Source: Octopus vulgaris
Taxonomy: Eukaryota
Direction of reading: 5' to 3'
DNA length: 64,000 nt
NCBI GenBank assembly: GCA_951406725.2
Contig: OX597820.1
Location: 83,514,001-83,578,000 of the forward strand
Below, in pieces: positions 1 through 64,000 of the stretch (positions within the stretch are counted from its first letter, which is position 1; every line of letters begins with the position of its first letter). The position numbers and the translations under genes were made by a program. The notes under the pieces were generated by a model. It saw nothing but the letters and a program-made list of their open reading frames with translations. It ran no database searches and was not told where the DNA came from.

Positions 1-1855
1 GGCAGTTTTGTTGTTGTGGAGGACGTGGTTGGGATTAAATTGGCTGGGCGATGTATTGGTGTTGATTATTTTGGTGATGAATTGGACGATATTTGTAAAT
101 GTGATCTGAGTGAAACTTACAAAGGTGTTGGTGGAGGTTATAGCTATGATAGTTATTATTTTTGTACTGATTATGTTGGTGAAGGTTATAAAGGAGATGG
201 TAGTGAAGGTGATGCATATATAGAGCACTATTGTTGGTGAAGATGGCGCTATGAGGTTGGTGATTTGTGGTGTGATTATTAACAGGGCACTACTGCTGCA
301 GAGTTAATGTTGGATAGTTTTAAATGTAGTGGTAGTAGTTGTCATTGCGACGTTAAATCTGCTGCTGATACCGGAGATCGTAATGCAATGAACATTGGAT
401 GCCAGATAATTCCTACTTAGACAGTTTAATTGTGTGAGATGTAAAGTAAGGAGATAACGAGGTGTAAAATTGGTGCAAGTTGAAGAGATTATAGCTATCA
501 CTGTAACATAGACTGTATTGTATAAGTAGGGGGAAATACCGGCGATGTAGGAATGGGGCTGGTACTGGAGAAGAGTGTATAATAGTGTAGTGTGTTCGAG
601 GTATAAGGTGGTGGTGCTCTTGATGCAGTGTCATTATTTTTGATACCTGTGATCCTAGTCCTCCTACAGTGGTGTTGATAGTAGATGTTGACGGTGTGAA
701 AGTCAATGTAGCAATGATCATGTTGATAAATGTAGCGTTGGTGTTAAAGGGGAGAACTGATGATAGTGATGACAGTGGTGATGATGTCAAAGTGGCCTAG
801 CTGTCCATATTCACGTTCTGAAGAAGGAGTCAGACTAGTAGCAGCAAATGTACCTGAACTAGTAAGTAAAATAACACACACACACACGCATGCACATAGA
901 CACGCAGGCAGTCAGTCAGACACCACACACACACATACTCACACACACATACATTGAGAGATTAGAGAGTGAGAGAGATTGAAAGGAAATACTAAATTAA
1001 GGAAAAGTGAGTTGCAAACTGGTTCTTTTTACAACATCTCTATTGCAATAGCCATAAAGTTTGTTCGTTCGCTTGCATTTTCCTGCAATTTAGTTATCAA
1101 GTTAAAATTTTAGCTAGACGTTTTTGCTGAAATTTATTTATAGGTTGTGTTAGCTTACGAACCATATGCAGTTGAGATATTTTATGCAATTATGAATAAT
1201 TTTTCCAAATTTATCTCAGTAATTTATTAGGAAAATGAGTTTAGAATTTTAAAAGTAGTATACGGTGACAATTCTAATCATTTTCCTCCATCCGGTTAGT
1301 GCGGTTGGCTTGAAATTTTGCTGTAATTTAAAATATTGTCTTTAAATTTACCGTTTAATTTATAATACCATGCTCAAAATTTTCTTAATGTATTTCCTTT
1401 TGGAGCATAATTTTGAAATCATTTGAAGAATGCTTCGTACTAATATAACTTATGTAGTTATGTAATATAACAAGCGTGTATATTAGATTTCTTCCGTTCG
1501 CTTATTATAAAAATATTGTTGCATTTTCAGGTGCTCTTTAATTTCCAGGAAACATATAATTCGGCTTTAACTTTTAAAGCTAACACTGGAAAGTATCATA
1601 AAATATCTTAAAGTATTTAGAGTCTGATATTGAAAATTCGAATTAAGATAAAATCACCGTCTATCAAAAATTCAGTAAATGGAAGATAATTTCTCTTTCA
1701 AGATTCTAATATTATCCAACTAATCCTCTTATTTCCTGATACCTTTATACCCATCGTCAAGACGTTCGATGTTTATTTTTTCTTCTCTATCTGTCTGTCT
1801 GTTTCACTGCCGGTCTGTCTGTTTCTCTCTGTATATACATACATACATACATACA

Positions 1856-1858
<3 letters not shown>

Positions 1859-1915
<57 letters not shown>

Positions 1916-1917
1916 TG

Positions 1918-1967
<50 letters not shown>
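1859..1967. repeat. (TA)n microsatellite, interrupted
   Basis: Two TA runs separated by a short gcatgtatg interruption; source of the poly-YI ORFs in the track. Confidence 0.95.
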
Positions 1968-1969
<2 letters not shown>

Positions 1970-2154
1970 AGCGCACACACATATATAGAAACAATCTCTT
2001 GCCCACAGAAGATTTGGGTTCGAATCGTCACAGTGTCGCGTTCGAAGTTTTACATCTAAAATTTTATTTATAGCTTTAGATACTTTGACACTTACCATTA
2101 CAAATGTTTAATATATACATATACGTATATGTAATTGCGTATATAAGCATATGT

Positions 2155-2402
2155 GGAGGCACGTGGCTTAGTGGTTAGGGTGCCAGTATGATGATCGTAA
2201 GATTGTGGTTTCGATTCCTGTACCGGGCGACGCGTTGTGTTCTTGAGCAAAACACTACATTTCACGTTGCTCCAGCCCACTCAGCTGGCAAAAATGAATA
2301 AGGCTGAGATGGACTGGTGTCCCGTCCAGCTGGGGAACACATACGCCATAGAAACCGGAAAACCGGGCCCATGAATCTGGCTGGGCTTTAAAAGGGCGCA
2401 TT
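2155..2402 (+). mobile_element. tRNA-derived SINE (family A)
   Basis: Pol III A-box TGGCTTAGTGG (2164-2174) and B-box-like GGTTTCGATTCC (about 2207-2218), followed by a SINE-type body (ttcttgagcaaaacactacatttcac...). Confidence 0.75.
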
Positions 2403-5308
2403 TGTTATTTTATAGAAGCATACATATCATTTACATACATCTGATACATTATGGGAATAACGCGCTTAATTAAATGTTAGAGACACTACACTATAGTATT
2501 TAGTTAATTTTATTTGAATACGCAGCATATTCTATTACCAACGCCTACAGAATCAACACACCACAGCAATTTCAAAATACTCATGTACATGAAAATATAA
2601 GAAGGACACTACTAGTATGGGATACAATATGGCTAATGATAAATAAATAAATTGAAATACTCTGATGTGTGTCTTACAGAAAAAAGTTCAAGCTGTTCAT
2701 CACACTAATTCAATTCGAAAAGTGGTAAACATTTTGAGAGGAAGGAACACATATAAAATGCTCGTCTTAAAAGGAATTCCTCACAATTTATGATCTATCT
2801 GATCTACGGTTAATATTAGTGGCTACTTGAAAATGCACTACTTGCAGTTTAAATAAATGTAAATCCGCATTCGTACGCACAAACATAGAAACACACATGC
2901 ATGATTTAATGTTTGCAAATACACACAGGCATGCGTGTACACACACATACACACACATCTACAACTCACGTACAGTGCTTTCAAGCTTATATAAATTGAA
3001 GAAAACAGTCACACCAACATCACCAATTGAAAGATATTGGCAGCAGCCAATAAATTTAGTGCAAAGCAAAGTGAACACTCCCATCATAAATCTATTCACA
3101 GAGTAATATCAGAACAGAACATGTACGAAGAATGACGAATCCGTCGTACACAGGAAGATAGAAAATGAAAGGAACGCATTTACCAATCCTTAATGAAATC
3201 AGCAAAATAAAAAAAAATAAAAAGAAATGAAATATTCACTAAGGAGAAGTACTTCAAAAGTACAACACACAAAAGAAAAGGAACCCGAAATTAAAACACA
3301 TTTCTGAAGAGATATCTGCTAAGCAACAAATATATCATGAGGAAATACACTTCTTTCAAATTTATCAGCGAGCTGATTTGAAGCCAAAATGATTCGGTCT
3401 AGAAGGATATAAAATTGTTGAAATTTTTAAGGCGGTATGATAGAAAAATATGAAGAATAATTTTGTGAATGAGTATAGACGATGAATAGAACGCAATGTC
3501 ATAACCTAATCTGCCACAAACAGTGAAAAGCACTGGGAAGGTAAAGCTTTAAAAACATGTGTGGAATGTTCGCCGAGCCGTGAACAATATGTAATCATTT
3601 AATGAAATTGAAAGATACAACTGAAGAGGGATGTGCAAAGGTAAAAATTACATCGATAGCGACTTGTAAAATAACAACATTACAGCATGTCTTAATTACA
3701 ATTATATAACGTGGTCGTATGCTCTTCCGGAAAAATATATTCCCAGTGATAAGAATAAACGACAGAAAAATTCTAGCAAATAAATTCTAGCGAAATAAAG
3801 CAGGAAAACATTTTGCTTTGAGTGATGCATGAATTGTGTTTGGCGGTGCTCCTTATATTTGGATATATTAAACATGTAAAGAAAACCTCGGTTATTAGCT
3901 GCAATGTTAAATAGTTCTTGAATAAATTACAGAAAATTATGCAGATAGAATTATAACATTAGAACCATTCAAATTTATAGAAGCAGTATTCCAACCTGTG
4001 TCTTCTTCGTCTCTGTGATGTGTTATCTAATACGCATAAAATCTTGAGTGTTTTTCAAATATTATGCAAGAATAATAAAACGTATTTTTTTATGATTGAC
4101 GTCATCCTGTAAATTGCTAGAGTCTCATATGTAGAGAGATTTCTTTGGGGGAATCGAAAAGAAATTTGGTCGAGAAAAATGTGCCAAATCACGTTTGGTG
4201 AATGTGAAAATATATTGTTAACATAAATACACTCTACTTCAATCTCTCTCAGGCTCACACTTAATAACTGACGTTAACACAATAACACATACGCGCATAT
4301 CATTTCGCTTATAAGTTTTTTTGCTTAATTGGTTTTCCATACTTTACATTTGTGAAATGTACTTTAATTAGAATAGAAGGTTTGTTTATATCTTCATGTC
4401 AATTTGTTATAGTTAATTTGCTTGTGGTAGGGAACTTGAATTGAAAGCCGAATCGGATAGGTAGGTTATGACTATTTGAGACTTTATATAAGAATATATT
4501 GCAAATCTTTATTTGTATAGACATTTGTAATTTGTCTCACTAGGCTAAGGCTGTGTGCATGGTGCATGTAAACGATGCCTGGGTTCAGAATATTAGGAAG
4601 GAAAGAAGTTCCTATCCTATGTGTAGATTGAGTATTTTGGTAGCGGCATATACGTTGTGGATGTAAAAGAATAAAAAATATTGGAGGTCTGGAAACATAC
4701 CGATGGGGGCACATAAGTGATGATAGATCTTAGGAAAAATCTACTCAATTCGACTTTCGTGATGTTGAAAACTAATAGTAAGCTATGTCCGAAGATCAGT
4801 TGAATTCAGGCAGCAGGAAGATTTACCAAAAATATTGACAGACACGAACTAATGTTTTGCTGATGATATCAAAAGTAAAACAAAACTGTTTTCACTAAAT
4901 GTCTAGAGGCTGGGAGGCCATTGGCTATCAAAAATTCAGAATAGATCTCCAGTAGAGCTGACTTTGCGACCGTTAAGAAACGGATGACTTAGGGTGTTTC
5001 TCTCTATTACTTTTAATGTCTACCACATTAGAGATTTTGTTCCACTTAGGACTGAGATGCCATAGACATATATCGCTATTTAAAGAGAGAACGAGAGAGA
5101 GAGAGTGAAAGAGAGACAGAGAGAGAAAGGGTGAGAATGAGACAGAAAGAGAGAGAACAGCCGAGAGGAAGTGACAGAGTGTAGTTTAAGAGTAATATTC
5201 AAAGAGTATATCTGGAGCACATTGATTGTAATAGAAGAAATATTATCAAACTACACAAGCATTACCTTTTTAAGAGAGGAGATGCGTTATTTAGTATTTC
5301 ATGTATGC

Positions 5309-5545
5309 AAGGTGTTCAGCAGACAGAATCGTTAGCACACCGGTCAAAATGCTTAGCGGCATGTCTTCAGGCTTTTATTCAAGAATTATTTTGTCTGCCA
5401 CTACGTTCTGAGTTCAAATTCCGCCGAGGTCGACTTTGCCTTTCATCTTTTCGCGTTCGGTAAAATATATACCAATTGAGAACTGGGGTCGATCTAATTG
5501 ACTGGCCCTTCCTCCGAATTAACTGCCCTTGTGCCAAAGTTTGTG
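5309..5545 (+). mobile_element. tRNA-derived SINE (family B, Meta/Sauria-like central domain)
   Basis: Shares aatgcttagcgg...tacgttctgagttcaaattccgcc..ggtcgactttgcctttcatc..tt.cg with copies at 22790-22950 and 33213-33417. Superfamily assignment is from memory. Confidence 0.75.
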
Positions 5546-5787
5546 CCAAAGTATGCAAACATAATAGAAAGGCTTCTAAGCCACCTCAATATATGAAATA
5601 TTTATGCGAGAGTGTATTCTTATAGCTCAACTTCCCCTCCTTCTCGGTTGGAATGGCTGCCTTGCTAGAGTTACAGAGCTTGGTTAAAGTCTTCCGGTAT
5701 AGACGTTGTCAATAACATGCAAGGCTTGCACTTGAGAATCTTCAGTGTAAAGTGGGAAGAAAATGTTCAGTTTATGGAATATAATCT

Positions 5788-5993
5788 TACGAGGGTGGGA
5801 GATGGAACGTTTCTGGCTTAGGGTAAAAGAAAATACAGGAGAATCAAGTAATTATGATTTATTTGACATGTTCACTTCTCAGATTCATACCTTTATTCAG
5901 ATTTCCTAAACCATATAAAAGAACTGTCACTTTGAGCCTCCAAGCAGATATTTCAAGATACCCTTCAAGCTAGGAACATTTCAGCACCCCGTG
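5788..5993. mobile_element. Degenerate mariner-type MITE
   Basis: Starts TACGAGGG; the ends (ggaacgtttctggctt / aagctaggaacatttcagcacccc) are imperfect inverted repeats about 200 bp apart; no ORF. Confidence 0.45.
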
Positions 5994-8741
5994 ATTGTAG
6001 GATTGTTTCAACCTCTGGGCAATATACTTCTGATAATGCATTAAGGATGTTCATCTAAGTATCTTCACCTCGTCCTCGTACCCTTAGTGGTTTCCATCTT
6101 TTCTCAAATTCATGTAACCAGCATGGTCAACGACGCTCCAATTCTTTCTCCTTTCGGACATCAAACTTACCTTTGACATAAAGTCCTTATACACTTTTAT
6201 TCCTTCATTAAAATACGACCTTGATCTTCGACATGATCCTCAACCTGACACCTCTACATTTCTCGGTTGTTTGGTTGAGCTTGTCCTCTTTCTCGATTGC
6301 TTCGCGTTCGCCTTTGAATTTTCCATTTCATCTCGAGATTGGTCGTGGGAACGAGAATGGGCCTCAACAATACTTACCTGTCTGCCGGCTATGTCGAGGC
6401 AAAAATATTCTCTGCCTACATTGATTATACACCTGAGCTATAGTTATCATACTGACGACCGTATCGTCGTGATCTCACTCTCATGCGAACATCTCAACTC
6501 CTACCTCTCTTTCATTCACTTTTTTCATGCCGCCCTCGAATTTTGCTGTTCTGTTTCCAACACTTCTATGAAGTTTCTCGGCATTTCGGTTATATTCCAT
6601 CAGTTCCGGCTACCACTTCAAATCACTATTAACCGACAGACTCACACTCTTACCCCAGCTTATTTCAATCCCACCTTACTCACTACAGATTGTCCACCGT
6701 TTACTAGTACTTCTTCTGTCTCGGCAGGGTATGTAGTGACGTTAATGACTTCGAGAAATATTCCCAAATAATCGCTTGTCACTACACCCAACGAGGATGC
6801 CCTGCGTTATCTAAATCACTCTCACCTATGTCCGATTTGTTGAACCACTCGCGCCCACAAATTAAGTGACCATTTGTTCCGTAGCATCTTTTACACTCCT
6901 GACACCAAACTTGAAACCTTCATTTGCACTTGCCCATGCTGCTACACTCCCCCGTTCTCTCCAACACCTCTATACTTACCAGCAACCAGCATCCACCTAC
7001 CACACTACAATTTCATTCACTTGCACAAAAAGCGATATAATTTCTGCATTTTCTGTTCTCTCTGTCACTCCCTGCATATTCAATAAACTGACAGATTGAC
7101 AAGTTTGCTGACAGGCTGACAAGTTTGCCGAACATCTCCCGAGAAATCATATTTTGCAATGATACAACGATCTCGCCCTACTTCCGCTCGGCTGGTCATT
7201 CGCCAGAACATGTTTGTGTTCGCACCAGTCTCGTACACAAACCAATCGGACTCCTTAATCTATCGAGAGCAGCAATTTATTTTCTCTCCATTCCTCAGCC
7301 CCTCATGGTCTCAATTCATCACATCTCTTAATCTACAGTTACCTCCACACACATTTACACGAGTTATTACTCTTCCTACCTTCCACTGTTCCTCCTCCTC
7401 TAACTGCACACACATTTTCTACACTCGTATACACAATGCACATACCAGACGCACCATATAGATGCACAGCATATACATACACCCAGGGACATGCACAGAG
7501 ATGCATACACACACACATTCCTTCTTTACCAACGCCACCACCAACACTCATCTTCCCACCCATCCACTTATATACATGGACAAGCACCCACATCTCTCAA
7601 CCCCTAACTTCTTTGATCTCTTTTCCACTTTGCGCCTCCATCTAGCTCCACCAATATATATCTCCCCACAACTTACACCAAGAGATAACAGGAACGCGTA
7701 CACATGCTCACTTTCGTACATATGCATAAATAGACACACGCAAAAAAACGCACACTCTCATATATAAACATGCACATTCTCACATAGTCTTCATACCTAC
7801 ACACCTACTCTCCCCTATTCACATAAACCCGAGCTTGCACATACACACATGTACGCGTACGCACACATCCTCACATACATGCTTGTGCGCACGCACTTTA
7901 GGCAGGTCACTGTTGTCGCCATGGGCACATTTGTCCCCAACTATTTTCTTCTTCCCCGTCAATTCGAACCTTTAAACCAAACTGGTTAATTCTTTCTTTC
8001 CTTCTTTCAATTTTTTTTCTTCACTCCATCTGATTCCTCTCCTCGTTTCTTTCTATAGAAGGGCGCACAGCTCGAAATGACGAAGACATTTAAATTTTCT
8101 CTGACTGTCAACCAAATATATCTTGTTTGTTGCTCCCTAACCTGTTTCTGTGTTTTGCTCTTATTTTTTGTACATTTTTGAGACACACACACACACACAC
8201 ACACGCACACAAAAGCACACACACATACATATACATATAATATTGTAAGAAGATCATGAATATATCTTCTTAAAACCTAGAAGTATATAATAATCTTTTG
8301 ATACATTAACCTGATGCAACCCGTCTGTTGTATTATTACTATTAAGAACGATGCTTTATAATTCTGCGTTAATTATTCATTCACATTGCTTTGGCCTCAT
8401 ACGTGTGCTGATATTTAATCTCTACTGTTTTACATACTTTACAATGGAGTGATTTTCCAGAATTTATCCCCAGAGCATACGTATTTTAACGTCTTATTTC
8501 GTTATGCCCTCTCTCCTTACCGATTCGTTTCTATATGATTTTATTTTCTTTCTCACATTCTTGATTATTTTGCATCTTCGTTCGATGTAAAAGGAGATCT
8601 GTATTTTACAACTAATATAATATTATATTCTTCTGAAAACGATACTTAAGACATACGTAATAATTACATACGGGTTATTAAATCAGCAGTATGAAAGAAT
8701 ATATTGAAGTAAGAGTAATATAATTTTCTGTTCTCTTTCAG

Positions 8742-8742
<1 letters not shown>

Positions 8743-8833
<91 letters not shown>

Positions 8834-8940
8834 ATCTATCCATAAGTGTGTCTATCTATGTATCTATGTATGTATCTATCTATCTATCTATCTATCTATA
8901 TATCTATTTATATATCTATCTATCTATCTATCTATCTATC
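8743..8940. repeat. (TCTA)n tetranucleotide tract
   Basis: Direct reading; degenerate in the 3' half. Confidence 0.9.
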
Positions 8941-9350
8941 TGCAGTCTGCTTGTGTATCTCGTATATATTACAATACAGCCCTAGGACATATTTGAGGTA
9001 AAGATTATGAAGTCTCACTATATTCCCGATGCAGAAGGACAAATAATTTCACCAGCATTAAAGTTCTCTCTCTCTTTCTCTCTCACTCACTCACTCACTC
9101 ACTCACTCACTCATTCACTCACTCACTCACTCACTCACTCATCCACTCATCCAGGCAAACACGCACGGTCATGTACATATATTCCGCAAAACCAGATAAA
9201 TTTATCGTGAACAAGTATAACCATTTTAACGTTTAATGGCTTTATAGAAATTAATGTGCATTTAGATTTTCCCGACAAACGCGGTTTAAATATATGGAAT
9301 CGAAAGAACTCTATCTGAATTTATGCATAAGACACATATGCAACACACAA

Positions 9351-9458
<108 letters not shown>

Positions 9459-9911
9459 GCAGAGATACCTGTCATTGATTGGATTCAGAAAGAGTCTTAA
9501 AAAATGACACCCTGATTTATGAAATTCTGCTCAAGAATGATCGTTTATTGTACTGAGCTACTGCAAAATAATAATTTATTCCCATTCATGTGAAACCACT
9601 TATTCAAGTTCAAGTCATTGATGCAATTTTTTACCAATTGCTATTTTTACTTTTATTATGTTACTATTATATTATACTTTAGTTTGAATTTAATTATTAC
9701 TTACTACATATAATTGTTATCATTTTCTCTAATTTTTATTGTTAAAGTGAAAGTATCTGACATAAAATAGAGAAATGTTTTTGTTTCACCTTTAATACGT
9801 AACACTGAAAGAGTGGAGAAGATATGATATTGCTATGGGCTCGCCCTAGGCAAGAAGTTGAACATATTTTTTGCCCATGGAATTACGTGGACCCTAAGTA
9901 AGGCATTCTCA

Positions 9912-9998
<87 letters not shown>

Positions 9999-10082
9999 TA
10001 TATATATAATTTAATTAGGTACTTAAGTTGATGCACCAAGCCCGTCTGGTATTATCTGCATACCTCGAAATAAGGTTTTCCA

Positions 10083-10300
10083 TAGCACGTCTATGATTTC
10101 AGTCCTGGTGCGTGGCACCTGGGGCTGATTTGTTCTACTATAGTTTAGGATCGATCAAATGCCTTGTAATTTGTATTGACGGAAACTGAAAGAAGCCCGT
10201 CGTATATACGTATATGCGTATGTGTGTATGTCTGTGTGTATTTTTATGTGTCTGTGTGAGTGAGTGTGCCCCAGCATGGCTATAGCCTAAAGATTGAATC
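10083..10300 (+). mobile_element. Old diverged fragment of SINE family C
   Basis: gcgtggcacc...ttctactatag...gacggaaactgaaagaagcccgtcgtatata matches the full copies at 26463 and 62281. Confidence 0.7.
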
Positions 10301-11239
10301 AATTTCAGATATGACAAGTATATATTTGTATGCCATAATTTTAAGAAAAATAATTTTACGAAATTAAAAGCTATCGGTGTGCTAATTGATACTATTGTAC
10401 ATATTTAGGCTGTTTTTTCCACCTCTCCCTTAGCAAAAACTTTTTACTGTTGATAGAATTTGTCTGTCAATCAATTCACATGCTTTGTAATACTAATTCT
10501 TTTATATTACTTTCTCATTGTTTTACTGAATCAATATCTAATTCAATTTTAGAATCAAATCCCTATACGCTGAAGTACTTTGATCTATCTCAATCATTCC
10601 GTTAGTATTTCTAGTCAAATCAATTAAAGATTTCACCATTTTTGCACACATACAAATATCAAATAGTTTTCTCAAATTCATTTCCATACATTACAAAAAT
10701 ACATATCCCAATCTGAACGACGCAGAGCTATTTCCGCTTCTTAAACGACCATTCATTTTTATGTGACAACCATGTATAGAGTTTATGTTTGGTGTCGGAG
10801 TTGCAGTAATGAAATACGTAAATTAAGAATGACGTCGGAAATTGAATCAAAGAAATGAATTACCGAAATGTTATCGAATCAAGGGCGAAGTAACTCCGAA
10901 GATTAGTCAGGTACTTTTGCTTCCTTATTCAAATCAATTTACTTCACATTCACTACTAAGATTCTTCAGAAATTCATATTACTCATTAATACCCTTAGGG
11001 CAGCTATAAAAATCTCCATCACTCTTTTTCATTGTACATCTGCCAAAAGAAATTAGATCCATAGTTCCTCAGCTTAATAAGTTTCAGAAAGTGATTATCT
11101 GGAACAATTGAGCCTGTTGATGAGCGGGGTTTATCAGTTGCATTCAATTTCTATACAACACCAATAGATTTCAATATCCATATTCTTCGCAATATCACGT
11201 TGACACATTAGTAATGCGAATAGTAATGTACTAATTATA

Positions 11240-11240
<1 letters not shown>

Positions 11241-11303
<63 letters not shown>

Positions 11304-11317
11304 GCTACTACTACTAC
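11241..11317. repeat. (TAC)n microsatellite
   Basis: Direct reading. Confidence 0.95.
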
Positions 11318-14300
11318 ACATGAGCACGCACACAGACACGTGCACGCTCACGCACACAGACACACACACATGCACACACGCGCACACACGAAAAAGAACG
11401 ACCTAAATTCTAAAATGCCAGTGGAAGTCCGTACAAATATCCAGTTTGAAACAGGAAATGAAAGTTTATCTAATGACTTACTTTTCACTACATAACTCGA
11501 ATGTTTTAAATAATTTCTCTAGCAATAATCATTTCAGTTTCTAACAATATTTGTATATTTTCCAATGAAATATTCAGCAAATAAGCAAGAAAGCACTTCC
11601 GTGCGATGTAGGGAGAATAACCTTCAATGCTGCTCAGTATTTTATGGTGGTTGTGTTGTTTACTAAAAAAGCCCTTCATTCTAATTACTTTGCCAAACGT
11701 ATAAATTTCAAGCAGATATACTTCTAACGTCGTTGCTTAATAAATGCATTATCGTGAATTACGTTACTTCTTTCTATTAATCAAATGGGAAAACTACTCA
11801 TATTTTTTAGCACTAAAAATTCTATGCATACGTTTCACTTTCATACGATGGAATATCATATGACTTCTGTACTTTTTGTAAAGCTAACATAGTGAAGTCC
11901 CATTACTACGGACAAAATAGATTTTAGTTGTTAGCTGCAAGATTTCACTTCAAATTGATCAAACTTATCCAAGTATAGATTGTATGTAGTCGTTCGAACT
12001 ACGTGATATAAATAATAAGTTTTGGTTTATGTATCGCAAATTTTATGGAAATATAATATAACGATACGTTGAACAAGGTGGTCCCTCAGATGCAATTAAA
12101 CAGGATCAACATGGATACAAACACTGTAAAAAGGCTGAAATTAGCATCTAAGACAAAATATCAATCTCGATTCCCATGGAGCTGCCTTCTAGCGATGAAT
12201 ATTCGTATAAGAATTGGTTACAAATATTGGCGAATGTACAACATACCACACACATATGCATATAAGTATAGTAATGTGTATACATTTTTAATATATATAG
12301 ACATATATGCGTGTGCATGCCTTCGGGTGTACTCGCAAATTTTATTAACTGATTAAAGATCTCAAGCTACATAAACATACTTGATATGCTTTCGAAAGCT
12401 ACATATTTATAACATAGTGAACTCGGTAAATTTATTAAAACATAAGTTGAATTATTTATAAACACTAATAATAAAGAACAAATGTTATTAGTTATGAAGA
12501 GGATACTGGCTGAATATATGAAAGTTATTCGTGTGCGGTCGGGTAAGTAGAAGACGAAACAATAAAAATGAAATCTTTGAAGTTAGAACGTAGTGAAGGG
12601 GTTTTATTATTATACAGTAATGCAGTAGGATTATTATCTTCATGTTGCTTCCTATTCTCGACCTTCTGCTGTCATTGTACGCCTTAGTCGTTTCCACTTA
12701 ACTCTGAAACTTGGACAGGTGCATTCATTCTAAAGAAATAGATTGTTCTGTTTTTCATTAAATAACTATCTACTTCTTAACAATTCTCGCACGCGTGAAG
12801 CCACTTGGTTGCGCTCTGATGGACGTGAGTTCCATTTTTGTATGACTCTGTATGATTGACTGGCTATTGGAGCGAACTTATAGGCAAAAGATAAGTAAAA
12901 TGTGACTGGCAACACATTGAACTCGTCAGAGTTTTCATTCACGAAGGTACAACAAAATTCTTCACTGCATAGATTGCCAGGGTTTACCATATGGCATAAG
13001 CCTGATTTCCGCAGGCATATCATCCATCATTGCTTTAACATTGATACTCAAAAGTTAGTTATGCCTCATTTCTATATTAAAAAAGGAGCTGACTGCAATT
13101 AATAAAAATGTAATGGCAATTTCAGAGACGCCAAATTTAGTTGCGAAATTGAATACAACTGGGAATATAAGAGGTGCTTATATGTCAACAGGTGTGCATT
13201 TTATATGTTTAGTTAAATATCAGCAGGTATGCAGTCCGTATGGTTAGTGCGATATACATGCACATACATTTAGAAGTGTAGTTCTTATGTTCACGATGGT
13301 TCTGTTTTTGCTGTTAGTTTATTTCCTGATTTGATGAAAAAACATGTTGGTCTTGGTATAATAAATCGTGTTATTTTTAAAGAATTAGGATCCGATTGTT
13401 ATTGGAAAAATGATATTTCTCAATAATCAGACCAATATTTCTTGGTTTAAATATAATTTGAGAGATTTCTACGATATTACTTTGAGAAATATTGCCCTCA
13501 ATTAATATCAAATATACAGAAAACAAATCTTAAAAATGCTTTCCCCCACCAAAATGAAACGTTTCTGTACAGCAAAATCGGTAGCTAACCAAGAAAATAT
13601 AAGGCCATTTTCAGATTCAGCGTCCTTATATTAGCTAAAGATGTTTGGTGTCTGGAAAGCATTTCAAATTTTGCTTTTGTTGACCAGTGTAATTAATAAC
13701 TAGCAGTAAGACCACCCTTTGGCGGATTTGTGCCAGCCCCTTGATAATATTTTCACATTTGATTCCCATTTCTAATAACTTTTATATTTTAATCTAATTA
13801 TTTCTTTGTATAATAGTGCTCACTTGCTTAGTAAATTTTGCTTTCATTATTTTATTAGTCATAATCTCTCTTTAAAGAAAAACATCACGGTAGTCCAACA
13901 TCGGAGGGAGAAGCAGTTTGTCAAGTTTTACCTTTCCCTCAAAGTAACATACAGATTTCAATTGAACAGCCTATCTGTAAGCTTCGCAGTGTGTGTCTGT
14001 GAGAGAGAGAGAGAGAGTGAGAGAGAGAGAGACAGAGAGAGAGAGAAAATATTGCAAACAACGAATGAGGTAATCATTAAATGAATAAATTGTCTAAATA
14101 AATGGGCATTGCTACAGATGTATTCTCCCCCAAATTTTTTGCCGCATAACATCCAGAAAAATGGACACTTTTTAACAAAATTTTCTACAATTACCGCTTC
14201 GATGTTGCGGCTTCAGAGTATATAGGGGTTTGTGCTGAAGACGTCTTGCGAGAAGGTGGAGAGAAGAGTTTCAGAAAATTTACATGATTTCATTTTTTAC

Positions 14301-14886
14301 CTTCATAACATTCGGGTAGATGGGTATCTTTTAATGAAAATTTATACAAATTTCAAACCGCATAGATTACGAGTATAAAGATATTTGTGGGGAAATTTTT
14401 TCCCGGATTTTACCGTTTTTTTTGAAAACCACAGGCTTCGAAATCATGTGCTTGGTGGGGGCACCTTAGAATGAAAACTGTTTGAAAACTCTATTTTTTA
14501 CACCCTATTCCCTCATTATCCCGCTGTGGACCTATTTTGGCCAATCTTTTTGCACTTCAAAACCATGGGAAGAGCATTTCCGGTAAAAAAAAACTTGTTC
14601 ATATTTTCAGAGGTAAATTTGATTTAAGGGCGATTTGGATGTTGTTTCTAGCACATCCAAAGACAACCATCCTTGTTTCTTTATCATTCACGCATATATT
14701 AATGTTTTTTCAATATTTCCCCCCATTAATATATTTTATGCTATATAAAAAAGAAAATTTGAAAAATTATGAATTTTTTGCAACCTCTCTCCCTGACCCT
14801 GATTGTTTCTGTCCAGAAATTAAAATATTAGAGACCCTGAGAAGGCCGTTGTTAGCATTTATCCACAGTGATTTGAAACAAATTAC

Positions 14887-15118
14887 GGAGATGTACTTCC
14901 ATAGCAAGTGACTTCATTTGAGATCGTGTGCTGAGAGAAAAACAATTGCAACGTGGAAGATGTTTGTAAACCATTCTATAACACACATATGCCGTAAGTT
15001 TTACTTCAACATTAAAATTTGATTTGTGCCAAAATATTTTCGTCGCTTTAAATCAGCAACCTGTTCACTGACAAAGCTTCACAAAAGTGATGCATCAGGA
15101 AATATTGTCAGTGAACAG
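14887..15118 (-). mobile_element. Penelope-like terminal-repeat remnant with short fold-back; same family as 37383-37734
   Basis: Aligns with 37383-37575 (ggagatgtac...gagatcgtgtgctga...acaattgca.cgtggaag.tgttt...ctgttcactgacaaag). A 14-bp inverted repeat lies at 15061-15074 / 15105-15118. Confidence 0.65.
15027..15075 (-). ncRNA. Hammerhead-like motif, G3:C8 core variant
   Basis: Minus strand: UUUGUCA-GUGAACA-G-GUUGC-loop-GCGAC-GAA-AAUAUU-U-UGGCA. Manual fold only. Confidence 0.5.
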
Positions 15119-17600
15119 CATACACACTCACATAAACACACACACGCACACACAAATGCACACACACGCACGCTCCTACACGCGCACACACACATCTATT
15201 GCTTTTTATTTTGTGTATGTGTATCTATGAGTGTTTGGAGACTGTGAATAAGGAGCAAGTATGGAGTATTTGTCGGTAATGTTTTCTCCTCGTCTTCTAA
15301 TAGTAATTACCTAACTTTGTAGGCTCTTCTCACAGCTGTCTCGTATTCAAAATTTATAGTTATTTAAAAAATGTTCATTCAATAAATAATGTTTTTTGCA
15401 TTACGTGTACATTAATAGCGAATTAAAATTTAAAAGAGAGAGTGAGTGGCTTTGCAAATGCAAATGGAATACTCTGCAGTGAATGCAATGAATATTTAAA
15501 TTTGAGTTGCGAGAAAGTGGAGTTTTTAAAAAAAATCAATAAACTTGAGAAATCGAATTTATAGAAAATTTTTTAGAACATAAATTTATGAAAATATTTC
15601 AAGGCGGTCAACCCATTAATGATTTGTTTCTTTTAGTACTTTTAGTAATCCTTACATGCTTAATTAATAAGAAGCTTTCTCCATTATAGTATAGATATAA
15701 AAATGGAATGTTTAAAAATGCGCTATTATTTAGTTTATCATGAATTTAATACTCTCAAAGCTACAATATACATACTGAAATTAATATTCAATTTATCAGA
15801 TGAAATGGGAGTATATCCTCGCAGAGAATACCATTCTAGCTTCTTCTATTATTAGAAAAAATTCAAAGTCTTAGAGCTGTTTCTTGGATATCCCTCGGTA
15901 TGTAATATTCTGTCATCAGAGACAAATAATGAAAAAAATAAAGAAAAAGAGAATCGTATATATTAATGAGATAGCGACGTAGAAGTGAGAAAACGAATAA
16001 GGAGATGGAAAGAAAGAAGGGAAAAGCATAAAAGTTAATAGTTCAAATTTCCAAAGTTATAGAACCCAGAGTATGAGTCATTTGGTGCAATCTTGCGTAG
16101 ATCCATGAGGGACATCCCAATAAAAAAGAAGCTAATATATCAGCGTTCAATAACAGAACAGTAGTAAAGATGGCTATTAAGTGGTAAAAGGAAAGAAAAG
16201 AAAAGAAATAGGAGAGGTAGATAGAGAGAGGGTGATTTTAAGGATTGGCTATAGGATAAAGTAAGGGGCTTAGGTGTATGGTGTCTAAGAATTGTCTACG
16301 GGGTAGCTGAGAAGATAAGAGGGACGATGTGGAGATAGAAGAAGAAGACAGGGTAAAAAATAGAGCAAATTGAAAAGAATTTAGAAATATGTGGTAGTCT
16401 TAAAGTCTAAAGTTTAGAAATATGTGGTAGTCTTAAAGTCTAAAGTTGCTGGGGACGAAATTTAATAGTAACTGCTTGTGTCCGTTCTGGCTACGGTCAG
16501 TAGCTGTAGAGTTATTTTTAGAAATAGGGTTATGGGTATTTAGGTAGTTGAGAATGGAAGAGCAAGTTGAATGTTAAGTTATTTATGAGTGGGTGTTAAA
16601 GTTAAGGCATTTATATTAGGAGATTTATTGGGTTACGGTTTTAAAATAAATTAAGGATTAATATATATCTCATAGTGTGAAGAGGTAAGGTAGATAGAAG
16701 AGAGGTAAGATATAATGTAGGAATAAGAGTTACAGTAATATAGAAGGTGCATGTATTATGGTCATTGTGGATTGTATGTGGGTCAATGCGAGGAGTGTGA
16801 GATTTCATTTAAATTTATGACAATATAAAAGTGCAGAAGAATTTGTTCACACGTAGTGAGGACCACGCTGTATTAGTTAAGAAATTGTGGTGAGTTGTGT
16901 GTTAAAACTTTGAAAGCATCTTATAAGCAGAGTCCACTACGGGAGTGTTCGCTCTGATATGGGGTACCCGAGTGTATTATAGCCCAAGAAAGTTTATAAT
17001 ATATTTTTTTATTAATTAAATGGTGTACGTGTCTGGTTAGTGATGTGGCGTTGCTTTTCTCTTTTTATTTAAACGAGCTTAAATGTGTATAATATCTTTG
17101 TTTATAAATGGTACTAGATCCTATGTAGTAGCTACAGGAGTTATCTACCATGTTGTGAACTGCCCTTGCAGTTATCTGTTGCATGATGGTTAATTGGAAA
17201 GGGAGATGAGGCAGTGCTGATAGTAGCTAGTGTGGTATTGGGTGGATCGATTGTGATACTGCTGTTATTATTGCTGTCGTTTTTAGTATTGATATCAACG
17301 CCAGCGTAGCGTTAGCATTGTTATTATTATGGTCATTATCATAATCATTATCGGCGTTGCCATTGTAGTTACTATTATCATTTCTATTACTGTAATAGTA
17401 CTGTATACGACTTGAGATATTTTCCTTGCCTTAATGTTTGCTGTTCTCTGTATCAATTGTATATCCGCTGCATCGGAATTCTGCAATGGCGCCATAACTA
17501 CTGTCTCGGCTATAACCTTCGTACCCTATTAATCCGTTGCAGCACTTACCTAGCGTACCTAATAGTTTAGATGACTTGTGAAATAAACCCCCATACTTTG

Positions 17601-17655
<55 letters not shown>

Positions 17656-17656
17656 G

Positions 17657-17727
<71 letters not shown>

Positions 17728-18348
17728 ATAGGATATACATACAGATTGATGGATAGACTGATAGACAGATAGATACATGCATGTAATTACAAATTGTGTT
17801 CATAGAAGATATTAAAGACATACTGTATAACAATTATAATGTGTGATTTGCCATATTTAATTGAATTTTGATCCGATATATAATAACTTATATGCATTAT
17901 ATTTCTCTTCCGCTTTTGCTTTTGATTTCTCTAGTATATTTATCCACTGTTTTGTATTTCATTTGCCTTTCCTTTCCATGTAAAATAACCATTATCGCAG
18001 TGATAATTTCAGATTTTGCAACGTGTTTATATACATGTTTCATTTATATTTCTAGGAGTTATGATTACATAAGCATTTTTTTGACTACCTGCTTTCCTTA
18101 TTCTAATCCTCTCTTGTAGTCTTAAACCTTATATTGCAACAAAGAAGATGATATATTTTAATATGTTCAATTCATATATATTATTCTATTTCCTTACAGG
18201 ATCTTGTGTTTGTAGCATTGTAAACTTGTCTTTGAAGCAACATAATGATGTATTGTCTGGTGATAGAAAATTTTAATTGTAATTAATGTTTTCATAGTTT
18301 CTTAGTACCCTCGTTTCCTACGTGTGTGTGGGGGAGTGTATATATATA

Positions 18349-19514
18349 CAGGATGGGTAAGATATTTGATGACAGATTTATGTTAACTTTATTTATTAAA
18401 AATGCTATGACGATAAAAATGCACCTTTTCTATAATGTTATTCAATAAACAACCTTCAGCTTCAACAACTGTTTCTATGTGAGATCTAAATCATCTACAT
18501 CCTCGAATCAAGTGATCTCTGAGTATGGCAAATTTCAACGAATCATTGCTGTTATGGGTGTGTTCATTGACCTCTTTCTCAACAACGCTCCACATGTAAT
18601 AATTCAATGCAGTGAGATCTGGGGAATTAGAAGGTCAAATGTTAGGGGTTATATGATCAGGAAAATATTCAGCCAACCATTCCTGTGTTACTAGTGCCAT
18701 GTGTAATAGTGCAGAATCTTACTGAAACACATATGACCTTCCATTGCATACATCGTTTAGCTAGGACTTAATTATTTCCAGGACCTCAATGTAAGCGGCA
18801 GATTTAAGACTAAATTCTTGTGGAAAGACGTAAGGAGGTATTACATGTCTTTCATTGCTGACACGCCTAAAACATAATATTTGGAGGACATTTTTATGCA
18901 TAACACTTGAAACTTCAAAAAGGTTTGCACATAACCATTCGTCATTTCTTCTGTTAAATATTTAATGTTCCCCACGTTTGAGAAAAAACAAATCAAATAT
19001 TCGCTGCTGGCTGTTTCAGTTTGTTCAAGAGTCTTTTAGATCTGGTGATTTTCTTTTGCTTTTTCTGACAAATTAACCTTTCCTCTTCATATAAGACTTG
19101 TATCTGATCTCTTCGTGGACAACATTTCGGACTATTCTTTCTCACATAAGTAAATCTTTTACAATTGACCGCATGGAATTTCTCGTATTGTAATCCATGG
19201 TCTGCTGAACTCGCTCGCTAAATTCAGGTGTTCTGATGATTTCAGAGTGCTTAGAATGCTTTTTTATGCTTTGATACTGGTGATATGTTTCTATATTCAT
19301 TCTCTACTTCCTTAAAAACTTTGTAGACGAAAGATCTAGCAACTTTTCAAAGTCGAGATATTTGTAAATCGCTACGCTCAGCCTTTATAACAGCAATAAC
19401 AGCATGCCTCTTCAGTTTTTGAGTAAGCTGATAGTCTGCAATTATTATTTTCTGAAACAAATATTGTACAGTGTCAACAAAAAACGTATGTCCGCAAATG
19501 CCTTGCACACCCTG
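18349..19514 (-). mobile_element. Decayed Tc1/mariner DD37D (maT-type) transposon with TIRs
   Basis: Ends TA-CAGGATGGGTAAG and CTTGCACACCCTG-TA are imperfect TIRs in TA context. The minus strand translates with stops and frameshifts to ...YVFQ*DSALLHMALVTQEWLAEYFPDHITPNI*PSNSPDLTALNYYMWSVVEKEV; 37 residues separate the second D from the third catalytic position, here N. Confidence 0.85.
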
Positions 19515-19619
19515 TATATATATATATGACTCAAATACATATTTTTAACCTTTTAAAACAAACCTTCTGTAGTTTTTTCACTTTTTACTATTTTCTCTCT
19601 CTCTCTCTCTCTCTCTCTC

Positions 19620-19700
<81 letters not shown>

Positions 19701-19746
19701 AGTAGATAGGAAGATAGATAGATAAATACATACATACATACATACA

Positions 19747-19845
<99 letters not shown>

Positions 19846-20826
19846 GTTAAAGATAGATAGATAAATACATACATACATATATACATAAAATATATATATA
19901 TATATATAAAACCTAGAATTATTTTAATAGACCAGTTTTATTTGAAGTATTTATGTGAGAATGTCTTTGTAGATATCCAAAAATGAAACTTTTTTTTAGG
20001 TGAAATCATAATTTAAATATTTTTCATCAGTGCTTAATGTTCCAGTAAATATTTTCTTGAAACTTTAGATTGATTTCTTTAGAAATAACTTACGTGATGG
20101 GCATTCTAATGAGTTATAAAATTTCCTGAATGGCGACAACTCTATGTAAAGGATTAATTATGTACTTTATTACTATGTGGTGCTCTTTATGTTGCAAGCT
20201 GTGCAACGCACAATCTTGCTCTATGGTCTCCAAAAATGGGTTTTAGGATGGAAAGTTGAGAAAACTTGTGTATTATTCTCCAGTGGTAAAACCCGTATTT
20301 TTTAGATCTCTATTAATGTCCATTTTGTTCCTGAGTTATTTTATATCTATCATTTGTCATAATTAAGATTTCCTTTGGATTATATTTTTATTGTCATACC
20401 AATGTAATTATCGACCATGTTCAACATTTCTTTCATTTTTACTTATCAGCAAATGTTTTCTCCACAAATCTGACGCATGTGAGTTCACAAATCTTTGTCC
20501 AGAACAAAGAATCAAGCAGAAGAGGAAACATTCAAATACACATGTACTACCAATCATTTTTATTAATATATGCTCATCATAACATTTACGGGAATTTTAT
20601 TACAATTTCCATGTTTGAGAAGCTACTTTAAATTCTGTTCGTGCATCATTTCCATATTTGGGATCATATCATGCACTTCTGTACGCCTCTTCATGAATGA
20701 ATATGTTTTTATTTAAATATTAAATGAATACTCTATTTTCGTGCAGCGCAAATTTAATCGTTGAGTAAGCCTTATGTTTGCGTTGTTTGAAAATATTTAG
20801 GCATGCACACAAACACACACACACAT

Positions 20827-20862
<36 letters not shown>

Positions 20863-22789
20863 ACACAATCACACACACACACACGTATATATATATATGT
20901 GCACATATATGGGCGGAATATACGTGTCTAATGTACGGAATAAGCGCGTCACACAAAGTTAACACACGATACTTATATCCGTGTAAATGTTGCCTCTATA
21001 AGGATCTCGACTTGTCTTGTGCATTAAGCAGCTCTATTTAAAAAAAGGCTAAGAACGGACGTAAAGGTAACAGCTATTATAGACGGAAGCCATAGAGGAT
21101 GGACTTCTAGCATCGCGCCAATACAATGAACTAATGTAAGTTAAAGATTAAAAGAGTATACACTTTTATACATTTCGTATCCTTCCTTCACTTTAAACAA
21201 TTTTTACTTGCTGCGTGCCGTTTCAGATTGATATAAATAAAATCCAAGTAAATAATCTCTCTTACATCCTCTCTTGTCACATACACTCTGGTTCCGACTT
21301 CCAGTATATACTTGACAAGAATATCAATGAGATTGAAAACAATGAAGCTTATAATAGTTAATGTTCTCTTTTTTATCGGTAGAATGCCTATTGTTGTGAA
21401 TGGGAATAATAATTCGATAATCTAGGTTTTGACATTTCTTGTAAAGTTATGTAGTCACCAAAATATATTAACAGGATTTAAATGGTTATATGCTCAATCA
21501 TTGTGAAATCAAATGATACAATTTCAATGGTTTTAGTCTCTTTTGGATTTTCCGCGTTTAGTTTTTATTGCTGAAAACGATAACAAATGTCCCACGAGAG
21601 AGTAGTTCTCGCTTTTAATATGAAAGTAGTCAGATCAAAACACAGATACGTAGATATACGATTCTTCTTAAAAATAATAATGTACGGAATGGTTAGCATG
21701 TAATTTATTGGTATGCTATTGCTCAACATACCATTATTCTATTTTAGTTATTGGCATTATTCTTTGATATATTTATAATTGTTTATGTGTGTGTTATTTA
21801 ATTTATTAGTAGTATTAAAATTAGTTGTTCATAATGTTATTCATTTGCAAGCTATGAGACGAAATAAAGCCATAATATTTAATCACATCTAAATACTTTT
21901 AACTGGAATTGCCACACTTTGAATTACACATTCTCAGATTCAGTTTTGTAAGATTAAATGAAAAATACATTGCACCTACAGTGGATTATTATGAACATAA
22001 ATAACTTGAAACGTGTAGAATTCCTTGAAAACAATAACAATTGTATGGTGAAATGAAAAGTTAACATTTCTGATATTGTACCCAAGAAAATATTAGCATC
22101 AATAGAATCAAGTGAATAGTCTACGCCGGAGAAATTTCTGCCCAAGAACTATTGGTAACTTTCTGAAATCTCTAGCTTGGCAACGCTATTGCTAAGGGCA
22201 GCGATGGCAGAAATTACCGATTCAAAACAAATTCCAGGCACGGAAGAACCGTTAGTTGGGTCTCTCTTTGATGCAGACAGAGCCAGAGCAACGGAAAAGT
22301 TTTACAAGTATATAGCCCGAGTATTACTTAAGGATGTGTATTTGCCAAACATCTGTTGTCACGGATATTACGGATCTGTCCATCAATGGAATGAAGCATA
22401 GGGCCTGAAACAAAGTGTTTAACTTTGAACCTGATATTCGCGGTCAGGGAAATCAACGTTTATTGTAGTTTAATTGACTGGCCCTGCGAAATTATCCCTC
22501 GTATTGCGGGAAATTTTTGAAGTCAATATTTGTTGTTTACGCCATCGATTTACACACAAAGTATGTAAGAGCTTCATTATGCATCTTCGTCAGTTGGTAT
22601 TAACCTCGATTTCTTTCAGCCATTGAGACTAATAAATATGATGATCATCATCATGATCATCATAATCATCATCACCTTCATTATCCTCATCAAAATCGTC
22701 AACATCGTCATTATCATCATCATTATTATTATCATTAAGGCGGCTCTCGTTTTTATTGTGTATAGTTACTGCCGTTGCTAAATTTTCTT

Positions 22790-22950
22790 TGAATATTGTA
22801 ATTAACACGCCAGAAAAATGAACTGCGGCATTTTGACCGTGTCTGCGTTCTGAGCTCAAATTCCGTCTAAGACGATTTTACCTTTCATCCTTTCAGTTTC
22901 GATGAAATACGTACCAGCTAAGTAATGGGATCAAGCCGGTCGATTCCAAA
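22790..22950 (+). mobile_element. Diverged SINE family B fragment
   Basis: gcgttctgagctcaaattccg...ttacctttcatcctttcag.ttcgatgaaatacgtaccag matches the family B core. Confidence 0.65.
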
Positions 22951-23399
22951 TCATTGGAGTCTCGATGAGGCTGTACGTGGAATAAAAACATGGGCTTGGT
23001 TGAATAAAAACGCAACTGAGAAACTTACTATAGGAGATCAAGATTTGCGTGCCATACCAAATGTACGACCTATACAGTTCTCATATTCTAATTTCTCCTA
23101 ATTTCAAGTTTCAATTTATTGTCATTAAATAAACATGTTTCGGCTTCCCACCCCTGGTATCAAACAGACGTTACGATTGAATTAGTAACTAAAATCGTTT
23201 TTCCTGGTCTATTATTGCTATATCTGGCTTATTATTTTATGTATTCGTATCAGTTTTAATTCGAAAATCGCTAAAAATCTTGCATTTCTCTGACTCAAGC
23301 ACACTTTTAACACTAAAATTATACCAAATTCATCCGAACGACGCTTCTGATAGCTTGCTCCGAGGTATACTTACTGCTCCCTTACGTTTCTGACAAAGC

Positions 23400-24000
23400 T
23401 TTCACAACTGTCAGGACATAGTAATGCCTCCTTTTCTTATATTCTCCCAATCCAACTTTGCACATTGTGCGACAATGTATGCCCTTATTTCTATAATTCC
23501 ACATACTCTACATTTTGCGGTCATCCTCTCCCCATACACATATTTTCCCAAGAGGTTTGTTTGTAGCCCTTCATCTGCTTTAATAAGGTTCTCAATCGCC
23601 ATTTTGTTCAACCAAGCCCCTGTTTTTATTCTGCGTACATCCTCAGTGTCTCTCTAAAACTTATGTAAAGGATTCTCATCCATCCCTTGAACATGTTCAC
23701 TTTTGATTTCATTCTTGGTCTTTTCACCTGAAGCACACTTGATCACATGTTCATCATTTACTGAGTTTAGTAATTTCTTCGTGCTATTCTGTAAGTATTC
23801 TGGTAGGTTTTTTTCTTTTCATCTGTACACACTTTCCCAGAGCAATTGCACATCTCCGCCACCAGGTATCCCTTCACGTATAACGGGTTAATATAAGCTT
23901 TTCGGATGGTGAAATCTATACCTAATCAACAGCTTTCTAATTTTTTAAGGACAAGTTTCTGTATTTTGCTTCTTATCCAATACGCAATTGAAGGTTGTTA
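23400..24000 (-). mobile_element. Decayed RLE-clade (R4/Dong-like) LINE, C-terminal region
   Basis: Minus-strand fragments GLQTN...KCRVCGIIEIRAYIVAQCAKL then YKKRRHYYV (shifted frame) resemble the CCHC knuckle plus RHD motif that precedes the restriction-like endonuclease. Confidence 0.6.
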
Positions 24001-24469
24001 TCTGATAATCGGCAGCTGATGCAGTTAATGCTTCAATGACATTTTTTGAATTCGAGCTTGAGTATAAACCCGTACTTGTAATAAGGTTCCTCTCTTCCCT
24101 TTTTATTTTTCTCCAGCAATCGCAAATACATATGACATTTTCCCTTCTTAACTGTTTTCATTATTTTGCCATTTGATATTTCAATTCCCTGTTTTCCTTC
24201 ACAACTTTCCCGTTTCAATATCAGTGTAATAAACTTTTCTATCCCGAACTCCGTACCTACATCATTGTGAGAAAATGTGAGCTGTATATATTATATAAGA
24301 CTTTCAGGCTGCTCCTCGATTTAAATACAATGCTTCATTTCGCTCATGAAATGCAAATAATTTACCCGAGCATAACATTTGCCCAACTTACAACGTCTTT
24401 TGACTGCCCGTTAGGGGGAATTAAGAAGTGTCATGGGCAGTACAAAAGCAATACAAATACACGATATAA

Positions 24470-24538
<69 letters not shown>

Positions 24539-24568
24539 GTTATTATTATTATTATAATTATTATAATA

Positions 24569-24656
<88 letters not shown>
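24470..24656. repeat. (TTA)n tract followed by (CTA)n
   Basis: Direct reading. Confidence 0.95.
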
Positions 24657-24657
<1 letters not shown>

Positions 24658-24789
24658 AACTACTAATACTGCTGCTGTTACTACTACGACTACTACTACT
24701 ACTACTACTACTATGAATATTATTCTTATGCGCACAGAAGATTTGATAATTTGAAATGGAAAATTCCTAACACCGGGCAACATCAATTA

Positions 24790-24965
24790 AACTCAGAGCA
24801 GTTCCCATGAGCACTATCTTTTGAATTTCTGCCATTTTGGGGTTTCCTGGTATCTGAGTTAGGTAGCGATCAGCCCCTTTTGCTATCATTCCCAGGGCAC
24901 CTATGACAACAGGTATTGTTTTAGTCTTCAGGTTCCACATTTTGCTGATTTCTATTTCAAGATCT
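24790..24965 (-). mobile_element. 3' ORF-end fragment of an RLE-clade LINE
   Basis: Minus strand KDLEIEISKMWNLKTKTIPVVIGALGMIAKGADRYLTQIPGNPKMAEIQKIVLMGTA, a typical RLE C-terminus (IPVVIGALG). Confidence 0.7.
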
Positions 24966-24990
24966 TTATCATTATTTTTCTTTATTATTT

Positions 24991-25077
24991 TTCTTCTTCT
25001 TCTTCTTCTTCTTCTTCTTCTTCTTCTTCTTCTTCTTCTTCTTCTTCTTCTTCTTCTTCTTCTTCTTCTTCTTCTTC
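24991..25077. repeat. Perfect (TTC)n tract, about 29 units
   Basis: Direct reading; lies between two RLE-LINE fragments. Confidence 0.95.
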
Positions 25078-25345
25078 AGCACTTTGTGCCCAATAATACT
25101 GCTTTTGCACGACATCAATCTTGCATGGGTTTTCCAGTTACCTAAAATAAGTCTTGAAGTTTCAATGGGATTAAGCCCAGCGCCCCAATCACCGCTGGTA
25201 TTACTTTTACATTATCCTCTCACATCCCATACAGGCTTGCCATTTCCACTTTGAATTCAGAGTACTTGATGATAGTTTCAACCTCTTTACTCACAAAATT
25301 CATGTTATTTGGTATGGTTACATGAATGATCTGACAGAATTTGTC
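25078..25345 (-). mobile_element. Second, divergent RLE-clade LINE 3' fragment
   Basis: Minus strand CQIIHVTIPNNMNFVSKEVETIIKYSEFKVEMASLYGM*EDNVKVIPAVIGALGLIP, running into (GAA)n. Confidence 0.65.
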
Positions 25346-26462
25346 TCTGCTAGAAGTGCGTGCGACAGAGAGATAATGGGGACAGAAAATGAAAACACAA
25401 TGTGTAAGAATAACGACAGAATTTATAGGCTGAAATGAAAAGTTTTATAGCTGAGCCTGGATATTGCGTGTAATATATATTTGTGTAACGAAACGAACGA
25501 AATCAACTTTCAAAGAGAATGACACGGCAAGGGTTGTGAAAGAAGCGCGCGCGTGTGTGCGTGTGTGTGTGTGGTATATGTGCGCGCGTGTGCGCGCGTG
25601 TGCGTACATGCGCAAGTGCGTGCGACAGAGAGATAATGGGGACAGAGAGAAAACCGATGGTAAGAGGACATTAAAAAAATGAGATCAATTTATTGCCTAA
25701 CAATGTAAGTTAACCTATTTTTAATGAAATCAATCCAGTATAGGCAGTAAAGAGAGAAAGTTTGGGAGAGAGGAAGAGGGAGTGAGCGGTGCACGGTAAG
25801 AAAATAATTGTGTTTTTAGAAAGAACAGAATGTTTCTAATGGAATGACACAGCACGTGGTTTGAACGGGGCGGGTGTGATAAAAAAGAAATGGCTGAAGA
25901 GGGAAAGAAGAAATCAAAAAAAAAAAAAAACGAAAACGCCAATATATATATTTATTTGACAATAAAGGTGATACACAGAGTATAACAAAATTTACATATA
26001 CTCTCTATATGCCTGAAAAAGGTCTTTGTAATGAGTAACTTTTAACGAAAACATTTAAACATAACAATAGAAGGAAAGAGAGTGAGGGAGAGAGCGAGAG
26101 GGTGATGAAGAGGGAGAGAGAGAAGGAGAGAAAGAGAGAGTCGTATGGCGCGCGGAAAATAAATTTATTTTATGGCTGATGGTAGCGAATAAAAAAAATA
26201 TTGTTCATCGAAACATCTACTTCACTGTTCAATGATAAAATGCTTGGGAGGATATTTGGGTTTTCAGAATTTTTAACAATTTTATAGAAAACAGAAACGT
26301 TAATAGCTGCTTTTAGGAAATGCTACGTAACTCTAATTCCTTAATAAGCAACTATTCTCATTATTGCATAGATTTAGAACACATAACACGAGGTAGGTTT
26401 CTGTGAGGAGACTACGAAAATTAAAGTTGCATGGGTACGATTGAAAATTATTAATAATACAC

Positions 26463-26870
26463 GCGCAGGAGTGGCTGTGTGGTAAGTAGCTTGCTAACCA
26501 ACCACATGGTTCTGGGTTCAATCCCACTGCGTGGCATCTTGGGCAAGTGTCTTCTGCTACAGCCTCGGGCCGACCAATGCCTTATGAGTGGATTTGGTAG
26601 ACGGAAACTGAAAGAAGCCTGTCGTATATATGTATATATATATATGTGTGTGCGTGTTTGTATGTCTGTGTTTGTCCCCCTAGTATTGCTTGACAACCGA
26701 TGTTGGTGTGTTTACGTCCCCGTCACTTAGCGGTTCGGCAAAAAGACCGATAGAATAAGTACTGGGCTTACAAAGAATAAGTTCCGGGGTCGGTTTGCTC
26801 GACTAAAGGCGGTGCTCCAGCATGGCCGCTGTCAAATGACTGAAACAAGTAAAATAATAAAAGAATAAAG
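26463..26870 (+). mobile_element. Full-length SINE family C (tRNA head, internal (TA)/(TG) tract, AAAGAATA-type tail)
   Basis: ggagtggctgtgtggtaag A-box region, ggttcaatcc B-box, conserved body; closely similar to 62281-62722 and to 32983-33611 (minus). Confidence 0.9.
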
Positions 26871-27446
26871 AACACACGCACACACACACATACACACTCT
26901 AACACACACTTCGTGATTAGTCCTTCTTCACAGATGATTGTATTTTCTTATGCCCTCCCCGTTGTCATTAATATTTCTGCTTTTCTGCTCAAGACCTCTC
27001 TGATGTCTCTCCAGTTTCTCTGCAAATCTGCTTGGTTATGAAGATTAGGTGACGGACGAAAGATGTAGCTTTTACTAATTCGGTGTGATAGGCAATGTTT
27101 TACGTATCTTTTCTAGGACCTTCAACGAATTTGGGTGATCAGTATAAATAACTTCCTGTCTACGAGATTTTCCATGGATCTGGTACCTGTCACAGGAAGA
27201 CAATATCAGTTTTAGATTCATGCCACATATCTGCAGATTTAGGCCTGCGTAATTCACCATCTTCCCTCGCTGTTGTGCTTTTAGTAGATAGAAGAACAAA
27301 TAGTTCTGTACGTCACCGTGTTTAGTGACTAGTTACATAGCGAAGCGAGATTAAGAGCAATCAAGTTAGACAGTAGGTTTTATATGACAGTTTCCCCACC
27401 AAGAGGGATAATACACTTTGACGACATGCACTGCTCTCTCACTCAA

Positions 27447-27545
<99 letters not shown>

Positions 27546-27665
27546 GTTCTTTTATGACATTCTGTTGGTCAAGGTTAACGTTAGATGTTTCTGTCATTTT
27601 TCCTTGAGGTCTCTGGGTGAGACTTGGAGCCAACTTGTACAAATATAAAGCAAAAGTCAAACATA

Positions 27666-27746
<81 letters not shown>

Positions 27747-27830
27747 TATTAGTAATAATAATAATAATAATAATAATTATTATTATTATTATCATAATTA
27801 TAATTATAACTAGAAGTGGAAGAAGAAGAA

Positions 27831-27916
<86 letters not shown>

Positions 27917-28594
27917 AGAGATTATACATCCGGGATGGTACCTAACGAACGGTGTGTAAAATTCGGACTTGGCTGACCACACTGAACATTTAGTATCGCT
28001 TAGGATAAACAATTAATTTGCGTTAAATTTCACTAGAAAACCCTGAGTTCGAGTCAAAGGATTTTACGTAGAATACAGAGTATATTATCAAAATATAATC
28101 GTGAAAAATGGACAATTACACTTTTTATTTATTAAAAATCATTTTCTTCGTATAACGTTTTCACCCGTCTTTCTGCTGAAGTGTACTTTGATATAATGGT
28201 TTTGTACACGTAATTGATTTACATTAAATCAATTGTATTACACCTGGTAATACATATTTTGACAATCGTATACACCTTCATTCAAAGTGTGCCCTATAAG
28301 GGTGGGTGAGGTAAGTCAAACGTACTTGTATTAAAGAATATAAGCTAGATATAAAAGATAAGGACAAAAATCAGTGGAGGTGGTAGTGAATTTATACGTC
28401 ATTAGCTCTATTTACTCTTAATCTCAAAGTAACCTGTTTCGGCATTAAGGAGGCTGATCAAATTTTGTGCTTTATAGTAGAAGGAACCATAAATAGTTCA
28501 GAATGAAGTAGTATCACTGACGGCTCATATCACAAAATATAATAGAAAGTAGATTGTTAGATTTAAAAAGCTGAAGTCGGGGAATCTAACATTG

Positions 28595-29025
28595 TGGATC
28601 TTTTCGGTTTGACCGACAGTTTTTAAGATAATTTCCACGTAACGAAACACTTTTAAAGTTCGTATACTGGTAGAATGTGTTTATAAAGCATCTTATTCCC
28701 TTGGTTTTATTGAGAAAATTCTATAGTTTGTAAGATATTTGGGTTTTTTTTCTTCAATTTCTGCAATTTCAACCAATCAATAACGTCTATTGAGGTGAAA
28801 ACATTGTGCCGCATGAATATGTCCCTCGTTTAAGAAACAGATTGGGTTTATTTACATTTCTGAAGAAAAAAATATACCCTTTCTCCACCCCTAACCCTAA
28901 CTAACCCTAACTCTAACCCTAACCCTAAAACACATTGAAGTACAATAGATCGATACTAGGTCATAATTATCGGTGACAATTTCATATGACACCGCTAGAA
29001 CTGCCGTTCAAACCGAAAATATCCA
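28595..29025. mobile_element. MITE-like element with 28-bp TIRs and internal telomere-type repeats
   Basis: Left TGGATCTTTTCGGTTTGACCGACAGTTT versus reverse complement of right TGGATATTTTCGGTTTGAACGGCAGTTC; (CCCTAA)n at 28889-28928; no ORF. Confidence 0.75.
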
Positions 29026-30218
29026 ATATTGTTCTCATTAGGCAACTTAACGTATGCATACCAAACGAATATTAAAATATTATTACCTATTGAATTGAAT
29101 GTAACTCTATCAAAATTCTGTGCATTAGTAGAAAAAATCCCAATATAACAGAAGGGCTATCCGAGTAGTTGGAATTTGGGTGTTATTTAAATTTGTGAAT
29201 ATTTTACCAGGGTTATTTAAGAGCCTTTCTATCTGAGAGAGTTCAAGCTCAATCTACTTATTTGGAAAACGTTCAAATATTTTCCTACATGAATTTAAGC
29301 ATTTTAATGCTAACTCCATTTCTTAGATAAATATTCTGCGTTTAGAAATAAGGATATGGAATATTCATATGTGGCAGACATCTCATGTTCGATTCCGATA
29401 AGTAGAGAGTGGAACACTACTAATGATTGGATATTTAATGCCATTGTTCGTATTTTTTATCTTTTAAAGTCCAAATGAGCTTACCTAATAACGTACAGTT
29501 AATTTTTTTCTCTATTTTGGGGAAGATAAAACATGATGATTATCTTATCCTGTTTTAAAATACGGAGAAAAGGACCCTAGGTAATAATCCGAAATAGCAC
29601 CAGGTGTAGTATTACAATGATATACTAAATTATTTCTAACGGACATGTGAGGCGATTTCTAAAATAACAAAATCATTAATATCATTAAACTAGAGAAGTA
29701 TACACAGCATTATCTCCCCTGTTTAAATAGCAAGCATTAATGTATCCAAAGTTTCCAAACTTCCTAACTGCTTTCTGCAAACCAATCAGCTGTAATAAGC
29801 AGTAATTAGTACCAGTATTCAAAGTACTATTACAGCTGTCTCATTCAATCTGGAATAAAAGAAGTTTTGCATGTCATCCTAATAGATTTATTATATATGA
29901 TATACTAAAATTACTGCATAACCAGGACGTTTATGATTGCCTGTCCTAAAAGTCTTAGAGCGCAGCAATGCCATTCATATATGTTAGTATAAGAAGATAT
30001 CATTACAAGTGATGATACTCGCCTGCACGCCTAGCTGGTGTGTGTGAGTGTGTGTGTGTTTGTGCGTGCGTGCAAATGTCTATGTGGCTGCTTGTATATG
30101 TATCTTTCCTGTATCTTATTCATTAATCAATTTAATATACATTTTACATTTAATTTTATTGTTTCATTACATGTTAAAATTTGTTTCCTGCGCTTGCTAT
30201 GTCTATTCATCTACATTT

Positions 30219-30266
<48 letters not shown>

Positions 30267-31201
30267 ATCTGTGTGTGTGTGTAGGTATATATGTATATAT
30301 ATATATAGCTGTGTGTATGTCTTACTGTAGATGCATAAACGTGTGTATATAACTATATAAACATACCATATATTACAAATATTGTTGAAGACATTACATG
30401 AGTACATACATTTTGTGTATACCGCTTTATAGATATATCCGATAGAAAATATTTTGTTGGGTCCATTCCAACTTATTTAAAATCTGTTTCTCCCAAGGAA
30501 ATATCCTTCTCTTCATTGTTAGCTGAGTAAATATTTCTCTGCTTATTTGTTACCTAATAAAGATACATAAACGAATCGATATACAGATTTTTGTGGATTT
30601 TGTCTATCTTTCGTTTAAAGTTTGTCTATTTCCTGTTTCCCCATATTTTAGCTATTTGTATCTTTCCTAAATATACTGTCATTACCTTTTCCGTTTCTTA
30701 ATGTGTACATACACATCGACAATCAAACGCACGAGCACACACTCGCATATATATGCTTGTGTGTGTATACACGTGTGTATGTGTGTGTTTTGTATACATT
30801 TTTATTTTATATTGGTAACTGCAAAGTTGCTTTTATTCTCGCATTTCAAAATTGATTCCTTATAAAATGACATACTCATCACTTTAATTGTAATTAAATA
30901 TCTATTATTTACATAGTAATTATATGATTTATCTTTTCTCCATTCGAGACATGGAAACTGCTATTGAACAAAAGGAATGAAGTTTTTAAATATAATTGAG
31001 AATATTTCAATTTGTATTCTTGCTAAGATCCTGCTCTGAAAATTTGTTGTTAGCTAATGTATTGCTTCTATGATTATTACATTAAAATAATAACGTGCTT
31101 AACAACATATCAAAGAATTCCAATGTTGAATTACAAGGATATATTGTTTCAGTGCTTAGGTATAAATGCTATATATATATAGTACTCTTCTCTAATTTAT
31201 A

Positions 31202-31276
31202 TTGTTGTTGCTGTTGTTGTTACTACTACTAATACTACTACTAAAACAACAACAACCACTACTACTACTACTGTTA

Positions 31277-31311
<35 letters not shown>

Positions 31312-31318
31312 ACTACTG

Positions 31319-31380
<62 letters not shown>

Positions 31381-31388
31381 ACTACTGT

Positions 31389-31444
<56 letters not shown>
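31202..31444. repeat. Compound (TTG)/(CTA)/(CTG)n tract
   Basis: Direct reading; source of the spurious poly-L ORF. Confidence 0.95.
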
Positions 31445-31489
31445 GTGCATGCTAATTTATTCCAGAATATAGGATGGTAGTTTTCTGCA

Positions 31490-32400
31490 GGTCGGCAATG
31501 TCATTCAAGTTCAATTTCTTTCTGTCTTTTAAGCAACAACTTGAGTGTTATGCCATAGAAATAATTGTCTTTTTATTACAACAGCTCTCAGGCTAAATCC
31601 TGATATTATTTTTTCATGCTCTTTGGTATCGACTCTTCTGTCATCGTGAAGTGCAAAATCCATAACCTTGCACTGTTTCTTTACTTTGTCCTTCCTAATT
31701 CTGGCCCGTCTTCTAACTTCAGTAGTATGGTCTGCCTTAATAACGATGTCACATTTGATCTTGTAATCCGCATTGTCTACCACACCGTCTGATTTCAGTT
31801 CACACCACCTTTCTGTTATTTTGAGGCTGCATGCTCCAATGATATTCGAAAGTACTCTTTTGCCTTTCAGTAATGTCAGCGCTTGTATTCCTTTTGTGCA
31901 CTCACTCAAAATGTGACTGATTCTCTCCTTTCTTGCAGATTCTACATATGTTTTCTGAATTTCGTCGATTTTTCCGTTTATCAGATTTGTTCTAAGGGCT
32001 TGTTTCTGAACAATTAAAATTAACGTTGCCTATATTATAGGCTTCAATTCCTATATTTTCAGTTCGTTGCATTAATCAGTCATGCCGTTCAATTTCTTTC
32101 CATTTGTCCGTTCTGTTGTTCTTCCTTGTGTGTTTGAATTATTCTCTTCTTTGAGTAATTTTGTTTTGCATCCCTACTTGCCGAAAGTATTCTTCCTCTA
32201 CTCTGCACAACATAATTTTTAGCCCCAGTATCGAAGTATCTTCCGCACTAAGTATTCCTTTGCCACCTTCCTTTTAGACAGATACAGTTGGTCGGTATTG
32301 CTTTTAGGATTCAGAGCGCTATGCATTGCTAGATACTTTCTGGTCCCGCACTCAATCTTTCTCTATTGCAGAAGGGAACAGGATATCGTAATACTGACAT
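31490..32400 (-). mobile_element. Decayed RLE-clade (R4/Dong-like) LINE, 3' portion
   Basis: Minus-strand fragments TRKYLAMHSALNPKSNTDQLYL, an ALRTN...CRICKK...HILSECTK knuckle (frameshifted), and the RLE-like region in ORF 31529-31909 (GVVDNADYKI...DHTTEVRR...DKVKKQCKVMDFALHDDRRVDTKEHEKI). Confidence 0.7.
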
Positions 32401-32655
32401 TATCCATGAGTTCATGTCGTTAATGATGTTCGCTCAAATTTAATTTGCTTTCAGCACCTTCCTAAATCTCCACTTGTAAAATTTAGTAACCATCTCTCTG
32501 ATTTCTCTTTCCAATATCGCATCGCTTTGCTGTACTTTGGAGATATTTCTTTACCACATTATTCCATAGTGATCTAACAATAATATCTAGTGGTAATTTT
32601 ATGTACATGTTTGCTAGGGTGTGTACATACGGAGGCATGTCTATCTGTATCTATC

Positions 32656-32686
<31 letters not shown>

Positions 32687-32982
32687 TTTTCTATGTATTT
32701 ATATGTTTGTTTTCTGCCTGTATATCTGTTTATACTACTACATACATATATACCTATGCATATAAATATATATGCATGTTTGTATGCAAATATGCTGGCG
32801 CCCATGTTTCATTTTTGGAAGAAAAAAAAATCCTTAATCGGTGTTATCGAGACCTTCACGTCAACAACTTCCCTTCAGACACGTGTGAATTGTCATTCCC
32901 TTGGAAAGAGGAAGAAGAATTAAATTCTGGAAGGGAAAGAATTGGAACTGAATTAATAGTAAAGATAAGAATAAATAATTAT

Positions 32983-33415
32983 ATTCTTTTATTCTTTTAT
33001 TCTTTTACTTGTTTCAGTCATTTGACTGCGGCCATGCTGGAGCACCGCCTTTAATCGAGCAACTCGACCCCGTTACTTATTCTTTTGTAAGCCCAATACT
33101 TATTCTATCGGTCTCTTTTGCCGAACCGCTAAGTAACGGGGACATAAACACACCAGCATCGTTTGTCAAGCAATGCTAGGAAGACAAGCACAGACACAAA
33201 CACATACACGCATTGGGCGGAATGCTTAGCGGTATTTCGTCTGTCGTTACGTTCTGAGTTCAAATTCCGCCAAGGTCGACTTTGCCTTTCATCCTTTCGG
33301 GGTCGATAAATAAAAGTACCAGTTTCGCACTGGGGTCGATGTAATCGACTTAATCCCTTTGTCTGTCCTTGTTTGTCCTCCCCTCTATGTTTAGCCCCTT
33401 GTGGGCAATAAAGAA

Positions 33416-33446
<31 letters not shown>

Positions 33447-33611
33447 TACGACGGGCTTCTTTCAGTTTCTGTCTACCAAATCCACTCACAAGGCTTTGGT
33501 CGGCCCGAGGCTATAGTAGAAGACACCTACCCAAGGTGCCACGCAGTGGGACTGAACCCGGAACCATGTGGTTGGTAAACAAGCTACCTACCGCACAGCC
33601 ACTCCTGCGCC
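32983..33611 (-). mobile_element. SINE family C, interrupted by a family B SINE
   Basis: Reverse complement of the 26463 copy in two parts (32983-33212 and 33418-33611). Confidence 0.9.
33213..33417 (+). mobile_element. 5'-truncated SINE family B nested in a family C SINE
   Basis: aatgcttagcggtatttcgtc...gcctttcatcctttcggggtcgataaa...gtgggcaataaagaaa. Confidence 0.85.
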
Positions 33612-35839
33612 TATATGTATATTATTTATAACTATTACGTGAGCGATAATACTTTGAAAGGATTTGAAAACAACGTATGTATGTGTGTGTGTGTGTAGTA
33701 GGGTGGGTATGTGAATATGATCTATGAAATTGATAAATTTAATATAACTGATGATAAAATTTAGCAATTTCATGTTGATTAAAATACCAGCAGCTGTAGA
33801 GCAGAACCTCTTACTATTGTTTACTTGTATTTAGCATCTCTGACTGTCACTCGCTCTATTCTCCTCTATCAGCGTGACTGGAATCTGAAACACATTGAGT
33901 TTATTATATATGAGATATTTATTATTCTTTTTATACGCATCTGTTGTCTTGTTTGCTATTCAATATTTGCCGTTCATAGTAAGTTTTAGTCTTCATTCAA
34001 CATATTATTATTTCTCTACCTGACATCGTTATTAATAACAACGTGTTTCATAGTTTTTATGCTCATGTCTGCTTGTATATGTTTATATATGTATGTTTGA
34101 TTCTGAGTGCATGTGTTTGCATGTGTGAGTATACATATGTATCAACATCTATAATTATGTGTTCACGATAGCGTTCCAGTATTTTGAACTTTATAATTTT
34201 TTCTTTATCAATCACCAACGTAGCAAGCTGACAATGTCCGTCTATTTTACTGGAATCATTCTTTATTTTCTATCACCGATCTCACATTCGATTTTTATCT
34301 TTGACAGCCAGTTAAACACGCAACGATTTCAACGATAGCGTCTGTAATGTGTCACCTTATTTTCCCATTTAATTTCCGTTTTAGCAGTACTCAGCTTTAC
34401 AAAATAGATATTAATTTAGAAATAAGGAGAAAAACGAAATCAAGGAACAAATAAATGAGTAAAAGAGGAAAAAAAAATGTATGCTCGTAAAACATCACGA
34501 TAACTTCTCTTCTTTTATTGTTATTATTAATGTAATATTTGCAGCCTGAAATGCCATTTATGTTATCGCTCTATTGTTTTGTAAAAATTTTTTTTTTTTT
34601 TCTTACTTCCCCCGACTAAATTTTATTACACTTTATTTTTCAGAGCTCATCATTGCAGAATAATTTGTCTGCAGTGAGAGGGAGATGCTTTGTTTCATGT
34701 CTGTCCATTTAAATGGGGTGAGCCTATTGCTTAAAGCTTGGAAAACATTTTCCTCCATGGAAAACAACGTACAAATAAATGTAACAAAAGAGATCGCAAT
34801 AAAAAAGCGATGGCAAGCAAATATAACCGTATTTGAAGTGACCATAGTTGTAAATTGGCAAGGAAAATTTGTTTTAATATTGTCGCAGAGCAAGACATCA
34901 CATACCATACCGTCTCTTCCAGTATTATGACAAGTAGGAATAGTAATAATTCCAGAGGAGGAATAACAGTAAATTCCACAGGCGTTTACTTCCTTTCCAA
35001 TAACACTTTGATAATAATTATCTCAAGTACCACTGCAGGCTACTCCATGCAGCATCTAATATGTACCAACAATACCAATACTATAGTGTCAGTTTAGTTT
35101 TTAGAAAGTGGTTCCAATATAACAATATCGCATTATGACTGAACAAAAATGATGGTTTGTTTTCTGCTAGAATGACTTTGATGAAGTGTGACCCAGATGA
35201 TGTGTGATCTGAAGCTAGACAATATTATCGACAACATTACGATCCCATCATATATTTTATGTCCATGAAAACAAATAACAAAGCGCTTGGCCGTGGAAGC
35301 AATAAAACCTAGTGTAAAAACAAATATTTTGAGCTCCGAGTATACGAAGAGCAGCAAAAACATTCTGAGCAGTAATTTGAAATTATCTATCGAACGAGTA
35401 ATTAAAGAGCAATGAGTTAGGGAAATTAATACACATGTATGTAGGGTGCTGCGCAGGCTTAAGAGCTCAGTCGGAGTATTGTGTATTGTGGCGCTGTAAT
35501 AAAAGTGGAGAAAATGGAGGACATTGGAAAGTAATTAACACAAAACTACCGTGGTGTGCACTTCAGTAACCCGCTTCCAACTTACGGTAAAAGATGCTTG
35601 ATAGAGATGTAAATTACAGGAAATGAAAACAAATAAGAAACGTGACAGTACAAGAAAGTGTTGGAACATTTATCAATCGTCAGCTCTTCGTTCGAGTAAA
35701 CTTAATCTTCGAAAGATCAATGTGGTACACTGATCTACAAGCACACGTTTTACCACTGACTATTTGGAGGTGTTGTACATATTGGTGGCATAAAATATAA
35801 ACCAATATTTCCTTGCATGTGTGTGAGAGCGTCCGTGTG

Positions 35840-35884
<45 letters not shown>

Positions 35885-35897
35885 ATAGACAGATATA

Positions 35898-36280
<383 letters not shown>

Positions 36281-36441
36281 GAAGGAGTTTCTACAGGACT
36301 AGAACTGTTTCATTCAAGAGAAATCTTCAGGAACTTCAGTTCTAGTCCTGTAGAAGCTCCTTCTATATAATAAATTAATTTTACTCTGCTATGTATTGAG
36401 TACCTTATTTACTGTGGTTAACCCCGAATCAACCCGGGACC

Positions 36442-36480
<39 letters not shown>

Positions 36481-36502
36481 TCACATACATATGTGTATAT
36501 AC

Positions 36503-36598
36503 ATATATCGGTTCTATTCCAGCAAAAACTGTCCGACGAACGGGAACGTGAAGCTCAGAGGAAAAGGTCTTGTAAAATTTTCTTCTGCTTTTAAATAC
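36503..36598 (+). mobile_element. Inverted, more degraded copy of the 35898-36062 element
   Basis: atatatcggttctattccagcaaaaactgtccgacgaacgggaacgtg is the reverse complement of about 36021-36068 with 2 mismatches; ctgcttttaaata is also shared. Confidence 0.7.
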
Positions 36599-36633
<35 letters not shown>

Positions 36634-36684
36634 AGTGTGTGTGTATGTGTGTATGTGTGTGTATGTGTGTGTGTGTATGTATAT

Positions 36685-36729
<45 letters not shown>

Positions 36730-36898
36730 TCACTAAAAAATTGAGAAGCATCTATTAGAGATGCTTTAGTTTCAGACACTGAAAAATTAATTAATTAAAT
36801 TAAATATTATGAGGAAGTTGAATCTCTTCAGAGGTAATTACAGATATGCAAAATAGCTGTACAACAATTCCTATCAGTTTGAGTAAACAGCTGCAAAC

Positions 36899-36975
<77 letters not shown>

Positions 36976-37091
36976 CATATATAAATATATATATATATAT
37001 ACTATACATATAAATATACATGTATATATATACATACATATAAATATACACATATCAATATACATACATATAAATATATATATATATATAT

Positions 37092-37192
<101 letters not shown>

Positions 37193-37218
37193 CATACATA
37201 TAAATATACATATATATA

Positions 37219-37341
37219 GACGCAGGAGTGGCTGTGTGGGAAGTAGCTTGTTTAAACAGCCACATGGTTCCGGGTTCATTAAAGGTGGCGCTCAAGCATG
37301 GCCGCAGTGAAATGACTGAAACAAGTAAAAGAGTAAAAGAG

Positions 37342-37343
<2 letters not shown>
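37219..37343 (+). mobile_element. SINE family C with large internal deletion
   Basis: tRNA head up to gggttca (37277) joined directly to the 3' tail taaaggtggcgctcaagcatggcc...aagtaaaagagta. Confidence 0.85.
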
Positions 37344-37379
<36 letters not shown>

Positions 37380-37382
37380 ATT

Positions 37383-37734
37383 GGAGATGTACTCGCATAG
37401 CAAGTAATTTGATCTGAGATCGTGTGCTGAAACGAAAACAATTGCAGCGTGGAAGGTGTTTATAAGCCATTTAAGAAACACACAAAAGCCGTTCGATTCA
37501 CTTCGACATTTAAGTTTAATTTGTTAAAATATTTTCGCCGCTAAAATCCGCGACCTGTTCACTGACAAAGTCCGTGCTGCATCTCTGAGATGCAGCACGG
37601 ACTTTGTCAGTGAACAGGTCGCGGATTTTAGCGGCGAAAATATTTTGACAAATTAAACTTAAATGTCGAGGTGAATCGAACGGCTTTTGTGTGTTTCTTA
37701 AATGGCTTATAAACACCTTCCACGCTGCAATTGT
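37383..37734. mobile_element. Penelope-like terminal repeat folded back into a 297-bp palindrome (37438-37734)
   Basis: 148-bp arms around a single T at 37586 with 2 mismatches; homologous to 14887-15118; flanked by (TA)n. Confidence 0.75.
37603..37652 (+). ncRNA. Minimal type-I hammerhead-like motif, G3:C8 core variant
   Basis: UUUGUCA / GUGAACA / G / GUCGC-ggauuuua-GCGGC / GAA / AAUAUU palindrome / U / UGACAAA. The mirror copy is on the minus strand at 37520-37569. Confidence 0.55.
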
Positions 37735-37746
37735 ATATATATATAT

Positions 37747-40151
37747 ATTGCGCCAGAGAAAAAATTTGTTTGCTTGTTATCAGTCGTAAGACACTGTTGT
37801 TTTCACCGTTAATGCTTCTGTATTTCATGTTTCTGTATTCCATTATTGTTTTTTGTTTTTTTATATCTGTCCCTTTTGCTGTCCTGGTGTTCGTATGCAT
37901 TCGATCCTTCTTCCAGGAAATCTACGCTTCCAGCTTAGTTTTTCTAATGCTCGTTGCTTGGTTTTTCTTGGAGGGCTGGCCGTGATCTAGTAATCTCAAG
38001 ATTAATCAGCCGAAATTACTACGATGATCCGGTTCTTGACTGAAGACTGAGGGTTTCGAATGTCCTGTCCGTGTTTATTGTGTCGTCTTCTAAGAGTTAT
38101 ACGTTCTTGTCCATGTTGTATTTTTCTACATACCTTAACATATATTCCAGGCGCCCCGTACCCCCCTTAACATTTATGTGAGCACATATTCTTAATAATT
38201 GGTACGACTCTCTGTTTGTCTCTCTCTCTCTCTCTCATTTTTACTTGATCTGTCCCCCTCTCTCTCTTTTCTCTCTACTCATCCTCTTTTTCTCTTCTCT
38301 TTCCTCTGATTCTTTGGTCTAGTCTTCCACTACCCTCCTATTTCTTTGTCTCGCTCTGCACTCACTGGTCATTCTTCGACACCCATCCCTTCTCCTCTCT
38401 GATTCCTTCTTTCTCTCTCTTCTCTCTCTTTGTTGCGTTTGTCCCTCCTCTCTCTCTCTCCTCTCTCTCTCTCTTCCTTTGCTTCTCTTTCTTTTCTTTT
38501 CCCTCTTCTCTGTCACGTGACTGTTGGCCGAAATCTGCCTTTCAGCTTCTGACCCTCGTCGTGTTAACATCGCTGTTTTCGTCCGCCACTATAAAGGCTT
38601 TTTCCATTGCGCCAGAGAAAAAAATTGTTTGCTTGTTATCAGTCGTAAGACACTGTTGTTTTCACCGTTATTGCTTCTGTATTTCATGTTTCTGTATTCC
38701 ATTATTGTTTTTTGTTTTTTTATATCTGTCCCTTTTGCTGTCCTGGTGTTCGTATGCATTCGATCCTTCTTCCAGGAAATCTACGCTTCCAGCTTAGTTT
38801 TTCTAATGCTCGTTGCTTGGTTTTTCTTGGAGGGCTGGCCGTGATCTAGTAATCTCAAGATTAATCAGCCGAAATTACTACGATGATCCGGTTCTTGACT
38901 GAAGACTGAGGGTTTCGAATGTCCTGTCCGTGTTTATTGTGTCGTCTTCTAAGAGTTATACGTTCTTGTCCATGTTGTATTTTTCTACATACCTTAACAT
39001 ATATTCCAGGCGCCCCGTACCCCCCTTAACATTTATGTGAGCACATATTCTTAATAATTGGTACGACTCTCTGTTTGTCTCTCTCTCTCTCTCATTTTTA
39101 CTTGATCTGTCCCCCTCTCTCTCTTTTCTCTCTACTCATCCTCTTTTCTCTTCTCTTTCCTCTGATTCTTTGGTCTAGTCTTCCACTACCCTCCTATTTC
39201 TTTGTCTCGCTCTGCACTCACTGGTCATTCTTCGACACCCATCCCTTCTCCTCTCTGATTCCTTCTTTCTCTCTCTTCTCTCTCTTTGTTGCGTTTGTCC
39301 CTCCTCTCTCTCTCTCCTCTCTCTCTCTCTTCCTTTGCTTCTCTTTCTTTTCTTTTCCCTCTTCTCTGTCACGTGACTGTTGGCCGAAATCTGCCTTTCA
39401 GCTCCTGACCCTCGTCGTGTTAACATCGCTGTTTTCGTCCGCCACTATAAAGGCTTTTTCCATTGCGCCAGAGAAAAAAATTTGTTTGCTTGTTATCAGT
39501 CGTAAGACACTGTTGTTTTCACCGTTAATGCTTCTGTATTTCATGTTTCTGTATTCCATTATTGTTTTTTGTTTTTTTATATCTGTCCCTTTTGCTGTCC
39601 TGGTGTTCGTATGCATTCGATCCTTCTTCCAGGAAATCTACGCTTCCAGCTTAGTTTTTCTAATGCTCGTTGCTTGGTTTTTCTTGGAGGGCTGGCCGTG
39701 ATCTAGTAATCTCAAGATTAATCAGCCGAAATTACTACGATGATCCGGTTCTTGACTGAAGACTGAGGGTTTCGAATGTCCTGTCCGTGTTTATTGTGTC
39801 GTCTTCTAAGAGTTATACGTTCTTGTCCATGTTGTATTTTTCTACATACCTTAACATATATTCCAGGCGCCCCGTACCCCCCTTAACATTGTGAGCACAT
39901 ATTCTTAATAATTGGTACGACTCTCTGTTTGTCTCTCTCTCTCTCTCATTTTTCTTGATCTGTCCCCCTCTCTCTCTTTTCTCTCTACTCATCCTCTTTT
40001 TCTCTTCTCTTTCCTCTGATTCTTTGGTCTAGTCTTCCACTACCCTCCTATTTCTTTGTCTCGCTCTGCACTCATTCATTCTTCGACACCCATCCCTTCT
40101 CCTCTCTGATTCCTTCTTTCTCTCTCTTCTTTCTCTTTGTTGCGTTTGTCC

Positions 40152-40185
<34 letters not shown>

Positions 40186-42388
40186 TTCGCTTCTCTTTCT
40201 TTTCTTTTCCCTCTTCTCTGTCAGTGACTGTTGGCCGAAAAAGCTTCTGACCCTCGTCGTGTTAACATCGTTTTTCGTCCGCCACTATAAAGTTTTTCCA
40301 TCAGTTTGTTTGCTTGTTATCAGTCGTAAGACACTGTTGTTTTCACCGTTAATGCTTCTGTATTTCATGTTTCTGTATTCCATTATTGTTTTTTGTTTTT
40401 TTATATCTGTCCCTTTTGCTGTCCTGGTGTTCGTATGCATTCGATCCTTCTTCCAGGAAATCTACGCTTCCAGCTTAGTTTTTCTAATGCTCGTTGCTTG
40501 GTTTTTCTTGGAGGGCTGGCCGTGATCTAGTAATCTCAAGATTAATCAGCCGAAATTACTACGATGATCCGGTTCTTGACTGAAGACTGAGGGTTTCGAA
40601 TGTCCTGTCCGTGTTTATTGTGTCGTCTTCTAAGAGTTATACGTTCTTGTCCATGTTGTATTTTTCTACATACCTTAACATATATTCCAGGCGCCCCGTA
40701 CCCCCCTTAACATTTATGTGAGCACATATTCTTAATAATTGGTACGACTCTCTGTTTGTCTCTCTCTCTCTCTCTCATTTTTACTTGATCTGTCCCCCTC
40801 TCTCTCTTTTCTCTCTACTCATCCTCTTTTTCTCTTCTCTTTCCTCTGATTCTTTGGTCTAGTCTTCCACTACCCTCCTATTTCTTTGTCTCGCTCTGCA
40901 CTCACTGGTCATTCTTCGACACCCATCCCTTCTCCTCTCTGATTCCTTCTTTCTCTCTCTTCTCTCTCTTTGTTGCGTTTGTCCCTCCTCTCTCTCTCTC
41001 TCTCTCTCTCTCTTCCTTCGCTTCTCTTTCTTTTCTTTTCCTCTTCTCTGTCACGTGACTGTTGGCCGAAATCTGCCTTTCAGCTTCTGACCCTCGTCGT
41101 GTTAACATCGCTGTTTTCGTCCGCCACTATAAAGGCTTTTTCCATTGCGCCAGAGAAAAAATTTGTTTGCTTGTTATCAGTCGTAAGACACTGTTGTTTT
41201 CACCGTTATTGCTTCTGTATTTCATGTTTCTGTATTCCATTATTGTTTTTTGTTTTTTTATATCTGTCCCTTTTGCTGTCCTGGTGTTCGTATGCATTCG
41301 ATCCTTCTTCCAGGAAATCTACGCTTCCAGCTTAGTTTTTCTAATGCTCGTTGCTTGGTTTTTCTTGGAGGGCTGGCCGTGATCTAGTAATCTCAAGATT
41401 AATCAGCCGAAATTACTACGATGATCCGGTTCTTGACTGAAGACTGAGGGTTTCGAATGTCCTGTCCGTGTTTATTGTGTCGTCTTCTAAGAGTTATACG
41501 TTCTTGTCCATGTTGTATTTTTCTACATACCTTAACATATATTCCAGGCGCCCCGTACCCCCCTTAACATTTATGTGAGCACATATTCTTAATAATTGGT
41601 ACGACTCTCTGTTTGTCTCTCTCTCTCTCTCATTTTTACTTGATCTGTCCCCCTCTCTCTCTTTTCTCTCTACTCATCCTCTTTTTCTCTTCTCTTTCCT
41701 CTGATTCTTTGGTCTAGTCTTCCACTACCCTCCTATTTCTTTGTCTCGCTCTGCACTCACTGGTCATTCTTCGACACCCATCCCTTCTCCTCTCTGATTC
41801 CTTCTTTCTCTCTCTTCTCTCTCTTTGTTGCGTTTGTCCCTCCTCTCTCTCTCTCCTCTCTCTCTCTCTTCCTTTGCTTCTCTTTCTTTTCTTTTCCCTC
41901 TTCTCTGTCACGTGACTGTTGGCCGGAATCTGCCTTTCAGCTTCTGACCCTCGTCGTGTTAACATCGCTGTTTTCGTCCGCCACTATAAAGGCTTTTTCC
42001 ATTGCGCCAGAGAAAAAATTTGTTTGCTTGTTATCAGTCGTAAGACACTGTTGTTTTCACCGTTAATGCTTCTGTATTTCATGTTTCTGTATTCCATTAT
42101 TGTTTTTTGTTTTTTTATATCTGTCCCTTTTGCTGTCCTGGTGTTCGTATGCATTCGATCCTTCTTCCAGGAAATCTACGCTTCCAGCTTAGTTTTTCTA
42201 ATGCTCGTTGCTTGGTTTTTCTTGGAGGGCTGGCCGTGATCTAGTAATCTCAAGATTAATCAGCCGAAATTACTACGATGATCCGGTTCTTGACTGAAGA
42301 CTGAGGGTTTCGAATGTCCTGTCCGTGTTTATTGTGTCGTCTTCTAAGAGTTATACGTTCTTGTCCCTGTTGTATTTTTCTACATACC

Positions 42389-42392
<4 letters not shown>
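37747..42392. repeat. Tandem array of an ~857-bp unit arranged [11 protein letters not shown]
   Basis: Anchor gatctagtaatctcaag at 37984, 38843, 39700, 40524, 41381 and 42238. L is about 392 bp (6 copies) and the CT-rich S about 467 bp (5 copies); both ends abut (TA)n. Confidence 0.95.
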
Positions 42393-42448
<56 letters not shown>

Positions 42449-42611
42449 TATAAATATATATATATATATATCTACATACATATAAATATATATATATATA
42501 TATATACATACATATAAATATACATATATATAACCATACATAAAATATACACTTATATATATATACATACCTAAAAATATACACATATATATATTTATAT
42601 ACATGATATAA

Positions 42612-42653
<42 letters not shown>

Positions 42654-42763
42654 ATATACACATATATATATATACATACATATAAACATACATGCAAATA
42701 TACATATATATACATACAAATATACATATATTTATATACATATAAATATATATATATACATAC

Positions 42764-42806
<43 letters not shown>

Positions 42807-42950
42807 TTTATGCTTATATGTATATATATATATTTATATATATATGTATATATATATATATACATACATATAAAAATAAATATATCTATATATACATATA
42901 AATATAAATATATGTATATATATATATATACATACATATAAATATAAATA

Positions 42951-43013
<63 letters not shown>

Positions 43014-43070
43014 AATATATATATATATAAATATAAATATATATTTATGTACATATAAATACATATATAT
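42393..43070. repeat. Degenerate TA/CA-rich low-complexity tract
   Basis: Direct reading. Confidence 0.9.
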
Positions 43071-44146
43071 AAATCCTTAAATCCTTAAAAATGTTTTAGC
43101 CCGAAGCCCGCGGCCCTGCTGGGGCACCAGCGCTGAATGAGCTACACTAATTTGTGAATCCACCTCTGATACGTGGCACTTGATCAACAAGGGAGTTCGA
43201 TGCTGCCCGCATCTGTGTCTCCTGTCGTGAGGTAGGTTCATCTGGGACTCCCGACAAGAAGAGATCCAGTTTAGTTTTAAAGAAACCCACATCCACACCA
43301 TGTAAGTCTCTCAGGCATCTAGGGAGGATGTTAAGGAGATGTGGTCCTCTGAAACCGAAGCCGTTGCAGTATCTGGACCTGTATTTTGATGGTGATGTTG
43401 GAATCCTTGTCACCATGCAGTGGCGCCCCCTTCTGCGGTTGGGGTAACTTTGAATGCCAAATTTTGGGACAAGACCCTCCAGGATTTTCCAGATGTATAT
43501 CACCTCATATCTCTCCCGCCTCCGATCTAGGGAGACGAGGTTTAATACCATCAGTCTTTCCCAGTAGCTGATATTTTGCATTGAGACGATTTTCATTGTG
43601 TAGCTTCTCTGAATTGCTTCGAGTTCTGCTATTAGTTTTATATTGTGTGGTGACCACAGTTGGGAGCAGTAGTCCAAGCGGCTGAGGACGAATGTTTTCT
43701 ATAGGACCATTAGTGTCTCCTTCTCTCTTGTTCTGAATGTTCGGAGAATCCATCCAGCTAGCCGTCTGCATTTTATCACCAGATTAGCAATATGCACTTG
43801 GAAAGATGCATCATTGCTCATGTCAATGCCCAGGTCACGCACTGATTTTGACTCAGGGATTGCAATTCTTCCTGGGCACGTTGTATCCAGTCTGCACGTT
43901 GTTTACCTTTGTGTGCCAGTAGCGCAGGGCCTGGAACTTACCTGCATTAAACTGCATGTTGTTGTCCTCAGCCCACCTGTATATTGTGTCCAACTCCTGT
44001 TGCAGATGCGCAATATTTTCAGGGTTTTGTATTGCATGGGAGACTTTTGTGTCATCTGCATAGCTCGCAAAGGTGGTCACCGTAGCAACTGAAGGCATGT
44101 CTGAAAGGGCCACTATGAACATCAGTGGCCCCAAGACAGTGCCCTG
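43071..44146 (-). mobile_element. 5'-truncated CR1-type LINE (RT C-terminal half), frameshifted
   Basis: QGTVLGPLMFIVALSDMP...YADDTK (43853-44146); DYCSQLWSPH...LEAIQRSYT...SYWERL..LNLVSLDRRRERY (43147-43677); 3' tail (AAGGATTT)x2 at 43071-43086. Confidence 0.9.
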
Positions 44147-44203
44147 TATATATTTATATATATATAATTATATATATTTATATATATATATATATATTTA
44201 TAA

Positions 44204-44232
<29 letters not shown>

Positions 44233-44234
<2 letters not shown>

Positions 44235-46080
44235 CTTTGATACTTTGATACTTTGATAGGTTTCGGCCATTATTGGCCCAGGCCATGTCTAACCCAATAG
44301 CACCACCTGGTGAAGTCTTTCAAGTCAGAATTTGGGCACTATGGCCCACTCAAGTAGAGAGTTATTGTTTACAGAGACATATCCGGGTGTAGGGGGTTTA
44401 TCCGGGATTTCTTGAAGGAATCTGTCCAAAGACTTCTTGAACCCTATAGGGTCAGTTTCTGTTTTAATGTGTTTTGGTGTAATGTTAAAGAGAGCGGGGC
44501 CAATTGAGGTGAAATAATTGTGCCGTATTGTTGTTATGAGATGAGAGTGCGATTTTTGTTTTGGGCGGATGGCACGGGGCCCAAGCCTTGGATGTACCTT
44601 AAAGGTGATGCCAACATCATTTGGGCAATGCTGATGGAATATTTTCCACATCATGCAGATGATGTAGCGCTCACGACGACGTTGGAGAGAATAGAGTTTA
44701 AGCTTTTCTAGTCGACCCCAATAGTCGAGGCCTGTCATGCCATCTATCTTTTTTTGTGATTGCCCTTTGAGGTGCTTCGACTTTTATGATACCTTGTATT
44801 GTGTGGGGAGACCACAGTGGACAACAGTATTCAAGGTGGGGTCGGGCAAAAGTGGAGAAGAGAAGGATAATGGTGTGGATATCTCTCGACTGGAAAGTTC
44901 TGAGAATCCAGGAACACATTCTGCGGGCCATGTCAACTTTGGTGTTTATATGAGTGGCCCAGCTTACGTTGTTGTCCACAATTACTCCCAAGTCTCTGAT
45001 GTTGTTGGACGCCGCGAGAGTTTCACCTGAAGGAAGGGAGTATGGGAGTTTCAGGGCATCCTCTTTTCCAAAGTGGATTAGCTCAAATTTATCCTCGTTC
45101 AGCAGCATATTGTTTTTTTTTTGTTTTTTTCTGCCCATTGGATAACAGCCAGTAGATCTGACTGAAGGCATGTCCGGTCACTCGCCTCATTTATGACCTT
45201 CTGTAGCTTGGAGTCATCTGCAAAGATTTTTATGTTGCTGTGCTTGATGATGTCATTAATGTCATTAATGTAAATGATGAAAAGAAGTGGGCCCAGCACA
45301 GTGCCTTGCGGAACGCCACTACTGACTTTGGCTGGGCTTGATTTTACCCCTTCAACTACAACATGTTGAGATCTGTCTGTCAGGAAACACTTAATCCATT
45401 TCAGTAACTTTCCAGAGACACCAATGTTGGATAGTTTTTTCAATAGGATCTTGTGATCGACCCTGTCGAAGGCCTTACTGAAATCAAGGTAGATGACATC
45501 GGTGTTGGAGCCCTCTCCCAAAGCTCTCAAAATGTCCTCAAAGTGATGCAGGAGCTGCGTTAGGCAGTCCCTTCCATTACGGAACCCATGTTGGTTGGAG
45601 ATCAGCCGTCTGTTGCTTTCCAGAAATTGGGTTATTTGAGATCTCACCACCCTCTCAAATACCTTGATGATATGAGAGGTGAGTGAGATCGGACGGTAAT
45701 TCACTGCAAGGGACTTGTTTCCCTTTTTGAAAACTGGGACAACAGACTGGGACAGAAGGTTTTTTGGAATATAGCCAGCATCCAGTGAGTTTCTCCACAG
45801 ATTAGCAAGGGGAGATGCAAGTTGGTGTCGACACACCTTCAGGACACAAGCAGGGAACCTATCGGGGCCTACTGCTGAATTGTGTTTTATTTCGTTTATC
45901 GCCAATAAGACATCAGGGGCACTAAACGTTATGTCCGATATAGTGTGTTGGGGGTTGACATCACTGATACAGCCCAGATCGGCCATATCAGGATTGCTGA
46001 AAACAGAGCAGTATTGTTTCTGCAGTATCTCGGCCATGGATTTGGCATTATCTTGGAGAGTGCCAGTTTCGTCAATTAAT
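44233..46080 (-). mobile_element. 5'-truncated CR1-type LINE, near-intact RT region
   Basis: YRPISLTSHIIKVFERVV, QHGFRNGRDC, YLDFSKAFDRVDH, GVPQGTVLGPLLFIIYINDI, FADDSK; continues through ORFs 44698-45171 and 44325-44738 via two A-run frameshifts; 3' tail (TCAAAGTA)x3 at 44233-44256. Confidence 0.95.
45099..46080 (-). pseudogene. Reverse transcriptase domain of a CR1-type LINE (truncated)
   Basis: RT motifs as above in ORF 45099-46184; the track's N-terminus upstream of 46080 is microsatellite, not element sequence. Confidence 0.9.
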
Positions 46081-46701
46081 GTATATATATATACAATGTA
46101 TATATATATACATATATATTTATTTTGTGTATATATATATTTTTTCATACATATACGTACATGCACACATACGCACATACACATACGCTGCTCTGTGTGT
46201 CTTTCCGTTAGCTCTTATATGGGACTATCAATATGTATTTTAAGAACCAAATCTGGGTTTCCCTCCATAGATTATGCGAATTTGGTTTCTCCGCTCAACA
46301 AACGATGATATATATATGTTTGTGTGTGTGCGTGTGTTTGCGCGTGTGTCTGCGCACTCGTTTGTATGGATCTATTCTGCTGCTAATCCTACATGATTTT
46401 ATTTGTGCGGTATTATTCATTTTCATATACTACATCCCTTCAATCACATGAAGACATGTAGTCTGCCAAGTTAGAATTTAAATCTATATATGTGAAGGAA
46501 ATTAAATGAGATAGAACGAACGAAAAATATATTTTCTATAACGATTGCTATAGCCATCTTCTACAGATCAATAGTCAGTGCTCTTTTGTATGTTTTCTCA
46601 AATATATACGAGGAGACAGTATATTTTCTGAAATTTATACGAGGAGACAGCTGAAGTGAGTATAAAATCGAAATGAATATTATAGTAACAATACGAGGAT
46701 A

Positions 46702-47684
46702 TATTTTTGTAAACGATTTGAACAAATTACTGAAGAACGTTTTTTTTCCCACATATTGTTGTATAAACTTGGTACATATTTCTGGTCAACGAAGCGCATT
46801 ACATCATCGAAATCGATGTTCTATGCTGAAGGGAAGTAAGTGAGAACATCACGAATCTGCGAGGACAAGTAGTCAAATACATTGGTAAATGTTTTGACTG
46901 CAACTGAATTGATACACCTGCCAAAAAAGAAGACACTACTATTAGTAAGTGGATCATAAACTTTGATAAATCTGGGTTGAACGATAGCTTCAATAATTTG
47001 CATATATAGCATAATAATTCGTGTTTCTAAATTATTTTTGTAAAGGATTTGAACAAAGTACTGAAGAACGCTTTTTTTTCCCACGTATTGTTGTACAAAC
47101 TTGGTACCTATTTCTGGTCAACGAAGCGCATTACATCATCGAAATCGATGTTCTATGCTGAAGGGAAGTAAGTGAGAACATCACGAATCTGCGAGGACAA
47201 GTAGTCAAATACATTGGTAAATGTTTTGACTGCAACTGAATTGATACACCTGCCAAAAAAGAAGACACTACTATTAGTAAGTGGATCATAAACTTTGATA
47301 AATCTGGGTTGAACGATAGCTTCAATAATTTGCATATATAGCATAATAATTCGTGTTTCTAAATTATTTTTGTAAAGGATTTGAACAAATTACTGAAGAA
47401 CGCTTTTTTTTCCCACGTATTGTTGTACAAACTTGGTACCTATTTCTGGTCAACGAAGCGCATTACATCATCGAAGTCGATGTTCTGTGCTGAAGAGAGG
47501 TAAGTGAGAACATCACGATTCTGCGAGGACAAGTAGTCAAATACATTGGTAAATGTTTTGACTGCAACTGAATTGATACACCTGCCTAAAAAGAAGACAC
47601 TACTATTAGTAAGTGGATCATGAACTTTGATAAATCTGGGTTGTTCGATAGCTTCAATAATTTGCATATATAGCATAATAATTC
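46702..47684. repeat. Triplication of a 332-bp unique-sequence unit
   Basis: Anchor ttacatcatcgaa at 46799, 47131 and 47463; identical track ORFs lie 332 bp apart. Confidence 0.95.
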
Positions 47685-48551
47685 ATCCTGGGCTATTGTG
47701 GCGCTATGACCTATATCACTGTTTGATATCAGGTAACTGATGTCAGGAAATTAAAGGTAATTGAGCTAGTGGCTTGGCTTCAAAGCAGCCTCAGCAGCAA
47801 CAATCTTCGCGGTTGCACCGAAATTTTATGTGTATCTTTCAGCAGATAATTCTTATTAAGTCTTATTAATTATTTATTTACCAACAGATGAATACTGCAT
47901 GTCGGCAGAGATTGTGTTTCGCTGAGGCATGACTAGCCATTGCGTGCGACAGATGGCAGTCCTTCCTTTGATAAGGGTTTCGTTCCGTAGTCATGGTGTC
48001 TTCGAAGAAAACGGGAGACATTGCCGGAATTCTCTCTATACTTGCACTTAAGCGAGTGGATATGCTACGTGGAACTTCCCTTAATGTAATTGGTCACCAT
48101 GCACGTGTAGTGCCTTGTGATGTCATCTGATGTTGTGCGAGGGATTCTAAAGGCTACAGCGCACCAATGGCAGGATCCTCTTAGAGCGCAACTGGTAATG
48201 TTCCTGCGCCAGAGATGGGTACTAGAGGTTGAGCAGGTGCATGTTTGCATGTCTTATAGCATTCAGTGTTAGAAGCTAGATTATCTAAACAGGAGTAGCT
48301 AAACTTGAGATTGTGTGAATTGGCGAGCTTGTAATAACTTAGTCCTTCAGGAACGCTTCATAGTCAATGACAGGGAAAAGCTGGTTACGGTGTGAATATT
48401 TTGAGTAACCTGCATTCTTCTTCTAAATGAATTGAGAGAAATTGTAAATATATGGCAATAATATTTTGTATGTTAATGTATAAATGAGCTGTTAAACTGG
48501 AAATGTAATACTTCGTGCCTCTATTTAGTTTTCTGATCCTTTAATTACTTA

Positions 48552-49406
48552 CTGGGTATGATCAATAATTATCCGGACTGTTGTCATAGTAACGAAGTTA
48601 AAGCACGTAGAATGAATCCGCTTGGCACAGATCGACCTTGAATTCTGCTGTGCATGCGCACTAAAGTTTAACGTTCTAACTTATTCCCGCTATTTACAGC
48701 AGTGCTTCGAAAGAAGGTGTGTAGCATGTGATCGTCGCATTGAGCATGACAAAGTTGTCGTAGCGATACCTACCCCGAGTGTTACGCAAAGTTGATGAAA
48801 GTGTATGGAGAGGAGCATACGAACCGCACACAAGTGTGTGAGCGTTTAAGGTATTTGCAAGATGTCCGATGTTGACGAACGTTCTCGGAGACGTGCAATC
48901 TGCAGAACTGAGAATAACATCGCAGATGTGCATGCAGCTGTGAAGGGAAATCGTCGAATCAACATCTGTGAGTTATCAAAGGATATGCAGATTAGTTATT
49001 GTTCAGTTCACTCCATTATCACTTATGATTTGGGAATAACACACGGGTCTGCCAAGTTTGTGCCAAAACTGATTTCAGCTGACCAAGAAAACACTCAGAA
49101 TTCAGTTGTATAAGATCCCCTTAATTGTGTGGAGAATGATTTAAACTTTTTGAAAACTTTGCGTAAGCCTCTGAACAGGCATCGCGAAGCTTTCAGCAAA
49201 GTTTCATGCAGGTTCTCAACATTCTCTGTCATTTTCAATAAGACGATCACACGCTACGCACCTTTTTTCCAAGCATTGCTTTAAACGGCGGCAATGCGCT
49301 AGAACGTTAAAACATAGTGCGCATGCACAACAGAGTTCAAAGTCCATCTGCGTGCTTTAGCTTCATTACCATAGCAACAGTCCAGATACTTATTGATCAG
49401 ACAACG
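48552..49406 (+). mobile_element. Internally deleted mariner element with long imperfect TIRs
   Basis: Left tgatcaataattatccggactgttgtcatagtaacgaagttaaagcacg...gtgcatgcgcacta mirrors the right end, which closes CG-TA at 49405-49408. ORF 48862-49113 (DVDERSRR...RRINICELSKDMQISYCSVHSIITYDLG...SAKFVPKLISADQ) is a mariner N-terminal/linker region; the catalytic domain is missing. Confidence 0.85.
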
Positions 49407-52085
49407 TATTTTTCAGTCTGCACTTCAACCTTTTAGTTATACTACGGTACGTTGCTTTGTTTTCAGCGGAGGCGTATACTTTCACATTCCTGCTTTGGAT
49501 TTCTGTTACTATTTTTTTTCGTTTATCATCTTATCATATTATTCTTACATATAACGTTTTATCTTAATTACACCAATATATTCACTTTCATATGGTTTTA
49601 TTCAAAGTAGTTTTTCATTTATCGTATATTTTTATATAGCCATTTTTTTTTTAATTCTGCGCTAGAAAGTGCAGATATATATGCATTGGATATGTGCAGT
49701 ATTTTTCTTTACTTTTGGTATTGCTATTGTACTGAGACTGCCCTGTGTGACGTGTTTAATATCACGTAGCGCTATTTTCTATATTGTGTACACATCCGTG
49801 CCCTGTTATTTATGTTTGGCAATTATTTACCTGTTTTCCATCATTGGGAAATCGCCTACTATTATAGACAATGTTTATGTTTTCAGAGCTAATACGGGTG
49901 ATATTTGCATATCTCAATATTTAGATATATTTCCACCCCTTTTAGTAGTAAATTAACTTTCTTTGGGACTTATATGAACATGACACGTTCACCGAATCGC
50001 AAATAGATCCTTAGAAAAGAGAAAAAGGAAAAATATCTGGTAGTTTATCCTTAAACTCCCACGTTGTGTGTTTTGGCATATTTCAGAGCAAGAATTCTTT
50101 GCAGTTTTTGGAGAATTTATTCTCGTTCTTGCTTATATTGACTGCTATTTCTCTGTATTCATTGTGCTTGAATGCCCCAAATTCTAAGAAACAGCTTTAC
50201 TTGGCTTCGCTTGGGCAGCCAGTGCCAACGTAGTTAGTGCGTTCTTCCCCATGCTTACACATTCAGCAATAATAATATTTTACTCCATTGCCGTCAAATT
50301 GTGGTTTCTGGTGATGTGGCTCTTCTCTGCTTCACAGTAAAAAAGACACATCAATCTCTGTTTAATTCCTCCCTTTTTCAAACAAAGCAGAATTTCAGCT
50401 TTCTCTAGTACTGGCCATGTTCTGGCTGTTTTTGGACATGTTTTTTTCATGACTTTCTCTAGGCCCAATTGTCAGCTGTTACCGCAGACTTTATTTTGTG
50501 TTTGTTAACCTACAAGAAATCAGAAAACATTTAGTTTTTCAGGCTTCTTATCATTCTTCATGAATACTTGTCACTAGATATATTTACAAACCTATGATGC
50601 ATATTTTGTAATAAATAAATATAATTATTCACTATCACATTCCGAGTGGTGCATTTGAAACTTGCTTCCGTTATTTCCCTCACCCATATTTTCAGTTGTT
50701 GGACCATCCAATTCTGAAAATTACAGCTGAAATATTGATTACTTTCTCTTCTTTTGGTTTAGCAACAACTTCAATTTTATTCTTAACCCCTCTCCGGTTA
50801 AAAAACGTTTACGATTATTTAAAGATGCTTCTTTTGTCCGAAGAATACATCACCACAGAATTTTCAATGGTGCTGTATTCTATACAAAACAGTGCGAATT
50901 TTTGCCTTTGTAGTTCGTCTTGATTTATTATATTTCTCTAGTATTTATCGTTTTGATTTGATTAATTTTTGCTTTCTATTTTAGTAAGGACTGAAATTTT
51001 TCATATTTTTCGATATTTTTCTAAACATGCGTTTTCCAGCATGCATCTTTTGATACACCTGCTTGGGAGGATTTGAGGGAGCACGTAAAGAATCTTATAA
51101 TAACTGAGGTTACTCGGTTAATAATGTAGATGTCAAGATGTATTCTTACTTAAGGCGTTGATTGCTAAATCTTAGTTTATTTTTTCTCATTGTGTATTTA
51201 TAGTCAGAGTGGTGTGTAGATTTTAATCTCTAGAAGTTTATATTTATTAAAACAATCAATATAGTGCCAATCAAGCTTAAGGCTAAAACAAAACGTAGAC
51301 GCAGCTCATTAAAGAAAGCCTTTTAGCATTAAAATAAGGTAATTATTTTAAAAATATGTTTTAGAGATATTTTGAAAGATACAGTCATACATTGCATGTG
51401 ATTAAGAACAAATCATTTTCCTATTTATCGATATAAAGATATCTATCAATGAATAAAAACATACGAAGATACCTACATACCTACTTACCTGCCTACACAC
51501 ACGCACGCACAAACACACACACACACGCAAACACACACACACACGCAAACACACACATATGCAAAATATATAAATAATATGAAAAAATAATTATATCACT
51601 ATCCAGGGAGAAATAAAGTGCCATAAAATTTAGAATTATAATCACATAGTGAATGTACACGAAGTACAATCATTGCAATAAATAGCAGCCGCAAGATATC
51701 GGCGCTATGTACAATTTCACAGATGTATGCGGGCGGTGAATAAAGGAAAATTCTGCCTTACTTATCTGAAGATCTTTAGGGAATGAAGGATAATACAATA
51801 CTGCAGTTCAGACTTTTCGAATCGCGGAGGAATGAATCCGATTGGCACTCTTCAGTTGAATGTACGGTTAACGACCGAACTTTCAAAATATTCACTATTC
51901 TCAGCATGTTTACTCGGTTGATATATTCAGTGAAAATTCGAACCAATATCAGCGAAAAGATATGCAATAGATATAAATATTATTTAAAAAGGAATAATAT
52001 TACAATCCATCAAGAATAAAGCACTATAAAAGGTAGAATTATAAGTACAAAATGAATTATAGATACTTACACATATATATGTGTT

Positions 52086-52159
<74 letters not shown>

Positions 52160-52250
52160 TGAGTGTAATCAGAGAACGAAAGATACGTGCGTATATTGAA
52201 CTTCAATTTGAAGACTCCAGTAGAAAGGACGAAAGCGCTATTTTATGATA

Positions 52251-52605
52251 GAGCTCGCTCTGGTCGACATTGAGGCGACTGTACACAGCCACAGGCCCAC
52301 AGTCGACGCTGTGGCAACCGGAGCGAGCCCATGACACTCCATGGACCCTTAGTAAGGCATGTGTAAAATTTGAACGTAATTGAATGTGTAGTTCTCTAAA
52401 ACTTGAGAACTACAAAACCAATTTCGTTCAAATTTTACACATGCTTCACTTATGGTGCAAGGAGTGTCAGGGGCTCGCTCTGGGCGACATTGGGTCGACT
52501 GTCCACAGCTACCGGCCCACAGTTGACGCTATGGCGACTAGGGCTCGCTCTGGGCGGCATTGGTCTCACTAATACAAACGGGTTGGGTTGGGTTGGGTTG
52601 GGTTC
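52251..52605. mobile_element. Fold-back element: 160-bp palindrome flanked by ~70-bp direct repeats; class uncertain (MITE or Helentron-associated)
   Basis: 52321-52480 pairs in register around 52400; repeat R at 52251-52320 and 52471-52540, partial at 52541-52563; then (GGGTT)n. Confidence 0.55.
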
Positions 52606-53458
52606 TGAAGGAGAGGAAAGTAAGAAGTGTAATTATATATAGAGAACTATAGCACGAAGGCAGCATAAAAAAACCCTTCCTCAGTTGTTGGCAGTTTTAC
52701 CTACTCCACATTGCAACAAGATGCATCTATGTCAAAGCAATTGCTCCCCCAAAGCAAATTAAATAAAATTTGAGATACTCGGAACGTCAAAGCTGCTAAC
52801 AAAAACAGGACAGTGAAAACATTCGGTAAGGGCTGTTTATCCCTAACGAGGTGAAGTGGTGAACGCTGGAGAAAGAAAGCTTTGTCAATAGACAGACAAG
52901 AATGCATGAACGAGAAGAAAAAGAATTACATTTAGAAATAGATCTATAACTATTGAGGACAGAATTTCTGTTAGAAATAGAGAACTATTAATATTGAATT
53001 ATGCATAAAGTGCTGACTTAGGTTCGGGGGTTCCAATTTCTCTGTAAAATATAAGATAATCGCAAAATCATCGCACATGTCACCATCGATTACAAACACC
53101 GGTGGAAGATAAAAGTTCCAGATGACTTACTTGTTCTGTCGTTCGTACAAGGATCGTCTTATGTTTCGGCTTAAAATAAATTATAGATAGAAATATATAA
53201 AAACCAGAATAGAAACTAAACGTCTTAGGCATATAAAATGAGATAATATGAGATATCAAGGTGTTATAAACCTGAAACCCACTAGAATATCATAGATTAT
53301 ATATATCAAGTCATCCAGTCAGTTCTGTCCAATTTTACCTTTTTTTTAGATTTGAATGATATTTAATAGTATTTGCAAATGTCTAATTCAATTAAAAATT
53401 ATTTTTTTATGCATTTGTGTAAGTTTAAACTAATTAAATATTATTTTGCAAAATAATA

Positions 53459-54258
53459 GACGGTGTCCACAAAGTCTGCGTACATGGGGATTAACACATA
53501 CTTTTAAAACAAAACAATTTTAATTATTTATAATGTTAATAAATAATATTTTCAAAGTGATTTCCATCATTTTCAATGCATAACTTGATGCACCTTGCAA
53601 CATTCAGGTGAACTTGATTAAATAAGTCTACATTGCCATCAATTTCAGCACATAGACTGGTAATGCGTTATGTCATGTGTTTTAAATCTGTAATCGTTAT
53701 TGAGTAAACTTTCTCTTTCAACATACCCCAGAAAAAGAAATCAAGGGGAGAAAGGTCTGGTGAACGAGGGGACCATTCCATATGACCCCTTCTTCCAATC
53801 TAGTGAGGAAAAGTGTCATTAAGCCAATCTCTAACAGTTGTGGCAAAATGGGTAGGGGCCCCATCCTGCTGAAACCAATTCGGAAGGCCCTCGCCTAGGC
53901 GCTCAATTTAATATATTAATTTGTCTCTCAATATATTTGTATAAGTCTTATCCATTACACGTTCAATGAAGAAGGGTCCTAGAACATGAGCTTTCCAAAT
54001 ACCACACCACACAATCACCTTTTTGCTGCCTTGCTGTCTGGATAGATCCATCCAATGTGGATTACCTCGAGACCAGTATAGAAGATTTTGTCTGTTGACA
54101 TCACCATTTACATAACACGTAGCTTTGTCACTGAACAACACAAAGTTTTTCGTAAAATTGATATTTTCATCCAATTTATCAGAAAACCATTCGCACTTCT
54201 AAATTTGTCTATCAGGATCGCCTTCATTTAAGTGATGCAATATCTGTAGATATTGTAG
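53459..54258 (-). mobile_element. 3' half of a DD40/41D (rosa/Visitor-type) Tc1/mariner transposon
   Basis: FSDKATCYVNGDVNRQN...WCGIW...GPFF, then WFQQDGAPTHFATTVRDWLNDTFPH*IGRRGHMEWSPRSPDLSPLDFFFWG (40 residues between the last two D as read). One TIR-like end after TA at 53457; the 5' half is absent. Confidence 0.85.
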
Positions 54259-54262
54259 TCTA

Positions 54263-55183
54263 TCATTGTCTTTTTATCTTCTCCTTCCCTGTATTGCATA
54301 AAATGTTGGGCCTAGGTTCTTTTTTGGTGTCTTGGCTGTGTGTATCTTTTTTCTGTTTTCTTGTTGGTGGGGAGCGGGTGGGTTCACTGTCTGCAGGGGA
54401 AAGGTGGGACTCAGAGGGTGCGGGTGGTGTTGGGGTGGATTGGGGTTCCGTACTGTTTAATTTTCTCCTTCTCTTTCTTTTTTTCCTTCCTTCTTCCCAC
54501 TCTTGCTGGACCTCCTCTTCTGTTGTTACATTTTCTGTTTGGTTCTGTTCTTCTTCTTTAGTCTCTTCCTCTCTTTGGGGTTCTGTCACACTTTCCTTTG
54601 TGGGGGGAGGGCAGTTCGCTCTTATGTGGTCTCTCAGGCCACACTTATAACAGCGCGGGGCTCTGCCCTCCATCCACACTCTCATGATGATTTTTCCCAT
54701 TCTTATGCTTTTCGTTAGCCTTTCCAACGTTTCGGTCTCCGCCTGTACGTTCATATCCAGGGTAGCACCCCTCCAGCCTTCATATTTTATGGTGGCATGG
54801 AGGATGTCAACCTCTTCTTCATTTCCTTTAATTACAGCTGCTGCTATATATTCGCCTTCTAGGTGCGGGGGTGTTCCCTCCACTCTGATTCGAGTTGTTC
54901 TCCTGTTCAAATACGAGGGTAGAAGCAATACCTTATCCGTTTTTAGTGCTTTGGCTGCCATTTTTCTTGCGACGCTCTCGCTCCTAAATTGAACCGTCAC
55001 TGTACCGTATTCCATGCCTCTTGTCATATATACAATTTCTTCCTCTGTTTGCTTCAGCGCTTCTTCAATAATTTCCATGCTTACTATTTCTATTCTTTTC
55101 TTTCCATTTACGTACACTCGATTTTTCGATCCTGCGATCGAACCACTCACCACGTTTTCTTGGTGGTGACAGTTCAACATCAC
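54263..55183 (-). CDS. ORF1/gag-like nucleic-acid-binding protein with zinc knuckle (L1/Tx1-type), truncated
   Basis: 306-codon open frame with a CCHC knuckle; the C-terminal part is homologous to ORF 55695-56216. Confidence 0.7.
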   Translation of the reverse strand: MMLNCHHQENVVSGSIAGSKNRVYVNGKKRIEIVSMEIIEEALKQTEEEIVYMTRGMEYGTVTVQFRSESVARKMAAKALKTDKVLLLPSYLNRRTTRIRVEGTPPHLEGEYIAAAVIKGNEEEVDILHATIKYEGWRGATLDMNVQAETETLERLTKSIRMGKIIMRVWMEGRAPRCYKCGLRDHIRANCPPPTKESVTEPQREEETKEEEQNQTENVTTEEEVQQEWEEGRKKRKRRRKLNSTEPQSTPTPPAPSESHLSPADSEPTRSPPTRKQKKDTHSQDTKKEPRPNILCNTGKEKIKRQ

Positions 55184-55478
55184 CGTCTTTCTTTTCCATA
55201 AATTCCTGGAAGCCTGGCAGCTTGACCAAGCTTATCTCTTTTTCTCCCGACTTCTTCTTCGTATGTATTACCCATTCTCTCATCCATTTTCTTCACTACC
55301 TTTTCCAACTCCTCTTCGGAAGTCGACAATTCCGATAGACTTTCAAACAACCTTTGTCTGGCCATTCCTCCCGTTTGAGAGGGCAGTCCATTTTCTCCCT
55401 GTGTGTCTCAACACATACAGACAACAACCAAAAACCTTACACCAAAACGACAATCAAAAATCAAACAACTCACAATAA
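54263..55478 (-). mobile_element. gag-like ORF1 retroelement, copy 1 (5' end present, 3' end lost)
   Basis: ORF 54263-55183 carries CYKCGLRDHIRANC (CX2CX4HX4C) and an E/K/P-rich tail. The N-terminus is probably spread over frameshifted ORFs 55180-55365 and 55065-55283; a GT-rich 5' UTR runs to about 55478. Confidence 0.8.
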
Positions 55479-55529
55479 ACAGTTTACTGAAGTATCGATG
55501 AATAAGTGACAGCATCAGATAGGCGTTTG

Positions 55530-56220
55530 TTTTTCTTTATTACCCACTAGGGGCTACACAGAGGGGACGCTACTCACATTGGGGACATGGAACATCACGA
55601 TTACATAGAAATAAAAAATGAATTATGAAAATGATATTATGAAAGTGATGCTAACGGCCCCATCCGCTAGCATCACTTACCTGTCATTTAGTTATTAATC
55701 CCACACAAATGCTCCTTGTTCAGTTCCTATACAAAATCCATCAATCTCCATCCTTCTCTCAAACGTCTCTTCCAAATCCCTCATAGTTTTTTCGACCATT
55801 CTCACTTCACTTACTTCCCAATCCTCCCTTTCACACATTACCATAAACTCGTCCATTCGTTCTTTACCAATTACTGCATACCTGATCGGTCCTCTGTCAC
55901 ACCACTGATATTCTTCTATTGTCTTTTTAATCTTTTCTTTTCCCGTCATACATACAATGTTGGACCTGGGTTCATTTTTTATATCTTGGTTGTGTATGTC
56001 CTTTCTTTTCTGTTTTCTTGTTGGAGGGGAGCGGGTGCGTTCACTGTCTGCCGGGAGAGGGTGCGAATCAGAGGGTGTGGGTGGTGTTGGGGTGGATTGG
56101 TATTCCGTGTTGTTTGCTTTTCCTCTTATTCTTCTCTTCCTCTTTTTCCTGGCTTCTCCCCATTCTTTTGAAACCTCTTCTTCTTCTGTTGTCTCTTTCT
56201 CTTCTGGTTTCTGCAAACCA
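55530..56220 (-). mobile_element. gag-like ORF1 retroelement, copy 2 (5'-truncated, 3' end present, no ORF2)
   Basis: ORF 55695-56216 shares STPTPP.PS.SH..PADSE.TRSPPTRKQK with copy 1, stops at 55695 and reaches an AATAAAGAAAA-type end about 165 bp later. Confidence 0.8.
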
Positions 56221-56626
56221 GGTCAGGATTAATGATATATATAGAATGCTACATTTGATGAATTTAAGAAGGATGGGATGGAATACATAAGTCAGCATAC
56301 AATGACATCTATTGTTTTGATACTCTAAAAGGAGTGCTGAAAGTTTTAGTTTCTCGTGCAGTAGTCATTAATCTCAATGGCGGACACATTCCTTGTCCGT
56401 GGACAATGGTTAAACACAGTATTTATCACAGGTTATCAATACAAGTAGCTTGTGGTAATTCAATCTAACCCGAGCAAAAGATTGATGATAATGAGGATAT
56501 TGCCAGTGAGCTGTTTCAATGATAACCTAAAGGATAGTACTTCAATATATTAAAGCGTGTAATACAACAGTCTGCAGTGTATCTCTCTCTCTCTCTCTCT
56601 CTCTGTATATATATATATATATATAT

Positions 56627-56669
<43 letters not shown>

Positions 56670-56694
56670 GTAATATATATATATATATATACAC

Positions 56695-56726
<32 letters not shown>

Positions 56727-56742
56727 GTACAAGCCCAAAAAA

Positions 56743-57008
56743 TTGGAGCCAACAAAAAAGAGTACGGTTGGATTTTTATTTTCAATAACTGAAAGGTGCT
56801 ACGACACACCTTGATAAACTCAGTGACTACTTCTAAGTTCATACCACGACAGACAGAAGCTGAGAATTTCAACTTACGGAGACAATATTTGCATATCACC
56901 TGAGGAAGCACAACTAGAATTGATAATGTAGGGAAACGGTTGCACGATAAATTACCTGAACGCATAGAGAAATAAATGTCCAACTGTACTCTTTTTTATT
57001 GGCTCCAA
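56743..57008. mobile_element. Element bounded by 36-bp inverted repeats; probable Penelope-like inverted terminus or MITE
   Basis: 56743-56778 versus 56973-57008, 32/36 identical; an internal CTGAGGA...GAAACGGT hammerhead-core-like string lies at 56900-56940. Confidence 0.6.
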
Positions 57009-57667
57009 AGATTTTCAATTATCTATTGACACAAGACAGAAGCCCAAACGCAGGCCTTGAAGTACGTATGGGTAACAGTGGGGGAAATCTGAAGATGGAC
57101 GGGTTCATACTATAATCTACTACGTTGATAGAACACACGTGCACGAACGCTCGCACGCACGCACACACACACACACACATAGAGAAGCTCCTCTTTTATT
57201 ATCCCGGCTATAGATCATAATCCGTATTCCTGGGATTATTACAGTCAAATCTGTAGTATTGATGGATATGGGTGGATCATATTCATGTATTCGTTTCCCC
57301 AGGCGTTATGGCATTAACTTTGAAAGCACCAAATGCATAAGGAAAGATTTTTTTATCAATTTTGTATGTAGGTAGTTCTAGCTGTATTTAGTGCGTAGGA
57401 GTAGAAGGTGAATGAGAGAGAGAGAGAAATGAACGCTAATTATAAAAGATGGGGATGTGTGTGTAGTGATTTTATACTCATTCTGATATTTGAGTATGCA
57501 GATTTCAGGATGGCTAGTGTATGTTCATCAGCGTAATTTTAGTTACAATAGGTGACTCCTTAATGAATTCAGATGTAGTAGGGTCAGTTAGCACAACTAT
57601 TCTCTTGTTCATCATTTACATTATTTATATTTGTCCTCATCCTGTTTGTTGTTAACACACATGCCCA

Positions 57668-57745
57668 CGAGCATATGGCGTAGTGGTTGAGAGCACGGGC
57701 TACGAACCCCAAGACTCTGACTTTGATTCCGAGCAGTGACCTGAA
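57668..57745 (+). mobile_element. tRNA-derived SINE head followed by (AAT)n
   Basis: A-box TGGCGTAGTGG at 57676-57686; degenerate B-box (ctttgattcc). Confidence 0.65.
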
Positions 57746-57798
57746 CAATAATAATAATAATAATAATAATAATAGTAATAGTAATAGTAATAGCAGTA

Positions 57799-58515
<717 letters not shown>

Positions 58516-58558
58516 ATAATACTACTTATACTACTACTACTAATAATAATAATAATAA

Positions 58559-58589
<31 letters not shown>

Positions 58590-58640
58590 AACATCAAAAA
58601 ATACCTTATGAATAAGAACCCATGTTCGAAATTTCCTCAA

Positions 58641-58686
58641 AACACCTGATGAAGGCTGGAGGGTATATCGGCCGAAACGTTGTGTT
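58641..58686 (+). ncRNA. Minimal type-I hammerhead ribozyme motif (canonical core)
   Basis: AACAC / CUGAUGA / A / GGCUG-loop-CGGCC / GAA / ACGU palindrome / U / GUGUU; helices I and II pair fully. Confidence 0.7.
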
Positions 58687-59070
58687 AACAACAAACAAGA
58701 TGAGGACAAATATCCGTAAATAATGTAAATAATGTACATAACTCCTCATCTCTTAAATATAGAACTGTATTCTGTTGTCAATGTTCATTGTTCGGGCTGA
58801 CAAATTTTATTTTCTCAAAATATCCTTTTAATTACTTTTGGTGGTACAATAGTATAGCATATACTATACTAAAATAATGGTTATTTTGTTTAGTTGCTTA
58901 TATTTTCTTCTATTGTTCCATTATATGCTAAAGACGGTTGATGTTTTTTACTGTTTCAAAATGTCTTTTGCGAATTCTAGGAGTGGCTCCCGGTTTTTCT
59001 GTTTACATGATATTACTTCGGAATATATATCAATTATGCTTTCTGTAGATCTAATGATCACTAGGCATGA

Positions 59071-59115
<45 letters not shown>

Positions 59116-59429
59116 ACACACACGCAGACACAGACACACACAAACACACACGCACGCACACACACGTGTGCACAGACAAACAAACACACACGCGCATATG
59201 CGAGATCAACTCTGAATATGTCCTGGCACAAGTAAAGACGCATGCGTGCGAGTAATCGAATAAACGCATAAAATCTTTAGAGGGATGTTCATTAAAGAAT
59301 TCCCCTAACACACTTCCCAAGGACTGGAATAAACAAAACTTTGCACAATCACTTGTCCTTCTGCACATAGCCACCTGCACTGGCGACACACGTGTCCTAT
59401 CGTTTTATTTAGCAGTGAAGACCTCATCT

Positions 59430-60230
59430 GTAGAAGTCGGTAGGTTGCATCCGGAGACAAAACTTTACTCCGGAGAAAAGTTCATCACCCGAAAATTATA
59501 TTCCCTTCTAAAATGACTACATGGTTGGAAAAAGGTCGGGAGCGTAGGGGAATGAGGAATGATTTCATAGCCGCAGGAGTGTGCTTTCATGTGGGAAATA
59601 TGAGCATTCTGAACCGAGGCTTTGCTCTGAGGGCGTTCCGCAGTTTCTGTAGCAGAGAAGCATAATATGCCCCGTTAAATCTGCTGCCTTTTGCCAGAAA
59701 ATACATCATTACGACTCCGCGCTACTCGCAAATAACTGTGAACTATACCAGCTAAGCGTTGGACACGGACCTTCTTTGTGGGTAGTGAGTTATCATGCTT
59801 CCATTCCTTCGACTGCACTTTAGTCACAAGCTCGTAGTGATGGACCAATGTTTCGACCTGTGTGATAAGTCTGCCGAAAAAGTCCTACTCTTTTTCTTGG
59901 CACATTTTCAAAAGAGCATGGGAGCAATTGATTTGTTCCTGTTTCTGAAAAGATGTGAGCATCCGAGGAATCTATTGTACAGACAACGTCCACATGTGAA
60001 AATGACCGTAAATGATTTTTTCCACGGAGCCTATATCTTCACTTATTCAGCTATACTTATCTTCACGTTTTGCGCTAGTCCTCCAAAATAGCGGCTACCA
60101 ATTTATGAATGGTTTCGTCATCAATGGCAAAACTTGATCGTCCAGGAAGAGGAGCAGTTTCCACCGACGTTCGACCACATTTGAATTGGCGTTACCCGTG
60201 CCTAACGGCGTCGTATGAGGGTGCATCGTC
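59430..60230 (-). mobile_element. Heavily decayed mariner (DD34D-type) transposase remnant
   Basis: Minus strand FGRLITQVETLVHHYELVTKVQSKEWKHDNSLPTKKVRVQRLAG...AYYASLLQKLRNAL; the first catalytic D position reads V. Confidence 0.7.
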
Positions 60231-62280
60231 ACCGTAAAATTTCATCATATAGAAAGTCCAATTTGGTGTACGCCCTTTCATGTATTAGAACCTGATCATT
60301 GATCTGAATTCAACTGCCGCAATTATAACTACCTAGTCTACGTTGACAGCTTCACAAATTTAGAATATGATAAGTATGATTATACCTGTAAAAGTTCCGA
60401 TCCCTGCAATAACCGGAAGTTGGTCAGGGGAAATCTTTAATGGACGCCCCCGTAAGTTAGAAATGTTAATGCTATATTTGTATCCATATTGAAATTCTTA
60501 TAAGAGAGAGATGAAAATGTAAATGTAATATGGTAAACTTGGAAGATGTAAAGTAATTAGATGAAGAATATCAAGCTGTAATAGTAAACAAATTCATATT
60601 TGTATTTAATCTAGCATCGTCAATTAGATAACTTATTAAAAGTTGTTTCATTTGATATATATGTGTCTTATATAAGGTGTGTATTAGCTCAAGGGAGAAA
60701 AACATGTCAGTGTATGATGTAGAATAAATCTATGGTAATTCAAAATAAAACACATATTCATTGCAAGTAGCTGAATTAGATTTCAAAGAAAAACTAAACT
60801 TTAAGGCCCGAGAAAGTGATTAATATGATTGCTCATATTGTTATAAATTTATTTATTTAACTTAGACCAACATACATGTTAATCATTATAAATATACGCA
60901 TATATGCAGGCATTCACACACATACACACACAGACACGCATGTTAATTGCCATCGCCAGGTTGGTTTTATAATCCATAAATCATAATAGAATTATAAACG
61001 GGCGATATTTTCAACGAGGAACTAACTAGAGCACTGCAACTGGGAACGGGACTAATCATTCGAATGGGATTTAACTAAACTATTTTAATCTAAATCATCT
61101 TAGTTTATGTTAATCGATATCAGTCCCATTGTATTAAATCTAAGAAGTTATCAGAATTGTTACTAGTTATTAAATCAGATTAAATAGCTTTAATACGAAT
61201 CCATTTACATTCATTTACATTTGTTCGACATCGACCCCCTAGCATTTGGCAATATATTAATCGCTGTTGAATTTTTTACACAGGGAATTTCTTATTTCCC
61301 ATTTTTATTACTCAGGTGTAATATTCCTCTCATAAACGTACTCCCTCTTCTCTTTTAATCTACTTCTTCTCAGTTGTGTATGATTCCTTTTTCTTTTGCT
61401 GTTTGAGTAGCTTTCATTTACACCTTGCATGACACCAAGCTTAAACTTCAACACTCACCTTGCGGCTCTTAATTTAACTTAATTTGTATCACTGTTTTAC
61501 TCTCAATTCTCGTTTGTCTATATGATTAGATAAAGTGTTACTAGAGAAGGCAACCAATCAATCAACCCAAGATTATATCGGCTATAATATGATATTTGTA
61601 TGTACGGATGTATGTCCCTTCTGTAATTAATCATTTGAATTCTTCCTCTGAAGAAGGGGCTGGTTTCTAACGAAGATACAAAGCACCATCTTTGGAATGT
61701 AGAAAATTAAAATAACGTGACATTTTACACCTGAGAAACGTCTTGCATAATTTAATGTTTCACTTACAGATTGTATTTGTAATATGCGAATCGGTTGACG
61801 ATGGAAGGACAAGCTTATCCTGACTGACAATTAGGGATTTACTTGCAAAACTGAGTAGTCTAATTACATGCCATGATGCAAAGCCATTTAATATTTGTTT
61901 TAAAAAAATCGGGGGAAAATACACAGCATTTTTAGTATTTTTGTTAATACTCTACTCCTTGAAACAGACGTTTCTAATATTGAAGAAAAATGAGATTGCA
62001 GGAAAATGACATAGTATAGTTATCCCATATTAGTACCGATGAACCAAAATGAAATAGGTTGCGTAAACAAAAACACGTGATAGTAATGAACCACAAACCA
62101 CTAATAGTGCTTTATGCCTATAAATTTGTCATTAAGGAAGCAATTGCGTAGATAAATATTTCTTATATCACTTCGGTGTTTCCTGGGAAATTGTCCTCTG
62201 GAACCTAAATACACACATACATATACATCCATAGAATGTATATATATGTGAGTGTATACATAGAGATATACATACATATA

Positions 62281-62722
62281 GGCGCAGGAGTGGCTGTGTG
62301 GTAAGTAGTTTGCAACAAACCACATGGTTCCGGGTTCAGTCCCACTGCGTGGCCTCGTGAGCAGGTGTCATCTGCTATAGCTCCGGACCGACCAATGCCT
62401 TGTGAGTGGATTTGGTAGACGGAAACTGAAAGAAGCCTGTCGTATATATGTATGTATATATATATATATATATATACATACTACATGTGTGTGTATGTGT
62501 GTGTGTGTGTGTGTGTTTGTGTGTCTTTGTTTGCCCCCCTAGCATTGCTTGACAACCGATGCTGATGTGTTTACGTCCCCGTTACTTAGCGGTTAGGCAA
62601 AAGAGACGGATAGAATAAGTACTGGGCTTACAAAGAAAAAGTCTCGGTGTCGATTTGCTCGACTGAAGGCGGTGCTCCAGCAAGGCCGCAGTCAAATGAG
62701 TGAAACAAGTAAAGAAAGAGTA
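62281..62722 (+). mobile_element. Full-length SINE family C
   Basis: Same architecture as 26463-26870; B-box ggttcagtcc. Confidence 0.9.
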
Positions 62723-64000
62723 CATGCATTTTTATATGCATATATATGTATACATACACACACACAAACACACACTTATATAATAACCGAAAGTCCGTCT
62801 GCGCGTGTGTTAATACCTATCTATGTATGAAATGTAGTTGATTCTATTTTGTACATGATTGTCATTCAATGTTACTTTAATATTATTCGTTTTGTGGGGT
62901 AGGATGTAAAAAACAGACGAAATATAACCTTCTCTTTGATATCAAAACACAAAAATGTCACTACTAGTTCTGTTTACTTCTTACGCCTATATATGTAATA
63001 TAATTCTTTTTTCAACATTTTCTAGATATTTCTGTATATATAAAAAAAAACTGGATTTGAATCCATATAATTCCATGTCTTTTTTACGAAGAAATGTAGA
63101 TAGTAGGTGTCAGGTATATTGTTTCAAATACAAAGATCTTACAAAAGAGTTTTTAATAGCATTTTTTCCTGAAAATAATCTGGTAAAGCATACAATTTTC
63201 TACGTCTGAATATGATGCAGTGTTTTTGTAAATAATCGTGGTTGCTTATGTTGTACTTCATTTAGTACGCCTTCTTTCCGTATGGCATTTTGTATTTGAT
63301 GCTTTATACTTAATTTTTTTGGGTTTTTTTTCCTTTATTGCTCTTTCTTTCACATTTCTGTATGTTTCATTGTGATATTATCTGTTTCTCTTTTCCTTTT
63401 ACTCAGGTTTTCTTTCACAGTTATATATTTCCGTTTTCTTTTCTGCATGAATAGTGTACGTTATCTTTGTTTCTTGTTGACAATTTATTGCATTTCTTGC
63501 ACATACTAGCCCAGGCTTTCGATGTATAGTACTTTAACTAACAGGCATCATCATTTTCTCTTTTCTGACAACACTTCAAAATACATGTGTTTCATAATTC
63601 GTGTACAAATAACTCTCATACTTACGAAAGAAATATAGAAGTGATTTTAAACGTTGTGATACAAATGACTTTTTCAAGGAGAAAAAGCAACTCACGTGAA
63701 GTTTGGAAACAATTTGAATTTTATCAATCGTTTTTGTTGCTGCTTCTACAGTGTTCAGCCATCAGGTAAGTCGAGATCAGACTGACCTATGAGCAAAATA
63801 TGAAAAGCAAGGTACTCCCCAAAGTTTCATGTAAGTTAAAAACAAATCGCATTATTGTAAGTAATAATTTAGAACACAGAGAAAATCTCTAAGAATTTAC
63901 GTAAAATTGTTGAAATTTCAGGTGTGCACGATTTACATTCTGGCGTAATTGTGGATTAAATATTATGCAAAACTGCATCATTTCTAGATTATTCATCTCC

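What the first reader, a model, noticed from the sequence alone, without database searches (positions are those of the whole stretch)
37603..37652. Hammerhead fold with a swapped catalytic tertiary pair (G3:C8 instead of C3:G8)
Seen: helix I UUUGUCA/UGACAAA (7 bp), core GUGAACA, one extra G, helix II GUCGC/GCGGC, GAA, a self-complementary AAUAUU in place of helix III, then U. Established: the hammerhead core is CUGANGA...GAAA...NUH; C3 and G8 form a Watson-Crick tertiary pair whose double swap can rescue cleavage; minimal type-I HHRs with palindromic helix III occur in Penelope-like elements and act as dimers. Inference: this is a natural G3:C8 variant that searches fixed on CUGANGA would miss. 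Caveat: the cleavage triplet would be UUU, a poor one.
Basis: partly seen in the sequence, partly recalled or inferred. Interest (0 to 1): 0.85.

Follow-up and report, generated by a model that had tools for sequence, protein, structure and literature searches.

The report
Swapped-core hammerhead motif in abundant retroelement
The 50-base motif is real and is the hammerhead-ribozyme-like part of a short mobile element present thousands of times in this animal genome; it looks like a natural hammerhead whose C3:G8 core pair is swapped to G3:C8, but whether it still cuts RNA is untested, and this copy is an inert insertion buried in a long palindrome.

Summary
**Observation:** confirmed letter for letter at 37603-37652.

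- The motif lies in the right arm of a 297-nt, 99 % self-complementary palindrome (37438-37734).
- It is the consensus feature of a ~208-nt dispersed repeat. There are about 6,300-6,500 young copies, plus at least 3,500 candidate older copies carried inside a Helitron family.

**What the repeat is.** It inserts like a Penelope-like element (PLE):
- About half of 40 unbiased loci are head-to-head inverted pairs.
- 20 of 21 pairs have one arm ending at ~208 and one at ~148 (a "tail" at one end only).
- The inner 5′ ends are ragged.
- TSDs of 6-11 bp flank the whole unit.
- Targets are (TA)n or AT-rich.

**The motif.**
- It sits on the sense strand, about 90 nt upstream of the first 3′ end.
- It shows the hallmarks of PLE minimal hammerheads: an extra nucleotide after A9, a G10.1-C11.1 pair and a palindromic helix III.
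- Only C3→G and G8→C depart from the canonical core.
- Across three subfamily stages only loop II changed, plus a 2-nt deletion that perfected helix I.

**Against catalysis.** Helix III is all A-U. No copy begins at the predicted cut site. A G3/G8 variant still spread. No autonomous partner was found.

**Verdict:** interpretation partly supported. This is a new variant of a known kind.

The parts
37343..37382 (.). (TA)n tract flanking the insertion on the left (target microsatellite)
   Evidence: Read directly from the sequence. 25 of 40 sampled family insertions have at least 8 nt of (TA)n on one or both sides.
37383..37585 (-). Long arm: family consensus positions 1-203 on the minus strand, including the ~60-nt 'tail' (149-208)
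   Evidence: BLAST of the 208-nt consensus gives 98.5 % identity over q1-203; alignment.
37520..37569 (-). Mirror copy of the hammerhead-like motif in the long arm. It has a helix I mismatch (UAACAAA instead of UGACAAA).
   Evidence: Alignment. The descriptor does not call it because helix I is broken next to the core.
37586..37586 (.). Single-base spacer (T) at the head-to-head junction, where the two 5' ends meet
   Evidence: Junctions in other dimers vary (1, 5 or 17 nt, or small deletions).
37587..37734 (+). Short arm: consensus positions 1-148 on the plus strand, ending at the first of the two recurrent 3' ends
   Evidence: 98 % identity over q1-148. The short-arm class ending at 140-155 is seen in 20 of 21 pairs.
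37603..37652 (+). Helix I 37603-09 / 37646-52; core GUGAACA 37610-16; unpaired G 37617; helix II 37618-22 / 37631-35 with loop 37623-30; GAA 37636-38; AAUAUU 37639-44; U17 37645; predicted cut between 37645 and 37646.
   Evidence: Both arms share GCGGC and GTCGA, which differ from the family consensus, so both arms were copied from one template.
37735..37750 (.). (TA)n tract flanking the insertion on the right
   Evidence: Read directly from the sequence.
14882..15100 (-). Older copy of the same module (84 % identical to the young consensus, core GUGAACA kept), carried inside a ~2-kb non-autonomous Helitron copy (13696-15695, minus strand)
   Evidence: Helitron termini A|TC... and ...hairpin-CTAG|T were defined.

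Best explanation
What it is. Window 37383-37734 is one insertion of a short (~208 nt), non-coding, very abundant retroelement. The element is mobilised in the manner of Penelope-like elements (PLEs). The insertion landed in a (TA)n tract as a head-to-head pair: a long arm on the minus strand and a short arm on the plus strand. That pairing is what creates the 297-nt palindrome.

The motif. It lies on the sense strand at positions 17-66 of the element. The predicted cut site is about 90 nt upstream of the first reverse-transcription start (~148), and a second start lies at ~208. It has the architecture of PLE minimal hammerheads, but with the C3:G8 tertiary pair replaced by G3:C8.

How it most likely works (inferred). 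In the element's RNA the module folds into the three-way junction. There it acts either as a weak, probably protein-assisted, self-cleaving hammerhead, or as a hammerhead-shaped structural element of the retrotransposition RNP.
- I estimate about 0.75 that the motif descends from a genuine hammerhead.
- I estimate about 0.35 that it cleaves detectably, either as a tandem or dimer RNA or with the PLE protein.
- Cleavage does not define the ends of the element.

This copy. The genomic copy in the window is an inert insertion. Any read-through transcript would fold into a 148-bp hairpin, which excludes the hammerhead fold.

Shown versus inferred.
- Shown: the anatomy, the copy number, the insertion signature and the substitution pattern of the master lineage.
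- Inferred: homology to hammerheads, the PLE machinery, and any catalysis.
For: Family
- The 5' 20-mer occurs 6,321 times and a 3' anchor 6,498 times; both reversed controls give 0.

PLE-type insertion signature, from an unbiased sample of 40 anchor loci
- 21 clean inverted pairs, all in the head-to-head order.
- 20 of 21 pairs have one arm ending at 195 or beyond and one ending at 140-155. None is long/long or short/short.
- Solo copies also end at either site (13 long, 6 short).
- 5' ends are ragged: 31 of 61 at positions 1-10, 9 at 17-19, and the rest spread up to 99. So the inner ends are 5' ends and the plus orientation is the sense strand.
- TSDs of 6-11 bp abut solo copies and whole dimers (L090, L100, L101, L104, L106, L118, L119, L029).
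- 25 of 40 loci sit in (TA)n.

Literature match
- PMC8557442 describes 5' truncation, an adjacent inverted copy, a tail at one end and a microsatellite or (TA)n bias.
- PMC11167929 reports AT-rich cleavage, extension of both target strands, and two internal RT start sites 85-92 nt downstream of the HHR cut. Here the spacing is 89-91 nt.

Motif
- It meets the hallmarks listed in PMC4209133: an extra nucleotide between 9 and 10.1, G10.1-C11.1, and a palindromic 15.2-16.2.
- The solo consensus RNA keeps helices I and II in its minimum-energy fold.
- Chance rate is 0.0005 per 64 kb.

Master-lineage evolution
- Across the old, intermediate and young stages, loop II shows 4 events in 8 nt.
- The other 42 motif positions show 1 event, a 2-nt deletion that perfects helix I. 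Fisher p = 0.0014.
- G3:C8 is already present in the Helitron-borne fossils.

Other evidence
- A second family (group A) has a complete canonical CUGAAGA hammerhead. It shares the same helix I strand, the same extra G and the same head-to-head architecture.
- Experiments show the C3G/G8C double mutant is partly active, including in a PLE hammerhead.
- The genome holds a large young PLE population.
Against: - No autonomous partner was linked. The one abundant 781-aa PLE I could sample has no hammerhead core and no similarity to the module, either in the ~290 nt upstream of its ATG or in the ~870 nt after its stop.
- Similarity to the canonical group A family was partly forced by my search pattern: 14 of 16 positions were fixed.
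- The motif's 42 constrained positions are not significantly more conserved than the rest of the element (1/42 versus 13/142, p = 0.20). Other 16-25-nt blocks are equally unchanged.
- Helix III would be six A-U pairs (-0.2 kcal/mol), and two motif RNAs do not cofold into a hammerhead dimer.
- No sampled copy starts at positions 58-61.
- A G3/G8 variant reached 269 copies and occurs in both arms of several dimers, so the 3:8 pair is not needed for spread.
- True module copies with C3:G8 number only 2, which is what chance predicts.
- There are no direct tandem arrays that could supply a second motif in cis.
- Rfam finds no hammerhead. This is weak evidence, because Rfam also misses the canonical min-HHR at 58.6 kb.
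Confidence: 0.65

Rival explanations
1. Chance resemblance. The 50 nt are ordinary internal sequence of a short retroposon or SINE-like repeat. They happen to satisfy a relaxed hammerhead descriptor and were then amplified thousands of times. There is no hammerhead ancestry and no RNA function.
For: - The descriptor was written after seeing the motif.
- Two 'invariant' core positions differ, and helix III has no loop.
- The genome-wide expectation for random hits is not zero: 0.0005-0.025 per 64 kb scales to tens or hundreds of hits in 2.8 Gb.
- Conservation of the motif is not significantly above the rest of the element (p = 0.20).
- Rfam is negative.
- Individual copies show no selection.
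Against: - The host element independently shows a PLE-type insertion signature. PLEs are the elements known to carry exactly this minimal hammerhead type.
- The motif lies at the PLE-like distance from the RT start.
- Features the descriptor did not require are present (G10.1-C11.1, sense-strand location).
- Loop II turned over while stems and core stayed fixed (p = 0.0014).
- The one fixed change in a stem improved pairing.
Confidence: 0.2
2. The palindrome is the functional unit. The 297-nt inverted repeat is transcribed into a long hairpin RNA that feeds a small-RNA pathway (siRNA, piRNA or miRNA-like), and the hammerhead likeness is irrelevant.
For: - The hairpin is perfect: -269 kcal/mol, z = -41.
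- Generic miRNA-precursor models match the centre at E of 1e-7 to 1e-11, though far below their gathering scores.
- Roughly half of the family's insertions are such hairpins, so hairpin RNAs from this family are plausible substrates for silencing.
Against: - All Rfam hits are below threshold, occur on both strands, and reflect any long perfect hairpin.
- The palindrome is explained as an insertion by-product: TSDs flank whole dimers, the arms share private variants, and junctions vary.
- Nothing marks this copy out from hundreds to thousands of similar dimers.
- No expression data are available.
Confidence: 0.08
3. A DNA-transposon derivative (MITE or foldback element) with long terminal inverted repeats, or an assembly artefact (a chimeric palindromic read).
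For: - The long inverted repeat resembles a foldback element.
- The solo consensus has short complementary ends, GAGATG...CATCTC.
Against: - The arms are unequal in a fixed way (148 versus 208), the inner ends are ragged, solo half-elements are common, and TSD length varies from 6 to 11 bp. None of this fits cut-and-paste elements.
- The same architecture recurs at dozens of independent loci with different flanks and TSDs, which rules out an artefact.
- The older carriers are Helitrons, but the young family has neither the 5' TC nor the 3' CTRR end.
Confidence: 0.02

Closest known systems
Minimal type-I hammerheads of Penelope-like elements (min-HHRs; Cervera & de la Pena 2014, PMC4209133)
   Same: - Helix I is open and helix II is a hairpin.
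- There is an unpaired nucleotide between A9 and 10.1, and a G10.1-C11.1 pair.
- Helix III is reduced to a short palindrome, so activity is expected only as a dimer.
- Thousands of dispersed copies, mostly single.
- Pairs on opposite strands a few hundred nt apart.
- Low intrinsic activity.
   Different: - The core reads GUGAACA rather than CUGANGA (C3 to G, G8 to C).
- The helix III palindrome is all A-U.
- The host is a ~208-nt non-coding element, not the pLTR of an identified PLE.
U3-A8 core covariant of Schistosoma mansoni Cercyon PLE hammerheads (about 1,300 copies; PMC4209133)
   Same: A natural, high-copy PLE-associated hammerhead in which the 3:8 tertiary pair is replaced by another Watson-Crick pair.
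   Different: Here the pair is the strand swap G3:C8 rather than U3:A8. G8 is replaced by a pyrimidine, and experiments show that change is tolerated only partly.
Engineered C3G/G8C double mutants (cited in PMC8495972; the PAc Poseidon PLE hammerhead in PMC11167929)
   Same: The same two substitutions. Each single mutant is dead, and the double mutant partly restores cleavage, including in a PLE hammerhead that needs its protein.
   Different: Those are laboratory constructs. This is a natural sequence kept in a transposon lineage through three subfamily stages, and its activity has not been measured.
Poseidon/Penelope-type PLE insertions (PMC8557442, PMC11167929)
   Same: - AT-rich or (TA)n targets.
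- Head-to-head inverted copies.
- A 'tail' at only one end, equal to the distance between two RT start sites.
- RT starts about 90 nt downstream of the hammerhead cut.
- 5' truncation and variable TSDs.
   Different: - No ORF and no direct partial tandem (pLTR).
- The tail is about 60 nt rather than 30-40.
- The autonomous partner is not identified.
Animal non-LTR retrozymes (PLE-derived hammerhead repeats; bioRxiv 10.64898/2026.07.22.740005)
   Same: Short, non-autonomous, hammerhead-bearing repeats thought to depend on PLEs.
   Different: Retrozymes are direct tandem arrays that give circular RNAs cut at the hammerhead. This family is dispersed, occurs solo or as inverted pairs, and its ends do not coincide with the predicted cut.

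Membership tests
Hammerhead ribozyme (type I, PLE minimal class) | Three-way junction: helix I open, helix II a hairpin, core strands in the right order | tested here: met
   Sequence. Helices I and II appear in the minimum-energy fold of the 50-mer and of the 208-nt solo consensus RNA.
Hammerhead ribozyme (type I, PLE minimal class) | 5' core box C3-U4-G5-A6-N7-G8-A9 | tested here: not met
   The core reads G-U-G-A-A-C-A. U4, G5, A6 and A9 are present; positions 3 and 8 both differ. The same holds in the old, intermediate and young consensuses.
Hammerhead ribozyme (type I, PLE minimal class) | 3' core G12-A13-A14 followed by A15.1, with U16.1 and H17 before the cut | tested here: met
   GAA-A...U-U (37636-37645). 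H17 is U. The triplet UUU obeys the NUH rule.
Hammerhead ribozyme (type I, PLE minimal class) | Watson-Crick tertiary pair between positions 3 and 8 | tested here: inconclusive
   G3 and C8 can pair. Between families the state is C:G (group A) versus G:C (the module). Within the family, double variants occur only at the chance level (2 copies), and a G3/G8 variant spread to 269 copies.
Hammerhead ribozyme (type I, PLE minimal class) | PLE min-HHR hallmarks: a nucleotide between 9 and 10.1, a G10.1-C11.1 pair, a palindromic 15.2-16.2 | tested here: met
   G at 37617; G37618 pairs with C37635; AUAU at 37640-37643. The criteria are from PMC4209133.
Hammerhead ribozyme (type I, PLE minimal class) | Helix covariation across relatives | tested here: inconclusive
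   Copies decay neutrally. The master lineage shows stems and core fixed while loop II varies (p = 0.0014), but not a significant difference from the rest of the element (p = 0.20).
Hammerhead ribozyme (type I, PLE minimal class) | Site-specific, Mg-dependent self-cleavage | not testable with these tools
   Indirect evidence only: no copy 5' ends at positions 58-61, and the dimeric helix III is about -0.2 kcal/mol.
Rfam hammerhead families | A match to a curated covariance model | tested here: not met
   No hammerhead model matches at E of 10 or below. The same scan also misses the canonical min-HHR at 58641-58690, so this test has little power for this class.
Penelope-like-element-type retroelement (non-autonomous) | An inverted copy adjacent at the 5' end (head-to-head), with 5' truncation | tested here: met
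   21 clean pairs in 40 loci, all head-to-head; inner ends range from 1 to 99.
Penelope-like-element-type retroelement (non-autonomous) | Two discrete 3' ends, with the 'tail' at only one end of the insertion | tested here: met
   20 of 21 pairs are long plus short; none is long/long or short/short. Solo copies: 13 long, 6 short.
Penelope-like-element-type retroelement (non-autonomous) | AT-rich or microsatellite target and TSDs of variable length | tested here: met
   (TA)n on at least one side at 25 of 40 loci; TSDs of 6-11 bp.
Penelope-like-element-type retroelement (non-autonomous) | Partial direct tandem forming pseudo-LTRs | tested here: not met
   No regular direct tandems in 40 + 30 loci, only occasional internal duplications (L018, L125).
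Penelope-like-element-type retroelement (non-autonomous) | Mobilised by a PLE reverse transcriptase with a GIY-YIG endonuclease | tested here: inconclusive
   The genome has at least 5,955 GIY-YIG candidates, many in intact 781-aa frames. The one copy I sampled shares nothing with the module.
MITE / foldback DNA transposon | Equal terminal inverted repeats and a TSD of fixed length | tested here: not met
   Arms are unequal (148 versus 208), solo half-units are common, and TSDs range from 6 to 11 bp.
miRNA / hairpin-RNA gene | A match above the curated threshold, or evidence of processing | tested here: not met
   The best hit is 57.8 bits against a gathering score of 90. Hits occur on both strands and are generic to hairpins.

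The most novel reading that the evidence does not exclude
The G3:C8 module is a catalytically competent natural hammerhead, self-cleaving as a dimer or with the PLE protein, kept for tens of millions of years in a hyper-abundant PLE-dependent retroelement. It would be the first natural strand-swapped 3:8 pair. It would also show that searches fixed on CUGANGA miss whole hammerhead families. PLE lineages that target (TA)n and are currently described as lacking canonical hammerheads might be among those affected.
Probability: 0.3. Interest if true: 0.7.

Novelty: new variant of a known kind. Interest (0 to 1): 0.55.

Why it matters
**Structural confirmation.** If the module cleaves, it gives natural, evolutionary confirmation of the C3-G8 tertiary pair. 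So far that pair is supported by crystal structures, by engineered double mutants, and by one other natural covariant (U3-A8).

**Search practice.** Descriptor-based hammerhead censuses undercount whatever departs from CUGANGA. This matters for the open question of what hammerheads do in Penelope-like elements and why some PLE clades seem to lack them.

**Value independent of catalysis.** The family is a clean natural record of PLE-type insertion mechanics:
- two reverse-transcription start sites;
- a tail at exactly one end in 20 of 21 inverted pairs;
- complete 5' ends meeting head-to-head.

That record could be mined to test models derived from the single in-vitro system available.

**For genome annotation.** The family creates hundreds to thousands of perfect ~150-bp-arm palindromes next to (TA)n tracts. 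These can mislead assemblers and hairpin or miRNA finders.

Tried and rejected
1. **Rfam at gathering and at E ≤ 10.** No hammerhead hit. A canonical min-HHR in the same window is also missed, so I gave this little weight.
2. **tRNA or pol-III SINE head.** None found. Both strands contain T4 runs.
3. **My early reading that the 'core' is ancestrally base-paired in a conserved 20-bp hairpin.** Withdrawn. The 'old family' is a Helitron that carries a fossil head-to-head module copy, so that hairpin is the same insertion by-product.
4. **MITE or TIR idea based on the GAGATG/CATCTC ends.** Rejected because TSDs vary in length and the inner ends are ragged.
5. **Helitron origin of the young family.** Its termini do not fit.
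6. **Enrichment of compensatory C3:G8 doubles within the family.** The 14 hits resolve into 8 copies of another family, 4 unrelated sequences and only 2 true module copies, which equals the chance expectation.
7. **A gene-conversion tract in L079/L088.** The helix II differences between the arms are ordinary CpG transitions.
8. **Homology of the module to group A.** The score is significant (z = 6-9), but it was largely forced by the search pattern.
9. **Post-insertion selection or helix covariation among 98 copies.** None, as expected for dead copies.
10. **Search for the autonomous partner.**
    - The abundant 781-aa PLE has no hammerhead core near its ORF start or in the ~870 nt after its stop.
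    - RT fragments in the window (43.8-46.2 kb) are decayed and lack GIY-YIG.
11. **Assembly artefact.** Excluded by recurrence at independent loci with TSDs.
Full report
**1. Observation.**
- It reads UUUGUCA / GUGAACA / G / GUCGC-GGAUUUUA-GCGGC / GAA / AAUAUU / U / UGACAAA.
- Alone, the 50-mer folds into helices I and II (-14.1 kcal/mol; 3 of 200 shuffles fold as well).
- A descriptor modelled on the motif requires:
  - helix I;
  - an NUGANNA core with a Watson-Crick 3:8 pair;
  - 0-1 extra nucleotide;
  - helix II of at least 4 bp;
  - GAA;
  - an A...U helix III that is a palindrome or a small hairpin;
  - H17.
- That descriptor is rare in 2,207 dinucleotide shuffles of the window. The rate is 0.0005 per 64 kb for the swapped core with helix I of at least 7 bp, and 0.025 for any 3:8 pair with helix I of at least 5 bp.
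- The descriptor is post hoc, and a rare chance hit in a transposon consensus could be amplified. Rarity alone therefore proves nothing.

The motif lies entirely in the right arm of a palindrome.
- The arms are 37438-37585 and 37587-37734. They are 148 nt long, 99 % complementary, and 1 nt apart.
- As one RNA the region folds into a single perfect hairpin of -269 kcal/mol.
- The left arm continues outward to about 37383. (TA)n tracts flank the whole unit.
- Both arms share two differences from the family consensus (GCGGC for GCGAC, GTCGA for GTTGA), and they differ from each other at two positions. They were therefore copied from one template and have since drifted slightly.

**3. It is a repeat family.** The window comes from a 2.8-Gb, 227-contig eukaryotic genome.
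- The arm is a dispersed repeat with a 208-nt consensus that runs GAGATGCAGCACGGAC...CATCTCCGTAAT and is usually followed by (TA)n.
- The 5' 20-mer occurs 6,321 times and a 3' anchor 6,498 times. The reversed controls give none.
- Copies are 98-100 % identical to the consensus in the best-scoring set.
- An 84 % identical copy at 14882-15100 belongs to a set with at least 3,496 candidates.
- That set turned out to be a ~2-kb non-autonomous Helitron. Its 5' end is A|TCTATACTATAATGG and its 3' end is a GC hairpin plus CTAG|T. It carries an ancient copy of the module internally.
- I first read a 20-bp hairpin in those copies as evidence that the 'core' is ancestrally paired, and I withdraw that. 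The hairpin is a fossil of the family's usual head-to-head partial duplication, amplified passively by the Helitron.

**4. How the family inserts.** I took an unbiased sample, the first 40 anchor loci on contig 1.
- 21 loci are clean inverted pairs (24 counting short arms). All have their ragged ends facing each other; none has the opposite order.
- In 20 of the 21 pairs, one arm ends at position 195 or beyond (~208) and the other at 140-155 (~148). No pair is long/long or short/short.
- Solo copies use either end (13 long, 6 short).
- Inner ends are ragged: 31 of 61 at positions 1-10, 9 at 17-19, and the rest scattered up to 99.
- Discrete outer ends with ragged inner ends identify the outer ends as 3' ends (reverse-transcription starts).
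- TSDs of 6-11 bp directly abut solo copies and whole dimers (L029, L090, L100, L101, L104, L106, L118, L119). Each dimer is therefore one insertion event.
- 25 of 40 loci have (TA)n on at least one side.

Each of these traits is described for Penelope-like elements.
- PMC8557442 reports strong 5' truncation, an inverted copy adjacent at the 5' end, a 'tail' often at only one end, and a microsatellite or (TA)n bias.
- PMC11167929 reports cleavage of AT-rich DNA, extension of both target strands, and two internal reverse-transcription start sites whose spacing is the tail.
- In that element the first start lies 85-92 nt downstream of the hammerhead cut. In the module the predicted cut (positions 59/60) lies 89-91 nt upstream of the ~148 end.
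- I found no direct partial tandems (pLTRs), and the tail here is about 60 nt rather than 30-40.

**5. The motif against what is known.** Cervera & de la Pena (PMC4209133) list features of PLE minimal hammerheads that were not part of their search descriptor.
- They also report pairs of motifs on opposite strands 100-700 bp apart, and a natural core covariant, U3-A8, with about 1,300 copies in Schistosoma.
- Experimentally, C3G or G8C alone abolishes cleavage and the double mutant partly restores it, including in a PLE hammerhead that needs its protein (PMC11167929; PMC8495972).
- In that system hammerhead mutants did not affect insertion, and no RNA ends were seen at the cut site.
- I found no report of a natural G3-C8 hammerhead in the library I could search.
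- Rfam reports no hammerhead here. It also misses a canonical-core min-HHR at 58641-58690 in the same window.

**6. Evolutionary evidence.**
- *Three stages of the master lineage* can be read: old (Helitron-borne), intermediate (n = 10) and young (n = 49).
  - Of 18 fixed events across positions 17-208, four fall in the 8-nt loop II.
  - One falls in the other 42 motif positions. It is a 2-nt deletion that converts helix I from 5 bp + bulge + 3 bp into a clean 7-bp helix.
  - Thirteen fall in the remaining 142 positions.
  - Loop versus stems-and-core gives Fisher p = 0.0014. Motif versus the rest of the element gives p = 0.20.
  - The pattern has the right shape for a structured RNA. It is not strong, and it is post hoc.
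- *Individual copies* decay equally inside and outside the motif, as dead copies should.
- *Pattern counts in the family context* are C3/C8 = 36, G3/G8 = 269 and C3/G8 = 14.
  - The 14 resolve into 2 true module copies, which is the chance expectation.
  - Four are unrelated sequences.
  - Eight are copies of a different family, 'group A'.
- *Group A* carries a complete canonical hammerhead, UUGUCA-CUGAAGA-G-GUCACA...UGUGAC-GAAA...GGACAA.
  - It has the same helix I strand, the same extra G and the same head-to-head architecture as the module.
  - The module is far closer to group A than either is to the 58.6-kb hammerhead (z = 6-9 versus about 0).
  - But 14 of the matching positions were imposed by my search pattern. 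This is suggestive of common descent, not proof.
- *The G3/G8 variant* appears in both arms of several dimers. A template with a broken 3:8 pair was therefore still mobilised.

**7. Limits on catalysis.**
- Helix III would be six A-U pairs (-0.2 kcal/mol), and two motif RNAs do not cofold as a hammerhead dimer.
- There are no direct tandem copies to supply a second motif in cis. In inverted dimers the second motif is antisense.
- No sampled copy begins at positions 58-61.
- In the solo consensus RNA, helices I and II are part of the minimum-energy fold, but the overall energy is unremarkable (z = -0.9).
- At the window locus the hairpin would out-compete the motif by about 250 kcal/mol.

**8. 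Conclusion and mechanism.**
- Window 37383-37734 is one insertion of a PLE-type non-autonomous retroelement into a (TA)n tract.
- The palindrome is the insertion's head-to-head long-arm/short-arm structure.
- I put about 0.75 on hammerhead ancestry.
- I put about 0.35 on detectable cleavage, either as a dimer or with the PLE protein.
- Otherwise the module is a hammerhead-shaped structural part of the retrotransposition RNA, or a relic.
- Cleavage does not set the element's ends and is not needed for spread.

**9. The partner.**
- The genome has a very large and partly intact PLE population: at least 5,955 GIY-YIG candidates, many within identical 781-aa open frames.
- The single copy I could sample has no hammerhead core and no similarity to the module near its ORF start or in the ~870 nt after its stop.
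The link to a specific autonomous element is therefore open, and it is the main gap in the PLE assignment.

**10. Novelty.**
- The class (PLE minimal hammerheads) and the principle (natural 3:8 covariation, rescue by the double swap) are known.
- A natural, long-lived, high-copy G3:C8 core appears not to have been described.
- I file it as a new variant of a known kind, of moderate interest, rising to high interest if cleavage is shown.

Noticed in passing
window 58641-58690 (+); element about 58590-58769: A canonical-core minimal type-I hammerhead: AACAC-CUGAUGA-A-GGCU...GGCC-GAA-ACGU-U-GUGUU. It lies inside a ~240-nt repeat next to an (AAT)n tract. The family has at least 3,329 candidates at 90-94 % identity. 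Rfam does not report it even at E of 10 or below.
   Followed up: partly
window 13696-15695 (-); loci L031-L066: A ~2-kb non-autonomous Helitron family (5' A|TCTATACTATAATGG..., 3' GC-hairpin-CTAG|T) with at least 3,496 candidates. It carries an internal (GT)n followed by a fossil head-to-head copy of the hammerhead-bearing module. This is an example of a Helitron passively amplifying another element's sequence.
   Followed up: yes
loci L067-L069, L071, L075-L077, L080-L087 (genome G000, several contigs): 'Group A': another dispersed family with a complete canonical hammerhead (CUGAAGA core). It has the same helix I strand and the same extra G as the module. In L081, L085 and L087 an inverted partial copy lies directly upstream.
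   Followed up: partly
genome-wide counts, e.g. G000:C1:106186066/106186103 and C5:42739220/42739259: A sub-lineage of the module with C8 changed to G (G3/G8, pair broken) has 269 copies. It occurs in both arms of several head-to-head dimers, so it was itself retrotransposed.
   Followed up: partly
L088 (G000:C18:35457400-35458300): One intermediate-age head-to-head dimer. Its left arm keeps GUGAACA while its right arm reads CUGAAGA (the canonical pair). Otherwise the helix II region of the arms differs only by CpG transitions. A single case, compatible with chance.
   Followed up: yes
sample loci L100, L102, L104, L105, L114, L121: A recurrent inner 5' end at position 17-19, exactly the first base of helix I, in 9 of 61 arms. 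It is usually opposite an arm that reaches positions 1-5. I have no explanation for this.
   Followed up: no
window 37221-37341 (also next to module copies in L003, L006, L014, L015): A different, very common SINE-like repeat (...GGCCGCAGTGAAATGACTGAAACAAGTAAAAGAGTAAAAGAG) that also ends at (TA)n tracts. (TA)n microsatellites seem to be shared landing sites or tails for several families.
   Followed up: no
window 37747-37841 and 38606-38700: A 95-nt direct repeat, 98 % identical, 859 bp apart, immediately right of the insertion. CT-rich low-complexity sequence lies between the two copies.
   Followed up: no
window 43853-46184 (-): Decayed reverse-transcriptase fragments: RVT_1 with E = 3e-27 in a 361-aa ORF and a second fragment with E = 8.5e-8. 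No GIY-YIG domain was found nearby, and the type of retroelement was not determined.
   Followed up: partly
genome G000, e.g. C5:1041986-1044281 (L129, L130): A young PLE family with an intact 781-aa ORF (C-terminal GIY-YIG), present in many copies with identical domain scores. I saw no hammerhead core in the ~290 nt before its ATG or in the ~870 nt after its stop. The 3' region contains tandem GATTGGTCA...TGATGACGTC repeats.
   Followed up: partly
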